Assembly: GCF_054482525.1 (NCBI RefSeq)
Contig: NZ_CM137006.1
Length of the DNA: 64,000 bases
Direction: 5' to 3' (one strand)
In this document: one piece after another, positions 1 to 64,000 of the stretch
Position numbering within the stretch: the first letter of the stretch is position 1
Layout: the number at the start of each line of letters is the position of its first letter
Notes under the pieces: model-generated
The model's input: only the letters and a program-made list of their open reading frames with translations
What the model was told of the DNA's origin: nothing
The model's database searches: none
Translations under genes and position numbers: made by a program

Positions 1-780
1 GCTGAACGCATGCAGGATGAGATTCTTCAGGAGCAAATCCTGATTGAAACCGAAGGCGAACGCATCGGGCAAATTAACGCCCTATCGGTCATTGAATTTC
101 CGGGTCATCCACGCGCTTTTGGCGAACCTTCTCGCATTAGCTGCGTTGTGCATATTGGCGATGGTGAATTCACCGACATCGAACGCAAAGCGGAGCTTGG
201 CGGCAATATCCATGCGAAAGGGATGATGATCATGCAGGCGTTCCTGATGTCGGAACTACAGCTTGAGCAACAGATCCCCTTCTCAGCATCGCTGACATTT
301 GAGCAGTCATACAGTGAAGTGGATGGCGATAGTGCCTCGATGGCTGAACTCTGCGCCCTGATAAGCGCCCTCGCCGATGTGCCGGTGAATCAGAGTATCG
401 CTATCACAGGTTCAGTCGATCAGTTCGGTCGCGCCCAGCCGGTCGGTGGTTTAAATGAGAAAATCGAAGGCTTCTTTGCTATTTGCCAGCAACGTGAGTT
501 AACGGGGAAACAAGGTGTCATTATCCCCACAGCTAACGTTCGCCATTTAAGTCTTCACAGTGAGCTGGTGAAAGCGGTAGAAGAAGGTAAATTCACCATC
601 TGGGCAGTAGACGATGTGACTGACGCACTGCCGTTATTATTAAATCTGGTGTGGGATGGCGAAGGCCAAACGACGCTGATGCAAACCATCCAGGAACGTA
701 TCGCGCAAGCATCGCAACAGGAAGGACGTCACCGTTTTCCATGGCCATTACGTTGGCTGAACTGGTTTATTCCGAACTGA
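1..780 (+). CDS. ycbZ: Lon-like protease YcbZ, C-terminal part (5' end outside window)
   Basis: ORF 10..780 is in frame from position 1; Lon proteolytic-domain-like sequence ([10 protein letters not shown] region); sits immediately upstream of fabA as in E. coli. Confidence 0.85.
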
Positions 781-791
781 TCGGACTTGTT
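775..791 (+). promoter_or_regulatory. FadR operator of the fabA promoter (AACTGATCGGACTTGTT)
   Basis: Sequence matches the FadR box known for fabA (recalled); lies about 60 nt upstream of the fabA ATG and overlaps the ycbZ stop codon. Confidence 0.7.
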
Positions 792-792
792 C

Positions 793-810
793 AGCGTACA
801 CGTGTTAGCT
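793..810 (+). promoter_or_regulatory. FabR operator of the fabA promoter (AGCGTACACGTGTTAGCT)
   Basis: Palindromic element directly downstream of the FadR box, followed by TATCCT as a likely -10; matches the described fabA FabR site (recalled). Confidence 0.6.
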
Positions 811-848
811 ATCCTGCGTGCTTCAATAAAATAAGGCTTACAGAGAAC

Positions 849-1367
849 ATGGTAGATAAACGCGAATCCTATACAAAAGAAGACCTTCTTGCCTCTGGTC
901 GCGGTGAACTGTTTGGCGCTAAAGGCCCGCAATTGCCAGCACCGAACATGCTGATGATGGACCGTGTGGTCAAAATGACCGAAACGGGTGGTAACTTCGA
1001 CAAAGGGTATGTTGAAGCAGAACTGGATATCAATCCGGATCTGTGGTTCTTCGGATGCCACTTCATTGGCGATCCGGTTATGCCAGGATGCCTGGGCCTG
1101 GACGCAATGTGGCAGCTGGTAGGGTTCTACCTCGGCTGGCTGGGCGGCGAAGGTAAAGGCCGCGCGCTGGGCGTTGGCGAAGTGAAATTCACTGGTCAGG
1201 TACTGCCGACAGCGAAAAAAGTGACCTACCGTATTCACTTTAAACGCATTGTTAACCGTCGTCTGATTATGGGCCTGGCGGATGGCGAAGTGCTGGTTGA
1301 TGGTCGTTTGATCTATACCGCCAGCGACCTGAAAGTCGGTTTGTTCCAGGATACGTCTGCCTTCTGA
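849..1367 (+). CDS. fabA: 3-hydroxydecanoyl-ACP dehydratase/isomerase FabA (172 aa)
   Basis: ORF-track 651..1367 trimmed to the internal ATG at 849 ([13 protein letters not shown]); active-site region [14 protein letters not shown]; the 5' extension overlaps ycbZ and the fabA promoter. Confidence 0.95.
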
Positions 1368-1395
1368 TTATAATCAGACAGAGTATCAAAAGGCG

Positions 1396-1424
1396 AAACC
1401 TCCGCAATGCGGAGGTTTCTTTTT
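1396..1424. terminator. Bidirectional rho-independent terminator between convergent fabA and rmf
   Basis: Perfect 10-bp stem AAACCTCCGC / GCGGAGGTTT with 3-nt loop, flanked by T-run on + and A-run (T-run on the minus strand). Confidence 0.75.
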
Positions 1425-1436
1425 AAAGAGACAGAA

Positions 1437-1604
1437 TCAGGCCATTACTACCCTGTCCGCCATGGCTTCTCGCCAGCCTCCCAGCCATTGTGACCTTTGA
1501 TTCAGCGTCTGATAGGGACACATTTCTTTTGAGCGTCCGGCGATGCCGGCCTGATAACCACGTTGATGTGCCCGTTCCAGGCGATCTCGTTTTTGTCTCT
1601 TCAT
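1437..1604 (-). CDS. rmf: Ribosome modulation factor (55 aa)
   Basis: Hand-translated minus-strand ORF MKRQKRDRLERAHQRGYQAGIAGRSKEMCPYQTLNQRSQWLGGWREAMADRVVMA; below the ORF-track length cutoff; the listed 65-aa ORF 1423..1620 is an overlapping wrong frame. Confidence 0.9.
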   Translation of the reverse strand: MKRQKRDRLERAHQRGYQAGIAGRSKEMCPYQTLNQRSQWLGGWREAMADRVVMA

Positions 1605-1803
1605 GCCTCGTTTCCCTCATACTGGTTTCTGGTGGAAAAGAAAACAGTGATTACTAAATGTGCAATCACAGTTAAGCAATACCGCGAATCATAACTGCCG
1701 TCAATGCGCAAAATTCACGCCACTGTCATATTTGTGAGCTACACGGGCATGTCGGTTGTACAAAAAATGTGAAGAGGAACAACTTTTTCCGCACCTTAGA
1801 AAC

Positions 1804-1837
1804 AAAAAAACCGCCTCAGGCAACATACCGGAGACGG
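1804..1837 (-). terminator. Putative pqiC terminator hairpin
   Basis: Imperfect stem CCGCCTC..GAGACGG (one G-U pair in the minus-strand transcript) followed by a U-run on the minus strand just downstream of the pqiC stop. Confidence 0.4.
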
Positions 1838-1859
1838 TTATATTTACAAATCTTTATAA

Positions 1860-2423
1860 TTAAGGTAGACGCTTTATCTCTTGCGCAATAGAAGCGGCTT
1901 CCTGACTCCAGACACTGGCCAGTACTTTAACCATCTCATCGTAACCATCCTGAGTTTGCACCCCTTCCAGACGGAACGGACGTTTGATCAGTTGTCCCTG
2001 GTGGTTCAACAGCCATTCACCACTGACAATGACCTTGCCATCATAGCGACCGTTAAACTCCGTTACGGTAACATTGAGCGTGTCCTGGGCGCTTCCCAGA
2101 GGCTGGGAGGCAACCACCCAGCCGGGCAGTTGCGTACTCAGGTTGGCAACCAGAGTGTTGCGCAACTGTTGATCCAACGGGCTGGCCCACAAGTTGTTGT
2201 TGGCAATCACATACTTCACATCACTGGTTTGATAAACCACACCATTTCCGGCCAGATAGTCAGGAACAGCGAACTGCTCTACCCATAACAGGCGATTACC
2301 CTGGCTGGCGGTACTTTGTGTACCGCTCTGCACCACAGGTAACTGGTAATAGTTTTTATTAATTTCGCCGGAGCTGCATCCGGCCAGCCACAGTGCTGCA
2401 ATCGTCACTAGCCACTTTTTCAT
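1860..2423 (-). CDS. pqiC: Paraquat-inducible lipoprotein PqiC (YmbA)
   Basis: ORF track, 187 aa; signal peptide with lipobox LAGCSS; 4-nt overlap with pqiB stop. Confidence 0.9.
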   Translation of the reverse strand: MKKWLVTIAALWLAGCSSGEINKNYYQLPVVQSGTQSTASQGNRLLWVEQFAVPDYLAGNGVVYQTSDVKYVIANNNLWASPLDQQLRNTLVANLSTQLPGWVVASQPLGSAQDTLNVTVTEFNGRYDGKVIVSGEWLLNHQGQLIKRPFRLEGVQTQDGYDEMVKVLASVWSQEAASIAQEIKRLP

Positions 2424-4060
2424 TGTTTCGCCCTCTTCGGCTCTGGATCTTTTTTGTCCTTCGCTTCAAATACCAGCGCGTTACTCTTCTCATTGAGCGT
2501 TTTCAGCACCGGTTGCAGTTCTCGCAACACCTGATCAAGGCGCTGCATATCCGCCACCATCTTGTTGTAGGCTGCGGAGCCAGGCTGGAAGCCCTGCATA
2601 CTGCGATTCAATTCACGCAACGTTGACTGCATATCCGTCGGTAACTGCTGCATCGACTGGCTGGCGAGGATCTTGTTCATGCTATCCAGCGTCGTTTGCA
2701 GGTTTTTCATTGTGCGCTGACTTTCAGAAAGCGTACTGGTTGCCTGTTCAATCATCGGATTCAATGGCAGTTTGTTGATCTTATCCAACGCTTCCATCAG
2801 TCGTTGCTGGATTTGCGCCAGACCGCCGCTAACGGTCGGGATAATCTGATAACCATTAAATTCACGAATACCGGTTATTGCAGGCGTATTTGGATAGAAA
2901 TCGAGATCAACATACAGTGCGCCAGTGACCAGGTTTCCGGTTTTCAGCGATCCACGTAAACCACGTTTCAACAATTCGCCAAGGTGCTCAACAACATCCG
3001 CATTTTCGCCAAGCTGCATTTTCAGCCGCTCTGGCTCGATACGAATCAGTACCGGAATACGGTAATCATCGTTAAATGTCTGACGCATATTCGGCGCAAA
3101 GAATGGCACTTTGCTTACGGTACCCAGGCGAATACCCCGGAATTCTACCGGAGCTCCCGGTTGCAGACCGCGTACCGAATCTTTAAAGAACATCAGATAA
3201 TCAATGTGATCGGTGTACAACGAATCCTGAATGCTCTTCTGATCATCATACAAAACGAAAGCTGTTTTCGGTGCCACTGGCTGCCCTAAATCCAGACCTT
3301 CCGGCACATCAAAGCTGACACCGCCACTAAGCAGCGTTGTCAATGAGCCCATCTCCACACGCATTCCCGCTGACGTCAAATCAACCGCAATGCCACTATC
3401 TTTCCAGAAGCGAACATTGCTGGTCACCAGTCGGTCATAAGGTGCATTGATGAACAGTTGATAGCTGATATTGCGTTTTTGCGTATCGAAGGTGCTGGTT
3501 TCAACCGAACCTACCCGATAGCCACGGAACAGCACGGGATCTCCTGGCGAGAGCTGCCCGGCTTTTTTGCTATCGAGAATCACACGGATACCTTTCGCAT
3601 CAGGCGGGGCCAACGGTGGCGAGTCCAGCAAATCGTATTTATCCATTTTGCTGCCTTTCGCGCCTGGCTGCAGTTCGATATAAACCCCAGACAGCAGCGT
3701 TCCCAGGCCGCTAATCCCTTCTCGACCAATCTGCGGTTTCACCACCCAAAAGACGGTATCTTTATGCAGCAATTTTTCCATACCGGAATTCAGCCGCGCT
3801 TTGATTTCAACGTGCGTCAAATCATCAGCCAGTGTGGCGCTTTCAACCACGCCGACGTCAACGCTACGGCTTTTAATGGTGGTTTTACCACCTTCTATTC
3901 CTTCCGCATTCGCGGTGATCAGGGTCACTTCCGGCCCCTGATGGCTGTAATGATAAAAAAGAACCCAGGCCCCAATGAGCGCCGTGACGATAGGAAATAT
4001 CCACACGGGAGACCAGTTCTTCACTTTCTGGATTTTGGCTTCCCCATTATTAGATTCCAT
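2420..4060 (-). CDS. pqiB: MCE-domain intermembrane transport protein PqiB (546 aa)
   Basis: ORF-track 2420..4120 trimmed to the conserved start MESNNGEAKIQ; single N-terminal TM helix followed by repeated MCE-like domains. Confidence 0.9.
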   Translation of the reverse strand: MESNNGEAKIQKVKNWSPVWIFPIVTALIGAWVLFYHYSHQGPEVTLITANAEGIEGGKTTIKSRSVDVGVVESATLADDLTHVEIKARLNSGMEKLLHKDTVFWVVKPQIGREGISGLGTLLSGVYIELQPGAKGSKMDKYDLLDSPPLAPPDAKGIRVILDSKKAGQLSPGDPVLFRGYRVGSVETSTFDTQKRNISYQLFINAPYDRLVTSNVRFWKDSGIAVDLTSAGMRVEMGSLTTLLSGGVSFDVPEGLDLGQPVAPKTAFVLYDDQKSIQDSLYTDHIDYLMFFKDSVRGLQPGAPVEFRGIRLGTVSKVPFFAPNMRQTFNDDYRIPVLIRIEPERLKMQLGENADVVEHLGELLKRGLRGSLKTGNLVTGALYVDLDFYPNTPAITGIREFNGYQIIPTVSGGLAQIQQRLMEALDKINKLPLNPMIEQATSTLSESQRTMKNLQTTLDSMNKILASQSMQQLPTDMQSTLRELNRSMQGFQPGSAAYNKMVADMQRLDQVLRELQPVLKTLNEKSNALVFEAKDKKDPEPKRAKQ

Positions 4061-4064
4061 ACTG

Positions 4065-5318
4065 TCAGGACTCCTCATGCTCTGATTCAGGTTGACGATC
4101 CCACGACAAACGCGGGTCAAACGTCATAGCAGAAAACATTGTCATTATGACGACTAAAGCAAACATTAATGCACCCATTGCCGGATAAATACTCATTAAA
4201 CCTCCCATACGCACCAGCGCCGAGAGCACCGCGATAACGAAAACGTCAATCATCGACCAGCGGCCTACAAACTCAACAACTTCATAAATCAAATGCATTC
4301 TTTCACTGTCGCGCTTGCCATGCCCTTTGGCATCCCAACACAGCCACGCGATGGCGATCATCTTTAACGTTGGCACCATAATACTGGCCAGAAAGATCAC
4401 CGCAGCGACGGGATAAGAGCCTTCGCTCCATAATAGGATGACCCCAGCGAGAATCGTCGATGGCATCTTCGAGCCTAATAAATCCGTCACCATGATGGGC
4501 AAAATATTAGCCGGAAGATACAGCATGATGGACGTAACAAGCAGCGCGAGTGTCCATTGCAGGCTGTTTCTACGCCGAACGTACCCTTTGGTACTACAGC
4601 GCGGGCATACGGGTTCGTCAGCAGGAAGGATTGCCGTACAACAGGAGCATGAACGCAGCCCCTGACGTATCCCCGTGACGCCTAGTTTTAGCGGCTGGCG
4701 CAGTTCTGGCATCGGGGCGATATCGTCCCATAACCAGCGACGATCAACGCACTGAAAGGCGCGCAGTTGCAGGACACAAAATAAACACCAGGGGAGAAAG
4801 CTACTGCCGACACCAATGCTGCCGTAGGCCATCAGTTTAACGAAACTGACCAGCACTCCCGCGAGGAAAATCTCCGCCATTCCCCAGGTTTTGAGTTGAA
4901 AAAGCACCCGTGCCAGTTGCTCTTTTAAACGGACCGGTAATTCCGCGCGATTCACCAGTAACAGAATGGTTATCAGACAAAACGCGGGAACCAGTTGCAC
5001 AAACAACAGGAAAAAGGTGCCGAGGCTGGCGTAGTCCTCAGAAAAAAGCACGCCGGGAATTTCCAGTAATGTAATTTCACTGGTGACTCCCGCAACGTTC
5101 ATATTCACAAAAGGAAACAAGTTGGACAGCAACAGCATGAACAGTGCAGCCAACGCATAGGCGGTGGGACGCTGCCGAGGGGCATCCCACGCCACGGTTA
5201 ACGTTGTGCCACACCGGGGACATGCCGCTTTCTGACCATGCTCAAGGCGCGGTAACGCCACCAGCATGTCACACTGCGAGCACAGGATGTGCTTCGCGGC
5301 ATGATGATGTTCGCACAT
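4065..5318 (-). CDS. pqiA: Inner-membrane protein PqiA
   Basis: ORF track, 417 aa; two Cys-rich zinc-ribbon-like motifs (CSQCD...CPRCG, CSCC...CPRC) with multiple TM segments. Confidence 0.9.
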   Translation of the reverse strand: MCEHHHAAKHILCSQCDMLVALPRLEHGQKAACPRCGTTLTVAWDAPRQRPTAYALAALFMLLLSNLFPFVNMNVAGVTSEITLLEIPGVLFSEDYASLGTFFLLFVQLVPAFCLITILLLVNRAELPVRLKEQLARVLFQLKTWGMAEIFLAGVLVSFVKLMAYGSIGVGSSFLPWCLFCVLQLRAFQCVDRRWLWDDIAPMPELRQPLKLGVTGIRQGLRSCSCCTAILPADEPVCPRCSTKGYVRRRNSLQWTLALLVTSIMLYLPANILPIMVTDLLGSKMPSTILAGVILLWSEGSYPVAAVIFLASIMVPTLKMIAIAWLCWDAKGHGKRDSERMHLIYEVVEFVGRWSMIDVFVIAVLSALVRMGGLMSIYPAMGALMFALVVIMTMFSAMTFDPRLSWDRQPESEHEES

Positions 5319-5447
5319 TGGTACTCCTTAATGATGCGCTATTTTACAGATGACGAACAAAGTGTTGGTTTTCATGCCTGATAAACCCAGTTCATCAGGC
5401 AATTTTACCATTGTCAGCTGTCTCTGTTTAAATCGACTATTTTGCGA

Positions 5448-7355
5448 TCAGCCACCATTTTTTAACGCTTCAAGATACTCCCAGCGTTCAAAGGCTTGCT
5501 CCAGCTCCTGCTCTGCAGCAGCCATATCGGCGAGCACTTTTTGTGTCTGCTCATGGGGCTGACTGAAGAAGGAAGCATCCGCCACCTGCGTCTGTAGGGC
5601 TTCCAGCTTCGCCTCCAGATCTTCGAGCAATTGCGGTAGCTGCTCCAGTTCGCGCTGCAATTTATAGCTTAGTTTGCTACTGCTGCGTTTTACAGTTTCT
5701 GCTTTTGGCGCGGCGGCTTCTTCGATTTTTTTCACCGCAGGCTGTTTGAGCGCCACATACTGTTCTTGCTGACCACGGGCATCATGATAACCGCCGACAT
5801 AACGACCAATTTTACCGCCGCCTTCGAAGATCCAGCATTCTGTAACGGTGTTATCGACAAACTGACGATCGTGGCTCACCAGCAATACCGTGCCCTGGTA
5901 GCTGTCGATCAGTTCTTCCAGCAGTTCCAGCGTTTCAACATCAAGATCGTTGGTCGGTTCGTCAAGAATCAATAAGTTGCTTGGTTTGAGGAACAAACGC
6001 GCCAACAACAATCGGTTACGCTCACCGCCAGAAAGCGCACGTACCGGCGTCATCGCCCGTTTCGGATGGAACAGGAAGTCCTGCAAATAGCCCAAAACAT
6101 GGCGTGGCTTGCCGTTAACCATCACCTCTTGCTTACCTTCAGCAAGGTTATCCATCACCGTTTTATCGGGATCCAGTTCCGCACGGTGCTGATCGAAATA
6201 AGCCACTTCCAGTTTGGTGCCAACGTGAATACGCCCGCTGTCCGCCTGAAGCTGACCGAGCATCAGTTTCAGCAGCGTGGTTTTGCCGCATCCATTCGGA
6301 CCAATCAGGGCAATTTTGTCGCCACGTAGAACCTGGGCAGAAAAATCTTTCACCAGTTGCTTACCGTCGACCTGGTAGCAAACGTCTTCCATTTCGAAAA
6401 CGATCTTACCGGAGCGGCTGGCCTCTTCCACCTGCATCTTTGCGGTACCCATCACTTCGCGACGTTCGCCACGCTCGCGACGCATTGCTTTCAGGGCGCG
6501 TACGCGGCCTTCATTACGGGTACGGCGTGCTTTGATCCCCTGGCGGATCCACACCTCTTCCTGCGCCAGTTTGCGATCGAACTCGGCATTTTGTAGTTCT
6601 TCCACGCGCAGGGCTTCTTCTTTTTCCAGCAGGTACTGGTCGTAATTCCCTGGATAGGTCACAAGCTTGCCGCGATCGAGATCAACAATGCGCGTCGCCA
6701 TATTGCGGATAAACGAACGGTCGTGGGAGATGAAAATTATCGTCCCATTGAAGGTTTTAAGGAATCCTTCCAGCCAGTCGATGGTTTCGATATCCAGGTG
6801 GTTAGTCGGTTCGTCGAGCAGCAATACGCGCGGATTGCTCACCAGCGCGCGTCCTAATGCCGCTTTACGCAACCAGCCGCCAGAAAGCGACGACAGCGCA
6901 ACATTAGGATCTAACCCCAGTTGCGCCAGCACTTCGTTAATGCGGTTTTCCAGCTGCCACAGGTTGTGGTGATCCAGCTGTTCCTGAACCTTCGCCAGTT
7001 CGTTGAGATTTTTCTCGCTCGGGTCGTTCATCACCAGGCGCGAAATATCGTGATAGCGTTTCAGGTATTCCGCTTGTTCTTCAATGCCTTCGGCAACGAA
7101 ATCATAAACACTCCCCTCAACGTTACGCGGCGGATCCTGTTGCAGACGAGCGACAATCAAATCTTGCTCGTAAATAATGCGACCGTCATCCAGCCCTTGT
7201 TCACGGTTGAGGATTTTCATTAACGTCGATTTGCCTGCGCCGTTGCGGCCCACCAGACAAACACGTTCGTTATCTTCGATATGCAGTTCTGCGTTATCGA
7301 GAAGCGGCGCGTCGCTGAACGACAGCCATGCGCCATGCATACTGATTAATGACAT
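5448..7355 (-). CDS. uup: ABC-F family ATPase Uup
   Basis: ORF track, 635 aa; two Walker A motifs (GRNGAGKST, GPNGCGKTT) and a C-terminal coiled-coil tail. Confidence 0.95.
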   Translation of the reverse strand: MSLISMHGAWLSFSDAPLLDNAELHIEDNERVCLVGRNGAGKSTLMKILNREQGLDDGRIIYEQDLIVARLQQDPPRNVEGSVYDFVAEGIEEQAEYLKRYHDISRLVMNDPSEKNLNELAKVQEQLDHHNLWQLENRINEVLAQLGLDPNVALSSLSGGWLRKAALGRALVSNPRVLLLDEPTNHLDIETIDWLEGFLKTFNGTIIFISHDRSFIRNMATRIVDLDRGKLVTYPGNYDQYLLEKEEALRVEELQNAEFDRKLAQEEVWIRQGIKARRTRNEGRVRALKAMRRERGERREVMGTAKMQVEEASRSGKIVFEMEDVCYQVDGKQLVKDFSAQVLRGDKIALIGPNGCGKTTLLKLMLGQLQADSGRIHVGTKLEVAYFDQHRAELDPDKTVMDNLAEGKQEVMVNGKPRHVLGYLQDFLFHPKRAMTPVRALSGGERNRLLLARLFLKPSNLLILDEPTNDLDVETLELLEELIDSYQGTVLLVSHDRQFVDNTVTECWIFEGGGKIGRYVGGYHDARGQQEQYVALKQPAVKKIEEAAAPKAETVKRSSSKLSYKLQRELEQLPQLLEDLEAKLEALQTQVADASFFSQPHEQTQKVLADMAAAEQELEQAFERWEYLEALKNGG

Positions 7356-7366
7356 TACTATTCCTT

Positions 7367-9475
7367 TCAGGCTACGGTAATCAGCCAGCAGTTGTGGATC
7401 TGGCGGTTACGGGCGAAATCCTGGGAGAGCGTTTTTTGCGTAATTTCTTGTGCTTTCAGTCCCAGTTTTGCCAGGCCGTCGAGATCCATACGGAAGCCAC
7501 GTTTGTTGTTCGAGAACATGATCGTCCCACCTGCACGCAGCAGACGTTTCAGATCTTTCATCAGCGCCAGATGATCGCGCTGAACATCAAACGCATCTTC
7601 CATTCGTTTTGAGTTAGAGAAGGTTGGCGGATCGATAAAGATCAGATCGAACTGTTCATTTGCCTCACGCAGCCACGCCAGGCAATCGGCCTGAATCAGG
7701 CGATGCGCACGCCCGGTTAGGCCATTCAGACGCAGGTTGCGTTCTGCCCACTCCAGATAAGTACGCGACATATCCACGGTGGTGGTGCTGCGTGCACCGC
7801 CTAATCCCGCGTGCACGGTGGCGCTGCCGGTATAAGAGAACAGGTTGAGGAAATCTTTGCCTTTGCTCATCTGACCGAGCATACGACGGGCGATACGGTG
7901 ATCGAGGAACAGACCGGTATCGAGGTAATCCGTCAGGTTCACCCACAAGTGAGCGTTATATTCGGTAACTTCGAGAAACTCGCCCTTCTCGCCCAGTTTC
8001 TGGTACTGATTTTTGCCCTTCTGGCGTTCACGGGTTTTCAGCACCAGTTTGTTTGGCGCAATCCCCAATACCGAAATGGTTGCAGCGATAATATCGAACA
8101 GACGCTGACGCGCTTTGTGCGCATCAATAGTTTTTGGCGGCGCATACTCCTGCACCACCACCCAATCGGCGTAGCGGTCAACTGCAACGTTGTATTCCGG
8201 TAGATCGGCGTCGTACAGGCGGTAGCATTCAATGCCTTCCTGACGCGCCCACTTCTCGAATTTTTTGAGGTTCTTACGCAGACGGTTGGCGTAGTCTTCT
8301 GCCACCATTGCCGGTTTGCTGTCTGGTGTGCTTTCGGCAACGTGGTAATTTTTCTGCACGCAGTCTAATGGACCGTTTTTCGCTTTGTACTGTTTGTCTG
8401 CACGCAACTGCAGGCAACTTAACAGATCCGGCGAGGCACTGAATAAAGAGAGATTCCAGCCACCGAACTGGTTTTTCATGATTCGGCCCAGCAGACTATG
8501 CAGCGCAATCAGCGCCGGTTCGCTGTCCAGACGTTCACCGTATGGCGGGTTGCTCAACACTGTACCGTACGGCCCTTTCGGCAGCGGATTGGTCAGTTGC
8601 GCGACATCTTTCACCTCAAAGGTGATCAGTTCACCAATCCCCGCAAGACGGGCGTTAGTGCGCGCACGTTGAATCACCCGTGCGTCGCTGTCCGAACCGT
8701 AAAAATGAGAGCTATACTCAGCCAGGCCTTTACGGGCGCGAGTTTGCGCTTCCGCTTTCACTTCCTGCCAGATAGCTTCATCATGCTGCGCCCAGCCGCT
8801 AAAGCCCCAACGCCCACGGTGCAAGCCTGGTGCGCGATCGGTCGCCAGCATCGCCGCTTCAATCAGCAACGTACCGGAACCACACATCGGATCGAGCAGC
8901 GGTGTTCCTGGCTGCCAGCCGGATCGCATCACAATCGCGGCTGCCAGGGTTTCTTTGATCGGCGCAATACCAGCACGATCGCGATAGCCACGCAGATGTA
9001 AACCATCACCACTGAGATCAAGGGCGATACTGGCGGTTTCTTTATGCAGCCAGACGTTAACGCGGATATCCGGCGCATCGCGATCAACATTTGGACGCGG
9101 CAGATTTTTCCGCGTGAAAGCATCGACAATCGCGTCTTTCACTTTCATCGCACCGTACTGACTGTTGCGGATGGTGTCATTCAAACCACTGAAGTGGACA
9201 GCGAAGGTCGCGCCAGGATTAAACATCTCTGTCCAGTTGATCGCCTGAACACCGAGATAGAGGTCTAAATCGCTGTAAACCTTACACTCGCCCAGCGGCA
9301 ACATAATACGCGAGGCCAGGCGGCTCCACATCAGGCTCTGGTAAACAAGCCGTGTGTCGCCCTTGAAATGGACCCCACCCTGAACCACCTGGCATTCAAC
9401 GGCCCCCAGGTTTTCCAGTTCAGTTTTTAACAGCTCTTCCAGCCCACGGGCCGTACTGGCAAACAGAGAATTCAT
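7367..9475 (-). CDS. rlmL: Bifunctional 23S rRNA m2G2445/m7G2069 methyltransferase RlmKL
   Basis: ORF track, 702 aa; two SAM-methyltransferase regions; conserved position next to uup. Confidence 0.95.
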
Positions 9476-9718
9476 ATCGTCACTTTTACTCTAAGAGCCT
9501 ACCGCAGTAGGCGTAATTGTTGCAGTCAGTCTGGACATGGACAGCGCGGAGAAACCGGAGCGTACACAAGTACGTGAGGATTTCGAGCACTTCCCTGGGC
9601 CAAACTGACAAATAAAATAGCCTAATGGGACAGGCGCTAAGAAAATTGTTGCGCATTATAGCTAATAAGCGCGTCATGTCATAAAGTTGAGGGCTTATTT
9701 TCATTTGAGGACCGCACC

Positions 9719-10828
9719 GTGGCGACATTAACCCGGCTTTTTATTCATCCTGTTAAATCGATGCGCGGCATTGGTCTTACACATGCTCTGGCAGATGTCA
9801 GTGGTCTGGCCTTCGATCGCATCTTTATGATCACGGAACCTGACGGTACGTTTATTACCGCTCGCCAGTTTCCGCAAATGGTACGGTTTACTCCTTCACC
9901 TGTGCATGATGGCTTGCATCTCACCGCACCAGATGGCAGTAGCGCATATGTTCGTTTTGCTGATTTCGCCACACAAGACGCACCAACCGAAGTTTGGGGC
10001 ACACATTTTACCGCGCGAATTGCGCCAGACGCGATCAACAAATGGCTAAGTGGATATTTCTCCCGCGAAGTGCAGTTGCGCTGGGTGGGGCCACAAATGA
10101 CGCGGCGCGTGAAACGCCACAACACTGTACCCCTGTCATTTGCTGATGGCTATCCTTACCTTCTTGCTAACGAAGCCTCGTTACGTGATCTCCAACAACG
10201 TTGTCCGGCCAGTGTAAAAATGGAGCAATTCCGCCCTAATCTGGTGGTTTCCGGCGCGTCAGCCTGGGAAGAAGATAGCTGGAAAGTGATTCGTATTGGT
10301 GATGTGGTGTTTGATGTGGTTAAACCTTGTAGCCGCTGTATTTTCACCACCGTCAGCCCAGAAAAAGGGCAAAAACATCCGGCAGGCGAACCATTAAAAA
10401 CATTGCAATCTTTCCGCACTGCCCAGGATAACGGCGATGTCGATTTTGGCCAGAATTTAATTGCCCGTAATAGCGGCGTAATTCGCGTTGGCGATGAGGT
10501 GGAAATTCTGGCAACGGCTCCGGCTAAAATTTACGGCGCAGCCGCCGCTGATGATACCGTCAACATCACGCAACAACCGGACGCAAATGTAGATATTGAC
10601 TGGCAGGGACAGGCATTTCGTGGAAATAACCAGCAGGTGTTGCTGGAGCAATTAGAAAATCAGGGAATTCGTATCCCTTATTCTTGCCGCGCGGGCATTT
10701 GTGGAAGTTGCCGTGTTCAGCTTTTAGAAGGCGAAGTCACGCCGCTGAAAAAATCAGCAATGGGCGATGATGGCACCATTCTTTGCTGTAGCTGTGTACC
10801 GAAGACTGCGCTTAAGCTGACGCGTTAG
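9719..10828 (+). CDS. ycbX: MOSC-domain protein with C-terminal 2Fe-2S ferredoxin domain, YcbX
   Basis: ORF track, 369 aa, GTG start; C-terminal CRAGICGSC motif typical of plant-type ferredoxin. Confidence 0.9.
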
Positions 10829-11367
10829 ACTGCCTGTTCGAGGCTGAAGCTGTCAACATTAACCTGCGGTTTCAGCCTGTCGTTCATGATTTTGATGGCG
10901 TCGCCCAGCTGCATCGCGCGACCCGCAATAACAACGCAGGGTTGTGCCAGTAGGCATAGTGCGGCATTTTCGCCAGATTCAACGACCAGCAAATTGACTT
11001 GCTCGTGAGTGTCGCTCAACCAAACGCAGGCCGCATCGCCCGGCATGGGCACCCACATTTCACCATGGGAAACAAAATGCCAGCTTTTCGGCATTTGCGG
11101 TTTGAGATAACGAATTGCTACCAGCGCATTAAGCACCAGTTCGGCTTTTTGTTCTTTAGATAAATTAAAATCGCGGCATTTTTCTTCAAATGAGAAATAG
11201 AGCGCGGCGTCATCAACGCAAAAGCCTGCGGGAGAAAAGGCATCTGGAGTCAACATTTTGCGCGCAAAACGTGAGCGAAATAGCATACCATTGGCTAAAT
11301 CGAGCATCATTCGATCGTGCTCTTCATCGTAATACCAACGCCAGTTATCGTCTGGTTTAATTCGCAT
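10825..11367 (-). CDS. zapC: Cell-division protein ZapC (180 aa)
   Basis: ORF-track 10825..11403 trimmed to the conserved start [19 protein letters not shown]; 4-nt convergent overlap with ycbX. Confidence 0.85.
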
Positions 11368-11486
11368 TTGCCTCTCCCCTACCCTATAAAACCGCAGCAA
11401 CACAATCCATTGTCGCTTCGCTTAATAACCTCAACAATAAAAGTACAAAATGTCTAAATAAGCAACAGCGATGAATATAAAACAAC

Positions 11487-11512
11487 CAGGGCTGAAAATA
11501 AAGCCCTGATTA
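11487..11512 (-). terminator. Putative pyrD terminator hairpin
   Basis: 7-bp stem CAGGGCT/AGCCCTG with a following U-rich tract on the minus strand, about 30 nt past the pyrD stop. Confidence 0.45.
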
Positions 11513-11540
11513 TCTTATAAAGAGGAATTCGAAGAAATAA

Positions 11541-12551
11541 TTAGATATGGGTAACGATTTCTTTAATCAGCGGCGGACCTTTAAAAATAAAACCAGAATA
11601 AATTTGCACCAGTGAGGCCCCCGCAGCAATCTTTTCACGCGCAGCGATAACCGAGTCAATGCCGCCAACACCGATGATCGGTAAGCGACCGTTTAATTCC
11701 TGTGACAAGCGGCGAATAATTTCTGTGCTTTTTAACTGAAGCGGACGACCACTTAAGCCACCGGTTTGATCGCAATTTTTCATTCCCTGAACCAGAGAAC
11801 GATCGAGAGTGGTATTGGTTGCAATAACGCCATCAATATTATGGCGAACTAAACTATCGGCAACCTGGATCAATTCTTCTTCAGAAAGATCCGGCGCGAT
11901 CTTCACTGCGATCGGCACATATTTATGGTGCATCGCTTGCAAATCATTTTGCTTATTTTTAATCGCGGTTAAGAGATCATCCAGCGCTTCGCCATATTGC
12001 AGTGTGCGTAGTCCTGGGGTATTCGGCGATGAAATATTGATGGCGATATATCCCGCATAAGCATAGATTTTTTCCATACAAATCAGATAGTCATCTTTAC
12101 CCTGCTCCACCGGCGTATCTTTATTTTTGCCGATGTTAATACCCAGGACGCCATCATAATGGGCTTTTTTTACGTTCTCTACGAGGTTATCAACGCCAAG
12201 ATTATTAAAGCCCATACGGTTGATCAAACCTTCGGCATCTACCAGACGAAAGAGACGCGGCTTGTCATTACCTGGCTGTGGACGTGGCGTGACGGTACCG
12301 ATCTCGATCGATCCAAATCCCATCGCGCCTAACGCGTCAATGCACTCCCCGTCTTTATCAAGACCGGCTGCCAGACCAAGCGGATTTTTAAACGTCAGGC
12401 CCATGCAGTTAACAGGTTTCGCAGGCACTTTCTGCCGCACCAGTGCTTCAAACGGCGTTCCGGTAATGCGGCGTAATTGCTGAAAAGTAAACTCATGAGC
12501 GCGCTCTGGATCGAGCTGGAAAAGGGCTTTACGAACGAAGGGGTAGTACAT
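11541..12551 (-). CDS. pyrD: Dihydroorotate dehydrogenase (quinone) PyrD (336 aa)
   Basis: ORF-track 11541..12578 trimmed to the conserved start [11 protein letters not shown]; class 2 DHODH sequence. Confidence 0.95.
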
Positions 12552-12637
12552 GAACTCTCCTGGATTCCCGGTGTGCAAACCGGGGGCGTATTATGTGCGA
12601 GTTCGGACCAAAAGGGAATTGACCTGTGGCAAAAAAA

Positions 12638-12653
12638 GCGCAAACGTTTTCCG
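12638..12653. promoter_or_regulatory. PurR-box-like element upstream of pyrD (GCGCAAACGTTTTCCG)
   Basis: Good match to the PurR operator consensus ACGCAAACGTTTTCTT (recalled), about 90 nt upstream of the pyrD start. Confidence 0.45.
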
Positions 12654-12661
12654 AGCCTGTT

Positions 12662-13372
12662 TCAGAGCAGATTTTGCTCCTTCTTTGCACTCAACCCGCC
12701 GTAATCATTTATCGTCCGCCAGGAGACATGACACGGTGCTATTGCCTGACACCAGCTTGTCTGACGCTGGCTTTTAGGTGGCACAACTCCCGCATTACTT
12801 AACGCTTTACCATTTACGCTCACCTGAATCAGGTTAATGTAGTAAGGCGTTGGGTTAGTGAGTTGTACACCCTGCGAATTCCGTGTCCAGCGTAATTGTT
12901 GATAAGCTTCCAGCGGGTCGCCCGGCAAACCTTCGGGTCGCCAGAACAGTTTAAATACCGAGCGCATCGCCACTTTTACGCTCTGATTTTCAACTTTGCC
13001 GGATGGCACGCTGGCAATGCTTAACTCAAATAGCGTTTCGCGATCCACAGGCAAGATGTCGCTTTCCGTTCTCAGCAAGCGCAACGTGCCTGTAGTACCG
13101 GGCTTCAGGAGAACAAGTGGTGGAGCGACCAGTAGTGGTGCTGACCCTGTCGATGCTTCGCCCCCGGCCCAACGCGTTGGGCGATTGATTTTACTGTTAA
13201 TAAGCCAGGATTCCTGACTGGTATTAGTCAGTGAAATAGATATCGATTCTCTGTCTGCCGGGAAGATAAATCGCGTTCCGCCAACCACCACTCCTGCCTG
13301 CAATTCCCCCGCCACCAGCAGCGATAAAACGGCAAAAATCGCGAGCGTCAATCTGTTCCACGTATTAGTCAT
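12662..13372 (-). CDS. ycbF: Periplasmic fimbrial chaperone YcbF (PapD-like)
   Basis: ORF-track 12662..13399 trimmed to MTNTWNRLTL (236 aa); last gene of the elf chaperone-usher cluster. Confidence 0.8.
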   Translation of the reverse strand: MTNTWNRLTLAIFAVLSLLVAGELQAGVVVGGTRFIFPADRESISISLTNTSQESWLINSKINRPTRWAGGEASTGSAPLLVAPPLVLLKPGTTGTLRLLRTESDILPVDRETLFELSIASVPSGKVENQSVKVAMRSVFKLFWRPEGLPGDPLEAYQQLRWTRNSQGVQLTNPTPYYINLIQVSVNGKALSNAGVVPPKSQRQTSWCQAIAPCHVSWRTINDYGGLSAKKEQNLL

Positions 13373-13880
13373 AATGAAGTACAAATGTCGCGCTGGCATT
13401 CACTTTACCCGACTGCACATCGCTATTAACAGGTCGCAATTGCGCATAAAAAGTTAATGGCACCTTACCGCTATGTAGGCTGTAGTCTTTACTCGCCTGG
13501 TTAAGCGGAATCAATATTTTCGCATCATCCAGAATCGCAATTGCCAGCCCACTGGCTGCATCCGTACCACTTTCAATGGACAGCATTTCGCTCTGCATTC
13601 CGTCGGGTGTTCCTGAAAAGGTAACGTCAACCGTGCTGACATCTGTTCCGCAATCCTGCAAATTAATGATGAAAGATTTCTCCGGGCCATAGTTCCCATG
13701 AGAAAAACGTGTCAGCGAGACATCGCCTAACTGCACATTGATTTGCTTGCTATCCTGTGCCAGCACGCATGTATTACGGCGAAACGATCCGCTAATGTTG
13801 ACCGTGCCATCATGGGCAAATAGCTCACAACCCCCCGTTAATCCCAGTAAGAACAGAATCCAGATTATCCGTTTCAACAT
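13365..13880 (-). CDS. ycbV: Fimbrial-like subunit YcbV
   Basis: ORF-track 13365..13928 trimmed to MLKRIIWILFLLGL (171 aa); signal peptide; 8-nt overlap with ycbF start. Confidence 0.75.
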   Translation of the reverse strand: MLKRIIWILFLLGLTGGCELFAHDGTVNISGSFRRNTCVLAQDSKQINVQLGDVSLTRFSHGNYGPEKSFIINLQDCGTDVSTVDVTFSGTPDGMQSEMLSIESGTDAASGLAIAILDDAKILIPLNQASKDYSLHSGKVPLTFYAQLRPVNSDVQSGKVNASATFVLHYD

Positions 13881-13887
13881 CACTCCT

Positions 13888-14430
13888 TCACTGGTAAACC
13901 AGATCAAAATAGAGAACCGCCGTCGCATTACCGCCCGTTGCTCCCGCCTTTGTGGACTTATAACGAAGTTGATATTTGAGTGTGTTATCCCCGGCTTTTA
14001 AGGGCGTAAGAGGCTGGACCTGATTGAGCGGGATTTCTTGCTGACTTTGCGCATCAAGAATTTGCACGGCAATCCCCGTTGCCATACCACCGCTTCCGCC
14101 TGTGTCAGTTAGTTTGAGCAGTGTCGGCGCAAGGGTGTCAGCCTCGCCGCTAAAAAGGACGTCCGCGCCAGTAATACCAGCGGCACAACCGGTGATATCG
14201 ATATTCAAATCAGCAGCAGTGCTTACGGTATTCGCGGCCTGAAAATCACTGATATTAAAATCACCAATATGAATATTTTGTAATGCACTTTTGGTGGCGA
14301 CATCACAGCCCTGATCGACCACATTCCCATAAATATGCATACTAACTTGTTCAGGCCCAGCCATCCCGACATGGGTGTTAAGAAAGCTAAAGAACAAGAT
14401 AACGTACTGAAATATTGTTTTTTTCTTCAT
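13888..14430 (-). CDS. ycbU: Fimbrial-like subunit YcbU
   Basis: ORF track, 180 aa; signal peptide; C-terminal pilin-like tail (AVLYFDLVYQ). Confidence 0.8.
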   Translation of the reverse strand: MKKKTIFQYVILFFSFLNTHVGMAGPEQVSMHIYGNVVDQGCDVATKSALQNIHIGDFNISDFQAANTVSTAADLNIDITGCAAGITGADVLFSGEADTLAPTLLKLTDTGGSGGMATGIAVQILDAQSQQEIPLNQVQPLTPLKAGDNTLKYQLRYKSTKAGATGGNATAVLYFDLVYQ

Positions 14431-14441
14431 ACGTTCACGCG

Positions 14442-18103
<3,662 letters not shown>

Positions 18104-18127
18104 CTCGCTCTCTTAACTGAAGACGGC

Positions 18128-18829
18128 TTACGATTTGCAGTTGAGTTGCGGCGTTTCCGCCCCGTAGTCATTGATGGTTCGGTACGTTACGCTGTTATTT
18201 TTGGCACCCTTTGGCAGAGAGAATTGGTATTTATCAAAGGGGGAAATCATTTGATTTTTAACTACCTTTCCACCTATTTTCAGGTCTGTCAGGGTAATGA
18301 AATAAGGTGTTGGGTTACTGACCGTAACCATGTCAGCTGACGAAGTGCAACGCAGTTTCGCCGGAGCCTCGGCTAAGGGATACGCTAAACCTTTTGGTCG
18401 CCAGAAAAGTTTGATGACGCTTTGTGTGGCAATCTTCAGGGTATTGCCTTCTTCCCGCTTCGTTGTTGAAGGGACTGCCCGTACGCTGGTGAAGAAAAGA
18501 GTTTCTCTGTCTTTCGCCAACGGCGCGCCAATGTACATAATGCGTAGCAGGTTCTCGTTTGCCGGATTTAGCACAAATAGCGGTGGTGTAATAATAAAGT
18601 CCGCTGACTTTTTATTATCTGGTGTCATCACCCATGACTGAATCAGATAAGGAACATCCGGACTGGTGTTACGTACACCCAGTGAAATTTGCTCTTCACC
18701 TTCCGAATAAACAAGACGTGTTGCTGCAAGTCCGACCCCACCTTTACCTGCCGCCCATGTGAACGAACAGCTGAGTAATATTGCCGTTAAACTTACGGTC
18801 ACAATTCCCTTTGTTATGCAAGTTTTCAT
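18128..18829 (-). CDS. elfD: Periplasmic fimbrial chaperone ElfD
   Basis: ORF track, 233 aa; PapD-like chaperone with signal peptide. Confidence 0.9.
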   Translation of the reverse strand: MKTCITKGIVTVSLTAILLSCSFTWAAGKGGVGLAATRLVYSEGEEQISLGVRNTSPDVPYLIQSWVMTPDNKKSADFIITPPLFVLNPANENLLRIMYIGAPLAKDRETLFFTSVRAVPSTTKREEGNTLKIATQSVIKLFWRPKGLAYPLAEAPAKLRCTSSADMVTVSNPTPYFITLTDLKIGGKVVKNQMISPFDKYQFSLPKGAKNNSVTYRTINDYGAETPQLNCKS

Positions 18830-18911
18830 AAATAGTCACTCTTAAAAAATATGGATATCCCCTCCAGAACACTGGAGGGGGACTAATTAATAAAACAATT
18901 AATGTGTTCTA

Positions 18912-19454
18912 TTAATAATAGTTAATATGAAAATCCGTTACCGCATTAACATTACCTGAAGTCGCTTTACCCGTAGCGATATAATCAACTTTAAAAGTCA
19001 CTGTTTGCTCAGCGGAATCCGCTAACTGAATATTCGACGTTTCAATACCGGGAGTTACCGATGTAGAACCATCTGGCAGATACATTTGTAGAGCAACATT
19101 CGTCGCTGCATCGGTGGAAGCCTGGTTGGCAAATGCTGTAGGTTGCACTCCGTCAGCCGTACCACTGAAGGTAAAAGTCGCATTTTTAGTTACAGTAACA
19201 TCACAGCCTTCTAAGGCAATTGGTACATCAGTTTTAACGCCAGAGACTGCACCATTAGTTTGCAACTTGGTGGCGCTGACATTTGGCAATGTGACTACTG
19301 AATCTTTGTTCGCAGCTACCAGCGAACAAGCTGGAGCAATGACTTTACCATTAAATGTTACTGAGCCATCCGTGATAGCATTATCATCAGCTGCCATAAC
19401 ACTGGACGTTGCACATACCACAGTTATAAACGCCGTCAATACACTTTTTTTCAT
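18912..19454 (-). CDS. elfA: Major fimbrial subunit ElfA
   Basis: ORF-track 18912..19463 trimmed to MKKSVLTAFITVVCATSSVMA (signal peptide); pilin-like C-terminus. Confidence 0.85.
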   Translation of the reverse strand: MKKSVLTAFITVVCATSSVMAADDNAITDGSVTFNGKVIAPACSLVAANKDSVVTLPNVSATKLQTNGAVSGVKTDVPIALEGCDVTVTKNATFTFSGTADGVQPTAFANQASTDAATNVALQMYLPDGSTSVTPGIETSNIQLADSAEQTVTFKVDYIATGKATSGNVNAVTDFHINYY

Positions 19455-19809
19455 CGTTATCATCCTGATCTTTTCGTAAATATGATAATGCCTTTAAATG
19501 ACATTGGACTTAATAATAACAACAATTGTCCGCCATTTAAATCAAGCATCTTTAATCCATTAAGTGACAAATCTTTAATTTATAGATTTCATGAATATTT
19601 TCTTATTGCCTGAATGAGTAATTCATTGATTCAACATCTAATGACTATCCAATAAATAAATATGCGTGATATATAAAGCCCTTTCTTTAGTTTATTTTCA
19701 GAAAAAGATACACAAAATTTATATTTGGCATTTTCTTGTCTCTCCGACAGACTGACCGAATTGTTATCAATGTTAACAAAAAAAGAACAATTGGTTATAA
19801 GGAGAGAGT

Positions 19810-20385
19810 ATGCGTGTCATCACCCTGGCGGGTAGTCCTCGCTTTCCTTCTCGCTCCAGCTCCTTGCTGGAATATGCGCGGGAAAAACTGAATGGCCTGG
19901 ATGTAGAGGTTTATCACTGGAATCTGCAAAACTTTGCCCCGGAAGATCTGCTTTATGCTCGTTTCGATAGTCCGGCACTCAATACCTTCACCGAACAGTT
20001 GCAACAGGCTGACGGGCTGATTGTCGCCACGCCTGTGTATAAAGCCGCCTATTCCGGTGCGCTAAAAACCCTGCTCGACCTGCTGCCAGAACGTGCGTTG
20101 CAAGGCAAAGTGGTGCTACCGCTGGCGACGGGCGGTACGGTGGCCCATCTGCTGGCGGTCGATTATGCCCTTAAGCCAGTTTTAAGTGCGCTGAAAGCCC
20201 AGGAGATCCTGCACGGCGTGTTTGCCGATGACTCACAGGTGATTGATTACCACCACAAGCCGCAGTTCACGCCGAATTTACAAACCCGTCTTGATACCGC
20301 GCTAGAAACTTTCTGGCAGGCATTGCACCGTCGGGATGTTCAGGTTCCTGACCTTCTGTCTCTGCGAGGTAATGCCCATGCGTAA
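19810..20385 (+). CDS. ssuE: NADPH-dependent FMN reductase SsuE
   Basis: ORF track, 191 aa; first gene of ssuEADCB. Confidence 0.9.
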   Translation: MRVITLAGSPRFPSRSSSLLEYAREKLNGLDVEVYHWNLQNFAPEDLLYARFDSPALNTFTEQLQQADGLIVATPVYKAAYSGALKTLLDLLPERALQGKVVLPLATGGTVAHLLAVDYALKPVLSALKAQEILHGVFADDSQVIDYHHKPQFTPNLQTRLDTALETFWQALHRRDVQVPDLLSLRGNAHA

Positions 20386-21307
20386 GATCATTAAACTGGC
20401 GCTGGCGGGATTGCTTAGCGTCTCTACTTTTGCGGTTGCTGCAGAATCCTCGCCTGAAGCGTTACGTATAGGCTATCAGAAAGGCAGTATTGGTATGGTG
20501 CTGGCAAAAAGCCACCAGTTACTGGAAAAACGCTATCCGCAAACAAAAATCTCGTGGGTGGAGTTTCCCGCGGGACCGCAAATGTTGGAGGCGTTAAACG
20601 TTGGCAGTATTGATCTCGGCAGTACCGGAGATATTCCGCCAATCTTTGCCCAGGCTGCCGGTGCTGATTTGGTATATGTGGGCGTCGAGCCGCCGAAGCC
20701 CAAAGCCGAAGTGATTCTGGTGGCAGAAAATAGCCCGATCAAAACCGTAGCCGATCTTAAAGGTCACAAAGTTGCCTTTCAGAAAGGTTCCAGCTCTCAC
20801 AATCTTTTACTACGCGCACTACGCCAGGCCGGGCTTAAATTCACGGATATTCAGCCCACTTACCTGACGCCTGCCGATGCCCGCGCCGCGTTCCAGCAAG
20901 GTAACGTCGACGCATGGGCTATCTGGGATCCCTACTACTCCGCTGCATTATTACAGGGCGGCGTGCGGGTGTTGAAAGACGGCACCGATCTCAATCAAAC
21001 CGGATCGTTTTATCTGGCAGCTCGCCCCTATGCAGAAAAAAACGGCGCTTTTATTCAGGGCGTACTGGCAACCTTTAGTGAGGCCGATGCGTTAACCCGC
21101 TGCCAGCGCGAGCAAAGCATCGCCTTATTGGCAAAAACGATGGGCTTACCGGCCCCAGTGATTGCCTCGTATCTGGATCATCGCCCTCCCACCACCATCA
21201 AACCGGTTAACGCCGAAGTTGCCGCCTTACAGCAGCAAACGGCAGATCTGTTTTATGAAAACCGTCTGGTGCCGAAAAAAGTCGATATTCGCCAGCGTAT
21301 CTGGTAG
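20378..21307 (+). CDS. ssuA: Alkanesulfonate ABC transporter periplasmic binding protein SsuA
   Basis: ORF-track 20336..21307 trimmed to [13 protein letters not shown] (signal peptide); ATG overlaps the ssuE 3' end by 8 nt. Confidence 0.9.
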
Positions 21308-21333
21308 CTCACTCAACTGGAAGGAAAACAATT

Positions 21334-22479
21334 ATGAGTCTGAATATGTTCTGGTTTTTACCGACCCACGGTGACGGGCATTATCTGGGAACGGAAGAAG
21401 GTTCACGCCCGGTTGATCACGGTTATCTGCAACAAATTGCGCAAGCGGCGGATCGCCTGGGCTATACCGGTGTGCTGATCCCAACGGGGCGCTCCTGCGA
21501 AGATGCGTGGCTGGTTGCCGCGTCGATGATCCCGGTGACGCAACGGCTGAAGTTTCTTGTCGCCCTGCGTCCCAGCGTAACCTCACCTACCGTTGCCGCC
21601 CGCCAGGCCGCCACGCTTGACCGTCTCTCGAATGGTCGTGCGTTGTTTAATCTGGTCACAGGCAGCGATCCACAAGAGCTGGCAGGCGACGGCGTGTTCC
21701 TTGATCATAGCGAGCGCTACGAAGCCTCGGCGGAATTTACCCAGGTCTGGCGGCGCTTATTGCTGGGGGAAACCGTCAATTTCAACGGTAAACATATTCA
21801 TGTGCGCGGAGCCAAACTGCTCTTCCCGCCGATTCAACAGCCGTATCCTCCGCTTTACTTTGGCGGATCGTCAGATGTCGCCCAGGAGCTGGCGGCAGAA
21901 CAAGTTGATCTCTACCTCACCTGGGGCGAACCGCCGGAACTGGTTAAAGAGAAAATCGAACAAGTGCGGGCGAAAGCTGCCGCGCATGGACGCAAAATTC
22001 GTTTCGGTATTCGTCTGCATGTGATTGTTCGTGAAACCAACGACGAAGCGTGGCAGGCCGCCGAGCGGTTAATCTCGCATCTTGATGATGAGACTATCGC
22101 CAAAGCACAAGCCGCATTCGCCCGGACGGATTCCGTAGGACAACAGCGAATGGCGGCGCTACATAACGGCAAGCGCGACAATCTGGAGATCAGCCCCAAT
22201 TTATGGGCGGGTGTTGGCTTAGTGCGCGGCGGTGCCGGGACGGCACTGGTGGGCGATGGTCCGACGGTCGCTGCGCGAATCAACGAATACGCTGCACTTG
22301 GCATCGACAGTTTTGTGCTTTCGGGCTACCCGCATCTGGAAGAAGCGTATCGGGTTGGCGAATTGCTGTTCCCGCATCTGGATGTCGCCATCCCGGAAAT
22401 TCCGAAGCCGCAGCCGCTGAATCCGCAAGGCGAAGCGGTGGCAAATGATTTTATCCCCCGTAAAGCCGCGCAAAGCTAA
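21334..22479 (+). CDS. ssuD: FMNH2-dependent alkanesulfonate monooxygenase SsuD
   Basis: ORF track, 381 aa; luciferase-like monooxygenase. Confidence 0.95.
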
Positions 22480-22489
22480 GGAATAAATA

Positions 22490-23281
22490 ATGGCAACGCC
22501 AGTGAAGAAGTGGTTATTGCGCGTTGCCCCCTGGTTTTTACCGGTGGGCATCGTGGCGGTGTGGCAACTGGCCTCCTCAGTTGGCTGGCTGTCGACGCGT
22601 ATTTTGCCCTCTCCGGAAGGAGTGGTGACGGCGTTCTGGACGCTCTCCGCCAGCGGCGAATTGTGGCAGCATCTGGCGATCAGCTCCTGGCGGGCGTTGA
22701 TTGGCTTTTCAATTGGCGGATCGCTGGGGTTGATTTTGGGACTGATTAGCGGGCTATCTCGCTGGGGAGAACGGCTGCTGGATACCTCCATTCAGATGTT
22801 GCGTAACGTGCCGCATCTGGCGCTGATCCCGCTGGTGATTTTGTGGTTTGGCATTGATGAATCCGCAAAAATCTTTCTGGTGGCGCTCGGCACGCTATTC
22901 CCCATTTATATCAACACCTGGCACGGCATCCGTAATATCGATCGCGGTCTGGTGGAAATGGCGCGTAGCTATGGATTATCCGGCATCCCGCTGTTTATCC
23001 ATGTGATCCTGCCTGGTGCCCTGCCCTCCATTATGGTCGGCGTGCGTTTTGCGTTGGGCCTGATGTGGCTGACGCTGATTGTTGCCGAAACCATTTCTGC
23101 CAATTCCGGCATTGGTTATCTGGCGATGAATGCGCGGGAGTTTCTGCAAACGGACGTGGTGGTTGTCGCCATTATTCTTTACGCCCTGCTCGGCAAACTT
23201 GCTGACGTCAGCGCGCAGCTGTTAGAGCGCCTCTGGTTGCGCTGGAACCCGGCTTATCATTTGAAGGAGGCCACGGTATGA
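22490..23281 (+). CDS. ssuC: Alkanesulfonate ABC transporter permease SsuC
   Basis: ORF track, 263 aa; multi-TM permease. Confidence 0.95.
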
Positions 23282-24045
23282 ATACTGCTCGTCTGAACCA
23301 GGGCACACCATTGTTGCTCAATGCAGTAAGCAAACATTACGCGGAAAATATCGTCCTGAACCAACTGGATTTACATATTCCTGCAGGTCAGTTTGTGGCG
23401 GTGGTGGGCCGTAGCGGTGGTGGCAAAAGTACCTTGCTGCGCCTGCTGGCAGGTCTGGAAACGCCAACCGCAGGCGATGTGTTAGCGGGCACCACACCGC
23501 TGGCTGAAATTCAGGAAGACACGCGAATGATGTTTCAGGATGCGCGTCTGCTACCGTGGAAATCGGTGATTGATAACGTTGGGTTAGGCCTTCAAGGTCA
23601 GTGGCGCGATGCCGCGCGTCGGGCGCTGGCTGCGGTAGGACTGGAGAATCGCGCGGGGGAATGGCCTGCCGCACTTTCTGGCGGGCAGAAACAGCGTGTG
23701 GCGCTGGCAAGAGCGTTGATTCATCGACCGGGTTTATTATTGCTTGATGAACCGCTCGGGGCGCTGGACGCCCTGACTCGGCTCGAGATGCAGGATTTGA
23801 TTGTGTCACTTTGGCAGGAGCACGGCTTTACCGTACTGTTGGTGACGCATGATGTGAGCGAAGCGGTAGCAATGGCTGACCGGGTGTTATTAATTGAAGA
23901 GGGAAAAATTGGTCTGGATTTGACAGTGGATATCCCCCGTCCGCGTCGATTAGGGTCGGTGCGATTAGCGGAGCTGGAATCGGAAGTGTTGCAAAGGGTG
24001 ATGCAGCGTGGGCACTCTGAACAACCGATTCGGCGTCATGGGTAA
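23278..24045 (+). CDS. ssuB: Alkanesulfonate ABC transporter ATPase SsuB
   Basis: ORF track, 255 aa; Walker [10 protein letters not shown] and signature LSGGQKQR; ATGA overlap with ssuC. Confidence 0.95.
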
Positions 24046-24262
24046 TATGCCGGATGTGGCGCACAAAACCAGCATTTCCAACGGACTTGTGGGCCTGATA
24101 AGACGCGTCAAGCGTCGCATCAGGCAGTTGGACCCGGTTGCCGGATGCGCGTAAACGCCTTATCAGGAAGTTGGGCACGGCTGCCGGATGCGGCGTGAAC
24201 GCCTTATCCAGCCTACAAAACCAGCATTTTCAACGGACTTGTAGGCCTGATAAGACGCGTCA
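24046..24262. repeat. BIME: cluster of REP palindromic units between ssuB and pepN
   Basis: Several REP-like palindromes (GCCGGATGCGGCGTGAACGCCTTATCCAGCCTAC, GGCCTGATAAGACGCGTCAAGCGTCGCATCAGGC) separated by a repeated linker AAAACCAGCATTT(C/T)CAACGGACTTGT; the last unit is interrupted by the IS. Confidence 0.85.
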
Positions 24263-24313
24263 TGAACTGCACCCCAAATGTTGGACATAATCTGACATCT
24301 GAAGGTGCAGTTT

Positions 24314-24835
24314 ATGAAACATTCATTTGAAGTAAAACTTGCCGCTGTAAATCACTACCTGGCTGGTCATGCAGGCATCATTTCTACGGCAAAACTCTTT
24401 CAACTTTCTCACACCAGCCTCTCACACTGGATTAATCTTTTTCTTCTTCACGGTCCTCGGGCACTGGATTGCAGACACAAGCGTAGCTATTCTCCTGAAG
24501 ATAAACTTTGCGTGGTTCTTTATGCTCTCGGGCATTCTGAGTCTCTACCCCGGGTAGCTGCCCGGTTTAACATTCCCAGCCACAACACGGTTAAAAACTG
24601 GATAAAAGGCTACCGCAAATCTGGTAATGAGGCCTTTATCAGGCGCAGGAAGGAGAAAAGCATGACCCGTTCTGATGATACCCATGAAAACGAGGCAAAC
24701 ATGACGCCGGAAGAGATGAAGAATGAGCTGCGTTATCTTCGCGCAGAAAATGCATATCTGAAAGCCATGCAGGAGCATCTCCTGGAAAAAAAGCGCCAGG
24801 AGCTGGAGAAAAAACGAAAGTCATCCGGAGCCTGA
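24314..24835 (+). CDS. IS3-family transposase OrfA (helix-turn-helix and leucine-zipper part)
   Basis: ORF-track 24305..24835 (GTG) with likely ATG at 24314 (MKHSFEVKL) preceded by AGGTG; ends just after the slippery heptamer A-AAA-AAG at 24787-24793. Confidence 0.85.
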   Translation: MKHSFEVKLAAVNHYLAGHAGIISTAKLFQLSHTSLSHWINLFLLHGPRALDCRHKRSYSPEDKLCVVLYALGHSESLPRVAARFNIPSHNTVKNWIKGYRKSGNEAFIRRRKEKSMTRSDDTHENEANMTPEEMKNELRYLRAENAYLKAMQEHLLEKKRQELEKKRKSSGA

Positions 24836-24939
24836 GGTGCGGACACTGCCAGTCTGACCTGTTAAAGGCTGCAGGGCTGGCCAGAAGCACGCTGTACTAC
24901 CAGCTGTCACTGCAGAAGGCTAAGGACAAGTATGCTGAT

Positions 24940-25694
<755 letters not shown>

Positions 25695-25720
25695 GTCAAG
25701 CGTCGCATCCGGCATTTTGG
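25695..25720. repeat. Distal half of the REP unit split by the IS
   Basis: GTCAAGCGTCGCATCCGGCA directly after the right IS end completes the palindrome begun at 24242-24262. Confidence 0.8.
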
Positions 25721-25730
25721 CTCAAAAGTA

Positions 25731-28343
25731 TCAAGCCAGTGCTTTAGTTATCTTCTCGTACAGATCGCCAGAGAGATTTTCCAGCCCTTTCAACTGCTCC
25801 AGCGCCGCGCGCATTTTCTCCTGACGTTTGGCATCGTAACGCTTCAGGCGAATCAGCGGCTCAATCAGGCGCGAAGCCACCTGCGGGTTACGGCTGTTGA
25901 GGTCGGTAAGCATTTCCACCAGGAACTGGTAACCGCTGCCATCTTCGGCATGGAACGCTGCCGGGTTGCTGCCCGCAAACGCGCCAATCAACGAACGAAT
26001 GCGGTTCGGGTTGCTCATGGTAAATGAGCGATGCTGCAACAGACCACGCACCGTCTCCAGCACATTTGCCGCCGGGCTGGTGGCTTGCAGGATAAACCAT
26101 TTATCCATCACCAGACCGTCCTGATGCCACTTGTCGTCGTACTCCTGCATCAGCGCGTCACGGCATGGCAGCTGTGCAGCAACCGCCGCAGAAAGCGCGG
26201 CCAGCGCATCGGTCATATTGTTTGCTTCATGGAACTGCTTGCTCACCAGCACGTCAGCCAGATGCGTTTCACCAAAAGCGAGGAAACGCAGGCAGGCATT
26301 TCGCAGAGTGCGTTTTGCAATATCTTCATGCTCAACACGGTACTCGCTCTGGTAATTCGCGTTGTAAATAGCCAGTAGCTCATCCGCCAGTTCAGTCGCC
26401 AGAGTACGAGTGAGTGCTTCGCGTACTTCAGCAATAGCAATCGGGTCGATGATATCGAACAGTTCTGCCATTTCATTGACGGAAGGCAGCGTCAGGATTT
26501 CTGCCGCCAGTGCCGGATCAATCTTCTCATCAAGCAGTACCGCGCGGAAAGCATCAGCCACATGCACCGGCAGAGACAGCGGCTGCCCTTGCTGATGACG
26601 GGCGACGTTGAGCTTGATGTAGGTTGCCAGCAGGCTTTGCGCCGCATCCCAGCGGGAGAAATCATTACGCGCATGGCGCATCAGGAAGGTCAGTTGCTGA
26701 TCGCTCCACTTATATTCCAGTTTCACTGGCGCAGAGAATTCGCACAGCAGCGCAGGCACCGGCTGAAAGTAGACATTATCAAAGACAAAGGTCTGTTCCG
26801 CCTGGGTGACGTTCAGCACCGAATTCACCGGGTGACCGCCTTTCTGCAACGGGATCACTTTGCCTTCGTTGTCATACAGTTCGATGGCAAACGGAATATG
26901 CAGCGGCTGTTTTTCTGCCTGATCCGGCGTAGCAGGCGTGCGCTGGCTGATGGTCAGGGTGTACTGCTCGGTTTCCGGATTATAGTCGTCTTTGACGGTC
27001 ACAACCGGCGTACCGGACTGGCTGTACCAACGGCGGAAATGAGAGAGATCGACATTCGACGCATCTTCCATCGCCTGAACAAAGTCGTCGCAGGTTGCCG
27101 CGCTGCCATCATGGCGCTCGAAATAGAGCTGCATCCCTTTCTGGAAGTTTTCTTCGCCCAGCAGGGTGTGGATCATGCGAATCACTTCCGCGCCCTTCTC
27201 GTAAACGGTCAGGGTGTAGAAGTTGTTCATCTCAATGACCATATCCGGGCGGATCGGGTGCGCCATCGGGCTGGCGTCTTCCGCAAACTGCAATCCGCGC
27301 ATGGTGCGCACGTTGTTGATACGGTTTACCGCGCGGGAACCAAGGTCAGAGCTGAATTCCTGATCGCGGAAGACGGTTAAACCTTCTTTCAGGCTGAGCT
27401 GGAACCAGTCGCGGCAGGTCACACGGTTACCGGTCCAGTTATGGAAATATTCATGGCCGATAACACGCTCAATATCGAGGTAATCTTTATCGGTGGCGGT
27501 GTCGGTACGGGCCAGCACATATTTGGAGTTAAAGATATTCAGACCTTTATTCTCCATTGCGCCCATATTGAAGAAATCCACCGCGACGATCATATAGATG
27601 TCGAGGTCATACTCCAGGCCGAAGCGTTCTTCATCCCATTTCATGGAGTTTTTCAGCGAGGTCATCGCCCACGGCGCACGATCAAGGTTGCCGCGATCGA
27701 CGTACAGCTCCAGCGCAACTTCGCGACCAGAACGCGTGGTGAAGGTGTCGCGCAGCACGTCGAAGTCGCCTGTCACCAGCGCAAACAGGTAGCACGGTTT
27801 CGGGAACGGGTCCTGCCACTGTACCCAGTGACGTCCGTTTTCCAGTTCGCCTTGCGCAACGCGGTTACCGTTGGAAAGCAGGAAGGGATATTTGGTTTTA
27901 TCGGCAATAATTTTGGTGGTAAAACGCGCCAGCACGTCCGGGCGGTCAAGATAATACGTAATATGGCGGAAACCTTCGGCTTCACACTGAGTGCAAAGCG
28001 CATCGCCTGACTGATAAAGCCCTTCCAGCGCGGTATTCGTCGCCGGGCTAATTTCATTAACGATCTTAAGCGTAAAACGCTCCGGCAAATTACTGATGAC
28101 CAGTGCGCCCTCTTCTTCTTTCCAGGCGGTCCACGGCTCATCATTAATATGAACAGAAACCAGTTTAAGATCTTCGCCATCAAGACGAAGCGGAGCATCT
28201 GATGCACCATGACGGACAGCCTGGCTGACCGCGGTAACGACCGTCTTTTGCGCGTCCAGGTCAAAGGTCAAGTCAATATCAGTAATCTGGTAATCCGGCG
28301 CACGATAATCGTGACGGTATTTGGCTTGTGGCTGTTGAGTCAT
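25731..28343 (-). CDS. pepN: Aminopeptidase N
   Basis: ORF track, 870 aa; M1-family motifs GAMEN and HEYFHNWTGNRVTCRDWFQLSLKEG. Confidence 0.95.
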   Translation of the reverse strand: MTQQPQAKYRHDYRAPDYQITDIDLTFDLDAQKTVVTAVSQAVRHGASDAPLRLDGEDLKLVSVHINDEPWTAWKEEEGALVISNLPERFTLKIVNEISPATNTALEGLYQSGDALCTQCEAEGFRHITYYLDRPDVLARFTTKIIADKTKYPFLLSNGNRVAQGELENGRHWVQWQDPFPKPCYLFALVTGDFDVLRDTFTTRSGREVALELYVDRGNLDRAPWAMTSLKNSMKWDEERFGLEYDLDIYMIVAVDFFNMGAMENKGLNIFNSKYVLARTDTATDKDYLDIERVIGHEYFHNWTGNRVTCRDWFQLSLKEGLTVFRDQEFSSDLGSRAVNRINNVRTMRGLQFAEDASPMAHPIRPDMVIEMNNFYTLTVYEKGAEVIRMIHTLLGEENFQKGMQLYFERHDGSAATCDDFVQAMEDASNVDLSHFRRWYSQSGTPVVTVKDDYNPETEQYTLTISQRTPATPDQAEKQPLHIPFAIELYDNEGKVIPLQKGGHPVNSVLNVTQAEQTFVFDNVYFQPVPALLCEFSAPVKLEYKWSDQQLTFLMRHARNDFSRWDAAQSLLATYIKLNVARHQQGQPLSLPVHVADAFRAVLLDEKIDPALAAEILTLPSVNEMAELFDIIDPIAIAEVREALTRTLATELADELLAIYNANYQSEYRVEHEDIAKRTLRNACLRFLAFGETHLADVLVSKQFHEANNMTDALAALSAAVAAQLPCRDALMQEYDDKWHQDGLVMDKWFILQATSPAANVLETVRGLLQHRSFTMSNPNRIRSLIGAFAGSNPAAFHAEDGSGYQFLVEMLTDLNSRNPQVASRLIEPLIRLKRYDAKRQEKMRAALEQLKGLENLSGDLYEKITKALA

Positions 28344-28561
28344 AAATAACCTTTAGCATCTTTTATAGAGTCTGGTGTTCAGTCTATTCCTGTTGCGTAA
28401 ATCGCGCTATGCAGAATCTTCATCTTTTCAGGTACAAACGCCTTTATTGCTACATTTTTATAACATACACCGCGTAATGCCATCGACCAGAAAGGTGGCA
28501 TATGGTGTGATCGGGGTTCAATAAATTGCGAAACAAGGTATACTCCAGCAGTTCCTGAAGA

Positions 28562-28579
28562 TGTTTATTGTACTAAACG
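28562..28579. promoter_or_regulatory. NadR-box-like inverted repeat upstream of pncB (TGTTTA-N6-TAAACG)
   Basis: Inverted repeat about 30 nt upstream of the pncB start; matches the NAD-repressor operator pattern as recalled; the ORF-track ATG at 28561 lies inside it. Confidence 0.5.
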
Positions 28580-28608
28580 CTCCTGTACGAGGACGCTACT
28601 GCGCACCT

Positions 28609-29811
28609 ATGACACAATTCGCTTCTCCTGTTCTGCACTCGTTGCTGGATACAGATGCTTATAAGTTGCATATGCAGCAAGCCGTGTTTCATCACTATTA
28701 CGATGTGCATGTCGCGGCGGAGTTTCGTTGCCGAGGTGACGATCTGCTGGGTATTTATGCCGATGCTATTCGTGAACAGGTTCAGGCGATGCAGCACCTG
28801 CGCCTGCAGGATGATGAATATCAATGGCTCTCAGCCCTGCCTTTCTTTAAGGCCGACTATCTTAACTGGCTACGCGAGTTCCGCTTTAACCCGGAACAAG
28901 TCACCGTGTCCAACGATAATGGCAAGCTGGATATTCGTTTAAGCGGCCCGTGGCGTGAAGTCATCCTCTGGGAAGTTCCTTTGCTGGCGGTTATCAGTGA
29001 AATGGTACATCGCTATCGCTCACCGCAGGCCGACGTTGCGCAAGCCCTCGACACGCTGGAAAGCAAATTAGCCGACTTCTCGGCATTAACCGCCGGTCTT
29101 GATATGTCGCGCTTCCATCTGATGGATTTTGGCACCCGCCGACGTTTTTCTCGTGAAGTACAAGAAACCATCGTGAAACGTCTGCAACAGGAATCCTGGT
29201 TCGTGGGCACCAGCAACTACGATCTGGCGCGTCGGCTTTCCCTCACGCCAATGGGAACACAAGCACACGAATGGTTCCAGGCGCATCAGCAAATCAGTCC
29301 GGATCTTGCCAACAGCCAGCGAGCTGCACTTGCTGCCTGGCTGGAAGAATATCCCGACCAACTTGGCATTGCATTAACCGACTGCATCACTATGGATGCT
29401 TTCCTGCGTGATTTCGGTGTCGAGTTCGCCAGTCGCTATCAGGGCCTGCGTCATGACTCCGGCGACCCGGTTGAATGGGGTGAAAAAGCCATTGCACATT
29501 ATGAGAAGCTGGGAATTGATCCACAGAGTAAAACGCTGGTTTTCTCTGACAATCTGGATTTACGCAAAGCGGTTGAGCTATACCGCCACTTCTCTTCCCG
29601 CGTGCAATTAAGTTTTGGTATTGGGACTCGCCTGACCTGCGATATCCCCCAGGTAAAACCCCTGAATATTGTCATTAAGTTGGTTGAGTGTAACGGTAAA
29701 CCGGTGGCGAAACTTTCTGACAGCCCTGGCAAAACTATCTGCCACGATAAAGCGTTTGTTCGGGCGCTGCGCAAAGCGTTCGACCTTCCGCATATTAAAA
29801 AAGCCAGTTAA
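28609..29811 (+). CDS. pncB: Nicotinate phosphoribosyltransferase PncB (400 aa)
   Basis: ORF-track 28561..29811 trimmed to the conserved start [19 protein letters not shown]. Confidence 0.9.
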
Positions 29812-29818
29812 TATCATC

Positions 29819-29845
29819 AGGGAGCTAATCGGCTCCCTTTTTTTA
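29819..29845 (+). terminator. pncB rho-independent terminator
   Basis: Stem GGGAGC/GGCTCCC with 5-nt loop followed by a T-run immediately after the stop codon. Confidence 0.7.
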
Positions 29846-29979
29846 CCTTTAATTCCGAAATCTTTCGCTGCATTTGCGAATTCTGCTTGTCTGATTGCAG
29901 ATGCCAGGTAACATAGGTATCCCCCCATTTACGGGTGGACAAGTGTTTATTTTTTCCGACTATTAACAGAGAGAATATT

Positions 29980-31380
29980 ATGAGCGTTGTGCCTGTAGCC
30001 GACGTACTCCAGGGCCGCGTAGCCGTTGACAGCGAAGTCACCGTACGCGGATGGGTACGTACCCGCCGAGATTCAAAAGCTGGCATCTCCTTCCTCGCCG
30101 TTTATGACGGTTCCTGCTTTGATCCTGTACAGGCTGTCATCAATAATTCTCTGCCCAATTACAATGAAGACGTCCTGCGTCTGACCACCGGTTGCTCGGT
30201 CATTGTGACGGGTAAAGTCGTGGCATCGCCGGGCCAGGGGCAACAATTTGAAATTCAGGCCAGCAAGGTTGAAGTTGCTGGTTGGGTTGAAGATCCAGAC
30301 ACTTACCCGATGGCGGCAAAACGCCACAGCATTGAGTATCTGCGTGAAGTCGCTCACCTGCGTCCGCGCACAAACCTGATTGGTGCCGTCGCGCGCGTTC
30401 GCCATACGCTGGCGCAGGCGCTGCATCGCTTCTTTAACGAGCAGGGATTCTTCTGGGTTTCAACGCCACTGATTACTGCGTCTGATACCGAAGGGGCTGG
30501 CGAAATGTTCCGCGTTTCTACGCTGGATCTGGAAAACCTGCCGCGTAACGATCAGGGCAAAGTGGATTTCGACAAAGACTTCTTTGGTAAAGAGTCTTTC
30601 CTGACCGTATCTGGCCAGTTGAACGGCGAAACCTACGCTTGCGCATTGTCCAAAATTTATACCTTCGGCCCGACTTTCCGTGCTGAAAACTCCAACACCA
30701 GCCGTCACCTGGCGGAATTCTGGATGCTGGAGCCGGAAGTGGCGTTTGCTAACCTGAACGATATCGCGGGTCTGGCTGAAGCCATGCTGAAATATGTCTT
30801 CAAAGCGGTTCTCGAAGAACGCGCTGACGACATGAAATTCTTCGCTGAACGCGTAGATAAAGATGCCGTTTCACGTCTGGAACGCTTCATTGAAGCCGAT
30901 TTTGCGCAGGTGGATTACACCGACGCAGTGACCATTCTCGAAAACTGCGGCAGGAAGTTTGAAAACCCGGTTTACTGGGGCGTCGATCTCTCTTCTGAGC
31001 ATGAGCGTTATCTGGCGGAAGAACACTTTAAAGCACCGGTAGTGGTTAAAAACTATCCGAAAGATATTAAAGCGTTCTATATGCGCCTTAACGAAGACGG
31101 TAAAACCGTTGCGGCTATGGACGTTCTGGCTCCGGGCATCGGTGAGATCATTGGTGGCTCCCAGCGTGAAGAGCGTCTGGACGTGCTGGACGAGCGTATG
31201 CTGGAAATGGGCCTGAACAAAGAAGATTACTGGTGGTATCGCGATCTGCGTCGCTACGGTACTGTTCCGCATTCCGGTTTCGGTCTTGGTTTTGAACGCC
31301 TGATTGCTTACGTAACTGGCGTGCAAAACGTGCGTGATGTGATTCCGTTCCCACGTACTCCGCGTAACGCCAGCTTCTAA
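29980..31380 (+). CDS. asnS: Asparaginyl-tRNA synthetase AsnS (466 aa)
   Basis: ORF-track 29935..31380 trimmed to [13 protein letters not shown]; class II aminoacyl-tRNA synthetase sequence. Confidence 0.95.
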
Positions 31381-31393
31381 TTTAGCGTCTTCA

Positions 31394-31422
31394 AGAGCCA
31401 GCACCCGCTGGCTCTTTTTTTA
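31394..31422 (+). terminator. asnS rho-independent terminator
   Basis: Stem AGAGCCAGC/GCTGGCTCT with 4-nt loop followed by a T-run. Confidence 0.7.
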
Positions 31423-31769
31423 TCCTTTCTGTCAAGTTATCTGTTTGTTAAGTCAAGCAATCTATTTGCAACCCCACCATAACGATCATCCTGTTACGGA
31501 ATATTACACTGCAACATTTGCGCACAAAAAATAATCCGCATTCTTATTGCGGATTAGTTTTTTCTTAGCTGATAGCACAATTTTCATACTGTTTTTTGGC
31601 GTTCTGGATGTCTGAATGAGGATTTAGCGCCAGGTCGATAAAGTTTCCATCAGAAACAAAATTTCCGTTTAGTTAATTTAAATATAAGGAAATCATATAA
31701 ATAGATAAATATTGCTGTAAATATCATCACGCTTCTATGGAAATATGACGGTGTTCACAAAGTTCCTTA

Positions 31770-31840
31770 AATTTTACTTTTTGTTACATATTTTTTCTTT
31801 TTGAAACCAAATCTTTATCTTTGTAGCACTTTCACGGTAG
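31770..31840 (+). promoter_or_regulatory. ompF promoter-proximal OmpR binding region (F1-F3-like boxes)
   Basis: Tandem elements TTTACTTTTTGTTACATATTT / TTTCTTTTTGAAACCAAATCT / TTATCTTTGTAGCACTTTCAC about 150-210 nt upstream of the ompF ATG, matching the remembered K-12 ompF regulatory region. Confidence 0.65.
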
Positions 31841-31982
31841 CGAAACGTTAGTTTGAATGGAAAGATGCCTGCAGACACATAAAGACACCAAACTCTCATC
31901 AATAGTTCCGTAAATTTTTATTGACAGAACTTATTGACGGCAGTGGCAGGTGTCATAAAAAAAACCATGAGGGTAATAAATA

Positions 31983-33056
31983 ATGATGAAGCGCAATATT
32001 CTGGCAGTGATCGTCCCTGCTCTGTTAGTAGCAGGTACTGCAAACGCTGCAGAAATCTATAACAAAGATGGCAACAAAGTAGATCTGTACGGTAAAGCTG
32101 TCGGTCTGCATTATTTTTCTAAAGACAATGGTGTAAACAGTTACGGCGGAAACGGCGACAAAACTTATGCCCGTCTTGGTTTTAAAGGGGAAACACAAAT
32201 CAATTCCGATCTGACCGGCTACGGTCAGTGGGAATATAACTTCCAGGGTAACAACTCTGAAGGCGCTGATGCCCAGAAAGGTAACAAAACTCGTCTGGCA
32301 TTCGCAGGTCTGAAATTCGCTGATGCGGGTTCTATCGACTACGGTCGTAACTACGGTGTGGTTTACGACGCACTGGGTTACACCGATATGCTGCCTGAGT
32401 TTGGCGGTGACACGGCATACAGCGATGACTTCTTCGTTGGTCGTGTAGGCGGCGTTGCTACCTATCGTAACTCCAACTTCTTCGGTCTGGTTGACGGCCT
32501 GAACTTTGCCGTTCAGTACCTGGGCAAAAACGAACGTGCTGGTATTCCTGAGCGTTCCAACGGCGACGGCGTCGGTGGCTCTATCAGCTACGAATTCGAA
32601 GGCTTTGGTATCGTAGGTGCTTACGGTGCAGCAGACCGTACCGACGCCCAGGAAGCCGAATTCCGCGGTCAGGGTAAAAAAGCTGAACAGTGGGCAACTG
32701 GTCTGAAGTATGACGCGAACAACATCTACCTGGCAGCGAACTACGGTGAAACCCGTAACGCTACGCCAATTGAAGGCGGCTTCGCCAACAAAACGCAAGA
32801 CGTTCTGTTAGTTGCGCAATACCAGTTCGATTTCGGTCTGCGTCCGTCCATCGCTTACACCAAATCTAAAGCGAAAGACGTAGAAGGTATCGGTGATGTT
32901 GATCTGGTGAACTACTTTGAAGTGGGCGCAACCTACTACTTCAACAAAAACATGTCCACCTATGTTGACTACATCATCAACCAGATCGATTCTGACAACA
33001 AACTGGGCGTAGGTTCTGACGACACCGTTGCAGTGGGTATCGTTTACCAGTTCTAA
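31983..33056 (+). CDS. ompF: Outer-membrane porin OmpF (357 aa, loop-variant allele)
   Basis: ORF track; signal peptide [22 protein letters not shown], mature N-terminus [11 protein letters not shown]-terminal VYQF; differs from remembered K-12 OmpF (362 aa) mainly in predicted external loops. Confidence 0.95.
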
Positions 33057-33081
33057 TAGCACACCTCTTTGTTAAATGCCG

Positions 33082-33111
33082 AAAAAACAGGACTTTGGTC
33101 CTGTTTTTTTT
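33082..33111 (+). terminator. ompF rho-independent terminator
   Basis: Stem AACAGGAC/GTCCTGTT with 4-nt loop followed by an 8-T run. Confidence 0.75.
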
Positions 33112-33240
33112 ATGCCTTCCAGAGCAATCTCACGTCTTGCAAAAACAGCCTGCGTTTTCATCAGTAATAGTTGGAATTTTGTAAATCTCCCGTTACCCTG
33201 ATAGCGGACTTCCCTTCTGTAACCATAATGGAACCTCGTC

Positions 33241-34431
33241 ATGTTTGAGAACATTACCGCCGCTCCTGCCGACCCGATTCTGGGCCTGGCCGATCTGTTT
33301 CGTGCCGATGAACGTCCCGGCAAAATTAACCTCGGGATTGGTGTCTATAAAGATGAGACGGGCAAAACCCCGGTACTGACCAGCGTGAAAAAGGCTGAAC
33401 AGTATCTGCTCGAAAATGAAACCACCAAAAATTACCTCGGCATTGACGGCATCCCTGAATTTGGTCGCTGCACTCAGGAACTGCTGTTTGGTAAAGGTAG
33501 CACCCTGATCAATGACAAACGTGCTCGCACGGCACAGACTCCGGGTGGCACTGGCGCACTACGCGTGGCTGCCGATTTCCTGGCAAAAAATACCAGCGTT
33601 AAGCGTGTGTGGGTGAGCAACCCAAGCTGGCCGAACCATAAGAGCGTCTTTAACTCTGCAGGTCTGGAAGTTCGTGAATACGCTTATTATGATGCGGAAA
33701 ATCACACCCTTGACTTCGATGCACTGATTAACAGCCTGAACGAAGCTCAGGCTGGCGACGTAGTGCTGTTCCATGGCTGCTGCCATAACCCAACCGGTAT
33801 CGACCCTACGCTGGAACAATGGCAGACACTGGCACAACTTTCCGTTGAGAAAGGCTGGTTACCGCTGTTTGACTTCGCTTACCAGGGGTTTGCCCGTGGT
33901 CTGGAAGAAGATGCTGAAGGACTGCGCGCTTTCGCGGCTATGCATAAAGAGCTGATTGTTGCCAGTTCCTACTCTAAAAACTTTGGCCTGTACAACGAGC
34001 GTGTTGGCGCTTGTACTCTGGTTGCTGCTGACAGTGAGACCGTTGATCGCGCATTCAGCCAAATGAAAGCGGCGATTCGCGCTAACTACTCTAACCCACC
34101 AGCACACGGCGCTTCTGTTGTTGCCACCATCCTGAGCAACGATGCGTTACGTGCGATTTGGGAACAAGAGCTGACTGATATGCGCCAGCGTATTCAGCGT
34201 ATGCGTCAGTTGTTCGTCAATACGCTACAGGAAAAAGGCGCAAACCGCGACTTCAGCTTTATCATCAAACAGAACGGCATGTTCTCCTTCAGTGGCCTGA
34301 CAAAAGAGCAAGTGCTGCGTCTGCGCGAAGAGTTTGGCGTGTATGCTGTTGCTTCTGGTCGCGTAAACGTGGCCGGGATGACACCAGATAATATGGCTCC
34401 GCTGTGCGAAGCGATTGTGGCAGTGCTGTAA
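33241..34431 (+). CDS. aspC: Aspartate aminotransferase AspC
   Basis: ORF track, 396 aa; PLP fold-type I aminotransferase; starts [16 protein letters not shown]. Confidence 0.95.
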
Positions 34432-34446
34432 GCGTTAAAAACAATG

Positions 34447-34472
34447 AAGCCCGCTGAAAAGCGGGCTTTTTT
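34447..34472. terminator. Bidirectional terminator between convergent aspC and gloC
   Basis: Stem GAAGCCCGCT/AGCGGGCTT with GAAA loop, T-run on + and A-run (T-run on minus strand) flanks. Confidence 0.7.
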
Positions 34473-34480
34473 ATGCGCCT

Positions 34481-35128
34481 TTACCAGACGGGCATTTCGT
34501 CTTGCAGGAAGGGATTATGCAGGCGCTCATAACCAAGTGTGGATAATGGTCCGTGACCCGGAATAAATGTCACGTCATCCCCCAGTGGCAGCAACTTATC
34601 TTTGATTGAAGAAATCAGTTGATTATGATCGCCACGCGGGAAGTCACTGCGCCCTACTCCGCCTTTGAAAATAACGTCGCCAGAAATCAGCAGCTTTGCC
34701 CGATCATCAAAAAACACGACATGACCCGGCGTATGCCCAGGGCAATGTAACACCTGTAAAGCCACATTCCCTATGCTGATGGTATCGCCTTCGTTCAGCC
34801 AACGATCTGGCGTCAGCGGCTGGCACTCTTCCAGACCAAACATACGACTTTGCGCAGGCAAGCCTTGCAGCCAGAACTCATCTTCTTTTTCCGGGCCAAA
34901 AACCGGCACGCCGTAATGTTGCGCCAGTTCCGCCGCTGCGCCAACGTGGTCCAGATGACCATGCGTCAGCAGGATCTGCATCAGTGTCAGGCCGCTGGCG
35001 TCAACTTCCTGTTTGATTTTTTCCGCATCGCCGCCAGGATCGACCAGTGCGGCCAGACGGGTTTGTTCACACCAGATCAATGAACAGTTCTGGGAGAATG
35101 CGGTGACCGGAATAATACGATAGTTCAT
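34481..35128 (-). CDS. gloC: Metallo-beta-lactamase-fold hydroxyacylglutathione hydrolase GloC (YcbL)
   Basis: ORF track, 215 aa; HGHLDHVG metal-binding motif. Confidence 0.9.
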
Positions 35129-35154
35129 ACTGCCCCTGTTTCGTTAAGCGATTG

Positions 35155-35703
35155 CTACCAGTGCCGTGCTGGCCCGGTATCAATATGCACAAAGTTACTA
35201 CGTGGGTAATATCCTACACCACCTGCGCGCATAGATAACGCGGCTTTGCGAATATTGCTTAACGCGATACCTTCAATATGGAAATCCATCGCCTGCCCTT
35301 TCGTGTGATAGCTTTTCTTCGCTACTCCACGGCTGCGGGCGCGTAGTTCATTGTTGGTATCAATGGAACGATAACCGGAAATGAGTTGCACCGGTTTGCG
35401 GGTACCTAATAACCCTTGCAGGCGATACAACTGATCGAACAATCCTGGGTCGATGGACTTTATTTTGTTCGCGCGGTAATCGCGGAAAAAATGGTTAAGT
35501 TTTGCCAATTCTTCCTGAATATAGCCTCTGCCATCGAAAAACTCCGCTTTGATTGACTCTCCGGTATGAAGATTATTGAGTGTCAAAATGCGCGGGCGTG
35601 GGGTAGAGAGTGTTGCAAACGCAGGGGTCGGCAGGATGGCGGCACCGAGTGCAACGCCACCAAGCGCCAGCAGTTTGCGGCGATTAGCGTCGAATTTGTC
35701 CAT
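35155..35703 (-). CDS. mepK: Peptidoglycan L,D-endopeptidase MepK (YcbK), Tat-exported M15-family peptidase
   Basis: ORF-track 35155..35712 trimmed to MDKFDANRRKLLALGG (twin-arginine signal). Confidence 0.85.
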   Translation of the reverse strand: MDKFDANRRKLLALGGVALGAAILPTPAFATLSTPRPRILTLNNLHTGESIKAEFFDGRGYIQEELAKLNHFFRDYRANKIKSIDPGLFDQLYRLQGLLGTRKPVQLISGYRSIDTNNELRARSRGVAKKSYHTKGQAMDFHIEGIALSNIRKAALSMRAGGVGYYPRSNFVHIDTGPARHW

Positions 35704-35883
35704 GATAATCAAGTCTACAGGTCAATGTTATCGTTTATATGCACTTCTGGCGCACAAGAGGCACCTTAACCGTCAGTAAAGCTGACGTCAAGATGACTCA
35801 ACCCCAGCAGTGACGGGGGCTGCAGAGAATCGCCCCCGATCATGCTAATTATTACGACAACTGATTTCCCCGAACTGCTTCAT

Positions 35884-37731
35884 TTACCTGATTAATTGTT
35901 CCGCTTTCGATACGATTTGCGAGCTGGATCGCGCAGGCAGATCATAATTGTAAATATCTGTACGATACTGGGTACGACCATCTGCACCAACAAAGGCAGT
36001 CAGGTAGTAGAGATTCACCGGAATCGACTGCCGAATATTGACGTAACGCGTATCGCCCTGCTTCAGCGCATCAGAAATACGTTTGTCATTCCATCCTGCA
36101 TCCTGCAACAGCATATTCGCCAGATCGGAAGCTTTATTCACTCGTACACAGCCTGAGCTCAATGCGCGTGTATCACGCTTGAACAGATTGTGGTTCGGCG
36201 TGTCATGCAAATAAATGGCCTCTGAACTCGGCATATTGAATTTATAGCGCCCCAGCGAGTTCCGTGGGCCTGGAGCCTGCTGGAAGCGAAACGGTAAATT
36301 CGAGGCCGTGATTGTAGACCAGTCAACCTGCCATGGGTCAATCGCTTCTCTGCTGTTCCAGCCGCGCATCACCGTATAGCCATGGCTTTCGAGATATCCC
36401 GGATCGTTGCGCACTTTCGGCAGAATATCTTTACGTGCCAGAGTTGGTGGTACGTTCCACGGCGGGTTTACCACTACGTTGTTAAGTGCACTGCTCATCA
36501 TCGGCGTTTTGCGATCGGGGCGACCGACAATGACTCGCGAATCCAGCACCTGATTGCCGTTCTGATAGTAGACCAGCGAATAGGCCGGAATGTTAACCAT
36601 GATCCCGGTAGAAAGCTCTGTTGGCAGCAAGCGCAATCGCTGGATGTTGAGTGCCAACACGCCAGCACGCTGGGCGGGCGTTACGTTTAACCAGTCACGC
36701 GTTGCCGGGCCAATAGCGCCATCTGCTCCCAATCCTTGCCATGCCTGAAAACGTTTAACGGCTTCCACCAGTTCATTATCGTAGGCGGCACGAACGGCAG
36801 GCGCAGGTTTACTACGAGACGTCGTTTGCTTGTCCATCGGCTTAGTTTCTGCTGTTTCAACAGTAACAGCGGATGGGCTGACTACCGTGTCAGTTGGCGT
36901 GTCATCGCCAGGTAGAGTAATTTTCGGCCCCCCGTCCAACATGCCTGTGCGTTGCAATATTTCGCGCAACGCCGGTACGTCGTTACTCCACTGCCCTGGG
37001 CGCAACGTTGCTTTACCGGTCAGTTGAGGCCACGGTTTGGTGTCACTGAGTAAGGCCAGTAACGATTCATGCATCGCCGCATATTGCGGATGCTGCGGTG
37101 CCAGTCCTGCAACAAACGTCGGCAATTGACCTTTATCCAGCGCCAGCTGCCATTGGTTAATCACCGAAAGCGGCGGCGTTGCAAGCGCATAAGGTTTACT
37201 GCTATATAGCCAGCGAGTGCCTTTGACCGGAATATTTGCAATGAAATGGAGATAGCCCATCATCGCATCAGAGAGCACGACGTCGCGTGCCATCCCGTTA
37301 ACACCAGGATCGGTCAGTAACTCTACCCATTTATTAAACTGCGGCTGGAAACCGGCAATCGCCACCTCGGCCAGCTGTTGCTGGAAGGCTTTAACAGCAT
37401 CACGGTTTTCCCACATGGGTTGCATATCGCGTGCGGCATACAACAGTTGAAGCTGGTTAAGATAAACCGGCTTGTAACCTGCGGGTAATTGAGATTCGAT
37501 TTGCGTGCGGGCTTTTTCTGCCGCACCTTCAGGCAATGGCTGGATCCCCGCCATTATTGCCGTGGCTTGCGCCTGCGGCAGTGCCTCGCCCTGTTCACTG
37601 ACAGCCACCGGGCTGTCGCCAGGGATTACTTCAGGCTCATCGGCCTGCGCATTGAACAGTGGAGCGAATGTTACGGCCAGGCACAAACTGATTGCCGACA
37701 GCCGACGACCACACATCATATTAAGCAACAT
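35884..37731 (-). CDS. ldtD: L,D-transpeptidase LdtD (YcbB)
   Basis: ORF track, 615 aa; YkuD-type catalytic motif [23 protein letters not shown]. Confidence 0.9.
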
Positions 37732-37991
37732 CCCTTGCCCCCTGTTTTTATCATACTCTGAATAGCCAGGCTGTTATTTTACGACTTGCCTGTACAACGC
37801 CAATACTCACGAAAGTATGACGAGCAAGCCTGTTACTCATCAGGCTTATCTTCAGTATATAAACGCCGATACGTTTTTACATAACCTAATGTAAAGAAGT
37901 TTAAAGAAAAGCGCGCCGTAATGTGCCACTTTTTTAGTGCAGAAACGGAGTTTTCGGAAAAAGAAAAGGCGGCATTGCTGCCGCCTTCATT

Positions 37992-40900
37992 TTAACTCGC
38001 CTGGGAAGGCGCTTCGTCACTTCCTGGAAGCGTTTCAGGGAGTTGCGGCGCAAATCCTCGCAGGCCGACGACGTGAACGTGTTCGGTATTCTGGAAGACT
38101 TTACGTACCAGTTTATAGGTGGTGCCTTTTTCCGGACTGATATTTTCCGGCGCTGCGATGATGAGCTGCATTTGCAAACGTTCACACAATTCAAACAGCG
38201 TGGCGATAGAACGGGCGTCCAGTCGCGCGGCTTCATCGAGGAACAGCAGGCGGCAAGGAGAGATATCTTTACCGCGCAGGCGGCGAGATTCATCTTCCCA
38301 GCTTTGTACCACCATCACCAGAATCGACATACCGGTACCAATCGCCTCACCGGTCGACAGAGCGCCAGATTCTGCGCGCAGCCAGCCATCGGAACCACGG
38401 TTAACCTCAACTTCCATTTCCAGATAGTTGCGGTAATCCAGCAGTTCTTCGCCAATGGTCTGCGGCGTGCGCTGCCCCATATCAATCTGCGGATTAAGAC
38501 GCTGATACAATTTCGCCAGTGCTTCTGAGAAGGTCAGACGGTTGCTGTTAAACAGATCCTGATGCTGCTCGTGCTGTTCAGAGAGCACATCCAGCAGCAT
38601 GGCGTGCGTTTCACGCACGTTCACGTTGAGGCGCACGCTGTTCACCTGACCAAACGATACGTTCTGCAACCCCTGGTTGAGCATACGGATACGGTTCTGC
38701 TCGCGCTGAATGGTTTTGCGAATGATGTTCGCCACGCTGCGGGAACTGATCGCCAGTTTCTGTTCACGGGAGGTTAATTCTTCGGTCAGACGGCTAAGTT
38801 CGATCTCCATCTGTTCGATAGCTTCCACCGGATCATCGGTACGAATAATATCCTGACGAATACGTTCACGCAGATGCTGATAAACCGCCACGAAGAACTG
38901 AATTTTACGTTCCGGACGTTTTGGATCTTCCGACATCCGCAGCACGTCGCGCAGATGTTCGTTATCCGCCACCGCCAGACGCAGCGCACCTAACGCCTTA
39001 TCCGACATGGAACGCAAATCATCAGCGGAGAGATAAGCCAGCTCACGACGGTGTAAGCGGCGTTCAACGCCGTTATCTTTCACCATGCGCATGACTGCAC
39101 ACCAGCCCGCTTTCGCGGTCACTACCTGCTCGCGCATCTCAAAGTAATCACGCTCCAGCTTGCGCAGTTTGCGGGTCAGGTTGTCCATCTCCGCTTCGCA
39201 GAATGTAAGCGCTTTTTCCAGTTGATTGCGTCGTGAACGGTTATTGCTCAGTTGCGCGTGCAGCTCGTCACGGCGAATACGTGCCCGCTCTTCTGCCCCG
39301 CTATCAGCACGCACGCCGATATCCTGCAATTCACGTTGCAGATCGTTAAGTAGCTCTTTTTTGGTGTCATACGAACTTTTCAGCGAAGCCAGCACCTGGT
39401 TGTACTGACTCAACTGCGCTGCGTGTCCGCGCAACGCTTCACGCGCGCGGGTACGCTCCGCTTCCGCCTGTTCCAGACGTTCACGCAGTTTTTCGTTGAG
39501 ATCGCTGTTACCGCTAAGCATTTCTGCCGAGTCAGAGTAGCTAAAGTGCGCACGACGCTGCACCACTTCCGTCAGGGCAAACGCCTGCTGACGGGCATCG
39601 CGCTGCATCTGCTGAGAGTACGCGTACTCTTCTTTTAACTGTTCGAACTGTTCCGGGTCGCTCTGCAATACCGAAACGATCGGTTCCAGTTTCGCCAGTT
39701 GATTACCGAACTGCTGAACAAAACGCGCGGCTTCCTGGGCTTCATCCAGACGTTCGCGGATTTCATCGACGCGATCTGCCAGGCTGTCATCAGCCAACAG
39801 GTTGAGACGCGGCAGAATGCGGTTCAGCGCCGTAACGCCCTCTTTCGCCTGCTCAAATTGAATACGCTGCTGCTGGTTATCATTTTCATGATTACTCAGC
39901 GCCCGCTCCAGTTCGACGCGACGGCTGTTCAGTTGACGGATTTCTGCTTCCGGGTCAGACTCAAACGCCACCGCCAGATGACTACCGATAAAGCGGCTGA
40001 ACGCCTGATGCAGACGCTGGGTTTTCTGTACATCAAAGGAGAGCGTGGCGAAGCGTTCGGAAAGCACTTCACGCTCGGCATGGAGGCTTTCAATACGGCT
40101 TTCACGCGCAGCACGACCAAACAGCGGCACTTCCGGGAAACGTGAATAACGCCACTGACGATCGGCGATTTTCACCACCACCGCTTTTTCCAGCTCATCA
40201 ACGCTGAACACGCTGTCATCGAATGACTGCGGATCCCCTTCGATCAGATAGAGATCTTCCGGGCAATCGGTCAAGCCTTCCAGGTGTTCGGTTACCTGTG
40301 ACAGATCTGGCACCACGATGGCGTGGCGGGACGGGCCATACAGCGCCGAGAAGTACGGCGCATCTTCCAGGCTAACGTCGTCATAAATTTCGGACAGCAG
40401 CACGCCGCCAAAACGCTCCGCCAGCGCATTCAAACGCTGGTCTTCAGAACCACCTGGCTGGCTTAAACGTTCGATCTCTTCATCGACGGCGTTTTTGCGC
40501 GCGCCTACTTCATCGCGTTCAACAATGGCTTCGCGCTCACGCTCCAGCAACTGTTGCAGATATTCGGTGACATCCTGGCTAGAGGAGAACTCTTCGCCGC
40601 ACTGTTCGCTCAACTGGTTGAGGCTGTTTTGCGCAGCCAGCCAAACCGGCGCACGCTGCATCAAACTCTGAATGCGAGACTGCAGCTGTTCCTGCTCCTG
40701 ACGCAGTGCCATACGCTCTTCGCGGGCGTTAGACACGCTATCGGAAAGAGAGGCAATGCGCGCTTCCAGCTCCTGATGCAGAGCTTCCAGTTCATCAATA
40801 TCAAAATTCTTGCCCTGACGTTTGCAGAAATCTGCCAGCAGGCGTTCGGCTTCTTGCTGCTCGCGCAGACGCTGTTCCAGTTCGCTTAAGCGCATCCGCA

Positions 40901-42452
40901 ACGGTTGAACCTGCTCTGCCAGGTGACGCTGATCGACCCCTTCGCGCAGCAGTTCGCGAGCGACATCCCACGCCTCGTTACGCGCCAGCGGGCCGTTGAT
41001 TGCCACCACCAGCTGATAAGCCTGCTCAAACTGGCTGTGCGCGGTTTGCGCCATGCTCATTTTCTGCTCAAGAGAGAGCATTTTTTCAGTCGCTTCCAGC
41101 TCTTTCGCCTGGAAGGTTTCCAGCCATTCGGCGGCGCTGTCGGCGGTTAAGTCCGGCAGATGGCACAGTTCTTTGGCACGATTAAGCGCAGCAATCGCCT
41201 GGTTATACTGGATCGCGCGCGTTTGCTGGACGTCCAGCGCCTGCTGATAGTCAGCAAGCTGGCTTTTCAGCTCGTCCACTTCCAGTTCGGCAGCTTCCGC
41301 ACGAGCCTCGTTCTCTTCCTGGCGTTCGATGGCTTCTGCCACCACTTCGTTTTGCTCTTCCAGACGGATCTGCAGCTCATCGAGATCCGCTTCGTAACGT
41401 TCGATCTTCTCCTGCTGACGCAGTGCGGTTTGCACCAGGTTCAGGTGATCGCTGGCTGCCTGATAATCCGCTTCCAGATCGCCTTCGGCACCGTTGTGCT
41501 CTGCCAGCTCACGCGCCATATCGACGTGTTTGTACTGCTCAGCCGCCAGTTGCTGACGCGAAGTATGTAGCTCGCGACGAAACTCCAGGGCTTTGTCGAG
41601 ATGGACACGGCGCTCGTTGGCGTGACGCATGTAGTCCGCCGCCACGTAGTTGGTAGCTTCGCTGATCAGATGCTTAAACAGGTCACGGTCCGACTGGGTG
41701 ACACGAATCGCTTCCAGCGTCATGCGGTTTTCACGCAGCGCCGCTTCCATGTCCTGGAACGCTTTACGCACGCCGCTGTTTTCCGGCAACAGGTAGTCGC
41801 GCAGAGAACGGGTAATGGCACTGGAGATCCCGCCATACAGCGAAGCTTCGATCAGACGATAGAATTTGCTACGGTCAGATGCGGAGCGCAGACGACGCGC
41901 GATGATGCCCAGATCGAACATCAGCGAGTGGTAATCGGTAATGGAGTTGAACTGTTTAAACTGCACGCCTTCCATCGCCTCGAGCTTGTCTTTCAGCTCG
42001 TTAAGCGGCAGCACGCGCGCCTGGCGTTCGTTCAGAGTTTCGGTCACCAGCTGTGTCGGCTGCACCGACATCGGCAGTCCCTGAATGGCAAATGGTTTGA
42101 TATCCACTTTACGATCGCGTCCGGCAACCTGTTGCAGACGCACACCGACCACCACGCGCTGGTGGCGCGAGTTAATGGTGTCGAGCATCGAATAACAGAC
42201 ACCCGCTTTCAGCTTACCGTGCAGACCTTTATCACGCGAACCGCTGGTGGCCCCGGCTTCCGTAGTGTTACGGAAATGCAGCAGGGTCAGGTCGGGGATC
42301 AGCGCCGTAACGAACGCCGCCATGGTGGTGGATTTACCCGCCCCGTTACCGCCAGAAAGCGTCGTGACCAGCTCGTCAAGGTCAAAAGTTCGGGCAAAAA
42401 AGCCGTTCCAGTTAATCAGCGTCAGTGAGCGAAATTTACCGCGTTCAATCAT
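37992..42452 (-). CDS. mukB: Chromosome partition condensin MukB
   Basis: ORF track, 1486 aa; N-terminal Walker [10 protein letters not shown], long coiled coils, C-terminal head. Confidence 0.95.
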
Positions 42453-43156
42453 TATTCTTCCTCTCCGCTATCTGGCTGACTCTCTTCGGTTTCATCGTTG
42501 AGTTGCAGATGATTTTCAATCGGCATTGCTTCGCCATCACGAATCAGGCGACGCTGTGCTTCACGGGGATCGTCGCCAGCACGCACATCGGCTCCGAAGC
42601 GGAACACCGATTCGGTAATGCGGAACTTGCTGCTGTCGTGGCCCATAAACCACACCATGCCCAAACGACGCAGACGGTTGAGCGAAGAACGTACTTTCTC
42701 CTGCAACTTCTGCCGGTCAACGTCTGAACCGGTTGAACGGTTGTTCACCAGTTTCAGCAGTTTCGCTTCATCGGCCAGGGTGAGCAGTTCGTCGTACAGT
42801 TCCTGTTGAGTAAAAATCCCCTCATTCGCCAGCCGTTCCGGGCTGAGATAGAGATAACAGAGGATTTTCCCGACCATCATATCCAGTTCCGACAAGACGG
42901 AACGAGGGATCAGCGTGGTGGAACGTGGGCGTAAATAGAAGAACCCTTCCGGTGCACGAATAAGCTCAACGTTATAACGCGCGTAAAACTCTTCCAGATA
43001 TTCCTGAAAATCCATCAGGAATGCATGATTATCCAGTTCGTCGAGGCCAATATGGCGGCCTGAACGTAAGGCGCTATCCAGCGCCGGAAATAACGGATTC
43101 GCCAGCGCCTGCGCCAGCTTAACCGGCATCACTTGTTCAATATTTGTCGATGACAT
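42452..43156 (-). CDS. mukE: Condensin subunit MukE
   Basis: ORF-track 42452..43183 trimmed to [16 protein letters not shown] (234 aa); a later ATG (MPVKLAQ) is also possible; TAATG overlap with mukB start. Confidence 0.85.
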
Positions 43157-44459
43157 GCGCCTGTACCTTGGCTCCGTAATCATTAATCGGCTGCCATTTC
43201 GCTGGCAGTCCGGTGAAATCTGCTTGCGCTACGCCAAGACGTACCGCCTGATCAATAACAATGCGCGCAACGTCAAAGTGACGTGCACGCGGATACTGTG
43301 ACAGATATTCGCGTACCACCAGACCAAGATCCAGCGGCACTTGTCTGGTTTTGTACACGGCAAGTTGTTCTTCGATGATCGCCGCCAGCTGTTCGCGGAT
43401 CTCGTTAAACTCTTCGTATTCCAGATCCTCAGGAAGTTCCCCAGTCACTTCTTCATCGCGCAGTGCCATCTCTTCGTCACGCATATCCAGCAGACGATCG
43501 GCATTGGCATAAGTTAGCGCCCACGGCTCATCAAAATAGGTTTGTACCGACTGACGTAACCGCTGAGCAAAGACACGGTTTTTATCCATATCGATAGCGG
43601 TACGGATAAATTTATGTACGTGGCGGTCGTAGCCAATCCACAAATCGATGGATTGCTGGCCCCAGCTGATAATACGGTCAAGTTTGCTCTGCAGATCGAA
43701 TACCAGACGATCGACAAAATGCAGATCGTCATGGGTCATCGTCGCATCCTGAATGCGCAACAGATTAGCCTGCAATTTGTCGCCTGCCGCTTCCAGCGTA
43801 TCCTGCAATTCACGCAGCGTTCCGGAAGTTTCCGAAAGCAACAATTCACAGCTGGAGATCGCCGCCCGCCAGTCTTTGTTCAGCAACTGGGCGATATCGT
43901 CCTTCACCTGCTGCTGCTGTTCGTCCATCAGACGTTGCGTCAGGTCGATACTGTCGAAAATTTCTGCTACCGAATATTTCAGTGGCGCATAAACATTACG
44001 GTGCCAGTGAAATTCATCACCGCCCTCTTCGGCGGCATCTGCCGCGCGTTTGAGCTCACCCGCCACAATCGACAACTGCATAGAAAGGCGCAGCGTAGAA
44101 AACTCGCGCTGACGGATGTAATAGTCAGTAATGCCGATGCCGAGCGGCGTCAGACGGTAAATTGCGTTCCCTTCCGCCTGCTCGCTGGTAAAGCGGTTCA
44201 GCAGACGTTGACGCACCATGTCGTTGATCGCGTTGTTGGCGCGCACGCCGATGGTTTCGCTGGTTTGCTCAAACGCATCACTCACATGGCGGAATGCATC
44301 CACCAGCTCGCCTTCACTCATCTCACCATCCAGACGCTCGCCGTTCAGCGTGGCAACCGCCAGCAGAAAAGAGAGTCGGTCTACCGGCAGCGAGATGGAG
44401 AAGTCATTTTTTCTGGCCCAGGCAACCAGTTCGGGGACTGTCTGGGAAAATTCACTCAT
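43137..44459 (-). CDS. mukF: Condensin kleisin subunit MukF
   Basis: ORF track, 440 aa; overlaps mukE start by about 20 nt. Confidence 0.95.
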
Positions 44460-45241
44460 ACTTTATCCTTGCTCTGCGGTTTGCGCGCGGTGACATGAAT
44501 ATAACGCCCCAGGGTAATATACGGTTCCTGACGGCAATAACGCGTTTCTAATTCAAGTAATGCTTCATAGCAGTCGCGCTGCTGGTGCTTCTCGCGCAGA
44601 TAATCATGAAACACGCGAACGCCTGTCTTACCCATAATTTGCCAACCAGCTTCTTCCAGCCACAGATAAACCTGCGCCGGGTCGCGTGGATAATCTGGCG
44701 AAAGCGTCCGTTTTTTCTTTTTCGGCATTCCCGCCTGCACGTAATCAAAATTCCCGGCGACCATGTTATGCATCAGCAAGCCGTGCGCATTGTAGAACAT
44801 TAACGACAACACACCGCCTGGACGCAACACTGACCACAGGGTCTGTAATACGCTGCGGGGATCGGCCACCCACTCGAGCACCGCATGGAACAATATCAGA
44901 TCAACGGGCGTTTCCAAATGCGAAGCAACATCCTGAGCGGCGCAATGTATAAATTGCATGTTGTCGCTCACACCTTTTGCTTCTGCCGCCTGTTTTGCGC
45001 GGTCGATCATCTGCGCAGAAAGATCGCATAAAATGACCTGATGCCCGCGCTCAGCCATTTTGATTGCGGTCTGCCCTTCTCCACCGCCAGCATCCAGCAC
45101 ACGCAGTTTTTGCGGGCCCATTTCCGCCAGCACACGATCGAGATCCTGCCACAGAATAGCCTGTCGAAGCTGCCCTTTGGTGGTGCCGTAAATGTTACGG
45201 GAAAACTTTTCCGCAATATCATCAAAATTGCGATCCTGCAT
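44456..45241 (-). CDS. cmoM: SAM-dependent methyltransferase CmoM (SmtA)
   Basis: ORF-track 44456..45253 (GTG) trimmed to [13 protein letters not shown]; SAM-binding motif VLDAGGGEG; ATGA overlap with mukF start. Confidence 0.9.
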
Positions 45242-45376
45242 TGCTTTCTCCACCGGTTGGCTAAGACGTTTTCTGATAAAGACGCTATTTTGTCACAGCC
45301 ACGGCGAGAATGAACCCGTCTGGTGTAATATCGCTGGCGATCCCTTGCTATATGGTTAAAAAAGGAACCAGAAAGG

Positions 45377-46156
45377 ATGCTTTTTACACTGAAAAAAGTG
45401 ATTGGCAATATGTTGCTGCCACTTCCGCTGATGTTGTTGATTATTGGCGCTGGCCTGGCGCTGCTGTGGTTTAGCCGTTTTCAAAAAACCGGGAAGATTT
45501 TTATTAGCATTGGGTGGCTGGCGCTCTTGTTATTGAGTTTGCAACCGGTAGCCGACCGCCTGCTGCGTCCCATCGAAAGCACCTATCCGACATGGAATAA
45601 TTCGCAAAAAGTGGACTATATCGTGGTGCTCGGAGGTGGTTATACCTGGAACCCGCAGTGGGCACCAAGCTCGAATTTAATCAATAACAGTCTGCCCCGC
45701 CTGAATGAAGGTATTCGCTTATGGCGCGAAAATCCGGGATCAAAACTGATCTTCACGGGAGGCGTAGCAAAAACCAATACGGTGAGTACAGCGGAAGTAG
45801 GTGCCAGAGTTGCGCAATCGCTGGGCGTGCCGCGCGAGCAAATTATCACCCTGGATTTGCCAAAAGATACCGAAGAAGAAGCTGCGGCAGTGAAACAGGC
45901 GATTGGTGACGCCCCTTTCCTGCTGGTGACCTCCGCATCACATCTGCCGCGGGCGATGATCTTTTTTCAGCAGGAAGGGCTAAATCCGCTGCCAGCCCCG
46001 GCGAATCAGTTGGCCATCGACTCGCCGCTTAATCCGTGGGAACGGGCAATCCCTTCTCCGGTTTGGTTGATGCATAGCGATCGTGTTGGCTATGAAACGC
46101 TTGGCCGCATCTGGCAGTGGCTAAAAGGTTCGTCAGGCGAGCCACGGCAAGAGTGA
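45377..46156 (+). CDS. elyC: Envelope biogenesis factor ElyC (YcbC), DUF218 family
   Basis: ORF track, 259 aa; N-terminal TM segments; conserved position. Confidence 0.85.
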   Translation: MLFTLKKVIGNMLLPLPLMLLIIGAGLALLWFSRFQKTGKIFISIGWLALLLLSLQPVADRLLRPIESTYPTWNNSQKVDYIVVLGGGYTWNPQWAPSSNLINNSLPRLNEGIRLWRENPGSKLIFTGGVAKTNTVSTAEVGARVAQSLGVPREQIITLDLPKDTEEEAAAVKQAIGDAPFLLVTSASHLPRAMIFFQQEGLNPLPAPANQLAIDSPLNPWERAIPSPVWLMHSDRVGYETLGRIWQWLKGSSGEPRQE

Positions 46157-47026
46157 TTTTGATGCCAGATCGAAGTTGCGCCGACTAAATCGTCCGGTAT
46201 TAACCAGTTGCGCAACTTCATCCCATAACACATACAACCAACGCCGCCAGATGAATGACTCCGCCACTGGCGCGCGTTGCAGGTAACTCCAGAGCAAATC
46301 TTCCGCCAGAGAATTATCCATTAGTCGGAACAGTTCGTATTCTCGCGGTGCCCAAAGCATTAGTCCCGGCCCGACCATCGCCAGTAACTGATCGCTGCGC
46401 GAATCTTTCAGCATGCTGCGTAAACAGAAGTTACCGTGAATCAGCACACAATTGTCGTTAAAGCCTTCAAATAATGCCGGGAGACATTCGCGAGTACGAA
46501 ACAGGATCCGCTTATCCTGCATCGTTAGACCGGTGTTATTGAACTGATTGAGCGTGGTCCATAGCACTTCAACATGTTGCCGGTACCATGAGGGCCAGAA
46601 ATTTTCCTGAGTATTGTCGACCGCGCCGACGCAACCGCGACTGTCCTGACGGTGCCAGGCCAGTAAGGCTTCAACGATTTGATCTTTGAGTTGTTCCCAA
46701 CGTTCTGGTGTTCGGGCTGGTGCCTCCACCGAAACACCACGCATCCGCTCCAGTAGCAGGACATCGGGGCCGGGGTGTTCTTCATGCGTCATCACACCAT
46801 AAATAGTCGGCATACGGACAGTCCCACTTCTTGCCAGCATGGTGGTTTTCCATGCCAGTTGTCGGGCTTTTCCGGGCGTACTAAAGCTTCTTGCCATTAA
46901 CGGCATTGGGTTTCCCTGGCTGTCATACAAAGCCCACAACGCCGTATCCGCTTTTTCATTGACGCACTCAATACGACTGAGTTTTTCGCCCAGTAAATGG
47001 CTTAATTCGGCACGCAGCTGTTCCAT
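46133..47026 (-). CDS. ycbJ: Kinase-like fold protein YcbJ (aminoglycoside-phosphotransferase-like)
   Basis: ORF track, 297 aa; 24-nt convergent overlap with elyC 3' end. Confidence 0.85.
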   Translation of the reverse strand: MEQLRAELSHLLGEKLSRIECVNEKADTALWALYDSQGNPMPLMARSFSTPGKARQLAWKTTMLARSGTVRMPTIYGVMTHEEHPGPDVLLLERMRGVSVEAPARTPERWEQLKDQIVEALLAWHRQDSRGCVGAVDNTQENFWPSWYRQHVEVLWTTLNQFNNTGLTMQDKRILFRTRECLPALFEGFNDNCVLIHGNFCLRSMLKDSRSDQLLAMVGPGLMLWAPREYELFRLMDNSLAEDLLWSYLQRAPVAESFIWRRWLYVLWDEVAQLVNTGRFSRRNFDLASKSLLPWLA

Positions 47027-47179
47027 TCAGATTACCCTCATAAAAGCTACTGCTTTCATAATGAGCGCCAATATAAAAGATGTCACCTGAATGAGATCAA
47101 TTGTTGAAAAGAAAAATTGAGGAAAATCGTAACGGTACGACACTCCTCCCAAAATTGGCTGGAGTGTCGTGAAGTGAAA

Positions 47180-48105
<926 letters not shown>

Positions 48106-48156
48106 AGTTCCTCCAGATGGATCGGGTTATGAATGCATAAATCTTATCATAATCAT

Positions 48157-49389
48157 TTATGCGACGGGGTCTATTTCCCAGCCGGTGCGGCAATCAGTAA
48201 AGAGGCCTTGCGGGCAGCGTCCTAATGTCACCCGCGTTGCCTGCTGCCAGTTAGCGAAATCAGTAATCGCCTGACGTAACCCTTTTTGCAGCGTTGTCGT
48301 TGGTTTAATGCCTTCCTGTAACCACAGAGAGATAACTTCAAGGATGCCTGTCTGGCGATGCATTTTGGCATCCATTCGCCCAACTAATTGCCCACGATGT
48401 AATAACGGCAGAACAAAATAGCCATACTGGCGTTTCGGCGCTGGGGTATAGCACTCCAGCCGGTAGCTAAAATCAAAAAGCTGCTCTGCGCGTTTACGAT
48501 CCCAGACAACAGGATCAAAAGGCGAAAGTACCGCGCTGTGCGTTGCAGTGAGCTTTCCGGCCAGCGCACGCTCGAGTAGCGGCAGCAAATCAGCATGCAG
48601 CCAAAGATTGCCCAATTTTTCAACATGCACAGCAATGATTTGCCGCTGTTCAGCCCTCGCTTCGCGCCACGCTGCCAGTGCCGGACGTTTCAGCCGATAG
48701 TAATCTGCCAGCCACTGTTCGCGGAATATTCCCAGGCTACGCGCACTGTTATCCAGCATGATGATTTCTGCTTCTGTTTGCGAAACGAGATCGCGCTCAT
48801 CATCCCAGTCAGGCATGACACGGTAGGTTAAATCATAAACGCGCTGGAAGTTGCGCCGTTCAATCACCATCACTTTCCCGGCTGTAAATAAACCTTCCAG
48901 ATGCCGTTTATGCGGCTTCCACTCCCACCAGCCGCTTGCACCTTTACGAGGATGCTCAAAATCGGCTGAACGTACCGGCCCCTTATCATGAATATGCTGA
49001 ATTAACTGTGCAATTTCCGCCGCATGTTCCTGCATCCAGGCGTTTTTGTATTTCCAGCCCATTTTTTCAGGTGCCAGCATGCGGTGGCGAATAAGACGAA
49101 AGTCGCTACGCGGCATAAAGCAGGCTTCATGCGCCCAGTATTCCATTAATTCACCACGCGCCAGAGACTCATCCAGCCATTGCGCAGGATAATTTCCCAG
49201 ACGACTGAAAAGCACCAGATATGGGCTACGGGCAACAATATTGATGGTATCGATTTGCAGCAAGGACATGCGGGAGATCGTTGCCGGAATATCCTCCAAC
49301 GATGCTCGACGGCGGGGTTTGTTTAACAGGCCTTGCGCGGCAAGGTGAAGATTACGCGCATCAGCAAGAGAGAGGTGCGGCAGCGACAT
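48157..49389 (-). CDS. ycaQ: Winged-helix DNA glycosylase-like protein YcaQ
   Basis: ORF track, 410 aa; conserved position upstream of ycaR-kdsB. Confidence 0.85.
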   Translation of the reverse strand: MSLPHLSLADARNLHLAAQGLLNKPRRRASLEDIPATISRMSLLQIDTINIVARSPYLVLFSRLGNYPAQWLDESLARGELMEYWAHEACFMPRSDFRLIRHRMLAPEKMGWKYKNAWMQEHAAEIAQLIQHIHDKGPVRSADFEHPRKGASGWWEWKPHKRHLEGLFTAGKVMVIERRNFQRVYDLTYRVMPDWDDERDLVSQTEAEIIMLDNSARSLGIFREQWLADYYRLKRPALAAWREARAEQRQIIAVHVEKLGNLWLHADLLPLLERALAGKLTATHSAVLSPFDPVVWDRKRAEQLFDFSYRLECYTPAPKRQYGYFVLPLLHRGQLVGRMDAKMHRQTGILEVISLWLQEGIKPTTTLQKGLRQAITDFANWQQATRVTLGRCPQGLFTDCRTGWEIDPVA

Positions 49390-49425
49390 TCATGACTCCA
49401 TCAATCGAACGCTGCCGCGGCGTAA

Positions 49426-50412
49426 CTAGTTGCCAGAAGCCAGCGAGGTTAGTTGCGCAAGCAGTTTCGCTGGTTCATCACCTGAAAGCTGTGCGTCTAC
49501 AGGCAAATACCACCAATTTTCTTCTGCAAAGGCCCGGCATTTAACCGCATCTTTTTCAGTCATTACCAGCGTTTGCCCGTCGTTTACCAACGCGCTGACA
49601 TCCGCATGGTTCAAAGACTGATGATCGGCCAGCGGTACACATTTTTCCGGTTGTACGCCGCACATCTTCAGCGTGGCAAAAAAGCGCGGCGGATGTCCAA
49701 TCCCCGCCATCGCCACTACATGTTCAAGCTGAGCAACGTCACAACGCGTACCGGTACGTAAATTCACCGCCTGACCCGGCAGCAGATGCATGGGGATTTC
49801 ACCGCTGCGGGGGACACCGCCGTTGACGATTACCGCATCAACCGACTTTAAGCGCCCCGCTCGCTCACGCATTGGCCCCGCCGGCAACCACCAACCATTG
49901 CCAAAGCGACGCACACCATCAATAACGACAATTTCCACATCACGCGCCAGACGGTAATGCTGTAAACCGTCGTCGGTTACGATGATCTGCACATCAGGGT
50001 GTTGCGCCAGAATGGCTTTTACCGCATCAGAACGCACGGGAGAAACCGCAACGGGCGCGCCAGTGCGTTGATAAATCAACACTGGTTCATCACCCGCCTG
50101 TGCTGTGGTGGTATCTGCCGACAATAACAGCGGATAAGATTCAGCCTTACCACCATATCCCCGCGATACGACCCCCACGCGAATACCGCGCTGTTGCAAC
50201 TGTTCCACCAGCCAGACAACGACCGGGGTTTTTCCGTTGCCGCCTGCGGTGAGATTACCAACCACGACAACCGGTACGGGGGCAAGCCAGGCGCGCTTCA
50301 GTTTTAGTTTATAGCAAAGACGGATCGCGCCACTCACCAGGCCATACAACCAGGAGAGTGGCAGCAATAGCCGCCACAAAGGGGATTCACCAGACCAGAT
50401 TTTTTCGATCAT
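49426..50412 (-). CDS. lpxK: Tetraacyldisaccharide 4'-kinase LpxK
   Basis: ORF track, 328 aa; P-loop [12 protein letters not shown]; ATGA overlap with msbA stop. Confidence 0.9.
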
Positions 50413-52157
50413 TGGCCAAACTGCATTTTGTGAAGTTGCGCGTAAACGCCACGGTGCTCAAGCAAATCGTTATGCGTACCGCGTTCCACAATGACACCAT
50501 CCTCGACGACCACGATTTCGTCTGCCTTTTCAATGGTAGACAAGCGGTGGGCAATCACCAGAGAGGTACGGTTTTTCTGCAACTCATCCAGTGCCGCCTG
50601 AATCGCACGTTCGGATTCGGTATCCAACGCCGAGGTAGCTTCGTCCAGAATCAGAATCGGGCTATCACGCAACAAGGCTCGAGCGATAGCAATACGCTGA
50701 CGCTGACCGCCAGAGAGCAGCACGCCGTTTTCACCAATCACTGTATCGAGACCGTTATCCATCTTATTGATGAAGTCCATGGCGTAGGCCATACGCGCCG
50801 CTTCTTCAATTTGCTCACGGCTGTACTGTTCAGTCCGTGCGTAAGCAATGTTGTTAGCAACCGTATCGTTAAACAGATGGACATTCTGCGACACCAGAGC
50901 AACCTGGTTACGTAACGACGCCAGGGTATACTCGCGCAGATCGTGACCATCCATCAGGATTTCGCCTTCATCAATATCGTAAAAACGCGTGATCAGGCTG
51001 GCGATGGTTGATTTACCTGAACCAGAGCGTCCAACCAGAGCAACCGTCTTCCCTGCCGGAATTTTCAGGTTGATGTTACGCAATGCGGGTACGTCACGTC
51101 CCGGATAAGTAAAGGTGACGTTGCGGAATTCCACGTCACCAGTCGCACGCTCGATCACGCGCTTACCTTCGTCTTTCTCCTGCTCACTGTCCAGAATGGT
51201 AAACAGCGTCTGACAAGCCGCCATACCGCGCTGGAACTGGGCGTTAACGTTGGTCAGCGATTTCAGTGGACGCATCAGTGCAATCATTGAAGAGAAAACA
51301 ACGGTAATCGTACCGGCAGTCAGGTTATCCATAACACTTGGGAAGCTCGCCGCATACAGAACAAACGCCAGCGCCAAAGAGGCGATCAGCTGAATGATCG
51401 GATCAGAGATGGAAGAGGCTGAAACCATTTTCATCCCCTGAAGACGCATTCGGTTACTGACTTTATCGAAGCGTTTCGTTTCCACTTCCTGACCACCGAA
51501 AATCAATACTTCTTTGTGGCCCTTCAGCATTTGTTCTGCGCTGGTGGTCACCTGCCCCATGGTGTTCTGCATGTTTTTACTGATGTTGCGAAAACGCTTC
51601 GATACAACGCGAATCGCAATCGAAACAATCGGTGCCAGCACAATCAAAATGATCGACAGTTGCCAACTGTAATAAAACATCATGATGAACAGGCCGATGA
51701 TCGACGCACCTTCACGCACAACAGTAATCAGTGCGCCGGAAGAAGAAGAAGCAACCTGTTCGGAATCGTAAGTGATACGTGACAACAGCGTACCCGTTGA
51801 CTGTTTGTCAAAAAATGAAACAGGCATTCCCATCATGTGACCAAACAGGCGGCGACGCATAGTCATTACCACCTTTCCTGATACCCAGGAGATACAGTAG
51901 CTGGAGACATAGCTGGTGATACCACGTAAAATCATCAGCCCGATCACCACCAGCGGCATCCACACCAGCACGGAGCGATCTGTTTTACCAAAGCCATCAT
52001 CAAGAAGTGGCTTAAGGAGCGATAACATGAAGGTATCGCTGGCTGCGTTGAGGATTAACGCTACGCCCGCCACGATCAGACCCGCTTTAAAAGGCGCAAT
52101 GGTTGGCCACAGTCGGCGGAACGTCTGCCACGTAGAGAGATCTTTGTCGTTATGCAT
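50409..52157 (-). CDS. msbA: Lipid A flippase ABC transporter MsbA
   Basis: ORF track, 582 aa; six-TM domain, Walker [10 protein letters not shown], signature LSGGQRQR. Confidence 0.95.
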
Positions 52158-52193
52158 TCAAAAAACCAGCATTTGTTGAAATAGCCGCATATT

Positions 52194-54458
52194 CTACCCG
52201 TTATCCACTGGCACGCCAAACCACTGATGATACCAACGAGGTAAAATTTGCTCCCTGAGGCTGCTAATCCGCCAGCCTTGCGCTGAAAAATTGACCGTTA
52301 TTTGACCCTGATGAGGAGTATCAAGCCACTTATAACCCTGTTGTTGATAGCGATGTTTAACTTTGCTTGAGGGCAGTCGCCATGCGTTGTAGCGCGATGC
52401 CGATGTGAGTGCCACTTTTCCATTCACTCGCTGAATTAATGGCAACGATGATGAGGTATTACTGCCATGGTGAGGTATCTGAAGTAATGTTGCCTGCATT
52501 TGCTGCCAGTAACGGCTTAGCATCTTTTGTTCAGCGGGGGCTTCAATATCACCGGTTAGAAGAATGCTATTCGTCCCGTCATCAACCTTAACCACACAGG
52601 AATGGTTATTTCCTTTATCGTTGCTACCTTGTAAAGGCCAGTGCGCGCTGAAACGCAATCCTTGCCATTGCCACGCTTCGCCACGCACACAGGGCTGATG
52701 ATGTTCCCAGTTTAACGGACTTCTGATCCATAACATCGGCCATGTATGCAATATTGAGTCCAGCCCTCCCCGGTGATCCAGATGTTCATGACTCAGAATA
52801 ACGCCTTCCGGTTCAAGATTATGCCAGTGGAGCCAGGGGATAATCAGTTGTTGCCCACTATCTCCTTCAGGCCAGGCCAGTCCCGTGTCATAGAGAATCG
52901 CTTTGCCGTTTCTGGCTATCACCATTGCCAGCCCTTGCCCGACATCAAGCATGTACACTTGCCACTCGTCAGGTCGAGGTTTTTGCCACAGCGGCCAGCA
53001 CATCAGCAAGCCTCCAGCCACACACATTGCTGGCAACGTTCGCCAGGCGTTTAATCGCCATACCACCAGTAAGAACCATGGGGAAAATGATAGCCATTGC
53101 CAACGTTCAGCAATGTTGATCCACCCTTCCGGCAAACTCTTTAACCCCCAGAAAAGTAAAGCCAAAGACCGGTCGGCAAGAAAGCATAACCCCTGTTCCA
53201 GGATTAACGGCCCGCTTAAATGCACAACCATCGCGGCGAGGATTAATGGAACCGTGATAAATGTCACCAGGGGAATTGCAAAAAGATTTGCAATAAACGA
53301 GGTCAGACTAATGCCATGAAATATGACGATTTGCACGGGCATAAGCAGGAGTGTGATTCCCAGTTGCAGATGGATGAGGGAAACAACCGCACGCAATACC
53401 GGCGGCAGCTGCCACTCAGGACAGGGAAACCACTGATACCAAAAAATCAGTGCCGCGACCGCAGCGGCAGAGAGCCATAAACTTTGCGAGAGAATGGCAA
53501 CAGGATCCATCAGCAAAATTGCCGCCAGACAACATATCCACACATCCCAGCCACTCCATTGTCGCCCACTTAACTTAAGCATTCCCCACATGGCAAGCGC
53601 CACCACGGTACGCAATGCAGGAGGTTGCATCCCAGTCAGCCAGGCATAAAAAGCAGCACAGCAGATTCCGCCAATTAATGGCATTTGCCAGTGGATCCAG
53701 CGCCCAGGCAGAAAAACTTGCCCACCGCGAATGAGTCCGGCAGCCAGCAACGCCGCAAAAGCGATATGCAATCCCGATATCGCCATTAAATGCGCCGTTC
53801 CAGTATCGCGCATGATATTTTTGATTTCTTTAGGGACGGATAACCGTTCCCCCATACCTAAACCAAGAATAACCGCATTCCACATATAGGGTTGCAGCGT
53901 TGTTTGTAGTGACGCCAGATACTGTGCACGCAGGCTACAATTCGGTTCAATGACACTTGCCTGCAGAAGACGGCCGGTGAGCGGCTGATGCTGGGCAATG
54001 GCATAACGCTGGCTATCAAAGCCGCCATCATTAAGTTGGCCATGAACTGCACGAACTTTGAGTTTCATTGACCATTGTTGTCCAGCACAAACCGCTTGCG
54101 GAAGATATTCGCCATACAGCACGAGGCCTGGCGCAGGGAATAAACGTCGACCTTGTAGATGAGTAATTTGACCGTAATGAGTGGTCATACCGTCAGTAGC
54201 AGTGATCTCAACAATTGCATCCTGCGTCGCGCCAGTTAAGGTTTCTCCTGCCCACAAAATTTGCTTTGCTGCTAATATGCCCCAAACGAAAAACAGCAAC
54301 GTCAGCGCGATATAACGGACAGTTTTAAAAGGGATAAATACCAGTACGCAGGCGAAGACAGTCAGAAACGCAAGGGTTAATGTCCCAGGCAATTGGGGCA
54401 AAACCAGCAACGGAAAAATTCCGCAAATTATGCATACGCCGACTGTCGTTATTTTCAT
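52194..54458 (-). CDS. ycaI: ComEC/Rec2-family inner-membrane protein YcaI (754 aa)
   Basis: ORF-track 52194..54536 trimmed to MKITTVGVCIICG, preceded by GGGAGGGG ribosome-binding site; polytopic membrane domain plus C-terminal metallo-beta-lactamase motif HEHLDHRGG. Confidence 0.85.
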   Translation of the reverse strand: MKITTVGVCIICGIFPLLVLPQLPGTLTLAFLTVFACVLVFIPFKTVRYIALTLLFFVWGILAAKQILWAGETLTGATQDAIVEITATDGMTTHYGQITHLQGRRLFPAPGLVLYGEYLPQAVCAGQQWSMKLKVRAVHGQLNDGGFDSQRYAIAQHQPLTGRLLQASVIEPNCSLRAQYLASLQTTLQPYMWNAVILGLGMGERLSVPKEIKNIMRDTGTAHLMAISGLHIAFAALLAAGLIRGGQVFLPGRWIHWQMPLIGGICCAAFYAWLTGMQPPALRTVVALAMWGMLKLSGRQWSGWDVWICCLAAILLMDPVAILSQSLWLSAAAVAALIFWYQWFPCPEWQLPPVLRAVVSLIHLQLGITLLLMPVQIVIFHGISLTSFIANLFAIPLVTFITVPLILAAMVVHLSGPLILEQGLCFLADRSLALLFWGLKSLPEGWINIAERWQWLSFSPWFLLVVWRLNAWRTLPAMCVAGGLLMCWPLWQKPRPDEWQVYMLDVGQGLAMVIARNGKAILYDTGLAWPEGDSGQQLIIPWLHWHNLEPEGVILSHEHLDHRGGLDSILHTWPMLWIRSPLNWEHHQPCVRGEAWQWQGLRFSAHWPLQGSNDKGNNHSCVVKVDDGTNSILLTGDIEAPAEQKMLSRYWQQMQATLLQIPHHGSNTSSSLPLIQRVNGKVALTSASRYNAWRLPSSKVKHRYQQQGYKWLDTPHQGQITVNFSAQGWRISSLREQILPRWYHQWFGVPVDNG

Positions 54459-54613
54459 GCACCCCTCCCTGTTTATGGAAAGTGTGCAACTTTGTTGAGC
54501 GGTTGTCTGGTGGGAATTTTGCGTTCCCCGAGGCACGTTCAGAAGAATTTAACGAGAGGGTGAAAACTGCTCAAAACTCTGCGAGGCAGCCTCCAGTTCC
54601 AGATTAGAGAAAT

Positions 54614-54639
54614 GAAAAAAGCACCCGACAGGTGCTTTT
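54614..54639 (-). terminator. ihfB rho-independent terminator
   Basis: Minus-strand hairpin GCACC-TGTCG-GGTGC followed by a U6 run about 25 nt after the ihfB stop. Confidence 0.65.
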
Positions 54640-54664
54640 CTCGCGTTCAAGTTTGAGTAAAAAC

Positions 54665-54949
54665 TTAACCGTAAATATTGGCGCGATCGCGCAGTTCTTT
54701 ACCTGGTTTAAAGTGAGGAACGTATTTTCCTTCCAGTTCTACTTTATCGCCAGTCTTCGGATTACGTCCGGTACGTGGTGCGCGGTAGTGCAAAGAGAAA
54801 CTGCCGAAACCGCGGATTTCAATACGCTCGCCCTGCGCAAGAGTCGAGGCCATATGCTCCAGCATCTCTTTTACTGCATCTTCAACCGTCTTGGCGGGAA
54901 TGTGCGATTGCTGGGTGGCAAGTCTTTCTATCAATTCTGACTTGGTCAT
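54665..54949 (-). CDS. ihfB: Integration host factor beta subunit
   Basis: ORF track, 94 aa; HU/IHF-family sequence [11 protein letters not shown]. Confidence 0.95.
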
Positions 54950-55002
54950 GATTCCTCCGGTTCCTTAAAGGCAAATTTAGCGGCTGCTGTTGCTGCATTG
55001 AT

Positions 55003-55026
55003 TAAGGGCGGCCGTAGCCGCCCTTA
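55003..55026 (-). terminator. Hairpin between rpsA and ihfB (possible partial terminator)
   Basis: Strong GC stem AAGGGCGGC/GCCGCCCTT with 4-nt loop; no clear U-run, so termination may be inefficient. Confidence 0.4.
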
Positions 55027-55108
55027 GTGCTTGATTACAGGACGAAACCTGCAATCTGTCAAGTAAACTCAACAAACTTCGGAATAAAAATCCCGAAGAG
55101 TCAGAGAA

Positions 55109-56782
55109 TTACTCGCCTTTAGCTGCTTTGAAAGCTTCAGCCATTGCGTTGTTGGAGAAGTTTGCATCTTCCTGTTTGTTAACAGTTGCGATTGCATCTT
55201 TCTCGTCAGCTTCGTCTTTCGCACGAACAGACAGGCTGATTGCGCGGTTTTTACGATCAACGCCGGTGAATTTAGCTTCAACTTCGTCGCCAACGCTCAG
55301 AACCAGGGTAGCGTCTTCAACGCGGTCACGGGATGCTTCAGAAGCACGCAGGTAACCTTCAACGCCGTCAGCCAGTTCTACGGTTGCGCCTTTAGCGTCA
55401 ACTGCAGTTACTTTACCGGTTACGATAGCGCCTTTCTTGTTCAGAGCAACCCAGTTGTTGAACGGATCTTCTGCGAGCTGTTTAACGCCCAGGGAGATAC
55501 GTTCACGTTCTGCGTCAACCTGCAGAACAACTGCAGCGATTTCGTCGCCTTTTTTGTATTCACGAACTGCTTCTTCGCCTGCAACGTTCCAGGAGATGTC
55601 AGACAGGTGAACCAGGCCGTCGATGCCGCCGTCCAGGCCGATGAAGATACCGAAGTCAGTGATAGACTTGATTTTACCTTCAACACGGTCACCCTTGTTG
55701 TGGGTTTCCGCGAACTGCTGCCACGGGTTAGCTTTGCACTGTTTCAGACCCAGGGAGATACGACGACGTTCTTCGTCGATATCCAGAACCATAACTTCCA
55801 CTACATCGCCAACGTTAACAACTTTGGACGGGTGGATGTTTTTGTTGGTCCAATCCATTTCGGAAACGTGTACCAGGCCTTCAACGCCTTCTTCGATTTC
55901 AACGAAGCAGCCGTAGTCGGTCAGGTTGGTCACGCGACCAGTCAGTTTGGTACCTTCCGGATAACGTTTAGCGATAGCTACCCACGGATCTTCGCCCAGC
56001 TGTTTCAGGCCCAGGGATACACGGGTACGTTCGCGGTCGAACTTCAGCACTTTAACAGTGATTTCGTCGCCCACGTTGACGATTTCGCTCGGATGCTTAA
56101 CGCGTTTCCAGGCCATGTCAGTGATGTGCAGCAGGCCGTCAACGCCGCCCAGATCAACGAATGCACCGTAGTCAGTGAGGTTCTTAACGATACCTTTAAC
56201 TTCCATGCCTTCCTGCAGGTTTTCCAGCAGCTGATCGCGCTCTGCGCTGTTTTCGGATTCGATAACGGCACGACGAGAAACAACAACGTTGTTGCGCTTC
56301 TGATCCAGCTTGATTACTTTGAATTCAAGCTCTTTGCCTTCCAGGTGCAGAGTGTCACGCACCGGACGAACGTCTACCAGAGAACCTGGCAGGAACGCAC
56401 GAATACCGTTCAGCTCAACAGTGAAGCCGCCCTTAACTTTGCCGTTGATAACACCGGTAACAGTTTCAGCATCTTCGTAAGCTTTTTCCAGCGTGATCCA
56501 GGCTTCGTGACGTTTAGCTTTCTCACGGGACAGCAGAGTTTCACCGAAGCCGTCTTCTACTGCGTCCAGAGCAACGTCAACTTCGTCACCTACCTGGATT
56601 TCCAGCTCGCCCTGGGCGTTTTTGAACTGCTCAGCCGGGATGGCGGACTCAGATTTCAGACCAGCGTCAACCAGTACTACGTCTTTGTCGATAGCAACAA
56701 CAACGCCACGAACGATAGAACCCGGGCGGGTTTCGATTTCTTTTAAGGACTCTTCAAAGAGTTGAGCAAAAGATTCAGTCAT
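55109..56782 (-). CDS. rpsA: 30S ribosomal protein S1
   Basis: ORF track, 557 aa; six S1 repeats; starts [15 protein letters not shown]. Confidence 0.95.
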
Positions 56783-56892
56783 GTTTAATCTTCAGGTTTA
56801 TATTTAACGTCCACCTGGCTCCATGCCGGATGGGGTTGTTTAACATACCCGCTGTCATTCCATTGCAACGGGGGTACTGCAAATTCGGTCGC

Positions 56893-57576
56893 TTATGCGA
56901 GAGCCAATTTCTGGCGCGCGTATTGTAGCGCTTTTTCAATCACTTGCTCAATGCTTAAGGTGGTGGAATCCAACACTAAAGCATCGGCTGCCGGAACCAG
57001 TGGCGCTACCGCTCGGTTACGATCGCGGTCGTCGCGTTCTTTGATCTCGGCCAAAAGGCGCTCAAAGTTAACACTAAAGCCCTTCTCCTGCAACTGTAGC
57101 ATGCGGCGATGCGCACGTTCTTCCGAGGAGGCGTCAAGGAAAATTTTCACTGGCGCATCAGGGAATACCACCGTTCCCATGTCGCGGCCATCGGCAATCA
57201 GGCCTGGTAATTCGCGAAACGCGCGTTGGCGACGCAATAATGCTTCACGAACGCGTGGGAATGCCGCGACTTGTGAAGCAGCATTCGCCACTTCCTGAGT
57301 ACGAATTTCGCCGCTGACATCTTCCCCTTCGAGGATCACTTCCAGATTGCCATTGGTCGACACAAAACGTACATCCAGATGGGATGCCAGCGGCACCAGC
57401 GCATCTTCCGAAGCAACATCAACATGGTGATGTAATGCCGCCAGTGCCAGTACGCGATAAATTGCACCCGAATCCAGCAGATGCCATTGCAACGCTTCCG
57501 CCATAGCCTTACACAAGGTGCCTTTCCCTGCACCGCTTGGGCCATCAATGGTAATAACCGGGGCAATTGCCGTCAT
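56893..57576 (-). CDS. cmk: Cytidylate kinase
   Basis: ORF track, 227 aa; P-loop GPSGAGKGT. Confidence 0.95.
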
Positions 57577-57748
57577 CTTTATCTCCTTAAAACAGGCGTA
57601 CCGTTAACATAACCGCGCGCATTATACGCGCCGACGCCACAAATCGTTAACGTTGTGTGCAAAAACCAGTTTTGTCTGTATTCAGATGGGGATTTATTGC
57701 GCAATTATAGCGGGCTGGCAGAAGACCAGCCCGAAAGATGACAATGAT

Positions 57749-58513
57749 TTACTTACCAGAGGCGATACGATCACGTATGTGTTGCGCACGCTCTGTTGAT
57801 GGTGGGTGAGAGTCAAACATGGACTGGGTACGACCGCCATCCAGGCTGGCCAATTTTTCAAAGCTGCCAACCAGCCCCTGGGTGCTGATGCCACGTTTCT
57901 TCAACAGATCAAAGGAGAAATCATCTGCTTCGGACTCTTTATCGCGGGAGTATTTAGCATTGATCGCGCCTTCTGCGATATCACCTAATTGTGAGCGAGA
58001 AAGCTGGGAAGCCACACCGCTGGTAGCGGAAATCGCATCACGTGCGGCAACGATCGCATAAGAAGCTTTCATTTCAGCCAGCGAGTGACCCAACGCGACG
58101 TGGCCCAGTTCATGACCCAGAACGCCTTCAATTTCGTTGTCGTTCATCATGTCCATCAGGCCACTGTAGACACGAACACAGCCGTTCGCCATCGCCCATG
58201 CGTTGACGTCGCTGGTCATATAAACCTTATAGTTGACCGGCGTGCCATTAATATTGTTACCCAATGCTTTGGCGATTTTTGCCAGACGTTTACCGTACTT
58301 GCTGGATTTACTTGCGACTTGATTGCCGCTGTCCATTTCGGCACAGCCCTGATTGGCAATCGCTTTTGCATCAGCATCGCTTAACGTTGCTGCTTTATAG
58401 GCATTTAAACCTGAGCTGATAGCCATATTGGTATCAATACCGTGGGTATTTTGACACCCTGTCAGTAATGCTGCAGAGGCCGCAATCGCCAGCAGTAATT
58501 TAGTATTCTTCAT
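57749..58513 (-). CDS. ycaL: M48-family zinc metallopeptidase lipoprotein YcaL
   Basis: ORF-track 57749..58537 trimmed to MKNTKLLLAIAASAALLTGC (lipobox); HELGH zinc motif. Confidence 0.85.
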   Translation of the reverse strand: MKNTKLLLAIAASAALLTGCQNTHGIDTNMAISSGLNAYKAATLSDADAKAIANQGCAEMDSGNQVASKSSKYGKRLAKIAKALGNNINGTPVNYKVYMTSDVNAWAMANGCVRVYSGLMDMMNDNEIEGVLGHELGHVALGHSLAEMKASYAIVAARDAISATSGVASQLSRSQLGDIAEGAINAKYSRDKESEADDFSFDLLKKRGISTQGLVGSFEKLASLDGGRTQSMFDSHPPSTERAQHIRDRIASGK

Positions 58514-58681
58514 GTGAATCATCCGTTGATTAATCATATATAAATATTATGTATCAATAGCTTACATTGACAAACGACGCTACCATTAATCAAAATGACT
58601 CACAAGGTCCGAAAAAAAACGCCGGCAATGTACCGACGTTTTGATAAAGAAAGATTTGGCTATTTATTGCACGTTGTTCAT

Positions 58682-59965
58682 TCAGGCTGCCTGGCTAATC
58701 CGCGCCAGCTGCTCAAAATAATCCGGAAATGTTTTGGCCGTGCATTTGGGATCAAGAATCGTCACTGGTGTATCTGACAACGCCACCAGCGAGAAACACA
58801 TCGCCATCCGGTGATCATTGTATGTCGCGATCTCGGCAAAGTTCAGTTTTTCCGGTGGAGTGATACGAATGTAATCGTGCCCCTCTTCTACTTCCGCACC
58901 AACTTTACGCAGTTCTGTTGCCATCGCAAACAGGCGATCGGTCTCTTTAACACGCCAGTTATAGATATTGCGCAGCGTGGTGGTGCCTTTTGCAAATAAC
59001 GCCGCCGTGGCAATGGTCATCGCCGCATCGGGAATATGGTTCATATCCATATCAATAGCGTTCAGTTCACCACGCGTGCAGGAAATATAATCGTCGCCCC
59101 AGCAAATGGTCGCGCCCATTTTTTCCAGCACATCAGCAAAGCGAATATCACCCTGCATACTGTTACGTCCAATACCGGTCACTTTTACAGTGCCGCCTTT
59201 GATTGCTGCTGCTGCCAGAAAGTAAGAAGCGGAAGATGCATCGCCTTCGACCAAATAAGTACCCGGAGACTGATAAGACTGCCCGCCTTTAACGACAAAT
59301 TGTTGATAGTGCTGATTTTCAATTTCAACACCAAACGTCTTCATCAGATTGAGTGTGATGTCGATGTAAGGTTTAGAAACCAGATCGCCTTTAATACGAA
59401 TCACCGTATCTTCCGGCGCAAGAGGCGCAGTCATTAACAGTGCGGTGAGGAACTGGCTGGAAACGGAGCCATCAACTTCAACGTTGCCGCCAGTAAAGCC
59501 GCCCTGTAAACGCAATGGTGGATAATTTTCTTGTTCCAGGTAAGTGATCTTCGCCCCGCCCAGGCGCAGCGCATCCACCAGATGACCAATGGGGCGTTCT
59601 TTCATACGCGGTTCACCGGTCAGCACAATATCATTGCTACCCAGACAAAGAGCTGCCGCCAGCGGACGCATTGCCGTTCCGGCGTTACCGAGGAACAACT
59701 CCAGGGCACCTTCTGCGTGTAATGGACCGCCGTTACCGATGATTTCGCAACGCGTACGATCAGCTGAAAGCGTATAGCTTACCCCTAACGCTGCTAATGC
59801 ATTCAGCATATGGCGCACGTCATCGCTATCCAGCAGATTGGTTAATACTGTTTTGCCGTGTGCTAATGCCGCCAGCAATAAAGCGCGGTTAGAAACGCTC
59901 TTGGAACCGGGCAGATTAATAGTGCCATCGACACGAGCGATGGGTTGTAACGTCAGGGATTCCAT
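58682..59965 (-). CDS. aroA: 3-phosphoshikimate 1-carboxyvinyltransferase (EPSP synthase) AroA
   Basis: ORF track, 427 aa; starts [23 protein letters not shown]. Confidence 0.95.
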
Positions 59966-59988
59966 GAACTCAACTCTCTACAACAGAA

Positions 59989-60016
59989 ATAAAAACCCCA
60001 CAGGCTGGCTGTGGGG
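59989..60016 (-). terminator. serC-aroA intercistronic hairpin (partial terminator)
   Basis: Minus-strand stem CCCCACAG/CTGTGGGG followed by a U5 run, between the serC stop and the aroA start. Confidence 0.5.
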
Positions 60017-60035
60017 ATTAAGCAAAATTTCGGCA

Positions 60036-61124
60036 TTAGCCGTGACGGCGTTCGAACTCAACCATGAAGTCTGTCAGCGCTTTAACGCCTTCCAGCGGCA
60101 TGGCGTTATAAATAGACGCGCGCATTCCGCCGACCACACGGTGACCTTTCAGCGCATGAAGGCCAGCAGCAAAAGACTCTTCAAGGAACAATTTGTCAAG
60201 CGCACTGTCCGCCAACTGGAACGGCACGTTCATCCGCGAACGGTTAGCTTTCGCCACGTCATTGCGGTAGAAATCGCTGTTATCAATCACCCCATACAGC
60301 AGTTCTGCTTTTTGCTGATTGATTTTATCCATTGCAGCTACACCGCCGTTCGCTTTCAGCCATTTAAAGACCAGACCAGACAGATACCAGGCAAATGTCG
60401 GCGGCGTGTTAAACATGGAGTCGTTATCGTTGAGAATGGAATAATCCAGAATCGACGGACACGCGATATTCGCTTTGCCCAGCAAATCTTCACGAACGAT
60501 GACGATTGTCAGGCCAGCCGGGCCGATATTTTTCTGCGCGCCAGCGTAAATTACACCATAACGGCTGACGTCAATCGGACGGGAAAGAATGGTTGAAGAG
60601 AAGTCGGCGGCGACCACCACATCTTTGCCGAAGTCTGGCGTTTCGTCGATAGCGATACCGTCGATGGTTTCATTCGGGCAGTAATGCATATAAGCAGCAT
60701 TATCAGAGAGTTGCCATTCGCGCATTGGCTTAACCGCGCGCAGACCATCAACAGTCACTTTGGCGTCGAAGACATTAGGCGTGCAGTATTTTTTCGCTTC
60801 TTTAATGGCACTTGCCGCCCAGTAACCGGCATCAACATAATCTGCGGTGGTTTTATCACCGAGAATATTCAGCGGAACAGCAGCAAACTGACCGCGACCG
60901 CCGCCATGGCAGAACAATACTTTGTAGTTGGAGGGGATGTTAAGAAGATCGCGAAAATCCTTCTCGGCTTCCTCTGCAACCTGAATGAACTCTTTGCCAC
61001 GGTGACTCACTTCCATCACCGACGTACCAAGACCGTTCCAGTCGCGCAGTTCCTGTTGAGCCTGTTTAAGCACCTCTGCCGGTAGCATTGCCGGACCAGA
61101 ACTAAAATTGAAGATTTGAGCCAT
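60036..61124 (-). CDS. serC: Phosphoserine aminotransferase SerC
   Basis: ORF track, 362 aa; starts [15 protein letters not shown]. Confidence 0.95.
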
Positions 61125-61322
61125 TTCCCCTCACCACGTTGCGTTGCTATTAACCCGCGGTCAATCGATTGCGACCACAGGTAATACATTATTCCTGTGG
61201 CTATCGGTTTTATCATTCAGTGACACACATCGCAATGAGTAAAACCGTTGAGGGCAAAAATGTGGCTTGCATCACACAAAAGAATCTCTCGGATTATTAG
61301 CAAAAAGCCGATGTTTTTACTG

Positions 61323-62015
61323 TCAGGTCACCCGTTTTGCCCGACTTGCCTTCGTCCATTCTGGATTTGCACAGCGCGGACATAATTGTTTTTCCCCCGC
61401 TTTCATATGAATGATTTCACTACAACGAATACAGGCATAGTCCGCCGACTCGGGTACCACTTTGTAACGCTGCGTACAATCACTGGGTAAAATAAGTAAA
61501 CCCGGTTTCACCTTGTCATCTTCAAAGAAATAGACACTGATTTGCCCGTTGGTTTCGAGAATCGCCAGACGTACCTGCCCCAGCTGCTCCACGCCACGCA
61601 ATCGTAGCTCCATAAAGAACTCAAATTCCGTCATGTTGGAGTTATTGAGTTTCGACCAGGCCAGCTCGCCATCTTCAATAATGACAACTGGCTTGCCTTC
61701 CAGAAGATCTTCCAGTTTTTCACTGTGCGCCATCAACCACATTACCAGGCGGTATAACAACGCCAGAGTAATAAAGACGATAAGTACCGGGACCATCGGC
61801 ACATCATCATAAAACGCCACATCTCCCGCCGCTGATCCCAGCGTCAGAATGATTAAAACTTCAAACAGCGACATCTGCCGCACACCGCGTCTTCCGGTCA
61901 TTTTGAGGAACAAAAAGACCAGTACAAAGGTATAAAGACTACGTAGTGCAACTTCGCCAAGGAAATCAAAAGGCACTTTATCAAATGCCATACGGTGGAG
62001 ATCGAACGCCTTCAT
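61323..62015 (-). CDS. ycaP: DUF421-family inner-membrane protein YcaP
   Basis: ORF track, 230 aa; N-terminal TM helices; C-terminal CxxC...CxxC pairs. Confidence 0.8.
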   Translation of the reverse strand: MKAFDLHRMAFDKVPFDFLGEVALRSLYTFVLVFLFLKMTGRRGVRQMSLFEVLIILTLGSAAGDVAFYDDVPMVPVLIVFITLALLYRLVMWLMAHSEKLEDLLEGKPVVIIEDGELAWSKLNNSNMTEFEFFMELRLRGVEQLGQVRLAILETNGQISVYFFEDDKVKPGLLILPSDCTQRYKVVPESADYACIRCSEIIHMKAGEKQLCPRCANPEWTKASRAKRVT

Positions 62016-62144
62016 TTTTATGCTCTTAACGTGGTTTATCCGCTAAAAGCATAGTCAACAGTTCATCGGCATGGCGGCGGTGATAGCGCCTTTGAGATAA
62101 AACCCGTATTATTGCGCGCTTTCCGTACGACTAAAGTGATTTTC

Positions 62145-63905
62145 ATGACGCAAACATTTATCCCCGGCAAAGATGCCGCTCTGGAAGATTCCATCGCTCG
62201 CTTCCAGCAAAAACTTTCAGACCTCGGCTTTCAGATTGAAGAGGCCTCCTGGCTGAATCCCGTGCCTAACGTCTGGTCTGTACATATTCGCGACAAAGAG
62301 TGCGCACTGTGTTTTACCAACGGTAAAGGCGCAACCAAAAAAGCGGCGCTGGCTTCTGCACTCGGTGAATATTTCGAGCGTCTGTCTACCAACTACTTTT
62401 TTGCTGACTTCTGGCTGGGCGAAACCATCGCCAACAGTCCATTCGTGCATTATCCCAACGAAAAATGGTTCCCACTGACCGAAAACGACGATGTACCAGA
62501 AGGGCTGCTCGATGACCGTCTGCGCGCATTTTACGATCCGGAGAATGAACTGACCGGCAGCATGCTGATTGACCTGCAATCCGGTAACGAAGATCGTGGT
62601 ATTTGCGGTCTGCCGTTTACGCGTCAGTCCGACAATCAGATCGTTTATATTCCGATGAATATCATTGGTAACCTGTACGTTTCTAACGGTATGTCCGCTG
62701 GCAATACCCGAAACGAAGCACGCGTTCAGGGGTTGTCCGAAGTTTTCGAACGCTACGTGAAAAACCGCATTATTGCTGAAAGCATCAGCTTGCCGGAAAT
62801 CCCGGCAGACGTGCTGGCGCGTTACCCAGCGGTGGTTGAAGCCATCGAAACGCTGGAAGCAGAAGGTTTCCCAATCTTTGCTTATGATGGTTCGCTTGGC
62901 GGCCAGTATCCGGTGATTTGCGTGGTACTGTTCAATCCTGCTAACGGTACCTGCTTTGCCTCTTTCGGTGCGCATCCTGATTTTGGCGTAGCACTGGAAC
63001 GTACCGTGACCGAGCTGCTGCAAGGTCGTGGCCTGAAAGATTTGGATGTGTTTACTCCGCCAACCTTCGATGATGAAGAAGTTGCTGAACATACCAACCT
63101 CGAAACGCACTTTATCGATTCCAGCGGTTTAATCTCCTGGGACCTGTTCAAGCAGGATGCCGATTATCCGTTTGTGGACTGGAATTTCTCCGGCACTACG
63201 GAAGAAGAGTTTGCTACGCTGATGGCTATCTTCAACAAAGAAGATAAAGAAGTTTATATTGCCGATTACGAGCATCTGGGCGTTTATGCTTGCCGAATTA
63301 TCGTGCCTGGCATGTCCGATATTTATCCGGCTGAAGATCTGTGGCTGGCGAATAACAGTATGGGCAGCCATTTACGTGAAACGATTCTTTCGTTACCAGG
63401 CAGCGAGTGGGAAAAAGAAGATTACCTGAACCTCATCGAGCAACTGGATGAAGAAGGTTTTGATGACTTTACCCGCGTGCGTGAGCTGTTGGGTCTGGCG
63501 ACCGGGTCGGATAACGGTTGGTACACCCTGCGTATCGGTGAATTAAAAGCCATGCTGGCGCTGGCTGGTGGCGATCTGGAACAGGCTCTGGTCTGGACCG
63601 AATGGACGATGGAGTTTAACTCATCAGTATTTAGTCCGGAACGCGCCAACTATTATCGCTGCCTGCAAACGTTGTTATTACTGGCGCAGGAAGAAGATCG
63701 CCAGCCGCTGCAATATTTGAATGCGTTTGTTCGCATGTACGGCGCAGATGCCGTGGAAGCCGCCAGTGCGGCAATGAGCGGCGAAGCGGCGTTTTATGGC
63801 TTGCAACCAGTAGATAGCGATCTGCACGCGTTTGCTGCACATCAGTCGTTGTTGAAGGCCTACGAAAAGCTGCAGCGCGCCAAAGCAGCATTCTGGGCAA
63901 AATAA
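62145..63905 (+). CDS. ycaO: YcaO-domain protein (586 aa)
   Basis: ORF-track 62112..63905 trimmed to MTQTFIPGKDAALEDSIARF; divergent from ycaP. Confidence 0.9.
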   Translation: MTQTFIPGKDAALEDSIARFQQKLSDLGFQIEEASWLNPVPNVWSVHIRDKECALCFTNGKGATKKAALASALGEYFERLSTNYFFADFWLGETIANSPFVHYPNEKWFPLTENDDVPEGLLDDRLRAFYDPENELTGSMLIDLQSGNEDRGICGLPFTRQSDNQIVYIPMNIIGNLYVSNGMSAGNTRNEARVQGLSEVFERYVKNRIIAESISLPEIPADVLARYPAVVEAIETLEAEGFPIFAYDGSLGGQYPVICVVLFNPANGTCFASFGAHPDFGVALERTVTELLQGRGLKDLDVFTPPTFDDEEVAEHTNLETHFIDSSGLISWDLFKQDADYPFVDWNFSGTTEEEFATLMAIFNKEDKEVYIADYEHLGVYACRIIVPGMSDIYPAEDLWLANNSMGSHLRETILSLPGSEWEKEDYLNLIEQLDEEGFDDFTRVRELLGLATGSDNGWYTLRIGELKAMLALAGGDLEQALVWTEWTMEFNSSVFSPERANYYRCLQTLLLLAQEEDRQPLQYLNAFVRMYGADAVEAASAAMSGEAAFYGLQPVDSDLHAFAAHQSLLKAYEKLQRAKAAFWAK

Positions 63906-63912
63906 AATCAAA

Positions 63913-63982
63913 TAGCCTACGCAATGTAGGCTTAATGATTCGTCTGAGTTATATTACGGGGCGTTTTTTTAATGCCCCGCTT
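63913..63982 (+). terminator. Hairpin structures downstream of ycaO (putative terminator)
   Basis: Stem AGCCTAC/GTAGGCT at 63913-63934 and GC stem CGGGGC/GCCCCG around a T-rich tract at 63957-63982; geometry not classical. Confidence 0.35.
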
Positions 63983-64000
63983 TACATATATTTGCATTAA

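Follow-up and report, generated by a model that had tools for sequence, protein, structure and literature searches.

The composite FadR and FabR operator of the Escherichia coli fabA promoter overlaps the end of ycbZ

Introduction

The site for the GntR-family activator FadR and the operator of the TetR-family repressor FabR at the fabA gene of Escherichia coli K-12 were reportedly described by Henry and Cronan, by Zhang, Marrakchi and Rock and by Feng and Cronan. In 2009, Feng and Cronan are also said to have traced the fabAup promoter to the loss of 4 bp from the gene that precedes fabA. At the E. coli fabA promoter, FabR is stated to be located over the −10 region and FadR over the −40 region (PMC3462791). 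Expression of a fabA-lacZ fusion falls 2 to 2.5-fold in a fadR mutant (PMC4259882), and the fabA probe used in electrophoretic mobility shift assays (EMSA) is bound by wild type FadR, the FadR box and the FabR palindrome being marked in the primer tables (PMC4259882, PMC4537474). Two transcription start sites (TSSs) of fabA were known earlier, of which S1 is activated by FadR and S2 is repressed by FabR. A third, S3, is acid-induced and located 203 bp upstream of the ATG, and the CpxR footprint for this acid-induced promoter extends from −287 to −255 relative to the ATG (PMC7083825).

The same combination of sites is present at other genes of unsaturated fatty acid synthesis. The composite of E. 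coli fabB, GGCTGATCGGACTTGTT-C-GGCGTACAAGTGTACGCT, has the same boxes in the same order and with the same 1-nt spacing, and 30 of its 36 positions are identical to the fabA composite. It is located in the divergent mnmC<->fabB intergenic region, and its TGA therefore does not terminate a gene. The fabB TSS was mapped 37 nt before the fabB ATG (PMC7083825), resulting in a leader of 37 nt at fabB versus a predicted leader of about 28 nt at fabA. Shewanella oneidensis belongs to a different order of bacteria, and its fabA composite (AGCTGATCGGAGTTGTT-T-AGCTTACACGTGTTCGCT) has the same architecture as the one of E. coli fabA; FadR binds to it, and in E. coli it is under the control of both FadR and FabR (PMC4537474). 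The fabAB genes of Pseudomonas aeruginosa resemble fabA in having, upstream of fabA, a site for a FabR-type repressor (DesT) together with an activator site, and in being co-transcribed from an unrelated upstream operon (PMC3462791). They differ in the reversed order of the sites, in the 30-bp activator element, in an activator that is not FadR and in the organization of fabA and fabB as an operon.

The gene upstream of fabA, ycbZ, is known for a ribosome stall close to its end. The ribosome pauses with Pro585 in its P site and Asn586 in its A site; this pause is among the strongest of E. coli, exceeds that of SecM in profiling, and has been validated in vitro, by cryo-EM and by tRNA-seq. The ycbZ 3′ UTR is not needed for stalling, and the authors noted that the stall residues are poorly conserved (Fujita et al., PMC8848927). 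Here we describe the ycbZ-fabA junction in an E. coli genome and compare it with these systems.

Results

The DNA analyzed is a 64,000-nt stretch of contig NZ_CM137006.1, referred to in full as the window. Matches to positions 500-1500 identified the E. coli chromosome as its source; such a match is present in 5,425 of 5,426 complete E. coli genomes, and strain PCN033 is 100% identical to the window over this region. Four of the 5,428 places matching the fabA region in E. coli genomes are located in records classed as plasmids. At the PCN033 locus the gene order is ompA, matP, ycbZ (+), fabA (+), rmf (−), pqiC and pqiB (RefSeq). The gene names ycbZ and fabA, originally assigned from the sequence, are thus the correct ones, since RefSeq annotates both genes, together with rmf, at this E. 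coli locus.

The 3′ part of ycbZ, encoding a Lon-family/AAA protein, occupies positions 1-780 (+ strand; ORF 10-780, RefSeq annotation of the identical PCN033 locus). The ycbZ coding sequence starts upstream of the window and ends with the stop codon TGA at 778-780. The fabA coding sequence (849-1367, + strand; ORF list and RefSeq) encodes the 172-aa 3-hydroxydecanoyl-ACP dehydratase/isomerase. A conserved TAAGGCTTA block containing the fabA Shine-Dalgarno sequence is found at 832-840 (+ strand), with a mean identity of 0.91 in 66 Enterobacterales sequences. Between the convergent genes fabA and rmf, hairpin prediction placed a bidirectional intrinsic terminator at 1395-1419, which consists of a perfect 11-bp stem with 7 GC pairs and is flanked by T-runs on both strands.

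The FadR activator box AACTGATCGGACTTGTT is located at 775-791 and the FabR repressor palindrome AGCGTACACGTGTTAGCT at 793-810, both on the + strand. The former was identified by string search, published probes and conservation, the latter by string search, a palindrome test and the literature, and the coordinates proposed earlier for both boxes were all reproduced by direct reading as well as by string search. Read from 5′ to 3′, the junction consists of TTCCG, AAC, TGA, TCGGACTTGTT, C, AGCGTACACGTGTTAGCT and ATCCTG. As had been predicted, the FadR site AACTGATCGGACTTGTT contains the ycbZ stop codon, with the TGA at 778-780 representing positions 4-6 of the 17-mer, and the FabR palindrome follows within 2 nt, the actual gap being a single nucleotide (C792). 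The original prediction had both operators overlapping the stop codon; this is true for the FadR box only, the FabR box beginning 13 nt past the stop.

The FadR box matches the consensus AACTGGTCCGACCTGTT in 14 of 17 positions. When up to three mismatches were allowed, it was the single match to this consensus in 64 kb, with 0.13 matches expected. The FabR pattern is matched at 793-810 with 0 mismatches, compared with 0.68 matches expected per window at up to three mismatches, and the box is an imperfect 18-bp palindrome that is self-complementary in 14 of 18 positions. A further FabR-like match with three mismatches, CACGTACTTGTGTACGCT, is found at 9559-9576 on the − strand and lies within this chance expectation.

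Such numbers also have to be read against the alternative that both motifs are chance resemblances with no regulatory role. At least one match to the FadR consensus arose in 12 of 100 shuffles, and a position weight matrix (PWM) built from five fad operators assigned the fabA box 11.5 bits, placing it only sixth in the 64-kb window. The matrix is too weak to discriminate, and the motif score alone is weak evidence for the FadR box. The decisive evidence for the boxes is their identity to published probes and their cross-species conservation. Positions 766-821 of the window (56 nt) are identical to the EMSA oligonucleotide "fabA-F"/"fabA_ec-BD-F", which is the gel-shift probe that binds FadR and in which both boxes are marked; the predicted sites therefore align with the published FadR and FabR sites. 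Moreover, 5,388 of 5,430 E. coli records contain the 36-bp composite without a single difference, the composite is strongly conserved in Enterobacterales, Vibrio and Pasteurellaceae, and it is also found at fabB. A chance origin is contradicted already by the published binding and genetics, and we regard it as practically inconceivable. Thus, positions 775-810 very probably constitute the composite operator of the main E. coli fabA promoter. Compared with the E. coli K-12 fabA promoter, the window is identical over the 56-nt probe, has the same gene neighbours and shows no substantive difference; it comes from another E. coli strain. The fabA composite promoter overlapping the end of ycbZ is real, was correctly interpreted and is already known.

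Every E. coli genome contains a second place similar to the 36-bp composite, which is presumably the composite of fabB. For the comparison between species, 80 loci from Enterobacterales, Pasteurellaceae and Vibrio were collected, using one genome per species and the 80 best FabA matches, a sample that is neither random nor phylogenetically corrected. Of the 79 usable loci, 78 have a ycbZ homologue as the gene immediately before fabA. Regional identities were taken from a MAFFT alignment of 66 Enterobacterales sequences and are given as mean identity to E. coli. They are 0.87 for the FadR box, 0.89 for the FabR box and 0.74 for the stretch from the −10 to the TSS, and drop to 0.63 for the last 60 nt of ycbZ coding sequence and to 0.42 for ycbZ third codon positions. 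Judged from this alignment, the two boxes appear as a clear phylogenetic footprint, and the composite appears to be the best-conserved non-coding block in the 66 sequences.

The mapped fabB TSS provides a reference for the promoter geometry. Counted from this TSS, the fabB FadR box is centred at −38 and the FabR box covers −28 to −11. Transferred to fabA, this geometry points to a candidate −35 hexamer TTGTTC at 787-792 (+ strand), which agrees with the consensus in 3 of 6 positions and is overlapped by the FadR box, and to a candidate −10 hexamer TATCCT at 810-815 (+ strand), separated from it by a 17-nt spacer. The fabA TSS would then be located near 821-822. This TSS is placed by analogy with fabB, and relative to it the FadR box would be centred near −40, in line with the fabB geometry. 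The candidate −10 hexamer abuts or overlaps the FabR box, and the published FabR position overlaps the −10. A sigma-70 scan at standard thresholds did not find a fabA promoter. The poor hexamers (TTGTTC-17-TATCCT) fit activator dependence as well as the empty scan; the empty scan in turn fits an activator-dependent promoter, yet it is no evidence for one.

According to the literature, matched to the window by sequence identity, a FadR dimer bound to the 17-bp box at about −40 would activate fabA transcription, and long-chain acyl-CoA would release FadR from this box. FabR is reported to bind to the adjacent 18-bp palindrome, between the −35 and the −10 and overlapping the −10, and to repress fabA. 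The two boxes are 1 bp apart and may act as one unit, because the same unit is found at fabB and at Shewanella fabA.

Conversion of the published coordinates (PMC7083825) places the CpxR footprint of the upstream acid-induced fabA promoter at 562-594 (+ strand), inside ycbZ. A GTAGA-N5-GTAAA repeat at 577-591 within this footprint fits the CpxR box. The TSS S3 (−203) corresponds to about position 646 and is likewise located inside the ycbZ coding sequence. A search for intrinsic terminators on the + strand between 500 and 849 detected none between ycbZ and fabA; the only strong terminator near fabA is the hairpin at 1395-1419, 3′ of the gene. RNA-seq data define a ycbZ-fabA operon with read-through into fabA (Conway et al., PMC4161252). 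Read-through, which the original prediction had put as a question, is therefore documented by the RNA-seq operon together with the missing terminator. Promoters within ycbZ and 5′ of it also contribute to the transcription of fabA in this way.

The list of open reading frames includes a 238-aa frame (651-1367) that starts with GTG, is in frame with fabA and crosses the promoter, as had been noticed earlier. Since the frame is open from the GTG at 651, it could be taken for a real, N-terminally extended FabA. The additional part (651-848, + strand; ORF list) overlaps ycbZ in another frame and spans the fabA promoter, RefSeq annotates fabA at 849-1367, and in tblastn searches most species match the 172-aa protein from residue 1 onwards. 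In addition, the open upstream frame is not conserved. A stretch of 75 or more open codons before the ATG, in the frame of fabA, is restricted to Escherichia, Citrobacter, Leclercia and Superficieibacter, and the other species have an in-frame stop 1-57 codons upstream of the fabA ATG, in all but one within 32 codons. We give an extended FabA virtually no chance of being real: the 238-aa ORF is an artefact of an accidentally open frame, and the warning that it would provide a misleading N-terminal extension was justified. For annotation this means that fabA should not be extended to the upstream GTG.

The overlap between stop codon and operator was followed across the species set. In 47 of 79 species the TGA of the TGATCsGA box is the ycbZ stop, which is then usually located 71-72 nt before the fabA ATG. 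This group comprises Enterobacteriaceae, Yersinia, Serratia, Rahnella, Rouxiella, Hafnia, Edwardsiella and Budvicia, and also two Pantoea, two Haemophilus and Vibrio penaeicida. The last YcbZ residue seen with an in-box stop is N, G, S or H. Nine of the 79 species keep the box and have the ycbZ stop 6-56 nt earlier (Photorhabdus, Morganella, Proteus, one Haemophilus and one Vibrio); in the Morganellaceae the box is kept and the stop is found 14-16 nt upstream (loci L053, L060, L063, L067-L069 and L071 of the species set). No strict box was found in 22 of the 79 species. Most Erwiniaceae have a TAA at the position of the in-box TGA, and their left half-site is degraded. The Erwiniaceae junctions in the set are loci L033, L039, L041, L054, L056, L058 and L066. 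In Pectobacteriaceae the ycbZ stop is located at about −94, and YcbZ is about 8 codons shorter (L029-L034, L048). The Pasteurellaceae loci L072-L080 contain a FadR-like plus FabR-like composite about 130-138 nt before the fabA start, a distance implying either that the leader is much longer or that the promoter is laid out differently. The ycbZ stop is again the box TGA in H. parahaemolyticus and H. paraphrohaemolyticus.

The CTGATC core is also present at fabB and at Shewanella fabA, and the A of the TGA is therefore a property of the operator and not of the stop codon. In the simplest interpretation, the TGA of the operator serves as the stop of ycbZ, and the operator fixes the last codon as NNC. 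Since fabB has the CTGATC core although no gene terminates there, the most likely origin of the overlap is an old and tightly packed junction of ycbZ and fabA, not a separate mechanism.

Many genera have another FadR-like palindrome in the ycbZ tail, AACTGGTTyAACCAG, which is located 15 bp upstream of the known FadR box and which we call box U. It contains the CTGGT-N3-ACCAG core of the fadB operator and encodes the YcbZ tail peptide NWFN(Q/H). Relative to the fabA ATG it is located at about −89 to −73, in L029, L031, L032, L034, L048 and about 21 other loci. In the 21 species with the peptide, AAC is used for 41 of its 42 Asn codons, versus 62 of 156 in the remainder of these genes (Fisher p about 8e-13, uncorrected for phylogeny). 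The central Phe codon is free, with 12 TTC and 9 TTT. In five Pectobacteriaceae box U is located 3′ of the stop and thus non-coding, and it is still kept there with a variable centre (CTGGTTGGGCCAG, CTGGTTGGTCCAG). This pattern suggests that box U is a DNA-level palindrome outside E. coli, possibly serving as a second or a replacement site for a FadR-family protein where the left half-site of the canonical box is degraded. In the E. coli window the corresponding sequence AACTGGTTTATTCCGAA (760-776, + strand) is half-degenerate and scores 4.6 bits with the PWM, which makes it a doubtful site in E. coli. Because of the degenerate right half, box U probably plays no role in this window.

The codons of the ribosome stall, Pro585 CCG (772-774) and Asn586 AAC (775-777), occupy positions 772-777 on the + strand (PMC8848927; codon positions). 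The Asn586 codon represents positions 1-3 of the FadR box, so that the stall sits on the start of the box, just before the stop codon. Four signals are thus superimposed in about 20 bp, namely the YcbZ arrest codons, the stop codon, the FadR box and the candidate −35 of fabA.

This superposition raises the question of whether the stall at Pro585/Asn586 modulates fabA expression from the read-through ycbZ-fabA mRNA. Such coupling could act in the manner of SecM on secA, through mRNA stability or through Rho-dependent termination. As in SecM-secA, two genes are co-transcribed and translation of the first stalls strongly close to the C-terminus of its product; this stall is experimentally validated and in profiling exceeds that of SecM, read-through transcripts exist, and the stalled ribosome would be located about 70 nt before the fabA ATG. 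It also speaks for this idea that fabA is not mentioned in the paper on the stall (PMC8848927) and that our literature search found no paper linking the ycbZ stall to fabA. Unlike SecM-secA, the ycbZ-fabA pair showed no structure that would sequester the RBS, conservation of its stall residues is poor, and an effect on fabA has not been reported. Folds of 745-875 (z = −0.85) and 790-875 (z = +0.62) were no better than those of shuffled sequences, giving no support for an mRNA structure that masks the fabA RBS or connects the stall region with it. Pro-Asn is found in only 13 of the 47 species with an in-box stop (others have SN, HN, RG, HG, QG etc.), whereas the operator and its spacing are conserved. 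Furthermore, the ycbZ 3′ UTR is dispensable for stalling, and transcription of the main fabA mRNAs begins 3′ of the stall site. Because the folds are no better than shuffles and Pro-Asn is restricted to 13 of 47 species, we consider an influence of the stall on fabA quite unlikely.

A 7-bp perfect inverted repeat (GCTGAAC/GTTCAGC, 756-762/789-795) brackets the stop codon and the FadR box. The fold containing it was no better than shuffles and no clear covariation was seen in the stacked sequences; the repeat was treated as chance. YcbZ protein is increased in a tgt mutant, which lacks queuosine (PMC9508795). Queuosine is a modification of tRNA-Asn, and accommodation of this tRNA at AAC (775-777) is the limiting step in the ycbZ stall; the link to the tgt effect may be coincidence.

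Discussion

The comparative results add detail to a known promoter and do not establish a new kind of system. Two leads emerge from them: a stall site coincides with an operator, and other Enterobacterales may have a second FadR site. A combined scenario, in which the stall would tune fabA expression from read-through transcripts and FadR control would pass to box U in Pectobacteriaceae and Erwiniaceae, where the canonical box is degraded, is improbable in our estimation. If it were true, tuning by the stall would link translation status to unsaturated fatty acid synthesis. The composite operator itself would dictate the last codon and the stop codon of ycbZ in many genera, which makes the ycbZ-fabA junction a clean case of regulatory DNA constraining a coding sequence.

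Follow-up and report, generated by a model that had tools for sequence, protein, structure and literature searches.

Intrinsic terminators that act in both directions between convergent genes have reportedly been described genome-wide in E. coli. A 5′-terminal stem-loop is reported to be able to stabilise an E. coli mRNA, namely that of ompA (Emory, Bouvet and Belasco 1992). The rmf RNA motif of Rfam (RF01755) is a conserved structure that precedes rmf in Pseudomonas. The leader of E. coli rmf has been described among the polyamine-modulon leaders, in which the Shine-Dalgarno sequence is distant or bulged (Terui 2010; Sakamoto 2020, PMC7177335), and its structure and polyamine response were published with the inclusion of NMR on an RNA covering -41 to -1 (PMC7177335). 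The rmf mRNA was found to have a half-life of ~24 min compared with 2-4 min for typical mRNAs, its transcription was ppGpp-dependent, and the mRNA was found to be polyadenylated. The rmf mRNA is reported to be stabilised in the stationary phase (Aiso 2005, as cited in later work), and its stability has been linked to persister formation.

The window, a stretch of 64,000 nucleotides, is a part of the E. coli chromosome. Its genes, their order and the 255-nt pqiC-rmf spacer were the same as in the K-12 rmf locus (b0953, pqiC-rmf-fabA; rmf at 1,015,715-1,015,882 and the pqiC end at 1,015,459), and no substantial difference from K-12 was found, the window representing a non-K-12 strain in the reverse orientation. 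The positions 1300-1950 were 100% identical to PCN033, and the region was present at 95-100% identity in 5,423 of the 5,426 complete E. coli genomes. The elements of the locus are already annotated and published, the observation being correct but ordinary, although the ends of the rmf mRNA are conserved to an unusual degree; the annotation of E. coli gains nothing from it, as the rmf gene, its promoter region, leader and terminator have all been studied before. The gene very probably forms a self-contained, monocistronic E. coli transcription unit of ~280 nt with an insulating terminator, a sigma-70-type promoter, a structured leader and hairpins at its ends. The locus was found to contain the following features.

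849-1367, plus strand: fabA coding sequence (172 aa), convergent with rmf (Pfam FabA, E=4.8e-53; NCBIfam equivalog, 325 bits; RefSeq).
1385-1394, minus strand: rmf-side tail GCCUUUUGAU, with the U tract beginning 3 nt past the stem (fold, scan, published read-through).
1395-1419, both strands: shared hairpin with a perfect 11-bp stem (GAAACCTCCGC / GCGGAGGTTTC) and a 3-nt loop, terminator-like on both strands (folding, scan, covariation).
1420-1424, plus strand: T5 tract directly after the stem, part of the apparent terminator in the fabA direction, tail TTTTTAAAGA (sequence, scan).
1425-1436, minus strand: rmf 3′ UTR element (C)UGUCUCUUUA, complementary to the rmf start-codon region (entropy, inverted repeat, duplex energy).
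1437-1604, minus strand: rmf coding sequence (55 aa and stop), ribosome modulation factor (Pfam, NCBIfam, structure match, RefSeq).
1605-1645, minus strand: leader helix 2 (-41 to -1), in which a U-rich tract pairs with the Shine-Dalgarno (SD) region (alifold; published structure).
1647-1669, minus strand: 5′-terminal hairpin of the rmf mRNA, GUGAUUGC, 7-nt loop, GUAAUCAC (fold, covariation).
1669, minus strand: rmf transcription start, a G (TSS table of Kim et al. 2012).
1675-1670, minus strand: A+T-rich discriminator TTAACT (sequence against the mapped TSS).
1676-1704, minus strand: core promoter with the -35 element TTGACG (1704-1699), a 17-nt spacer and the -10 element TATTGC (1681-1676) (sequence against the mapped TSS).
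1705-1770, minus strand: conserved upstream regulatory DNA (GTAGCTCACAAATATGACA..GGCGTGAATTTTGCGCA; CACATTTTTTGTACAA), with blocks at least 80% conserved (MAFFT, 57 sequences).
1800-1839, minus strand: pqiABC terminator, an interrupted hairpin (1839-1809) followed by a U run of 7 U, 2 of them in the stem (fold, conservation).
1860-2423, minus strand: pqiC coding sequence (187 aa) (Pfam ABC_trans_aux, E=3.6e-39; NCBIfam pqiC, 283 bits).

The rmf product was found to match the Pfam family RMF (PF04957) in residues 1-51 of 55 with E=1.7e-22 and 79.6 bits (cutoff 27.9), followed by a match to the NCBIfam equivalog NF011162 with 92.1 bits (cutoff 40). The residues 1-55 matched the 55-residue RMF chain in 6H4N, 6H58 and 9IOT (E=2.7e-34) and likewise the RMF chain of 4V8G; 6H4N is the structure of the E. 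coli 100S ribosome, and in hibernating ribosomes RMF sits on the 30S subunit. RefSeq annotates rmf at 1437-1604, with the protein WP_000828648.1, in an E. coli record that is 100% identical, and according to the literature the identical E. coli RMF protein causes 70S ribosomes to dimerise in the stationary phase, which gives 90S/100S particles. An earlier sequence-only reading had named the gene as rmf, in agreement with these matches, and had stated that its 55 aa lie below the cutoff of the open reading frame list, the default of which is indeed 60 aa. The 55-codon gene missed by the length filter is real and complete, which matters for annotation pipelines. An alternative-frame open reading frame of 65 codons (1423-1620), opened by an invariant upstream AUG at -16, was rejected as a gene because its length varied across species between 11 and 82 codons. 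The 3′ coding end of rmf contained no constraint suggesting the seed of a 3′-derived small RNA, and the third positions varied freely in the entropy of the L001-L056 alignment.

The pqiC-proximal hairpin 1809-1839 was found to fold on the minus strand with -17.7 kcal/mol (z -4.35) followed by the presence of a U run, and on the plus strand with -11.2 kcal/mol (z -3.07) and without a T tail. As a U run accompanies this stability on the minus strand alone, the hairpin is read as a one-directional terminator of pqiABC, and with its U tract it would end the pqiABC transcripts ~20 nt past the pqiC stop codon. Nearly all of the 55 Enterobacteriaceae loci contained a hairpin with a T tract at the pqiC-proximal position, the stem sequences differing widely, and compensatory changes were found to preserve the structure of this hairpin as well as that of the shared hairpin.

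The start of rmf in the supplementary TSS table of Kim et al. 2012 is NC_000913.2 1,014,873 with 493 reads and a 5′ UTR of 65 nt, and the upstream K-12 sequence listed there was identical to positions 1719-1669 of the window. The sequence-only reading had proposed a comparison with mapped starts. This genome-wide start falls on G1669 (-65), whereas Yoshida et al. 2018 placed the single RpoD promoter start of rmf at -58 and not at -65. If the start is at -58, the 5′ arm of the leader hairpin 1647-1669 is not transcribed. The rmf promoter was assigned from the mapped start together with conservation; a strict sigma-70 consensus scan of 700-2600 called no promoter. The nucleotides TTGAC and TATT were found to be conserved in the MAFFT alignment of 57 Enterobacteriaceae sequences, and the -10 hexamer did not contain the usual T at the last position. 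A sigma-70-type promoter composed of TTGACG, 17 nt and TATTGC would start rmf at G1669, with a poor -10 element and an A+T-rich discriminator. A promoter with such elements would be of the kind activated by ppGpp/DksA, and ppGpp may act through the discriminator. In published RNA-seq, rmf was found to have its own primary promoter. The published inputs to rmf include ppGpp, cAMP-CRP, ArcA, McbR, RcdA, SdiA, SlyA, CsrA (indirect) and polyamines, in line with the complex regulation that had been expected from the sequence. A CRP candidate noticed by eye at 1704-1719 contained more than 3 mismatches, and no CRP site is claimed there.

The 5′-terminal hairpin 1647-1669 was found to contain 8 pairs, of which 3 were G-C, with a modest stability of -8.9 kcal/mol (z -4.02). 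In the alignment, 96.3% of the cells were paired, compared with 16-36% when the partner was slid by 1-2 columns, and compensatory changes were found at 3 pairs, one of which occurred as GC 25 / AU 22 / GU 6. RNAalifold predicted the same hairpin independently. A published genome-wide start is hereby tied to a covarying 5′-terminal hairpin that is absent from the RNA family libraries. No Rfam family matched the rmf leader at E up to 1 (positions 1-5000 of the window), and RF01755 gave no match in seven related loci either. The enterobacterial rmf resembles RF01755 in having a conserved structured leader before the same gene family, but it is not a member of RF01755, since the covariance model gave no match.

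Leader helix 2 was predicted to contain SD1 in a bulge, 11 nt upstream of the AUG, and a paired SD2, 2 nt upstream. No covariation was available for this helix because its sequence is nearly invariant. It is exactly the rmf element published with the polyamine-modulon leaders and is the polyamine-responsive element described there, whereas the published RNA (-41 to -1) did not contain the 5′-terminal hairpin. The 65-nt leader would open with an 8-bp hairpin and zero unpaired 5′ nucleotides, followed by the U-rich stretch that pairs with the Shine-Dalgarno region. As in ompA, the rmf hairpin belongs to an mRNA with a long lifetime, lies no more than one nucleotide from its 5′ end and is conserved by covariation, whereas it has no sequence relation to the ompA stabiliser and its stabilising effect is putative for rmf. 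The rmf mRNA is stable in the stationary phase, whereas for the ompA mRNA stability goes with fast growth.

The region upstream of rmf, given by the sequence-only reading as ~255 nt (1605-1859), was bounded accordingly by the pqiC end at 1860 and the rmf start at 1604. It had also been called unusually long, which did not hold, as it ranked 4 of 17 among the co-directional spacers longer than 100 nt in the window (602, 268, 260, 255, 206 nt and so on, longest first), and the size of the downstream gene gives no reason for the spacer to scale with it. This rank weakens the somewhat doubtful reading in which the spacer is long as a multi-factor regulatory region, with most of the length needed for stationary-phase control. 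The length was nearly constant (median 256 nt in the Enterobacterales loci; 243-269 nt in Enterobacteriaceae) and the blocks conserved at 80% or more lie between 1705 and 1770, both of which favour such a region, but ~60 nt of the spacer were taken by the pqiC 3′ UTR and terminator and 65 nt by the transcribed rmf leader (together ~125 nt), so that ~130 nt were left for the promoter and upstream DNA, and the stretch from the pqiC terminator to ~1770 was poorly conserved in the 57-sequence alignment. In vitro, 74 of the 194 purified transcription factors bound a 256-bp rmf upstream probe (Yoshida 2018), which can be counted in its favour, although binding by 38% of the tested factors suggests low specificity, and the CRP consensus scan gave a single site within the limit of 3 mismatches (it contained 3), which is as frequent as expected by chance (2.8 per kb), and at a non-canonical distance. 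The hairpin 1647-1669 with its U-rich tail was also considered as an attenuator, or a second barrier to transcription running on from pqiABC or from a start farther upstream, instead of a 5′ stabiliser. The scan did list it as terminator-like with 8 pairs and the tail TGTTTTCTTT, and the hairpin and the U-rich tract were conserved jointly; the stem, however, opens with the very base of the mapped start with 493 reads, a conserved -35/-10 pair lies at the correct distance upstream, the 3 G-C pairs, 7-nt loop and -8.9 kcal/mol are weak for a terminator, and the U-rich tract already has an explanation, since it forms the 5′ side of leader helix 2, all of which make this role highly improbable.

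The reading of 1647-1669 as the 5′-terminal hairpin of the rmf mRNA was also consistent with the fold of the whole transcript. The predicted 282-nt rmf mRNA folded with -104.2 kcal/mol (z -4.65), and both end hairpins were found in the MFE as well as in the centroid structure. A hairpin at each end of the mRNA fits its known long half-life. In the proposed model, the leader would be followed by the 55-codon open reading frame, a 20-nt 3′ UTR and the 11-bp G+C-rich hairpin. The 5′ hairpin may block the 5′-end-dependent attack of RNase E and RppH, the 3′ hairpin may block 3′ exonucleases, and this protection could account for the stationary-phase half-life of tens of minutes, with decay on outgrowth possibly proceeding through oligoadenylation of the 3′ hairpin. 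The 5′-terminal hairpin could explain in simple and testable structural terms why the rmf mRNA is so exceptionally stable, and this stability controls the speed of ribosome exit from hibernation.

The shared hairpin 1395-1419 was found to fold with -19.6 kcal/mol (z -4.81) on the plus strand and with -20.2 kcal/mol (z -5.39) on the minus strand, and 0 of 200 shuffles were as stable in either case. Its stem contained 7 G-C pairs out of 11. A consensus scan of 700-2600 listed 5 terminator-like sites against 2.0 +/- 1.4 in shuffles, and 1395-1419 was called on both strands with TTTTTAAAGA as the tail in the fabA direction and GCCTTTTGAT as that in the rmf direction. In 59 distinct sequences, 97.2% of the cells were paired, followed by compensatory changes at 6 of the 11 pairs; slid controls contained 42-52% paired cells, and 0 of 500 shuffles reached any of the five measures. 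The sequence-only reading had placed rmf between a pqiC-proximal hairpin and a perfect bidirectional hairpin of 10 bp; the arrangement with convergent fabA was correct and both hairpins were stable on folding, an outcome by which the reading passed the test it had set for itself, whereas the shared stem contained 11 bp. In Rfam, only sub-threshold leader-peptide models were returned for the shared hairpin (E 0.4-0.9, well under the gathering scores), and these are a generic resemblance of a hairpin followed by a U tract.

The 3′ ends of rmf reportedly map to this hairpin, and it looks like an element that would end both the rmf and the fabA transcripts. On the opposite strand, the same palindrome with its direct T5 would terminate the convergent fabA. 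Like the bidirectional terminators mentioned above, the locus has one palindromic hairpin, rich in G+C, within the 69 nt that separate the convergent stop codons, flanked by an A tract and a T tract such that each strand carries a hairpin and then a U tract. It differs from that class in the asymmetry of its sides (T5 against GCC-UUUU). On the rmf side, GCC precedes UUUU after the stem, which agrees with the 5-of-8 rule of the scan at an offset of 3 nt, and with its U tract 3 nt away from the stem this side departs more from the terminator consensus. In published RNA-seq, the rmf transcript ended before or within ycbZ-fabA depending on the growth condition, and this read-through together with the GCC gap makes the term terminator only partly true for rmf.

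The rmf 3′ UTR element was found to have low per-position entropy across L001-L056 and was conserved in Enterobacteriaceae. It forms part of the inverted repeat I2 (1426-1436 / 1591-1601, 11 nt, 91%), and its duplex with the start region had -12 to -13 kcal/mol with z mostly between -2.4 and -4.6. The duplex contained no covariation, both partners being invariant within Enterobacteriaceae, and the sole change, in Enterobacter, shortened it and was uncompensated.

The asymmetry of the tails, the condition-dependent ends of rmf and the convergent order would all suit a hairpin that is mainly a fabA terminator and deliberately leaky for rmf, making a growth gene and a stationary-phase gene into a reciprocal antisense or interference module. 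The order pqiC > rmf >< fabA was retained in 73 of the 80 Enterobacterales loci, and Paraglaciecola (L062) and Pseudoalteromonas (L084) likewise had convergent rmf/fabA. The core of the hairpin, however, stays with rmf where fabA is not the neighbour (Cedecea, Dickeya, Pectobacterium, Serratia), the rmf-side U tract adjoins the stem directly outside Enterobacteriaceae, the effect of either antisense RNA is putative, and 75% of the convergent E. coli operon pairs overlap somewhat, so that read-through is not special here; such a module is rather unlikely. The same core, CCUCCGC/GCGGAGG, was nearly invariant across Enterobacterales and contains an SD/anti-SD helix sequence, which raises the question of a sequence-specific role beyond termination, with recognition by a protein, the 30S subunit or RMF. 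The exact core was found in 67 of the 80 species, also where the terminator is one-directional (e.g. Pectobacterium), three C-G pairs were invariant in 59 of the 59 distinct sequences, the entropy at the third-codon positions of rmf reached 1-1.8 bits in the 56 Enterobacteriaceae, and in published work the RNA-binding protein YhgF binds rmf mRNA strongly in vivo. Such a role is nevertheless very unlikely: compensated variants (CCUCUG/CAGAGG and CCACCG/CGGUGG) make the exact sequence not obligatory, the motif is buried in a helix of -20 kcal/mol, CCUCC/GGAGG stems are present in other terminators including the Rfam Phe leader consensus, and rmf of Plesiomonas, Pseudoalteromonas and Paraglaciecola did not contain the core. 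A two-strand palindrome is moreover barred from G-U intermediates and would evolve more slowly from that alone. An extended form, in which rmf is transcribed into a conserved RNA clamped at its ends and the frozen core and the 3′ UTR element UGUCUCUUUA (pairing with the start codon and codons 2-4) are sequence-specific regulators, setting stationary-phase storage against rapid destruction on outgrowth or coupling rmf to the ribosomal anti-SD region where RMF binds, is likewise a long shot.

The shared hairpin was found to be far more conserved in its stem core than the one-directional pqiC terminator nearby. In 56 Enterobacteriaceae, the loop-proximal 7-mer of the shared hairpin occurred in 6 variants (47 identical) whereas that of the pqiC terminator, 400 nt from the rmf core and changing freely in the same genomes, occurred in 49. 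Two intrinsic terminators 400 nt apart, one frozen across the order and the other turning over, can be used to ask what constrains the evolution of terminators.

The rmf locus was found to be a textbook locus in which all elements named by the sequence-only reading had been annotated before and are already known. Beyond it, a small surplus is added by three results, namely a 5′ hairpin at the mapped start, a frozen terminator core and a start region that is complementary to the 3′ UTR. Window positions 1300-1950 were 100% identical to the E. coli PCN033 chromosome and were carried at 95-100% identity by 5,423 of 5,426 complete E. coli genomes, with fabA, rmf and pqiC annotated. The orientation is the reverse of the K-12 map, and the features in plus-strand gene order, with the promoter of rmf, were as follows.

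to 780, first in the order: 3′ end of ycbZ
849-1367, plus strand: fabA, equivalog-level model match (FabA)
1437-1604, minus strand: rmf, Pfam E=1.7e-22, NCBIfam equivalog 92.1 bits
1681-1676, minus strand: rmf -10, TATTGC, 17 nt from the -35
1704-1699, minus strand: rmf -35, TTGACG, properly spaced from the mapped start
1860-2423, minus strand: pqiC, equivalog-level model match (PqiC)
next after pqiC: pqiB

The RMF protein was aligned end to end with the RMF chain of the E. coli 100S ribosome structure 6H4N, and the identities of RMF, FabA and PqiC are firm as judged by homology. A 65-codon ORF in another frame (1423-1620, minus strand), overlapping all of rmf and opened by an invariant upstream AUG at -16 from the rmf start codon, was rejected as a conserved gene, since between species its length varied from 11 to 82 codons.

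The hairpin between convergent rmf and fabA (1395-1419) was found to contain GAAACCTCCGC, a 3-nt loop and GCGGAGGTTTC. The sequence-only reading had proposed a perfect 10-bp stem common to both genes; the hairpin and its perfect pairing were upheld, the length being 11 pairs. Folded as RNA, the fabA strand gave -19.6 kcal/mol and the rmf strand -20.2, stabilities reached by 0 of 200 shuffles in either case, so that the instability which would speak against the observation was not found and the observation was confirmed. A terminator was also called by the consensus scan on both strands, as the proposed bidirectional terminator would have it, with tails that differ: TTTTT directly follows the stem on the fabA side, and GCC followed by TTTT on the rmf side. 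This offset U tract agrees with published RNA-seq, in which the rmf side was leaky and read through in some conditions. The hairpin is alike to its closest class, the bidirectional intrinsic terminators between convergent genes, and fabA transcripts would end at the same palindrome as rmf.

Among 80 loci fetched, one genome per species, the order pqiC > rmf >< fabA was kept in 73. The shared hairpin was 97.2% paired (59 distinct sequences) with compensatory change at 6 of 11 pairs, mostly at the stem base, and the observed values were reached by 0 of 500 shuffles; on this comparative evidence it is a real and selected structure. The exact core CCUCCGC/GCGGAGG was found in 67 of the 80 species and was near-invariant across Enterobacterales, three of its C-G pairs being invariant. 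The exceptions were compensated (CCUCUG/CAGAGG, CCACCG/CGGUGG) or contained a single G-U pair (Klebsiella, Edwardsiella). In 56 Enterobacteriaceae the rmf terminator had only 6 variants of its loop-proximal 7-mer, with 47 sequences identical; the pqiC terminator, 400 nt away, occurred in 49 variants in about 55 Enterobacteriaceae, and entropy at rmf third-codon positions reached 1-1.8 bits in the same set.

The preferred explanation of the frozen core combines two causes, the constraint of a palindrome on two strands and the need of a long-lived mRNA for a very stable 3′ hairpin. A palindromic terminator used on both strands would be barred from G-U intermediates, since each G-U pair would be matched by a C-A mismatch on the opposite strand. 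The core was, however, retained beside rmf where fabA no longer adjoins (Cedecea, Dickeya, Serratia, Pectobacterium), and in Pectobacterium, where the gene after rmf is co-directional, its presence shows that the two putative causes do not cover everything. That the 3′ elements act as sequence-specific regulators of the fate of rmf mRNA is quite improbable. The core was absent from the rmf of Plesiomonas, Pseudoalteromonas and Paraglaciecola; the latter two still contained convergent fabA, with another palindromic terminator, GCCCCA...TGGGGC.

Convergent rmf/fabA with a short palindromic terminator reaches beyond Enterobacterales to Alteromonadales (Paraglaciecola locus L062, 2501-2721; Pseudoalteromonas locus L084, 1501-2235). 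In Serratia proteamaculans (locus L081, 1736-2327), an IS200-type element with STnc490 RNA (152 bits) and a Y1 transposase gene was found just 3′ of the rmf terminator, in the place of fabA.

A single rmf start is given in the table of Kim et al. 2012 (NC_000913.2 position 1,014,873, 493 reads, 5′ UTR of 65 nt), whose upstream sequence was identical to the window and ended at G1669. The start of Yoshida et al. 2018 is at -58, so that the two lie 7 nt apart, at 1662 (-58) and 1669 (-65); covariation of the 5′ hairpin and promoter spacing favour -65. The -10 was followed by an A+T-rich discriminator, TTAACT, and TTGAC and TATT were kept across 57 Enterobacteriaceae sequences. The poor -10 and the discriminator would fit a ppGpp-requiring promoter; rmf depends on ppGpp according to the literature, and the link between ppGpp and the discriminator is one we infer.

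G1669 was found to open an 8-bp hairpin (1647-1669, minus strand; -8.9 kcal/mol, z -4.02) containing GUGAUUGC, a 7-nt loop and GUAAUCAC, and RNAalifold predicted the same hairpin independently. In an alignment of 60 Enterobacterales leaders, standard pairs occupied 96.3% of cells, against 16-36% when the 3′ partner was slid by 1-2 columns. Both sides were changed at three pairs, one of which was GC in 25, AU in 22 and GU in 6 sequences, and the frequent G-U pairs point to an RNA rather than a DNA palindrome. Even in Paraglaciecola and Pseudoalteromonas (Alteromonadales) the rmf leader showed a hairpin, GUGG...CCAC, with UGUU after it; Rfam families, the Pseudomonas rmf motif included, gave no match to the rmf leader. 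As no 5′ nucleotide is left unpaired, the hairpin resembles the 5′-terminal stabiliser of ompA (Emory et al. 1992). Downstream, invariant UGUUUUCUUUUCC was paired with GGGAAACGAGGCA, which is the published leader helix, with the first Shine-Dalgarno sequence (SD1) bulged out and the second (SD2) paired. NMR work (PMC7177335) addressed this helix as a polyamine-responsive element, and polyamine-modulon leaders are among the closest known classes. By sequestering the Shine-Dalgarno sequence it would throttle rmf translation, with tuning by polyamines.

The hairpin at each end of the rmf mRNA should hinder 5′-end-dependent attack by RNase E and RppH and 3′ exonucleases, and 5′-terminal stabilising hairpins are among the closest known classes. 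For this mRNA a half-life of about 24 min has been reported, whereas typical values are 2-4 min, and it is stabilised in stationary phase; both observations are matched by such ends. The proposed working also includes polyadenylation in the decay of the mRNA during outgrowth. The mRNA is polyadenylated, and this decay reportedly proceeds via short oligo(A) tails at the terminator.

In the fold of the predicted whole rmf mRNA (1669 to 1388, 282 nt; -104.2 kcal/mol, z -4.65), the hairpins at both ends were preserved, and a 3′ UTR segment, UGUCUCUUUA, was paired with UGAAGAGACA. The latter spans codons 2-4 as well as the start codon and includes a rare but invariant AGA codon. The same pairing was returned by the repeat finder as the inverted repeat 1426-1436/1591-1601 (11 nt, 91%). 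The duplex was spotted only after the mRNA fold had been viewed. Its energy was -12 to -13 kcal/mol, relative to shuffled 3′ UTRs its z lay mostly between -2.4 and -4.6, and it was present in every Enterobacteriaceae locus, with weak complementarity outside the family. Both partners are invariant in Enterobacteriaceae and thus contained no covariation. The modelled pairing is a lead only; it would account for conservation of the rmf-proximal 3′ UTR next to a fabA-proximal flank that is not conserved.

The pqiC-proximal hairpin foreseen from sequence was present at 1809-1839, beginning 20 nt past the pqiC stop. It was stable on the minus strand only (-17.7 kcal/mol, z -4.35) and followed by a U run, which makes it a one-directional terminator, at which pqiABC transcripts would stop. 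Between the pqiC stop codon and the rmf ATG lie 255 nt; the terminator and 3′ UTR of pqiC take up about 60 nt of them, and the rmf leader 65 nt. This spacer had been called unusually long; among co-directional spacers above 100 nt in the whole window by annotated coordinates (602, 268, 260, 255, 206, 198, 184, 180, 173, 172, 168, 168, 159, 153, 129, 110 and 110 nt) it falls in the upper quarter and is no outlier. More striking than the spacer's length is how little it varies, with a median of 256 nt over 79 loci and 243-269 nt in Enterobacteriaceae, although the sequence of the pqiC terminator, and of the DNA immediately downstream of it, diverges freely. A CRP consensus scan of the rmf upstream region was uninformative. 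Blocks at 1705-1770 were conserved in 57 Enterobacteriaceae sequences and fit the many published rmf regulators, in line with the complex regulation that had been proposed.

Elsewhere in the window, ompF (about 31983-33056) is a pseudogene with an internal stop per the annotation of the identical RefSeq record, and an IS3-family element (IS1397 transposase, programmed frameshift) was found between pepN and ssuB (about 24314-25662).

Follow-up and report, generated by a model that had tools for sequence, protein, structure and literature searches.

The window, as we call the whole stretch of 64,000 nucleotides that was analysed, is the uup-rlmL-ycbX-zapC-pyrD ... ycaO region of Escherichia coli, in reversed orientation with respect to MG1655. 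Two of its intergenic regions hold the short hairpins described in the initial annotation, and both were confirmed: hairpin 1, GCCTAC-CGCA-GTAGGC, at 9497–9512 (+), between the divergent genes rlmL and ycbX, and hairpin 2, (A)GCCTAC-GCAAT-GTAGGC(T), at 63914–63932 (+), in the 3' region of ycaO, 9 nt past its stop codon and about 390 bp upstream of focA. They are the only matches to GCCTAC-N3-7-GTAGGC in the window. Rfam also places a PyrD leader at 12546–12619 (−).

Hairpin 1 belongs to a 143-bp MITE, in whose left terminal inverted repeat it forms the internal palindrome. The MITE occupies 9495–9637, reads as an imperfect palindrome, GAGCCTACCGCAGTAGGCG...GCCTAATGGGACAGGCGC, and was delimited by the alignment of filled and empty sites, by a 45-copy alignment of its family and by nhmmer. 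The family profile matches the element of the window with 143.7 bits (E = 1.4e-43). A target-site duplication TAA lies on the left at 9492–9494 and on the right at 9638–9640, as seen when the filled site is aligned with the empty allele, in which there is a single TAA within ACTCTAAGAAAA. The right terminal inverted repeat contains a mirror-image hairpin at 9620–9635 (−), which reads GCCTGTCCCATTAGGC on the minus strand and then TATTTTATTT. Between both ends, at 9539–9590, there is a conserved apical core, GGACAGCGCGGAGAAACCGGAGCGTAC-ACAA-GTACGTGAGGATTTCGAGCAC, near-invariant in the 45 copies and with an apical stem-loop at 9560–9575. Hairpin 1 is, in short, the tip of a mobile repeat and not a stand-alone unit.

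The occupancy of this site was studied by megablast of positions 9380–9820 of the window against about 5,425 complete E. coli genomes. The whole query was covered in 4,190 of the 5,425 (about 77%, filled), whereas the other genomes (about 1,235, or about 23%) gave a two-piece match covering 68% of the query, which is the pattern of an empty site. Part of the query recurs, besides, at other places in each E. coli genome. The empty allele of strain LWY24, which was aligned with the window and with K-12, has a clean 97-bp spacer, and the difference between the window and this allele is exactly 146 bp, that is, the 143 bp of the element plus one TAA. In Salmonella and in Klebsiella aerogenes the rlmL-ycbX spacer measures 98 bp, the element is absent, and the alignment with the empty E. 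coli allele, including its target ACTCTAAGAAAA, is base for base; the target, in the form ACKCTAAGAAAA or ACTTAAAGAAAA, and the promoter hexamers are kept in both spacers. As Salmonella and Klebsiella are empty, the empty state is the ancestral one. E. albertii carries the insertion at the identical site, with the same derived ACCGCA as the copy of the window. As E. albertii and E. coli have it in common, the insertion is old in the genus Escherichia, where it is the derived state; E. coli is polymorphic for it to this day. The alleles without the element in E. coli could be retained ancestral ones or, since E. albertii is also filled, precise losses, a type of deletion that is favoured by 6-bp direct repeats, here CTAAGA, around a palindrome. 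The same spacer in Citrobacter koseri (locus L083, around 680–740) has a different insertion, of 56 bp, at TATA in the otherwise conserved putative −10 region of rlmL.

The true ends of the element are given by 45 copies at other loci and in other genera, which start with GAGCCTATCCCAGTAGGCG... and finish with ...GCCTAATGGGATAGGCTC. With these ends, the apparent CTAAG direct repeat of the window is resolved into the TAA duplication plus the terminal G and C of the element. The ends are terminal inverted repeats, in which GAGCCTATCCCAGTAGGC... pairs with ...GCCTAATGGGATAGGCTC, and the end-to-end helix is paired in 89% of the alignment cells, compared to 74–83% for the local terminal stems (74% for the local stem of hairpin 1). 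Covariation was found as well: both sides change in 11 of the 14 end-to-end pairs, a score that was reached by none of 500 shuffles. Hairpin 1 and its mirror image form in the minimum-energy fold of single-stranded DNA calculated with DNA parameters, and as RNA the two strands fold into one long imperfect hairpin of −54 and −55.3 kcal/mol, with z-scores of −4.9 and −5.4. The consensus of hairpin 1 in the family is GCCTAT CCCA GTAGGC; the perfect sixth base pair of the window is a substitution particular to this copy and to its E. albertii orthologue.

Several general properties of MITEs are present: besides its inverted repeats and its clean empty site, the element is small (143 bp), is non-coding without a conserved ORF, and has dispersed copies. 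Identical 3-nt flanks were found at 18 of the 39 distinct insertion sites of the family when naive boundaries were used, every one of them TTA or TAA, compared to about 0.6 expected by chance according to our own estimate, and several more sites gain matching flanks once the boundary is shifted by 1 nt. Because of its inverted repeats, its target duplication and its polymorphism, we think that the element would be mobilized in trans, a cut-and-paste transposase supplied from elsewhere inserting it and duplicating the TAA target. Neither BLAST nor nhmmer found a second copy of the family in the window, and 732 kb of loci contained no larger element or parent IS with the family ends and no solo terminal repeats. 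Two minor profile matches in the window were inspected and treated as chance, one inside uup (6298–6341, E = 0.015) and one in the uup-pqiA spacer (5385–5417, E = 1), where there is a local hairpin. The latter spacer contains, at 5385–5433 (−), an 8-bp-stem hairpin, TGCCTGAT-11 nt-ATCAGGCA, whose resemblance to the right end of the family is faint and not significant.

The family is well represented in E. coli, with a median of 5 copies and a maximum of 8 per genome, and 6 in K-12 strains. The copy between qseG and qseE (glrK) (L002, 3006–3149) is fixed in E. coli; another is placed between the Phe (pheM) attenuator and the start codon of pheS (L077, 743–886), and a third between ucpA and cysP (L078, 758–901), in regions that occur in nearly all the E. 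coli genomes searched. These copies and that of the window locus are unannotated in the RefSeq records examined. The spread of the family was followed by a scan with an 18-mer of the core over one genome per species. Full-length copies with 80–97% identity exist in more than 20 genera of Enterobacterales, among them Citrobacter, Klebsiella, Enterobacter, Pluralibacter, Trabulsiella, Leminorella, Dickeya, Pectobacterium, Erwinia, Rahnella and Buttiauxella; viral contigs gave 0 matches to the core 18-mer. The copies of Pluralibacter gergoviae (L007, 9328–9516; L009, 6522–6722) contain, immediately 3' of the apical core, an additional hairpin-forming segment of about 57 bp. Copies that hardly differ from the ucpA-cysP one of E. 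coli and from copies of Citrobacter appear in Methylobacterium mesophilicum (L029, a 234-bp contig) and in 'Chryseobacterium sp. 18061' (L068), and are probably due to enterobacterial contamination of these assemblies.

These data bear on whether hairpin 1 might be a stand-alone functional site, such as an operator or an attenuator of the divergent rlmL-ycbX control region, instead of mobile DNA. Its location between divergent genes would suit such a role, and a simple scan rates it as terminator-like (stem plus GTAATTGTTG). However, the segment is absent in about 23% of E. coli and in Salmonella and Klebsiella, although rlmL, ycbX and the promoter region are intact there, and the sequence of hairpin 1 recurs at unrelated loci, at the same position inside the element. 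We consider such a role very improbable.

The suspicion that the 80-aa ORF at 9486–9728 (−) is an artefact was borne out. This spurious ORF has no match in Pfam, and its frame is broken by a stop in the E. albertii orthologue and has stops in 30 of the 45 family copies; 143 of its 243 bases are mobile element, which around 23% of the E. coli genomes do not have. In favour of a true gene for a small protein, born with the insertion, are the open frame of the window and of K-12 and the argument of Delihas 2007 (PMC2759123) that repeat units of enterobacteria can contribute ORFs. Nevertheless, besides lacking a Pfam match and an uninterrupted frame in relatives, the ORF is unannotated in the RefSeq records examined, and its start would fall inside the start region of ycbX, on the opposite strand, so that we find a gene here scarcely credible.

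Regarding known repeats, the 143-bp family is probably the RSA (BEE95) repeat of E. coli K-12, which has about 152 bp and 6 copies in MG1655. Both are intergenic dispersed repeats of enterobacteria with a length of around 140–150 bp, and K-12 strains have the family in 6 places; the difference is that we measure 143 bp between the target duplications, versus the 152 bp of RSA. Hairpin 1 is accounted for by an element of a known kind, most likely the RSA repeat, which had been catalogued before. The name RSA appears in the title of Bachellier & Hofnung 1996, as cited in PMC3751351. Literature searching gave no usable account of the RSA sequence or of the core sequence.

ERIC, also called IRU (RU-1), is another imperfect palindrome of enterobacteria, with 127 bp, whose consensus was taken from Delihas 2007 (PMC2759123). 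Both families are MITE-like, imperfectly palindromic and intergenic in Enterobacterales, and both have variants with internal insertions. Their apical cores are alike, GGAGCTTACAT-AAGTAAGTGA in ERIC and GGAGCGTACACGTAGTACGTGA in the 143-bp family, with an apex GGAGCkTACA..AGTAmGTGA, although only about 21 nt are similar. In contrast, the arms are unrelated, the lengths are unequal, and the termini are TATACCC...GGGTATA in ERIC versus GAGCCTATCCC...GGGATAGGCTC in the 143-bp family. Membership in ERIC was rejected because the termini differ and the family HMM detects neither ERIC consensus. In Citrobacter amalonaticus (L025, around 1850–2063) there is a chimera. Its left half, as far as the apical hairpin, is that of the 143-bp family, and its right half is that of ERIC and holds an internal insert of about 70 bp.

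The only Rfam match over the element is to sX9 (RF02228), at 9510–9575 (−), and it stays below threshold, with 25.8 bits compared to a gathering score of 44 (E = 0.006–0.014). Elsewhere, the copy of Yersinia aleksiciae reaches 44.6 bits, above the gathering score, and several other copies reach 33–35 bits, whereas the Chlorobiaceae copies discussed below gave no sX9 match at E ≤ 0.05. On the minus strand, the model covers the apical hairpin and continues through one of the core arms, but sX9 is described as a transcript and not as a repeat. Three of four E. coli copies lie in the sX9 sense relative to transcription, which is too few to conclude. sX9 is a Xanthomonas sRNA that is among the commonest annotated 'sRNAs' across bacterial genomes (PMC9029176), a frequency that is to be expected if it is a repeat. 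In its main text, the source paper of sX9 does not discuss the repeat.

Hairpin 2, AGCCTAC GCAAT GTAGGCT, has a different history. Downstream of it, at 63957–63979 (+), RNA folding gives a terminator-like GC-rich hairpin, CGGGGCGUU...AAUGCCCCG, followed by CUUUACAU, and a hairpin at this terminator-like position is kept in Salmonella and other genera. The segment downstream of ycaO is single-copy and is present in 5,420 of the 5,425 E. coli genomes. In E. coli KO11FL (NC_017660.1) the ycaO 3' query matches 36 places, consistent with the amplified insertion engineered at pfl in this strain. The 3' arm, GTAGGYTTA, is common to E. coli, Salmonella and GCA_026341455 in the alignment, whereas the 5' arm, AGCCTAC, is found only in E. 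coli and is absent from the other genera compared. In Salmonella, the same ancestral bases take part in another hairpin, GGGTA-GGTT-TACCC, and the whole hairpin 2 segment is missing from two other genomes. The family HMM finds no match with nhmmer at the ycaO site, even if the isolated 140-nt segment is searched, and six orthologous ycaO-focA spacers, that of Salmonella included, contain neither a family copy nor a BIME. Most likely, hairpin 2 arose in place, is specific to the E. coli lineage and is unrelated to hairpin 1.

The initial annotation took both hairpins as relatives of each other, a relationship that was not borne out by the statistics of the window. GCCTAC occurs 17 times, compared to 19.2 expected, which is chance frequency. 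There are 118 perfect hairpins with 6-bp stems and loops of 3–7 nt, among which two pairs have a common stem, namely hairpins 1 and 2 and a GGCGGC pair. First-order Markov simulations gave a mean of 1.65 such pairs, with at least one pair in 77% of the simulated windows. In the 732 kb of loci, with family copies excluded, GCCTA-N4-8-TAGGC was found 3 times versus 3.5 expected, so the motif outside the family does not exceed chance. The sixth base pair that completes the match in hairpin 1 is, as said above, particular to this copy. The 6-bp stem is most likely common to the two hairpins by chance. The proposal that they are small independent structural elements is consequently split, since it fails for hairpin 1, which is the tip of the 143-bp MITE, and probably stands for hairpin 2, which has no match to the family profile.

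The similarity of hairpin 2 to the right end of the family might still suggest homology, hairpin 2 being a solo terminal relic of a MITE copy whose remainder was deleted. Its site reads AAATAGCCTA-CGCAATG-TAGGCT-TAA and the right end of the family reads AAATAGCCTA-ATGGGA-TAGGCT-C-TTA/TAA, with 16 matching bases over the flanks and a TAA just after, and BLAST matched the left 15 nt of the site with E = 1.1. It is because of this resemblance of the flank that the relic keeps some probability. The lack of any match to the family HMM speaks against it, as do the chance frequency of the motif outside family copies and the absence of a full-length copy from the orthologous spacers of Salmonella and four other enterobacterial genomes. 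Moreover, the 3' arm is ancestral, being present in genomes that do not have the 5' arm. We regard such a relic as unlikely.

E. coli REPs end in GGCCTAC, and the hairpins had also been considered as possible REP remnants. In such a case, two inverted REPs of a BIME would have left their tails as the GCCTAC/GTAGGC stems. The hexamer and the capacity to form small hairpins are indeed common to REPs and to both hairpins, and a true REP pair of the window has the arrangement ...CCAGCCTAC-24 nt-GTAGGCCTGATAAG. The flank on the right side of hairpin 2, GTAGGCTTAATGAT, agrees with GTAGGCCTGATAAG in 10 of 14 positions, and a REP tail pair of Citrobacter fits GCCTA..TAGGC. However, unlike REPs, the 143-bp element is bounded by terminal inverted repeats and by a 3-bp duplication, and hairpin 1 is continuous with this element, with the consensus end GAGCCTATCCCAGTAGGCGTAATTG and the TAA duplication, so the REP claim does not hold for it. 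The consensus REP stem, GCCGGATGCGGCG...CGCCTTATCCGGCCTAC, was sought next to both hairpins; GCCGGATGCGGCG is nowhere in the 143-bp element and no REP body lies beside either hairpin, in contrast to the true REPs of the window at 24100–24255, which carry the canonical stem. Nor is there any E. coli genome with a BIME at the site of hairpin 2. We think that a REP origin of the two hairpins is quite improbable; for hairpin 2 only, a degenerate tail-to-tail REP origin is possible as a minority reading. The Rfam naRNA4 (REP325) match at 24092–24255 adjoins the REP tail-to-tail pair AGCCTAC-24 nt-GTAGGCCTGATAAG.

Taking all this together, we assign a probability of roughly 80% to the reading in which hairpin 1 belongs to a MITE inserted in the leader of rlmL, while hairpin 2 is unrelated to it and has the stem in common by chance.

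The apical core of the element extends beyond the enterobacteria. A core of about 52 nt, CGGAGAAACCGGAGCGTAC-loop-GTACGTGAGGATTTCGAGYAC, is present with 85–95% identity in repeats of Chlorobiaceae, Silvimonas, Yersinia and Serratia that have different arms. The core 18-mer matches around a dozen Chlorobiaceae genomes, with several matches in some of them, and one Silvimonas genome (Chlorobiaceae loci L006, L012, L013, L015–L017, L030, L043, L046 and L052; Silvimonas locus L045). The palindromic arms of these copies are unrelated to those of the E. coli element and represent two subfamilies or more. A rough stop-to-stop ORF scan suggests that the copies are situated between long ORFs, and the one of locus L030 (Chlorobiaceae) has TTA on both flanks. 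The two GGA triplets of the core are invariant and stay unpaired, as internal loops, when the plus-strand consensus is folded; sX9 matches the complementary strand, which is rich in CUCC. MITEs usually conserve their ends while the interior drifts. Here the core is kept while the ends vary, the reverse of the usual pattern, which suggests that the core is a selected module. Thus, there might be a modular superfamily across phyla, comprising the RSA-like repeats, ERIC, the Xanthomonas sX9 repeats and at least two families of Chlorobiaceae and Betaproteobacteria, with a common core and lineage-specific arms and termini; we put this forward as a tentative idea, which is more doubtful than probable. 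If it were true, the core would be the selected part, either as a cis-acting module for propagation or as an RNA or single-stranded DNA hairpin recognized by a conserved host factor.

Coming back to rlmL, a sigma-70-like promoter, ATGACA, 16 nt, TATAAT, is predicted at 9655–9682 (−), just upstream of the MITE and facing rlmL, with 11 of 12 consensus positions. Both hexamers are identical or one base off in the spacers of Salmonella, Klebsiella and empty-site E. coli. From its position, transcription of rlmL would start near 9648. About 10 nt separate this predicted start from the element, and 19 nt separate the element from the ATG at 9475, so that the predicted leader grows from about 27 nt in the empty allele to about 173 nt in the filled one. 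As the element is located between the promoter and the start codon, the rlmL mRNA of filled strains probably carries all of it, as a strongly folding leader of about −55 kcal/mol according to the model. Such a folded leader could alter the stability or the translation of the rlmL mRNA. ERIC elements have been reported to affect mRNA stability or translation, and by analogy an effect of this kind is plausible here.

As first written, the finding matters very little, and a spurious ORF is removed. Instead of two related mini-hairpins there is the end of a well-behaved MITE and a hairpin without relation to it, so the picture is largely ordinary. Two further points are of modest practical value. 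The core found across phyla is a side observation that is perhaps worth a separate look, as it ties together an E. coli repeat, ERIC, an Rfam "sRNA" and Chlorobiaceae repeats, and, if undescribed, it could give a handle on how repeats persist. For E. coli itself, around one quarter of the species is without the 146-bp structured insert that K-12 has between the rlmL promoter and the ribosome-binding site. Therefore, filled and empty strains constitute a natural experiment on a leader MITE and the expression of a ribosomal RNA methyltransferase.

What the first reader, a model, noticed from the sequence alone, without database searches (positions are those of the whole stretch)
9719..10828. ycbX: MOSC domain fused to a plant-type 2Fe-2S ferredoxin, initiated at GTG
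The C-terminal 80 residues carry a CxxxxCxxC motif ([11 protein letters not shown]) characteristic of 2Fe-2S ferredoxins, fused to a MOSC-like domain; in K-12 YcbX is linked to detoxification of N-hydroxylated base analogues. The only in-frame start at the N-terminus is GTG at 9719. The gene's 3' end overlaps convergent zapC by 4 nt.
Basis: partly seen in the sequence, partly recalled or inferred. Interest (0 to 1): 0.25.

Follow-up and report, generated by a model that had tools for sequence, protein, structure and literature searches.

The report
Known E. coli gene ycbX, correctly read
This is the ordinary, well-studied E. coli gene ycbX, a molybdenum enzyme with a built-in iron-sulfur ferredoxin domain that detoxifies N-hydroxylated base analogues.

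Summary
Every part of the observation checks out, and none of it is new.

- **Gene identity.** Window 9719..10828 (+) is a 369-codon ORF. Its DNA is 100% identical to the RefSeq-annotated ycbX of E. coli PCN033. It has the same length and the same GTG start as K-12 b0947, with 5 amino-acid differences.
- **Domains.** Pfam gives MOSC_N (residues 1-116), MOSC (139-262) and Fer2 (294-362). The closest solved structure is human mARC1 (E=1e-32). The C-terminal domain matches plant-type [2Fe-2S] ferredoxins, and C323, C328, C331 and C357 align with their Cys positions.
- **Start codon.** GTG 9719 is the only ATG/GTG/TTG between the upstream in-frame stop (TAG 9659) and Met15. It has a GAGGA Shine-Dalgarno 7 nt upstream. 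K. aerogenes has ATG at the same position. 111 of 137 diverse homologues start within 3 residues of it. An ATG15 start would delete the conserved YP(V/I/L)KS motif.
- **Overlap.** The 4-nt convergent stop overlap with zapC is real and is conserved in Salmonella, Klebsiella and Kosakonia.
- **Literature.** Published work already covers HAP reduction, the Mo-MPT cofactor and CysJ as electron donor.
- **Side observation.** A 146-bp hairpin repeat element lies in the rlmKL-ycbX spacer. It is present in about 77% of complete E. coli genomes and absent in about 23%.

The parts
9719..10828 (+). ycbX coding sequence: 369 codons plus the TAG stop, GTG start
   Evidence: ORF list. It matches RefSeq ycbX in PCN033 and K-12 b0947.
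9707..9711 (+). Shine-Dalgarno GAGGA, 7 nt before the GTG
   Evidence: Read from the sequence. Anti-SD duplex is -5.9 kcal/mol, in the top 5.5% of window positions. It is conserved as GAGGG in Salmonella.
9719..10066 (+). MOSC_N beta-barrel domain, residues 1-116, including the conserved motif at residues 9-14 (IHPVKS here)
   Evidence: Pfam PF03476, E=6.4e-34, profile positions 1-118 of 119. Motif conservation is P 132/137, K 130/137, S 125/137.
10133..10504 (+). MOSC domain, residues 139-262, with the PCSRC motif (C204, C207) that holds the molybdenum-ligand cysteine
   Evidence: Pfam PF03473, E=3.7e-23. The motif aligns to the mARC1 CSRC motif. C204 is conserved in 131/137 and C207 in 132/137 homologues.
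10598..10804 (+). Plant-type [2Fe-2S] ferredoxin domain, residues 294-362. The aligned cysteines are C323, C328, C331 and C357.
   Evidence: Pfam PF00111, E=2.2e-15. Residue-level alignment to ferredoxins 1roe and 1iue.
10825..10828 (.). 4-nt overlap of the convergent stop codons: ycbX TAG and zapC TAA
   Evidence: The same 4-nt overlap occurs in Salmonella, K. aerogenes and Kosakonia.
10825..11367 (-). zapC, 180 aa, the convergent neighbour
   Evidence: Pfam ZapC_N and ZapC_C. RefSeq annotation.

Best explanation
The region is the E. coli gene ycbX, translated from GTG 9719 into a 369-aa cytoplasmic molybdoenzyme. The N-terminal MOSC_N and MOSC module binds the Mo-molybdopterin cofactor through a conserved cysteine in the PCSRC motif. 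I infer this cysteine to be C207, the counterpart of mARC1 Cys273. The module catalyses two-electron reduction of N-hydroxylated compounds, for example 6-N-hydroxylaminopurine to adenine. The fused C-terminal plant-type [2Fe-2S] ferredoxin domain (C323, C328, C331, C357) relays electrons to the Mo centre one at a time. These electrons come from NADPH by way of the flavoprotein CysJ, so the domain does the job that cytochrome b5 does for eukaryotic mARC. What is shown here: gene identity, domain architecture, cysteine alignment and start codon. What is taken from the literature: catalysis, the cofactor and the CysJ partnership.
For: The DNA is 100% identical to annotated ycbX. K-12 b0947 has the same length and GTG start and differs at 5 of 369 residues. 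Pfam finds MOSC_N, MOSC and Fer2. Human mARC1 structures match at E=1e-32, with the CSRC motif aligned. Plant-type ferredoxins match at E=2e-10, with all four cluster cysteines aligned. The PCxRC and YPxKS motifs are more than 94% conserved in 137 homologues. The start is supported by the SD sequence, by the K. aerogenes ATG at the same site and by homologue N-termini. For function, the papers read here cite Kozmin 2008 and 2010. The review PMC10637980 additionally describes YcbX as carrying a spinach-type ferredoxin domain, requiring CysJ, and having a SUOX-like Mo site by EXAFS.
Against: Nothing found here contradicts it. No experimental N-terminus or translation-initiation mapping could be consulted. 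No NCBIfam model reaches its cut-off; only partial ferredoxin-domain hits appear, so the RefSeq name presumably comes from another type of annotation evidence. The review itself says the physiological substrate is uncertain. The assignment of C207 rather than C204 as the Mo ligand rests on my own residue count for mARC1 and not on a tool result.
Confidence: 0.97

Rival explanations
1. Translation really starts at the first in-frame ATG (codon 15, 9761) and gives a 355-aa protein. The GTG would be an annotation convention.
For: ATG is the commoner start codon. No experimental N-terminus was available.
Against: This start would delete residues 1-14, including the motif at 9-14 that is conserved in 125-132 of 137 homologues and aligns to mARC1 from residue 2. 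Pfam MOSC_N matches from profile position 1 at residue 1. There is no SD before 9761 (+1.5 kcal/mol against -5.9 for the GTG). K. aerogenes has ATG at the GTG position.
Confidence: 0.02
2. The protein is longer at the N-terminus, like the 379-380-aa Citrobacter and other annotations that begin about 11 codons upstream.
For: Many Citrobacter entries are annotated at 379 aa (MKAYFRSRGCTV-VTLTR...).
Against: In this window there is no ATG, GTG or TTG in frame between the stop at 9659 and 9719. The extension is not conserved at the protein level. The same Citrobacter gene is also called at 368 aa in a cluster of 1010 sequences. The upstream DNA is conserved as promoter and UTR sequence shared with rlmKL.
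Confidence: 0.01
3. The architecture is as described, but HAP detoxification is incidental. The physiological role would be reduction of some other N-oxygenated metabolite, such as hydroxylamine or an N-hydroxylated intermediate.
For: The review notes that whether HAP-type compounds occur physiologically has been questioned, and that all MOSC proteins tested show generic N-reductive activity. YcbX-dependent detoxification also covers hydroxylamine and N4-hydroxycytidine.
Against: The only phenotype reported in the papers read here is base-analogue and hydroxylamine sensitivity. Nothing in the sequence or its neighbourhood (rlmKL, zapC, pyrD) points to another pathway.
Confidence: 0.3

Closest known systems
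E. coli K-12 YcbX (b0947), 6-N-hydroxylaminopurine resistance protein
   Same: Same locus (rlmKL - ycbX - zapC - pyrD), same 369-aa length, same GTG start, 364 of 369 identical residues and 1090 of 1110 identical bases.
   Different: Five substitutions (I5T, F113Y, R187S, A281V, A368T), none at a conserved motif or a cysteine. T5 and S187 also occur in the main E. coli cluster representative.
Human mARC1 (PDB 6fw2, 7p41), mitochondrial amidoxime reducing component
   Same: Same MOSC_N and MOSC fold family, E=1e-32, with the CSRC motif and the N-terminal (Y/H)PVKS motif aligned. The published chemistry is the same N-reduction.
   Different: mARC has an N-terminal membrane anchor and no ferredoxin domain. 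Its electrons come from separate cytochrome b5 and b5 reductase proteins.
Plant-type [2Fe-2S] ferredoxins (for example 1roe, 1iue, 1czp)
   Same: The CX4CX2C...C cysteine pattern and the surrounding fold sequence align.
   Different: Here it is a fused C-terminal domain and not a free ferredoxin. It is shorter between the third and fourth cysteine by a 4-residue gap in the alignment. It scores below the TIGR02008 fdx_plant cut-off (42.6 against 81 bits).
Long YcbX-like proteins of about 600-650 aa (the review reports this form in Vibrionales)
   Same: Same N-terminal MOSC_N and MOSC module and a C-terminal CX4CX2C motif. 26 of the top 150 representatives are of this type.
   Different: They carry an extra FAD/NAD(P)H-binding domain between MOSC and Fer2 and so form a self-contained electron chain. 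E. coli YcbX relies on CysJ.

Membership tests
YcbX (E. coli b0947 orthologue) | Near-identity and the same length as K-12 YcbX | tested here: met
   364 of 369 residues identical and the same GTG start. RefSeq names the identical sequence ycbX.
YcbX (E. coli b0947 orthologue) | Conserved genomic position between rlmKL (divergent) and zapC (convergent) | tested here: met
   The same order is found in Salmonella, K. aerogenes and Kosakonia.
YcbX (E. coli b0947 orthologue) | Confers resistance to 6-N-hydroxylaminopurine and reduces HAP to adenine | not testable with these tools
   Known only from the literature for K-12 (Kozmin 2008, as cited).
MOSC-domain molybdoenzymes (YcbX/mARC subgroup) | MOSC_N beta-barrel followed by a MOSC domain | tested here: met
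   PF03476 at 116.8 bits (cut-off 25) and PF03473 at 82.3 bits (cut-off 22.7).
MOSC-domain molybdoenzymes (YcbX/mARC subgroup) | Universally conserved MOSC cysteine (mARC1 Cys273) that ligates Mo | tested here: met
   The PCSRC motif aligns to mARC1 ACSRC. C204 is conserved in 131/137 and C207 in 132/137 homologues. Which of the two equals Cys273 is inferred to be C207 from my own count, not from a tool.
MOSC-domain molybdoenzymes (YcbX/mARC subgroup) | Binds the Mo-molybdopterin cofactor | not testable with these tools
   EXAFS on E. coli YcbX is reported in the literature.
Plant-type [2Fe-2S] ferredoxin domain (Pfam Fer2) | Fer2 profile match above the gathering score | tested here: met
   PF00111 at 56.8 bits against a cut-off of 21.
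Plant-type [2Fe-2S] ferredoxin domain (Pfam Fer2) | Four cluster-ligand cysteines in the pattern CX4CX2C...C, aligned with those of solved ferredoxins | tested here: met
   C323, C328, C331 and C357 align to the four conserved Cys of 1roe and 1iue. That these Cys are the cluster ligands is established knowledge, not a result from these tools.
Free plant/cyanobacterial ferredoxin (TIGR02008 fdx_plant) | Full-length match above the NCBIfam cut-off | tested here: not met
   42.6 bits against a cut-off of 81.15. It is a ferredoxin-type domain and not a member of the free-ferredoxin subfamily.

The most novel reading that the evidence does not exclude
The conserved 4-nt convergent overlap of ycbX and zapC has no room for an intergenic terminator. 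It could therefore act as an excludon, with transcription of one gene reducing expression of the other. This would link expression of the cell-division factor ZapC to that of the detoxifying reductase. Separately, the polymorphic 146-bp hairpin element in the presumed rlmKL 5' UTR, next to the ycbX promoter region, could make expression of rlmKL or ycbX differ between E. coli lineages.
Probability: 0.1. Interest if true: 0.3.

Novelty: already known. Interest (0 to 1): 0.05.

Why it matters
It matters little beyond confirming correct annotation. YcbX is a characterised enzyme, the bacterial counterpart of human mARC, and its ferredoxin fusion, GTG start and position next to zapC are all in the reference annotation and the literature. 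The check does show that the first-stage reader can identify a gene, its domains and its start codon from raw sequence. The polymorphic repeat element upstream is a minor item for population genomics.

Tried and rejected
- **NCBIfam scan.** It gave no family-level hit above cut-off, only partial ferredoxin-domain matches such as YfaE and fdx_plant. It was not informative for naming the protein.
- **Primary papers.** I tried to read Kozmin 2008 (PMC2740630), Kozmin 2010 (PMC2849459) and Yang 2023 (PMC10544827). None is held, so functional statements rest on papers that cite them.
- **ycbX promoter.** The consensus scan found no sigma-70-like site on the + strand. The only strong site is on the minus strand and would serve rlmKL. 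A sigma-S in vitro study lists the intergenic region and ycbX as weakly sigma-S-preferring. I did not assign a promoter.
- **Repeats inside the window.** I looked for exact 16-mers shared between 9400-11000 and the rest of the window and found none. The extra places seen come from copies of the intergenic element elsewhere in the genome.
- **Naming the repeat element.** A literature search for RSA / IRU / box C returned nothing. The name remains a recollection and not a result.
- **Structure prediction.** I considered it and skipped it. Sequence matches to solved structures were already decisive, and the tool returns no coordinates for measuring the distance between cofactor sites.

Full report
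**Observation.** The mechanical ORF list gives a 369-codon ORF at 9719..10828 on the + strand, starting with GTG. The raw sequence shows the stop TAG at 10826-10828. The convergent zapC reading frame ends with TAA, the reverse complement of 10825-10827. The motif [11 protein letters not shown] sits at residues 323-333. Upstream, the frame is closed by TAG at 9659-9661. Between that stop and the first in-frame ATG (codon 15, 9761), the only ATG/GTG/TTG is GTG 9719.

**Identity.** A megablast of 9400-11000 against 5,426 complete E. coli genomes matched 5,425 of them. It was 100% identical to strain PCN033 and others, and the features under the match are annotated ycbX, zapC and rlmKL. In PCN033 the RefSeq ycbX CDS maps exactly to window 9719-10828 and zapC to 10825-11367. 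K-12 MG1655 b0947 has the same length and the same GTG start. It differs at 20 of 1110 bases and at 5 of 369 residues: I5T, F113Y, R187S, A281V and A368T.

**Domains.** Pfam gives three domains, all far above their gathering scores:
- MOSC_N, residues 1-116, E=6.4e-34, covering profile positions 1-118 of 119
- MOSC, residues 139-262, E=3.7e-23
- Fer2, residues 294-362, E=2.2e-15

Against the PDB, the best matches are human mARC1 structures (6fw2, 7p41; E about 1e-32). The alignment starts at residue 2 and places PCSRC opposite mARC1 ACSRC. The C-terminal 90 residues alone match cyanobacterial and plant ferredoxins at E=2e-10. C323, C328, C331 and C357 lie opposite the four conserved Cys of those ferredoxins, which established knowledge identifies as the [2Fe-2S] ligands. 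NCBIfam returned only sub-threshold ferredoxin-domain hits. The domain is therefore ferredoxin-type but not a member of the free plant-ferredoxin subfamily.

**Start codon.** Five lines of evidence support GTG 9719.
1. A GAGGA Shine-Dalgarno lies at 9707-9711, 7 nt upstream. Its anti-SD duplex energy is -5.9 kcal/mol, in the top 5.5% of positions in the window. The values before the internal ATGs at codons 15, 37 and 54 are +1.5, -1.5 and +0.9.
2. Orthologous loci were fetched from Salmonella, Klebsiella aerogenes and Kosakonia. The homologous codon is GTG, ATG and GTG respectively, with the upstream leader conserved.
3. In an alignment of 137 near-full-length representatives from a search of 1.84 billion cluster representatives, 111 begin within 3 residues of the query's Met1.
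4. Residues 10-14 form the most conserved N-terminal motif of the family. Tyr is the commonest residue at position 10 (111/137), where E. coli has His. Pro 11 is conserved in 132, Lys 13 in 130 and Ser 14 in 125 of 137. An ATG15 start would delete this motif.
5. The 379-380-aa annotations in some Citrobacter and metagenome entries use an upstream start that has no counterpart here. The same Citrobacter gene is also called at 368 aa in a cluster of 1010 sequences.

**Mechanism.** This part comes from the literature and is not shown here. YcbX and YiiM were found as the two Moco-dependent activities that protect E. coli from 6-N-hydroxylaminopurine and related N-hydroxylated compounds by reducing them. 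CysJ is the specific electron donor for YcbX (PMC3831636). The 2023 JBC review describes YcbX as the bacterial counterpart of mARC. It reports a spinach-type [2Fe-2S] ferredoxin domain fused to the C-terminus, likely doing the job of cytochrome b5, and a SUOX-like Mo site with one cysteine ligand by EXAFS. It also describes longer Vibrionales forms that add an FAD/NAD(P)H domain (PMC10637980).

My search reproduces those architecture classes among the top 150 representatives:
- 83 are 255-299 aa with MOSC_N and MOSC only.
- 20 are 300-459 aa and carry CX4CX2C.
- 26 are at least 460 aa and carry CX4CX2C.

The electron path NADPH to CysJ flavins, then to [2Fe-2S], then to Mo-MPT, then to the N-OH substrate is therefore the established model. 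The only step I add is the inference that C207, and not C204, corresponds to mARC1 Cys273. That rests on my own residue count.

**Context.** The 4-nt stop-codon overlap with zapC is conserved in the three other genera examined. The zapC-ycbX pair is listed among convergent excludon candidates in E. coli RNA-seq data (PMC12288877). An in vitro transcription study lists the ycbX intergenic region and ycbX as modestly sigma-S-preferring, with weak rpoS dependence in vivo (PMC3141248). No + strand sigma-70 consensus promoter was found by the simple scan.

**Side observation.** The rlmKL-ycbX spacer is 243 bp here, but 97 bp in an E. coli strain with an empty site and about 98 bp in Salmonella, K. 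aerogenes and Kosakonia.
- **Boundaries.** The difference is a 146-bp insertion at 9497-9642. It consists of a 140-bp element plus a second copy of CTAAGA; the empty site has one copy.
- **Distribution at this locus.** About 4190 of 5425 complete E. coli genomes have the filled site and about 1230 have the empty one.
- **Copies elsewhere.** The element family has a median of 5 and a maximum of 8 places per genome by blastn, and 6 in K-12. Copies 85-89% identical lie between the pheM leader and pheS and between qseE and qseG.
- **Structure and position.** As RNA the element folds into one long imperfect hairpin of -59.5 kcal/mol, z=-4.0. It lies just downstream of the only strong promoter-like site in the region, ATGACA-16-TATAAT on the minus strand at 9682..9655. 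That places it in the presumed rlmKL 5' UTR.
- **Possible name.** From memory only, its size and copy number fit the 'RSA' repeat listed for K-12, and its centre resembles ERIC/IRU. A literature search did not confirm either.

**Verdict.** The finding is correct and already known. Interest is very low. It is a useful positive control for the first-stage reader and not a discovery.

Noticed in passing
window 9497-9642 (flanking CTAAGA copies at 9491-9496 and 9637-9642): A 146-bp insertion in the rlmKL-ycbX spacer: a 140-bp imperfect-palindrome element plus a duplicated CTAAGA. It is absent from Salmonella, K. aerogenes and Kosakonia and from about 23% of complete E. coli genomes, where the empty site is intact. 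The family has a median of 5 places per genome, with copies between pheM and pheS and between qseE and qseG. As RNA it folds into a long hairpin (z=-4.0). It looks like a small MITE-type repeat, possibly the 'RSA' or an ERIC-like family, but the name is unverified.
   Followed up: partly
window 9655-9682, minus strand: A near-consensus sigma-70 promoter (ATGACA, 16 nt, TATAAT; 11 of 12 matches) points toward rlmKL. It is conserved in Salmonella. The repeat element lies between it and the rlmKL start codon, so it would be in the rlmKL 5' UTR.
   Followed up: partly
window 10825-10828 and flanks: The convergent ycbX and zapC stop codons overlap by 4 nt in E. coli, Salmonella, K. aerogenes and Kosakonia, leaving no intergenic space for terminators. 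The pair is listed as a convergent excludon candidate in a published RNA-seq survey.
   Followed up: partly
proteins P0004, P0096 and similar (Citrobacter and others), compared with window 9662-9718: Many Citrobacter YcbX entries are annotated 11 residues longer (379 aa, MKAYFRSRGCTV...), while the same gene is called at 368 aa elsewhere. The extension is unconserved and falls in what is leader DNA in E. coli. It is probably an over-extended start call in those records.
   Followed up: partly
window 9486-9728, minus strand: An 80-aa ATG ORF runs across the intergenic repeat element and the ycbX start. It lies mostly inside the polymorphic insertion and is unannotated in RefSeq, so it is almost certainly spurious.
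   Followed up: no
proteins P0001, P0052, P0074 (E. coli YcbX variants in public data): Single-member database entries carry internal duplications (419 aa) or internal deletions (335 and 328 aa) of YcbX. They are likely assembly artefacts or rare disrupted alleles.
   Followed up: no

Follow-up and report, generated by a model that had tools for sequence, protein, structure and literature searches.

Organization of the pyrD locus

The analysed window, a stretch of 64,000 nucleotides (contig NZ_CM137006.1), is E. coli chromosome with the synteny ycbF-pyrD-zapC-ycbX. A 501-nt query taken across the sequence upstream of pyrD matched 5,425 of the 5,426 complete E. coli genomes, several of them at 100%, and the annotated features under the match were ycbF and pyrD. 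The gene order in K-12 MG1655 is ycbV-ycbF-pyrD-zapC-ycbX, and the window therefore shows the K-12 map in reverse complement. The features of the pyrD control region and its two flanking genes, all of them on the minus strand, are given below in the direction in which pyrD is transcribed.

12662 to 13399, minus strand: ycbF, fimbrial chaperone, last gene of the elf/ycb operon (stop codon 12664-12662)
12638 to 12653, minus strand: PUR box of pyrD, CGGAAAACGTTTGCGC, assigned as a very probable PurR operator from the matrix, K-12 orthology, and conservation
12631 to 12637, minus strand: run of seven T adjoining the box on its downstream side, about -54 to -48, conserved across genera
12611 to 12630, minus strand: near-invariant block GCCACAGGTCAATTCCCTTT / GCCRCAGGTCAATTCCCTTT, the -35 region, about -47 to -28
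12590 to 12595, minus strand: -10 hexamer CATAAT, with ATAAT invariant in 82 upstream regions
12581 to 12584, minus strand: alternative start-site cluster, assigned by applying the description in PMC6524683 to the sequence
12567 to 12584, minus strand: leader hairpin CCCGGU-UUGCAC-ACCGGG, the consensus structure of Rfam RF02373
12546 to 12619, minus strand: match to Rfam PyrD_leader RF02373, 97.9 bits, excluding the PUR box
11541 to 12551, minus strand: pyrD coding sequence, quinone-dependent dihydroorotate dehydrogenase (ATG 12551-12549)

The pyrD open reading frame extends from 12578 to 11541, and the true start is the ATG at 12551, which is preceded by the Shine-Dalgarno sequence AGGAG at 12561-12557.

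Sequence and matrix score of the PUR box

PurR, a dimeric repressor of the LacI family, requires hypoxanthine or guanine for binding to DNA, and it kinks its operator at the central CpG. An earlier note on this DNA had proposed a PurR-box-like sequence in the pyrD leader region, and its sequence and coordinates were borne out when the window was read directly, with GCGCAAACGTTTTCCG occupying 12638-12653 on the plus strand. The letters are as quoted there, although the functional orientation is that of the opposite, minus strand, in which the box spans 87-102 nt before the pyrD ATG. The distance of about 90 nt given for it agrees with a near edge at 87 nt and a box centre at 94.5 nt from the ATG. 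The box is an imperfect palindrome centred on the CpG at 12645/12646 and, as in the operators of the pur regulon, the 16-bp palindrome with its central CpG fits the published motif ACGNAAACGTTTGCNT and lies in the control region of a purR-dependent gene. The three mismatches of CGGAAAACGTTTGCGC to this motif are all at outer positions (1, 2, and 16), and all nine positions that vary little or not at all among ChIP sites are present. The count of 13 matches in 16 positions is therefore arithmetically right but has no statistical weight, since the count alone is not above chance. The pyrD box is the sole match in the window to ACGNAAACGTTTGCNT with up to three mismatches, where dinucleotide-preserving shuffles average 9.1, and for the nine-base invariant core GNAANCGNTTGC the chance expectation is 1.3 occurrences per window. 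Mismatch counting and invariant-core matching were both dropped as evidence, being at or below chance expectation.

As consensus counts are uninformative and the identity of the matching positions matters, a weight matrix was used, composed of the 27 PurR motifs in Table 1 of Cho et al. 2011 (PMC3159470) with pyrD left out. The matrix scan, which had been suggested as a check, gave 18.93 bits for the window box and 21.06 bits for the K-12 box. Leave-one-out scores of the ChIP-supported sites ranged from 7.4 to 25.1 bits, which puts the window box in the middle of the range of proven sites. It was also the top match on both strands of the 64 kb, standing above a background in which the runner-up reached 13.95 bits. 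An estimate assuming independent, identically distributed bases gave p = 2.6e-7 per position for 18.93 bits, or 0.03 expected occurrences per window, while, when the whole window was shuffled 300 times with its dinucleotides preserved, the same score was reached in 19 cases (window-wide p ~0.06). Taken alone, the sequence statistics within the window are thus marginal and only suggestive. A chance, functionless resemblance to the PurR consensus would be in line with these expectations of 9.1 sites and 1.3 cores, and with the roughly 6% of shuffled windows that score equally; what makes the site decisive is its location within about 100 bp of a known regulon gene, combined with the K-12 orthology and the conservation in the best 80 species loci described below.

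The runner-up, ACGACCACGATTTCGT at 50506-50521 on the plus strand, was rejected as a second PurR site, its score of 13.95 bits being expected 0.7-1.4 times per window by chance. It sits in the 3' part of a 582-aa open reading frame, just ahead of the next gene; by its size and map position, we take this reading frame to be msbA.

Comparison with the K-12 site and allelic variation in E. coli

The orthologous box in K-12 MG1655 is CGGAAAACGTTTGCGT, and 15 of its 16 bases are identical to those of the window box. Their sole difference is the last base, which is T in K-12 and C in the window (12638). The K-12 site resembles that of the window in its position, 87-102 nt before the ATG, and in the promoter and leader, and the two sequences are identical from the -35 block through the ATG. 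When 171 nt covering the upstream region and the beginning of pyrD were aligned to K-12, four differences were found, at 12638, 12627, 12655, and 12666.

Cho et al. 2011 listed CGGAAAACGTTTGCGT as the PurR motif inside the pyrD ChIP-chip peak, and in the genome version that they used its coordinates correspond to 87-102 nt ahead of the pyrD start (PMC3159470). The peak was present only with adenine and belonged to the weaker signals, with a log2 ratio of 1.01, and pyrD was counted among the previously characterised PurR targets (PMC3159470). Likewise, pyrD is given as directly repressed by PurR in two sources (PMC3159470; PMC6245113). The review passages dealing with these genes cite Choi and Zalkin 1990 and the genetic work of Wilson and Turnbough 1990 for a weak PurR repression of pyrC and pyrD, worded there as much lower than that of the pur genes, and Vial et al. 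1993 for a dual purine/pyrimidine control of Salmonella pyrD. The identity of 15 of 16 bases with the published K-12 PurR site thus supports the proposal that pyrD is under purine-repressor control through this box. The sequence, the score, the orthology, and the conservation are what the present analysis shows; in vivo occupancy of the K-12 site and purR-dependent repression have been reported in papers. The pyrD PurR operator has therefore already been described, and the window carries a common one-base allelic variant of it, a conserved but ordinary site.

The distribution of the two alleles was obtained with a query of 83 nt whose last base was the variable one, by recording where the match ended in 60 evenly spaced genomes of the ycbF type. 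The C allele of the window was present in 7 of these genomes and absent from the other 53, which, together with the T of K-12, points to T as the majority allele in E. coli. Replacing T by C at the last position costs 2.1 bits, and T occupies position 16 in 22 of the 27 ChIP sites. It is therefore conceivable that the box is a PurR operator by descent which this change, away from the base that is presumably also the E. coli majority allele, has weakened until purine control of pyrD was lost. Such a loss is distinctly improbable because C occurs at position 16 in 5 of the 27 ChIP-supported sites, including purHD, with carAB, yjcD, and ygfT sites also carrying it, and in 14 of the 82 aligned boxes; in addition, about half of the proven sites score below the 18.9 bits of the window box. 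Judging from these sequences, the one-base variant of the window strain should still bind PurR.

Regarding box strength within E. coli, the sequences form a series composed of CGGAAAACGTTTGCGT with 21.1 bits (K-12; locus L001, position 1182), the window form ending in GCGC with 18.9 bits, and AAGAAAACGTTTGCTA with 13.9 bits, the last found in genomes without the fimbrial operon (APEC O1; locus L083, positions 1571-1586).

Conservation of the box across Enterobacteriaceae

Species-representative genomes were scanned with PyrD, and the best 80 loci were used for comparison. They belong to the genera Escherichia, Citrobacter, Salmonella, Kosakonia, Enterobacter, Klebsiella, Kluyvera, Trabulsiella, Cedecea, and Buttiauxella, among others, and were aligned together with K-12 and the window (n = 82). 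In 80 of 80 loci the top PurR-matrix match within 300 bp upstream of pyrD was in gene orientation; the box was located 100-113 nt before the ATG and scored 12.8-25.2 bits, a score whose chance is at most 0.006 per 300-bp upstream region. Eight positions of the box were invariant in the 82 aligned sequences (G3, A6, C8, G9, T11, T12, G13, and C14), A5 and A7 were nearly so, and positions 1, 2, 4, 10, 15, and 16 were variable. The mean information per column amounted to 1.46 bits in the box, compared with 0.21 and 0.46 bits in the 12 columns on the left and the 12 on the right, respectively, and the conservation per column followed the profile of the ChIP-derived PurR matrix with a Spearman coefficient of 0.81. 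A discrete conserved footprint is thus found at the orthologous position throughout the best 80 species loci, with the profile that purifying selection on a PurR site would be expected to leave.

These observations bear directly on a chance origin of the box. It lies exactly at the orthologous position of the ChIP-supported K-12 site, it has been kept in the best 80 species loci while both flanks decay, and its conservation follows the PurR matrix column by column, which leaves the probability of a functionless resemblance practically negligible, despite the within-window expectations given above.

A different question is which protein the palindrome serves. The operators of Cra and RbsR carry a core of the AAACGTTT type, and a AAACGTTT centre is common to several LacI-family operators. 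As the pyrD box has this centre, it could be used mainly or additionally by another regulator of the family, for example Cra or RbsR, with PurR being incidental. The outer positions, however, fit the half-sites of PurR, with G3, G13, and C14 being invariant in the orthologues as they are in the matrix, and PurR occupancy at the K-12 site has been reported in vivo. Moreover, we know of no report of another factor at the pyrD box, and we regard its use by such a regulator in place of or beside PurR as very unlikely. Taking the evidence together, the window box is very probably the PurR operator of E. coli pyrD.

Upstream neighbourhood of the box

The gene ycbF adjoins pyrD in 4,065 of the 5,426 complete E. 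coli genomes. In 1,302 others, which are B2-like and include APEC O1 and ATCC 25922, the fimbrial operon is missing and ssuE and pyrD are arranged divergently, which is also the arrangement in most other genera among the best 80 loci. The ycb/elf fimbrial operon is thus an insertion between ssuE and pyrD, and a ycbF-like gene (55-58% identity) was found at the equivalent place in Pseudocitrobacter. The box is kept in both E. coli arrangements despite their differing flanks. Since no more than 8 nt separate the end of the insertion from the box, the box may mark the upstream limit of what pyrD requires.

The same proximity raises the possibility of an element acting at the RNA level, in which the palindrome and the T run would form an intrinsic terminator or the 3' end of the ycbF fimbrial operon, given the seven T behind the box and the distance of 8 nt between the box and the stop codon of ycbF. 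The predicted RNA fold is weak (-6.0 kcal/mol, z = -0.12, range -0.1 to -0.5) and no better than that of shuffled sequences, and a terminator scan of a 350-nt region found no terminator-like site on the minus strand, on which pyrD lies. Furthermore, conservation of the box and the T run is just as strong in about 70 species and in about 24% of E. coli genomes in which ssuE lies divergently upstream, so that there is nothing to terminate. A role as terminator is accordingly hardly credible, and the reading as a PurR operator is retained.

In the same neighbourhood, the terminator scan flagged on the plus strand, antisense to ycbF, the inverted repeat GAGCAGATTTTGCTC at 12665-12679, which is located in the last codons of ycbF. 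This repeat is probably due to chance, with 0.4 such sites expected in the 350-nt region scanned.

Promoter and leader of pyrD

A scan with the sigma-70 consensus near pyrD found no canonical -35/-10 pair, and the promoter was placed from the invariant ATAAT together with the start sites described in a review (PMC6524683). According to this source, pyrD transcription starts with C at a high CTP/GTP ratio and, at a low ratio, with a G two bases downstream, and the extra 5' Cs permit a hairpin that lowers the translation of pyrD (PMC6524683). Applied to the window, the description assigns the starts to C12584/C12583 (high CTP/GTP) and G12581 (low). In the 82-sequence alignment, the invariant ATAAT is followed by ACGCCCCCGG. 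The -35 hexamer TTCCCT, at a 17-bp spacer, is weak, and the distance from the near-invariant block to the -10 hexamer equals 29 in 79 of 80 scorable sequences. The leader was predicted to fold with -10.4 kcal/mol when started at C and with -6.3 kcal/mol when started at G, the hairpin being complete only in C-started transcripts.

The hairpin at 12584-12567 is the only structured part of the Rfam family RF02373 (PyrD_leader), which concerns the same locus and covers promoter-proximal DNA, hairpin, and start codon. It is an RNA leader family and stops 19 nt short of the box, which, as a DNA operator, lies outside the transcript. With respect to C12583, the box is located at about -70 to -55, with its centre at -62.5, or at -61.5 to -64.5 depending on the alternative start. 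The comparison with the promoter therefore places it within the upstream control region of pyrD, in agreement with the earlier note, but the term "leader" used there does not hold, as the box is beyond the -35 region and outside both the transcribed leader and the RF02373 match. Nor does it occupy the stretch between -35 and +1 in which an operator would occlude the promoter. Of the conserved elements in the control region, the box is the one furthest upstream.

Downstream of the box, the sequence TTTTTTTGCCRCAGGTCAATTCCCTTT (12611-12637, minus strand, ~28-54 bp upstream of the start) is near-invariant in the best 80 species loci. The conservation of this 20-27 bp block, located between the box and the -10 hexamer, exceeds that of the box itself. 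Its 3' part corresponds to the unstructured positions 1-9 of Rfam PyrD_leader, though it is situated upstream of the start site. The seven-T run at its beginning would be similar to a distal UP-element subsite in the T-rich half of the latter.

Spacing between the box and the promoter

In 31 of the 80 sequences measured, the centre of the box lies 19.5-21.5 bp from the invariant GGTCAATTCC of the -35 block, and in the other 49 it lies 29.5-32.5 bp away, with no intermediate spacing. The difference, which recurs between genera, is situated between the box and the T run, at the equivalent of 12637/12638 in the window. On a neighbour-joining pyrD tree, the spacing state changes at least five times, always by 10-11 bp. 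As this length corresponds to one helical turn, PurR would be kept on the same face of the helix, at about -62 or about -72. Positions of about -62 and -72 are those of classic class I activators. It is possible, if doubtful, that the position of the box is constrained to one helical face. If so, repression of pyrD would depend on the face from which PurR acts on the polymerase alpha subunit or an UP-like element, and no such way of repressing has been described for PurR. The two spacings could also have arisen by mutation, through slippage between two T runs that deletes that length; many of the long-spacing forms read GCGTTTT...TTTTTTT. Separately, the E. coli series of 21.1, 18.9, and 13.9 bits may tune the cross-talk of purines and pyrimidines between lineages.

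Comparison with other PurR-controlled promoters and proposed mechanism

The strong pur operators (purF, purL, purMN, purHD, and others) share with the pyrD box the 16-bp palindrome and the co-repressors. Fourteen of 32 PurR motifs are situated between -35 and -10 (PMC3159470), and PurR sites mostly overlap the promoter or act as a roadblock (PMC6245113). The pyrD box, in contrast, does neither. Since it lies beyond the -35 region, PurR would not block the core promoter as at the strong pur operators, which fits the weak repression. The pyrD box thus belongs to the upstream, weak-repression class.

The pyrC gene of K-12 has the same regulator and a similarly weak repression across pathways, and its box has a like left half, AGGAAAACGTTT. 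Both pyrC and pyrD show start switching sensitive to CTP/GTP with a leader hairpin (PMC6524683). However, the pyrC box AGGAAAACGTTTCCGC abuts the -10 region, with its centre at about -22 by our reading of the sequence, and the pyrD box is ~40 bp further upstream. The pyrC box also scores lower than the pyrD box, at 16.4 bits, and no PurR site was detected at pyrC by ChIP-chip (PMC3159470). Another example is the PUR box of carAB P1, which, like that of pyrD, lies far upstream of the core promoter of a pyrimidine operon and is associated with weak repression. Its centre is at -128.5, and PurR alone does not repress there but depends on remodelling induced by PepA (PMC6245113). While carAB needs PepA, such a partner is not known for pyrD; the dependence of carAB P1 nevertheless makes a partner factor at pyrD possible. 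PurR bends the DNA by ~97 degrees at carAB, with a similar deformation at purF (PMC6245113).

The following course of events can be proposed for pyrD. When purines are plentiful, PurR would take up hypoxanthine or guanine, and the liganded dimer would bind the 16-bp box, causing a modest drop in pyrD transcription. The C-terminal domains of the polymerase alpha subunits normally contact DNA at about -40 to -60. Liganded PurR at 12638-12653 would be located just upstream of these contacts, and the right end of the box and the T run would overlap the zone of the distal UP-element subsite. PurR may then disturb the contacts of the alpha C-terminal domains with the T-rich DNA at -48 to -59, may bend the upstream DNA unfavourably, or both, so that initiation would be reduced and not abolished. 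The pyrD studies of 1990 and 1993 by Wilson and Turnbough, Choi and Zalkin, and Vial et al. reportedly found about twofold repression by PurR.

Significance of the site

The site ties purine availability to pyrimidine synthesis and is that of a textbook member of the PurR regulon, and its presence here merely confirms a normal E. coli pyrD locus. What is mildly new is the comparative anatomy, composed of the clean footprint, the two spacings, and the box strengths. The comparative set could serve as a small natural experiment on weak repression by an upstream-bound repressor of the LacI family.

Follow-up and report, generated by a model that had tools for sequence, protein, structure and literature searches.

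The ssuEADCB operon of E. coli K-12 reportedly has a Cbl-dependent promoter, described in work that is ascribed to van der Ploeg and colleagues in 1999 and to Bykowski and colleagues in 2002. The promoter is said to lie in the DNA between ssuE and elfA and to have a Cbl site upstream of the -35 that is needed for full expression, and the 1999 work reportedly also found three CysB and three IHF sites in this promoter region, neither kind being needed in vivo. The K-12 spacer, which separates ssuE from elfA (ycbP-ycbQ), is 355 bp long. The regulation of both neighbours has been studied on a genome-wide scale, and ssuEADCB is included in the Cbl/CysB sulfate iModulon (PMC11748552). Both ssuEADCB and elfADCG-ycbUVF are members of the K-12 H-NS regulon in three data sets, SlyA over-production raised the expression of ssuEADCB 3.6-fold and that of elfADCG-ycbUVF 2.7-fold, and purified SlyA shifted the 355-bp spacer in EMSA (PMC5797941). 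Genomic SELEX with RpoD holoenzyme showed an RNA polymerase peak in the same spacer, for which the hexamers ATGACA-17-AATAAT towards ssuE and TTTAAA-17-TATTAT towards elfA were proposed (PMC3946193). In our full-text literature search and in one genome-wide start-site table, we found no coordinates for a mapped ssuE start or a Cbl footprint.

The corresponding region was analysed here in a window of 64 kb, by which we mean the whole stretch of DNA under study, and this window matched the chromosome of E. coli PCN033 at 100% identity. The gap is flanked by the divergent genes elfA and ssuE and lies immediately upstream of ssuEADCB. In the sequence-only reading it had been given as 346 bp (19464-19809), which holds if the elfA ATG at 19463 is chosen; that ATG is in frame, lies 9 bp farther upstream and has no Shine-Dalgarno sequence. 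Since the RefSeq annotation starts elfA at 19454 and not at 19463, the gap is 355 bp long, the same length as in K-12. The remaining description given in that reading was borne out. The GC content of the gap was 28.0%, compared with 50.9% for the window, and only 0.06% of all 346-bp segments of the 64 kb were as AT-rich, every one of them overlapping the elfA–ssuE gap; the only other stretch below 33% GC in the window was the ompF upstream region. Runs of 4-7 bases make up the A/T tracts that had been noticed in the gap. By RefSeq annotation the gap ranks second in length, as had been claimed, after the ompF-asnS interval (602 bp) and before gaps of 268, 265, and 260 bp. The features of the region are collected in Table 1.

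Table 1 Features of the elfA–ssuE region (window coordinates) and segmental polymorphism among nine elf+ alleles.
Feature	Position	Strand	Basis and remarks
Insertion relative to the ancestral pyrD-ssuE arrangement	12652..19747	-	Alignments; ycbF-ycbV-ycbU-elfG-elfC-elfD-elfA plus 293 bp of the gap
elfA, major fimbrial subunit, annotated start MKKS	18912..19454	-	RefSeq annotation
elfA–ssuE intergenic region, whole	19455..19809	.	RefSeq annotation, composition rank; 355 bp, 28% GC
elfA-proximal segment	19455-19541		14% polymorphic; predicted elfA hexamers invariant
Candidate SlyA box TCAGGATGATAA, just upstream of the elfA start codon	19457..19468	-	Identical to K-12
Predicted far-upstream promoter in the ssuE direction, ATGACA-17-AACAAT	19498..19526	+	Scan; proposed in PMC3946193
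Predicted elfA sigma-70 promoter TTTAAA-17-TATTAT, with upstream TG	19513..19541	-	Scan; hexamers as in PMC3946193
Hypervariable mid-region spacer	19542..19615	.	30/74 positions (40%) polymorphic, includes an indel
Segment with IHF consensus match	19616-19662		23% polymorphic
Perfect match (AATCAATGAATTA) to the IHF consensus WATCAANNNNTTR, in a fairly conserved stretch	19619..19631	-	Motif scan
Variable segment	19663-19697		34% polymorphic
Inserted DNA beside the junction	19698-19748		6/51 (12%) polymorphic
Insertion-borne segment upstream of the junction (CAGAAAAAGATACACAAAATTTATATTTGGCATTTTCTTGTCTCTCCGA), candidate K-12-type upstream activating/Cbl-binding region	19698..19747	+	Allele conservation
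Ancestral ssuE-proximal core, 62 bp, containing AATTGTTATCAATGTTA and GGTTATAAGGAG	19748..19809	+	Common to all E. coli, alignable across Enterobacteriaceae
Ancestral core segment	19749-19809		7/61 (11.5%) polymorphic
Candidate ssuE promoter P_a, extended -10-like TGtTATCAA, no good -35	19762..19770	+	Read from sequence
Alternative candidate ssuE promoter P_b, TTAACA-17-TATAAG	19773..19801	+	Read from sequence
ssuE Shine-Dalgarno AAGGAGA	19799..19805	+	Sequence; invariant in all aligned loci
ssuE, NADPH-dependent FMN reductase, first gene of ssuEADCB	19810..20385	+	RefSeq annotation

The gap is orthologous to the characterised K-12 DNA. The flanking genes and the spacer length are alike in K-12 and PCN033, and the two spacers are 96.1% identical over 355 bp, with 14 substitutions concentrated in 19542-19615. 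Hardly any difference between them was seen in the candidate SlyA box, in the predicted elfA hexamers, or in the 110 bp nearest to ssuE, and the -10 of the far-upstream promoter reads AATAAT in K-12 and AACAAT in PCN033. The flanking genes, the K-12 spacer, and the K-12 literature thus all agree with the interpretation of the interval as an AT-rich divergent control region for elfA and ssuE. Because the orthologous region in K-12 already has published Cbl, H-NS, SlyA, and SELEX work, this interpretation is essentially right and was already known; the basic role of the region is that of a well-studied locus.

The origin of the gap was examined by genome comparison. In a megablast search of 5426 complete E. 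coli genomes, roughly one genome in four matched the gap only from ~19742 onward. The full elf-type spacer was found in 3966-4001 of the 5426 genomes and at least pieces of it in 4056, while an uninterrupted pyrD-ssuE arrangement was present in 1353. In two elf-minus E. coli loci the elf operon was wholly absent, and pyrD was divergent from ssuE across 236 bp. This elf-minus spacer, of the phylogroup B2 type, has 42.8% GC, compared with 28% for the elf+ gap, and shares with the elf+ locus the 62 bp that precede ssuE and the 100 bp nearest to pyrD. Where elf+ genomes have the insertion, elf-minus genomes carry 75 bp (TTATTGCGCTTTTTTTATGCTTTTTTTGGCTTTTCTTCCTCAGATAAATCATTTCGACTCGCGGACGCCCTCTGT); this module of the ancestral spacer is absent from elf+ genomes, and 7.1 kb of elf DNA stands in its place. 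The sequence GATAAATCATTT also lies within the B2-type spacer.

The insertion comprises 7096 bp with about 46.7% GC and places seven fimbrial genes between pyrD and ssuE, and the 293 bp of the gap that belong to it (19455-19747) have about 28% GC. On the pyrD side, homology with the uninterrupted form stops after GCAAACGTTTTC (12640-12651), and it begins again on the ssuE side with CAGACTGACCGAA (19748), the latter border being fuzzy over 19742-19748 by a few extra matching bases. The gene content from pyrD to ssuE included no integrase or tRNA within the insertion, and no direct or inverted border repeats or target-site duplication were found, the best border repeat being 7 nt. A classical genomic island was rejected for the insertion, which has no integrase, no tRNA or attachment site, and no flanking direct repeats. 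Neither elf nor ssu is flagged as island DNA by island predictors (Curran et al. 2017). Taken from these alignments, the gap is very probably chimeric, with an ancestral ssuE core joined to AT-rich DNA that came with the insertion and took the place of an upstream module of deep conservation. Our literature search found no description of this junction or of such a replacement in the ssu promoter.

The direction of the event was judged from a scan for SsuE with one genome per species, which gave 80 loci. The divergent neighbour of ssuE was pyrD in about 60 of the 80, at a spacing of mostly 225-260 bp, with four outlying loci longer (up to ~530 bp). This arrangement was carried by Citrobacter, Enterobacter, Klebsiella, Kosakonia, Leclercia, Lelliottia, Kluyvera, Buttiauxella, and Cedecea, and further by Pluralibacter, Erwinia, Pantoea, Mixta, Serratia, and two further Escherichia lineages. 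The spacers were compared by alignment of 33 Enterobacteriaceae loci and by inspection of 12 more distant loci. The results showed that pyrD-ssuE spacers align over their whole length, the 75-bp elf-minus module included, with TTATGC-N8-GC, GATAAATCATTTAG, and CTCTGnCA as its conserved blocks, and the GATAAATCATTTAG block was recognisable as far as Erwinia and Pantoea. Identity over the module was 87-95% when Escherichia lineages were compared with one another and 55-66% when E. coli was compared with other genera. The module occurs in a quarter of E. coli genomes and in three families. In the same register, elf+ DNA was 43.6% identical, whereas the core next to it was 98.5% identical between elf+ and elf-minus E. 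coli.

Since a deletion cannot regenerate a module that is aligned across genera, the uninterrupted form is ancestral and elf is a gain. This result agrees with the known phylogroup distribution of Ycb fimbriae, which occur in phylogroups A, B1, D, and E and not in B2 (PMC3559732). A phylogenomic study has described ycb as lost in the G/B2 sub-lineage (PMC6896753); judged from the spacer alignments, elf/ycb was gained and not lost in B2, which corrects that loss reading. An elfADC-like operon was also found in Pseudocitrobacter, in the same position and orientation upstream of ssuE, with 52, 66, and 67% amino-acid identity. The Pseudocitrobacter gap is 470 bp long and keeps an ancestral-like block (GAAAAAGCATTTAGAG) adjoining ssuE, and its junction is therefore a different one. 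Such operons may have landed at the pyrD-ssuE site more than once, or flanking homology may have allowed the cluster to pass from one genus to another.

Remnants of the ancestral module were searched for in the elf+ gap by several methods. The conserved blocks, which lie about 50-90 bp upstream of the core in the ancestral spacer, were absent from the elf+ gap. A profile HMM of the module (nhmmer) gave only 2.7 bits in the elf+ gap, 230 bp out of register, compared with 46.9 bits for the elf-minus control, and a weight matrix of the GATAAATCATTTAG block gave 7.3 bits on the wrong strand, compared with 21.8 bits for the control. BLAST with the gap as query, in a sensitive mode for distant matches, showed no match to elf-minus genomes upstream of ~19742. 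Smith-Waterman alignment found TTTGGC(A)TTTTCTT in both the elf+ and the elf-minus upstream DNA. As residual homology this string was rejected, with p = 0.36 for the whole gap and p = 0.12 for the proximal 60 bp in dinucleotide shuffles; taken as a remnant it would require an assumed 31-bp deletion.

The other Cbl-dependent promoter of E. coli is that of tauABCD. The ancestral ssuE block ATAAATCATTTAGTGGAATAAC resembles ATAAAATCATCTGTGCGATAAC of tauA, the two lying 95 and 93 bp from the start codon, respectively. The likeness needs a 1-nt gap, reached p = 0.11-0.33 in shuffles, and was missed by an ungapped matrix, and the elf+ region showed no resemblance to tauA (shuffle p = 0.65). We take the resemblance between the ancestral block and tauA as a possible lead only, as it is not statistically significant.

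As shown in Table 1, two candidate promoters for ssuE could be read in the ancestral core, where AATTGTTATCAATGTTA and GGTTATAAGGAG precede the ssuE ATG. For P_a, the predicted start is near 19777, which would give a 33-nt leader including the Shine-Dalgarno sequence, and its TAT[C/G]AA is conserved across genera. For P_b, the start is predicted near 19808, so that the mRNA would have almost no leader, and its TATAAG stays unchanged from E. coli as far as Erwinia and Serratia. Neither -10 hexamer has the conserved final T, and P_b was missed by the sigma-70 scan because the scan requires T at the last -10 position. The invariant AAGGAG must be in the mRNA in order to act as a ribosome-binding site, and for this reason ssuE is probably transcribed from P_a, with a start near 19777, in preference to P_b. 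The core also contains the inverted repeat AATTGTT/AACAATT; covariation of its arms across species looked inconsistent by eye, and this candidate was dropped.

The sigma-70 pattern scan of the whole gap found four promoter-like sites, compared with 2.7 +/- 1.6 in shuffled sequences. Because this count is not above that of the shuffles, the scan is no evidence for promoters on its own and served to place the hexamers proposed in the literature. For the predicted elfA promoter, the start would be near 19506 with a leader of about 52 nt, and both hexamers were invariant in nine alleles. The -10 hexamer of the far-upstream promoter was polymorphic among the alleles. Besides the perfect IHF match, two more IHF-like sites with one mismatch each were found at 19568-19588, and the H-NS motif TCGATAAATT had one match with one mismatch at 19577-19586. 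The box TCAGGATGATAA beside elfA has been named the best candidate SlyA site in K-12 (PMC5797941, Table 3), and it is weak, since it has four mismatches to the consensus TTAGCAAGCTAA.

The distribution of polymorphism was determined in nine diverse elf+ alleles, which were up to 11% divergent and non-independent. The inserted DNA beside the junction (19698-19748) was significantly less polymorphic (6/51) than 19542-19697 (53/156, 34%), with Fisher p = 0.002 for these nine alleles. Among elf+ alleles the inserted 50 bp vary about as little as the ancestral core, which points to a function, and since they lie directly upstream of the poor -35 of P_a, they are a candidate for the Cbl site of the K-12-type promoter. 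Their position upstream of this -35 fits the reported location of the K-12 Cbl site upstream of the -35. The low polymorphism of 19698-19747 could also reflect recombination history instead of function.

Several other explanations of these observations were weighed. The region might be a plain vertically inherited promoter region, in which all 355 bp and the Cbl/CysB sites are ancestral and elf-minus strains have deleted the operon. The published description of ycb as lost in G/B2 (PMC6896753), the lack of mobility genes and border repeats at the insertion, and the elfADC-like operon upstream of ssuE in Pseudocitrobacter speak for this reading. However, the elf-minus module aligns block by block with the spacers of dozens of genera and could not have been recreated by deletion, the elf+ gap has no detectable similarity to it, and the Pseudocitrobacter junction is a different one with an ancestral-like block beside ssuE, so that the deletion reading is already largely refuted and we consider it very improbable. 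It is also conceivable that the gap hides an unannotated element, such as a small protein gene, a small RNA, a fimS-like inversion, or a pap-like Dam/Lrp switch. Such an element could be represented by the 43-codon ORF at 19482-19613 or by an 18-nt imperfect inverted repeat, 78% complementary, whose arms at 19510-19527 and 19759-19776 flank 231 bp. The ORF was rejected as a gene; it lies in the hypervariable part, is not conserved, and is frameshifted in one allele. An Rfam search of 19000-20300 at E <= 1 gave no match, and the K-12 gap has no annotated feature. A fimS-like invertible switch was rejected as well, with a repeat of only 78% whose right arm is ancestral core conserved in species without elf; a chimeric-junction query found the flipped orientation in none of the 5426 genomes, and the annotation shows no recombinase gene nearby. 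A pap-like switch, for which two GATC sites about 100 bp apart are expected, was rejected on the single GATC at 19467. The chance that a hidden element explains the gap is thus minimal.

A further explanation concerns the ssuE promoter itself. The Cbl-dependent promoter might lie wholly in the 62-bp core, for example as TTAACA-17-TATAAG with the activator over AATTGTTATCAATG, in which case the insertion would be of importance for elfA and the spreading of H-NS alone. In keeping with this, AATTGTTATCAATGTTA and GGTTATAAGGAG are nearly invariant across families, the core has a 7-bp inverted repeat (AATTGTT-N20-AACAATT), and natural strains have an intact ssu operon behind either promoter type. 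If P_b is real, the region upstream of its -35 lies largely in the shared core, and the insertion would be less important for Cbl control. However, a start at ~19808 would leave the invariant Shine-Dalgarno sequence outside the mRNA, the ancestral conserved blocks farther upstream (GATAAATCATTTAG, out to Erwinia) imply an upstream site, and the inserted 50 bp beside the junction appear to be under constraint. On balance, a promoter confined to the core seems unlikely.

The explanation that we favour, with a probability of roughly 0.75, is that of a composite divergent control region of two origins, in which the inserted DNA would serve both elfA and ssu control. The 62 bp beside ssuE (19748-19809) are the ancestral part and provide the putative ssuE core promoter, the leader, and the Shine-Dalgarno sequence; the 7.1-kb elfADCG-ycbUVF insertion between pyrD and ssuE brought 293 bp and replaced the 75-bp upstream module. 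Going by the K-12 literature, the inserted AT-rich DNA would carry the elfA promoter, probably TTTAAA-17-TATTAT at 19541-19513, and would be the target of H-NS silencing and SlyA counter-silencing, a coupling that would place ssuEADCB under H-NS/SlyA influence in elf+ strains. In the K-12-type ssu promoter, the segment 19698-19747 may now provide the site for upstream activation by Cbl, with RNA polymerase probably starting near 19777 from the extended -10 TGtTATCAA. That Cbl-dependent activation was re-established on unrelated insertion-borne DNA, and that only elf+ strains couple ssu to H-NS/SlyA, is a tentative part of this explanation, to which we would give somewhat less than an even chance.

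If this were true, ssu would be driven from one upstream site in elf+ lineages (A, B1, D, E) and from another in the elf-minus, B2-type lineages, and H-NS/SlyA control would be coupled to the elf+ form of ssu only. With 42.8% GC in the elf-minus spacer and 28% in the elf+ gap, the H-NS binding and SlyA response of ssu in K-12 are plausibly a by-product of the fused elf DNA, and we predict that H-NS/SlyA responsiveness of ssu should be absent from elf-minus strains. The CysB and IHF sites of K-12, which are said to have no effect on ssu, would be in keeping with CysB and IHF binding AT-rich DNA incidentally. A quarter of E. coli, B2-type extra-intestinal pathogens included, are predicted to use a different and older upstream ssu site, and maps of the K-12 ssuE promoter would not be transferable to elf-minus strains. 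An acquired fimbrial operon in a core metabolic control region would also give a simple origin for the presence of ssu in the K-12 H-NS and SlyA regulons. The chimeric structure is a modest but real addition to what was known of this locus.

Among the nearest counterparts of this region are the cryptic chaperone-usher fimbrial promoters that are silenced by H-NS and counter-silenced by SlyA/LeuO (yad, yeh, sfm, elf/ycb; Korea et al. 2010; Curran et al. 2017). Like these, the locus has an AT-rich upstream region on accessory DNA; its AT content is far above average, and the DNA was acquired relative to the ancestral gene order. The K-12 elf operon also behaves like other cryptic fimbriae in being poorly expressed, in belonging to the H-NS regulon, and in being bound and induced by SlyA. 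Unlike the other cryptic fimbrial promoters, however, this one has its silenced region fused to a core metabolic promoter, and in K-12 SlyA co-induces the operon behind it.

The block AAC(A/T)TTnGTTATAAGGAG, which adjoins the ssuE start codon on its upstream side, hardly varied across a range reaching from E. coli to Erwinia and Serratia, as shown by comparison of the window with the equivalent position in the ssuE loci of other genomes (L005-L064). Such conservation should exceed the needs of a ribosome-binding site. The role of the block could be that of a -10 element, of a site for a regulator or of an element in the mRNA.

Coordinates of the features in the window.
Feature	Position
GCAAACGTTTTC, left border of the elf insertion	12640-12651
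Hypervariable centre of the elfA-ssuE gap	19542-19615
AAC(A/T)TTnGTTATAAGGAG	19786-19805
TAG ending ssuA	21305-21307
IS1397 copy	about 24314-25662
ompF	about 31983-33056

On the pyrD side, the elf insertion, which carries the seven fimbrial genes ycbF to elfA, started right after GCAAACGTTTTC, upstream of pyrD. We take this sequence to resemble the PurR operator of pyrD, as a candidate. The border read ...TTTTCCG in strains with the insertion and ...TTTTCTT in strains with pyrD directly next to ssuE, so the final two positions of the putative operator are unlike between the two forms.

In Pseudocitrobacter (L016 and L021, positions 35-3000), an elfADC-like operon divergent from ssuE was observed, with amino-acid identity of 52, 66 and 67%, and the 470-bp gap there retained an ancestral-like block upstream of ssuE. 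One of two readings applies to this arrangement: the site carries a second junction, distinct from that in E. coli, or the insertion is seen here in an older form.

Deletions that took out part of the elfA-ssuE control region were bordered by IS elements in two loci. In strain 23AR1101 (L004), IS1 had taken the place of elfA and the spacer and also of the first 27 bp of ssuE. In strain CX07 (L089), ISKpn26 stood in place of elfA through part of ycbU together with 155 bp of the spacer. The AT-rich gap seems to be an IS target.

Elsewhere in the window, an IS1397 (IS3-family) copy was found between pepN and ssuB, and the annotation of PCN033 lists ompF as a pseudogene, interrupted by an internal stop. 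The ssuA of PCN033 was closed by a TAG; the codon is CAG in K-12 and strain EC13, and compared with these two strains, the last 10 residues and the ssuA/ssuD overlap were lost.

Among nine E. coli alleles of the gap with the elf insertion, 40% of positions in its centre were polymorphic, far more than in the flanks, and the differences between the PCN033 and K-12 gaps lay mainly within this hypervariable stretch.

Follow-up and report, generated by a model that had tools for sequence, protein, structure and literature searches.

A very probable programmed -1 ribosomal frameshift signal, A_AAA_AAG, between the transposase genes of an IS1397 copy

We analysed one stretch of DNA of 64,000 nucleotides (the window) and found that A_AAA_AAG at 24787-24793 is, with high probability, the programmed -1 ribosomal frameshift signal of the insertion sequence IS1397, at which tandem tRNA-Lys slippage would be aided by an SD-like sequence and a hairpin. 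An earlier note on this DNA had read the heptamer as a -1 slip site; its sequence, its phase and its location in the overlap of the two transposase genes were confirmed. That interpretation is correct, and the site is already known from the RefSeq annotation and from the tables of PMC4066793. The main value of the result is in annotation, where the two ORFs should be joined as OrfAB and labelled IS1397, as RefSeq does already, and it is of little import past that. The displaced position of the slip site is a nuance that is new beyond the known IS1397 signal and leaves the main verdict unchanged.

The heptamer and the two reading frames that it connects are located as follows.
24787-24793, plus strand: slippery heptamer A_AAA_AAG, unchanged in five IS1397 variants of 95.5-100% identity.
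24314-24835, plus strand: orfA, 173 aa, an HTH protein and the zero-frame product made without a shift (HTH_28, HTH_29 and HTH_Tnp_1 matches).
24793-25662, plus strand: orfB frame after the -1 shift, 289 codons and a stop (HTH_21, rve and rve_2).

The AAAAAAG at 24787-24793 belongs to a G-A7-G run (24785-24793, with the A7 at 24786-24792). Base 24787 is codon position 3 whether counted from the ATG at 24314, which is the RefSeq choice and was taken here as the orfA start, or from the earliest possible start, GTG 24305, so the zero frame reads gaA AAA AAG, which is the X_XXY_YYZ phase, inside the orfA/orfB overlap. The orfA stop TGA (24833-24835) was measured 39 nt past the heptamer end, near enough to the 40 nt given before. 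The orfB gene is in the -1 frame relative to orfA, as is usual for the IS3 family; this frame has no stop from 24727 up to TAA 25660-25662, giving a frame overlap of 109 nt. The earlier note had placed its end at 25662, which holds, and its opening at 'at least 24781', whereas it opens earlier. No -1 stop, which the note had named as evidence against the fusion, is present between 24793 and 24940. The sole ATG, GTG or TTG of the -1 frame before position 25000 is the codon at 24940, described earlier as an ATG and actually a GTG. AAAAAAG occurs 16 times on the plus strand and 12 times on the minus strand of the 64-kb window, and the bare heptamer is uninformative alone; it is the phase, together with the position inside the 109-nt overlap of two ORFs that jointly span the IS3 transposase profile, which argues that this site is not a chance occurrence.

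The fusion OrfAB (24314..24793 joined to 24793..25662) has 449 aa, and its predicted junction peptide is ...HLLEKKAPGAGEK (join ...LLEKK/APGAG...). Its Pfam domains are HTH_28/HTH_29/HTH_Tnp_1, then HTH_21, starting at about fusion residue 210 near GTG 24940, then rve, rve_2 and rve_3. The NCBIfam model transpos_IS3 matched positions 1-369 of 369 with 387 bits (cut-off 160), a full-length coverage reached by the fusion only and by neither ORF alone. The DD(35)E residues are legible in WVTDI, HSDQG and MENF, the second D and the E being separated by 35 residues. The domain order, the full profile match and the RefSeq annotation all bear out the IS3-type OrfAB arrangement proposed before. Translation with a -1 shift at 24787-24793, the check suggested in the note, gave a protein that equals the NCBI 'IS3-like element IS1397 family transposase' at every residue (71 contigs), and the identical OrfA sequence was found on more than 1000 contigs. 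The RefSeq CDS of IS1397 copies consists of two pieces with the note 'programmed frameshift', maps to 24314..25662 here, and is also annotated at the same ssuB-pepN locus of strain PCN033.

The element is IS1397, and its boundaries and insertion site were read as follows.
24263-25694, plus strand: complete IS1397, 1432 bp, in the IS150 group of the IS3 family; 100% identical throughout its length to RefSeq copies so named in many complete E. coli genomes.
24263-24287, plus strand: left terminal inverted repeat IRL, starting 5'-TG; 25-nt arms, 84% complementary.
25670-25694, plus strand: right terminal inverted repeat IRR, ending CA-3' and pairing with IRL.
24259-24262, no strand assigned: left copy of the target-site duplication GTCA, read from the sequence.
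25695-25698, no strand assigned: right copy of the target-site duplication GTCA, read from the sequence.
24239-24262, no strand assigned: left half of a split REP/palindromic unit, whose other half is at 25695-25715, with the IS in the palindrome loop.

The 25-nt inverted repeats read TGAACTG.../...CAGTTCA, and the ends, the length and the duplication fit the IS3-family description (TG...CA, 1.2-1.6 kb, 3-4 bp). When the flanks are rejoined with one GTCA, they equal the unoccupied site of strain 19KM1831 (100% over 400 nt) and form the REP palindrome GCCTGATAAGACGCGTCAAGCGTCGCATCCGGCA, with the arms GCCTGATAAGACGCG-TCA-AGCGTCGCATCCGGC. The repeat search detected other REP-type repeats in the flanks and a BIME cluster between ssuB and pepN. 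REP targeting is a known hallmark of IS1397 (PMC1525189), and the present element is the same as IS1397 in sequence, in OrfAB, in its REP-loop insertion site with a short target duplication, and in the SD, heptamer and hairpin values. The IS1397 site between ssuB and pepN is polymorphic, being empty in 19KM1831 and occupied, for example, in PCN033. A near-full IS1397 copy (one place covering at least 80%) was found in 1707 of 5426 genomes, and the copy described here is the only one in the window.

Three elements flank the heptamer, the first two of them candidate stimulators of the shift.
24797-24834, plus strand: downstream hairpin, 38 nt, spacer 3 nt; -12.4 to -13.9 kcal/mol, shuffle-based z of -2.6 to -3.4.
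24771-24775, plus strand: SD-like AGGAG, candidate upstream stimulator, 11 nt upstream of the heptamer.
24770-24784, plus strand: small hairpin CAGGAG-cau-CUCCUG directly 5' of the A-run; -8.3 kcal/mol, z = -2.2.

In the downstream hairpin, a 2x2 internal loop separates a 4-bp outer stem (CAGG/CCUG) from a 7-bp inner stem, and the 3' arm reaches into the orfA stop codon. The hairpin's first pair, at +4, is C-G, and the next three are A-U, G-C and G-C, in agreement with the rules of PMC4066793 (structure 4-10 nt past the motif, first pair G-C or C-G plus at least 3 pairs, unfolding of at least 7.6 kcal/mol). The same study (Sharma et al. 2014) lists IS1397 orfA as its cluster A_AAA_AAG_5, for which -1 PRF, in its words, 'can be safely inferred', and reports that all 59 IS1397 sequences (100%) have both an SD and a hairpin (Table S8); the hairpin values given there (38 nt, spacer 3 nt, first stem 4 bp) are those recovered here. 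A_AAA_AAG is the best -1 PRF motif in E. coli according to PMC4066793, where the measured values are 0.29% for the bare motif, 4.3% when the IS911 stimulators are added and 39% when the IS3 pseudoknot is. Two properties of the hairpin count against the signal: its modest stability (about -12 to -14 kcal/mol) and the short spacer of 3 nt, where 5-8 nt is usual.

The note had suggested looking for a stem-loop or pseudoknot within 24795-24860; the stem-loop is there, at 24797-24834, and the pseudoknot partner is absent. Helices of at least 5 bp between the loop 24808-24822 and 24835-24920 numbered zero, and a wider search gave a lone 6-bp match about 70 nt distant, so a pseudoknot was rejected for want of an adequate partner of the loop. 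The GGAG at 11-nt spacing is found in 15 of 32 relatives (17 if GAGG or GGAGG at 10 nt is counted). IS1397 copies hardly vary among themselves: the variants (95.5-100% identity, n=5) all retained the heptamer and the SD box, the variant G24827A changes U-G to U-A in the downstream hairpin with the pairing kept, and C24781T keeps its pair as G-U in the hairpin 24770-24784. Two other folds were considered and rejected. A relic of an ancestral stem, GCAUCUC 24775-24781 with GAGGUGC 24834-40, was equalled by 9% of shuffles, and the variants G24839A and G24836A break its pairing. An extended hairpin base GCGCC/GGUGC (fold 24767-24845, up to the last heptamer G) is disrupted by variants, and the published 38-nt hairpin was preferred. 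The frameshift region matched no Rfam family, whether at gathering thresholds or with E allowed up to 10, and a sigma-70 promoter scan of the element gave nothing beyond the shuffle expectation.

From these features and by analogy with characterized elements, we infer the slipping, its rate and the roles of the SD and the hairpin. The majority of ribosomes would end at TGA 24833-24835 and produce the 173-aa OrfA. A minority would slip with tRNA-Lys on AAA in the P site (24788-24790) and on AAG in the A site (24791-24793), both tRNAs shifting back one base onto AAA AAA, and translation would resume in the -1 frame from 24793 to 25662, yielding the 449-aa OrfAB with HTH, HTH_21 and DDE/rve domains. 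Both flanks probably favour slipping: the AGGAG, 11 nt upstream, through possible pairing with 16S rRNA, and the 38-nt hairpin, 3 nt downstream, through a possible stall of the ribosome. The ratio of OrfA (a regulator, by analogy) to OrfAB (the enzyme) would determine the level of transposition, as in IS150, IS911 and IS3. In PMC4066793 the IS1397 PRF event is likewise graded 'inferred', not demonstrated.

The relatives scan, with one genome per species, returned 580 relatives, mostly Bacillota and ISKpn1-like elements of Klebsiella, Kosakonia, Enterobacter, Shimwellia and Pantoea. The best OrfB identity outside E. coli is only 50-58%, and among the representative genomes scanned there was no intermediate relative between about 58% and 99% OrfB identity. 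An in-phase A_AAA_AAG or A_AAA_AAA lies in the overlap at almost all of 61 related loci; the relatives' A-run is mostly six A's and a G, and always in phase. The tblastn homology to relatives starts at residue 2-7 after the slip site. Independent initiation of orfB in homologues, named in the note as evidence against the fusion, was not seen: the relatives examined lack an orfB-frame start codon in the overlap or close to it, and farther downstream they share no conserved start.

The heptamer of all 32 aligned relatives and of K-12 IS150 codes for the end of the ENAYLKK motif (MYLKK in IS150). It is followed by 6 nt and then by GCCUUAGNUC(A), which pairs about 50 nt on with (U)GANCUAAGGC. This ancestral-type helix is 93% paired, versus 19-48% when slid, shows compensatory changes in 5 of its 11 pairs, and matches the IS150 hairpin listed in PMC4066793 (48 nt, spacer 6, first stem 10 bp). 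The homologous position in IS1397 is the following.
24760-24766, plus strand: homologue of the family slip site (ENAYLKK), non-slippery G_AAA_GCC, located by aligning protein and DNA with those of 32 relatives and IS150.

IS1397 keeps ENAYLK with codons that read CTG AAA GCC there, and its A_AAA_AAG lies 27 nt downstream of the family-conserved slip position, with a different stem. In the shorter IS1397 hairpin, a new 5' arm pairs with part of the former 3'-arm region. ENAYLK and VIxxLR lie at a distance of 19 residues both in IS1397 and in the Bacillota relatives, and it follows from this unchanged distance that nine linker codons are in the orfA frame in IS1397 and in the orfB frame in the relatives. 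In the ISKpn1-like elements, a second, poor in-phase A_AAA_AAT occurs about 30 nt past the main site, roughly at the position of the IS1397 heptamer. The alignments make it fairly likely that the recoding cassette has turned over in IS1397: the conserved site would have been destroyed, and the lysine-rich A-run 27 nt downstream, with its SD at 11 nt and a new hairpin, would have taken over. An origin by duplication of 27 nt was rejected, as the segments at offsets of 26 and 27 nt appear only about 30-40% identical by eye. Since the site is off the family-conserved position, the conservation in the family backs the mechanism rather than the exact heptamer. For the evolution of recoding, the displaced site would be a small example of a frameshift signal moving within an overlap with the protein length kept.

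Other routes to the transposase were weighed, one of them through a further A-run of the overlap.
24808-24814, plus strand: second A-run G_AAA_AAA, a weak alternative slip site in the hairpin loop.

Transcriptional slippage, in which the RNA polymerase adds an extra A at A7 24786-24792 and the A8 mRNA encodes OrfAB in one frame, would give the same protein as ribosomal slippage, so the annotation fits both equally. The run has exactly seven A's, a number that is enough in IS1447 (PMC6211511), and the 6-bp hairpin 24770-24784, which in the nascent RNA would assist the polymerase slip, ends 1 nt before it. The element IS1447 (Firmicutes, IS3 family, formerly filed under the IS150 group) does slip in this way and resembles IS1397 in having an A-run of at least seven directly after an RNA stem-loop at the orfA/orfB junction (PMC6211511); it differs in the opposite (+1) direction of its frame change, which occurs at A9, and in having no in-phase X_XXY_YYZ-G heptamer. 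We consider this route very unlikely for IS1397, since transcriptional slippage needs neither the X_XXY_YYZ phase nor the terminal G, and both are present. The SD at 11 nt and the hairpin 3 nt downstream also suit the ribosomal model, as do the relatives' runs, mostly of six A's and a G and always in phase. For IS150, Vogele et al. reportedly showed by experiment in 1991 that the frameshift is ribosomal.

Even less probable is a productive shift at the second A-run, giving ...EKKRQELEKK/TKVIRSLR..., which would draw on its location inside the overlap, on the perfect re-pairing of the A-site AAA on AAA, on the in-phase A_AAA_AAT about 30 nt after the main site of the ISKpn1-like elements, and on a single NCBI entry with the corresponding fusion (MCW7009108.1). 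PMC4066793 assigns the IS1397 signal to A_AAA_AAG, and the P-site tRNA would re-pair on GAA at the second run, which is therefore not a true X_XXY_YYZ. It also lies in the loop of the hairpin with the next downstream structure about 20 nt off, and its fusion is known from 1 contig versus 71 for that of the main site. The remaining option, no recoding at all and an orfB translated from GTG 24940 alone as a transposase without the OrfA part, we regard as the least credible. GTG 24940 is the ORF-finder start, the HTH_21 match starts near it, and some IS3-family members, such as IS911 and IS150, also produce a separate OrfB. Against such a start, the 49 codons of the -1 frame upstream of GTG 24940 are conserved in the relatives (VIxELR...AGxxRSTYYY), which have no conserved start there, and the full IS3 transposase model requires both parts. 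No good SD precedes GTG 24940, the AAGGA ending 14 nt upstream. The doubt raised in the note about 24940 as the true orfB N-terminus is borne out by tblastn homology, which begins about 44 codons upstream of that GTG.

The preferred reading, ribosomal slippage at A_AAA_AAG, has parallels in other systems. The E. coli dnaX gene (gamma/tau) has A_AAA_AAG, an SD-like sequence about 10-11 nt upstream and a downstream stem-loop, as IS1397 does; dnaX is a cellular gene, and after its shift translation terminates early and the product is shorter, versus the longer fusion of IS1397. IS150 (insJ/insK of K-12) belongs to the same group as IS1397 and has the same heptamer, -1 direction and OrfA/OrfAB logic. 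The 3'-arm region of its stem (codons E/S-L-R) is homologous to that of IS1397; in IS150, however, A_AAA_AAG lies in YLKK with a 6-nt spacer and a 48-nt stem-loop, whereas in IS1397 it is found 27 nt farther downstream, the spacer is 3 nt and the hairpin 38 nt. IS911 shares with IS1397 the three-part layout of SD-like GGAG, A_AAA_AAG and downstream hairpin, and both are entered as SD = Y and structure = Y in Table S4 of PMC4066793. Unlike IS1397, it is a member of the IS3 group, and its hairpin is 57 nt with a spacer of 6 nt (PMC4066793). According to the title of a study cited in PMC4066793 (its reference B32), IS911 OrfB is also initiated at an AUU codon in the overlap; the sequence of the IS1397 overlap has no equivalent of this AUU start.

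A second structure was observed at the 3' end of orfB and is separate from the frameshift signal.
25618-25644, no strand assigned: perfect 12-bp inverted repeat at the orfB 3' end, arms 25618-25629 and 25633-25644.

A strongly covarying 14-bp helix occupies the same position in 30 relatives and IS150: compensatory change affects seven pairs over 38 cells and includes the codon swaps ATG/CAT, CTG/CAG, TTG/CAA and TCC/GGA. Pairing is 95.6% on the antisense strand versus 84.8% on the sense strand, and 58 cells of the helix are G-U in antisense and would read as C-A mismatches in sense. Next after the helix, in antisense orientation, comes TTTTAATTT. The terminator scan of the minus strand detected it in IS150 and in the Klebsiella element, and did not detect the orfB hairpin of IS1397, where the T-run is lost. 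The orfB hairpin had no Rfam match either, under gathering thresholds as well as with E raised to 10, and we found no description of this antisense hairpin in the literature searched, though one may exist. From the antisense pairing and the terminator scan results, the orfB helix of the IS150-group relatives looks like an antisense-oriented intrinsic terminator within the coding sequence. Its occurrence across the IS150 group may merit separate attention.

We detected that the frameshift region of IS1397 differs in position from that of its group. The family slip site, located in the OrfA motif ENAYLKK and followed by 6 nt and then by a covarying long stem, is common to IS150 and 32 relatives. 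IS1397 carries G_AAA_GCC, a non-slippery sequence, at the homologous position (24760-24766), and its working heptamer (24787-24793) lies 27 nt further downstream. The downstream heptamer has its own SD box at a distance of 11 nt and a hairpin that is shorter than the stem of the relatives. The representative genomes outside E. coli contained no IS1397 relative between ~58% and 99% OrfB identity (loci L002-L081). The nearest relatives were mostly from Bacillota (Neobacillus, Paenibacillus, and Shimazuella), and the ISKpn1-like elements of Enterobacterales shared 52-54% OrfB identity with IS1397.

Two further features were detected around the heptamer:

within 24770-24792, 6-bp hairpin CAGGAG-cau-CUCCUG, -8.3 kcal/mol
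24808-24814, second A-run, G_AAA_AAA_C, in the stimulatory hairpin loop

The SD-like box is also the 5' arm of the 6-bp hairpin, which lies upstream of a run of exactly seven A's, with a gap of 1 nt between them. Hairpin-assisted transcriptional slippage was reported for IS1447 (PMC6211511), and the hairpin and A7 geometry of IS1397 (24770-24792) recalls that arrangement. Fusion at the second A-run was represented by one NCBI protein (MCW7009108.1), whereas the join at 24787-24793 was found on 71 contigs.

An additional hairpin was found in the 3' end of orfB, over the codons KLKG-L/M-SPV-E/Q-YRT-Q/H, ~50-80 nt inward from the right end of the element:

25618-25644, IS1397 copy in the window
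1499-1533, minus strand, counterpart in IS150 of K-12 (L086)
2309-2339, minus strand, counterpart in a relative (L016)

This hairpin was conserved in the IS150 group, where it demonstrated strong covariation (compensatory pairs, 7 of 14). The pairing was better on the antisense strand than on the sense strand (95.6% vs 84.8%), with TTTTAATTT after the hairpin on the antisense strand; these two features give it, as judged from sequence, the look of a putative intrinsic terminator in antisense orientation. IS1397 has kept the perfect 12-bp stem and lost the T-run. The Rfam search returned no family matching the orfB hairpin, and no description of it was found in the literature searched.

Comparison of the flanks (24063-24262 and 25699-25898) demonstrated that the IS1397 insertion between ssuB and pepN is polymorphic among E. 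coli. Strain 19KM1831 has the exact empty site, PCN033, SCU-102, and 19KM1776 have a 100% identical occupied junction, and ~160 genomes matched the junction query with a coverage of 80% or more. A match to nucleoid-associated ncRNA 4 (naRNA4, Rfam RF02564; 24092-24169, minus strand; 62.6 bits, gathering score 59.5) was placed in the same REP/BIME cluster into which IS1397 inserted. Elsewhere in the window, a PyrD leader (Rfam RF02373, 97.9 bits; 12546-12619, minus strand) lies upstream of a 345-aa minus-strand ORF, and both are ordinary E. coli chromosome context.
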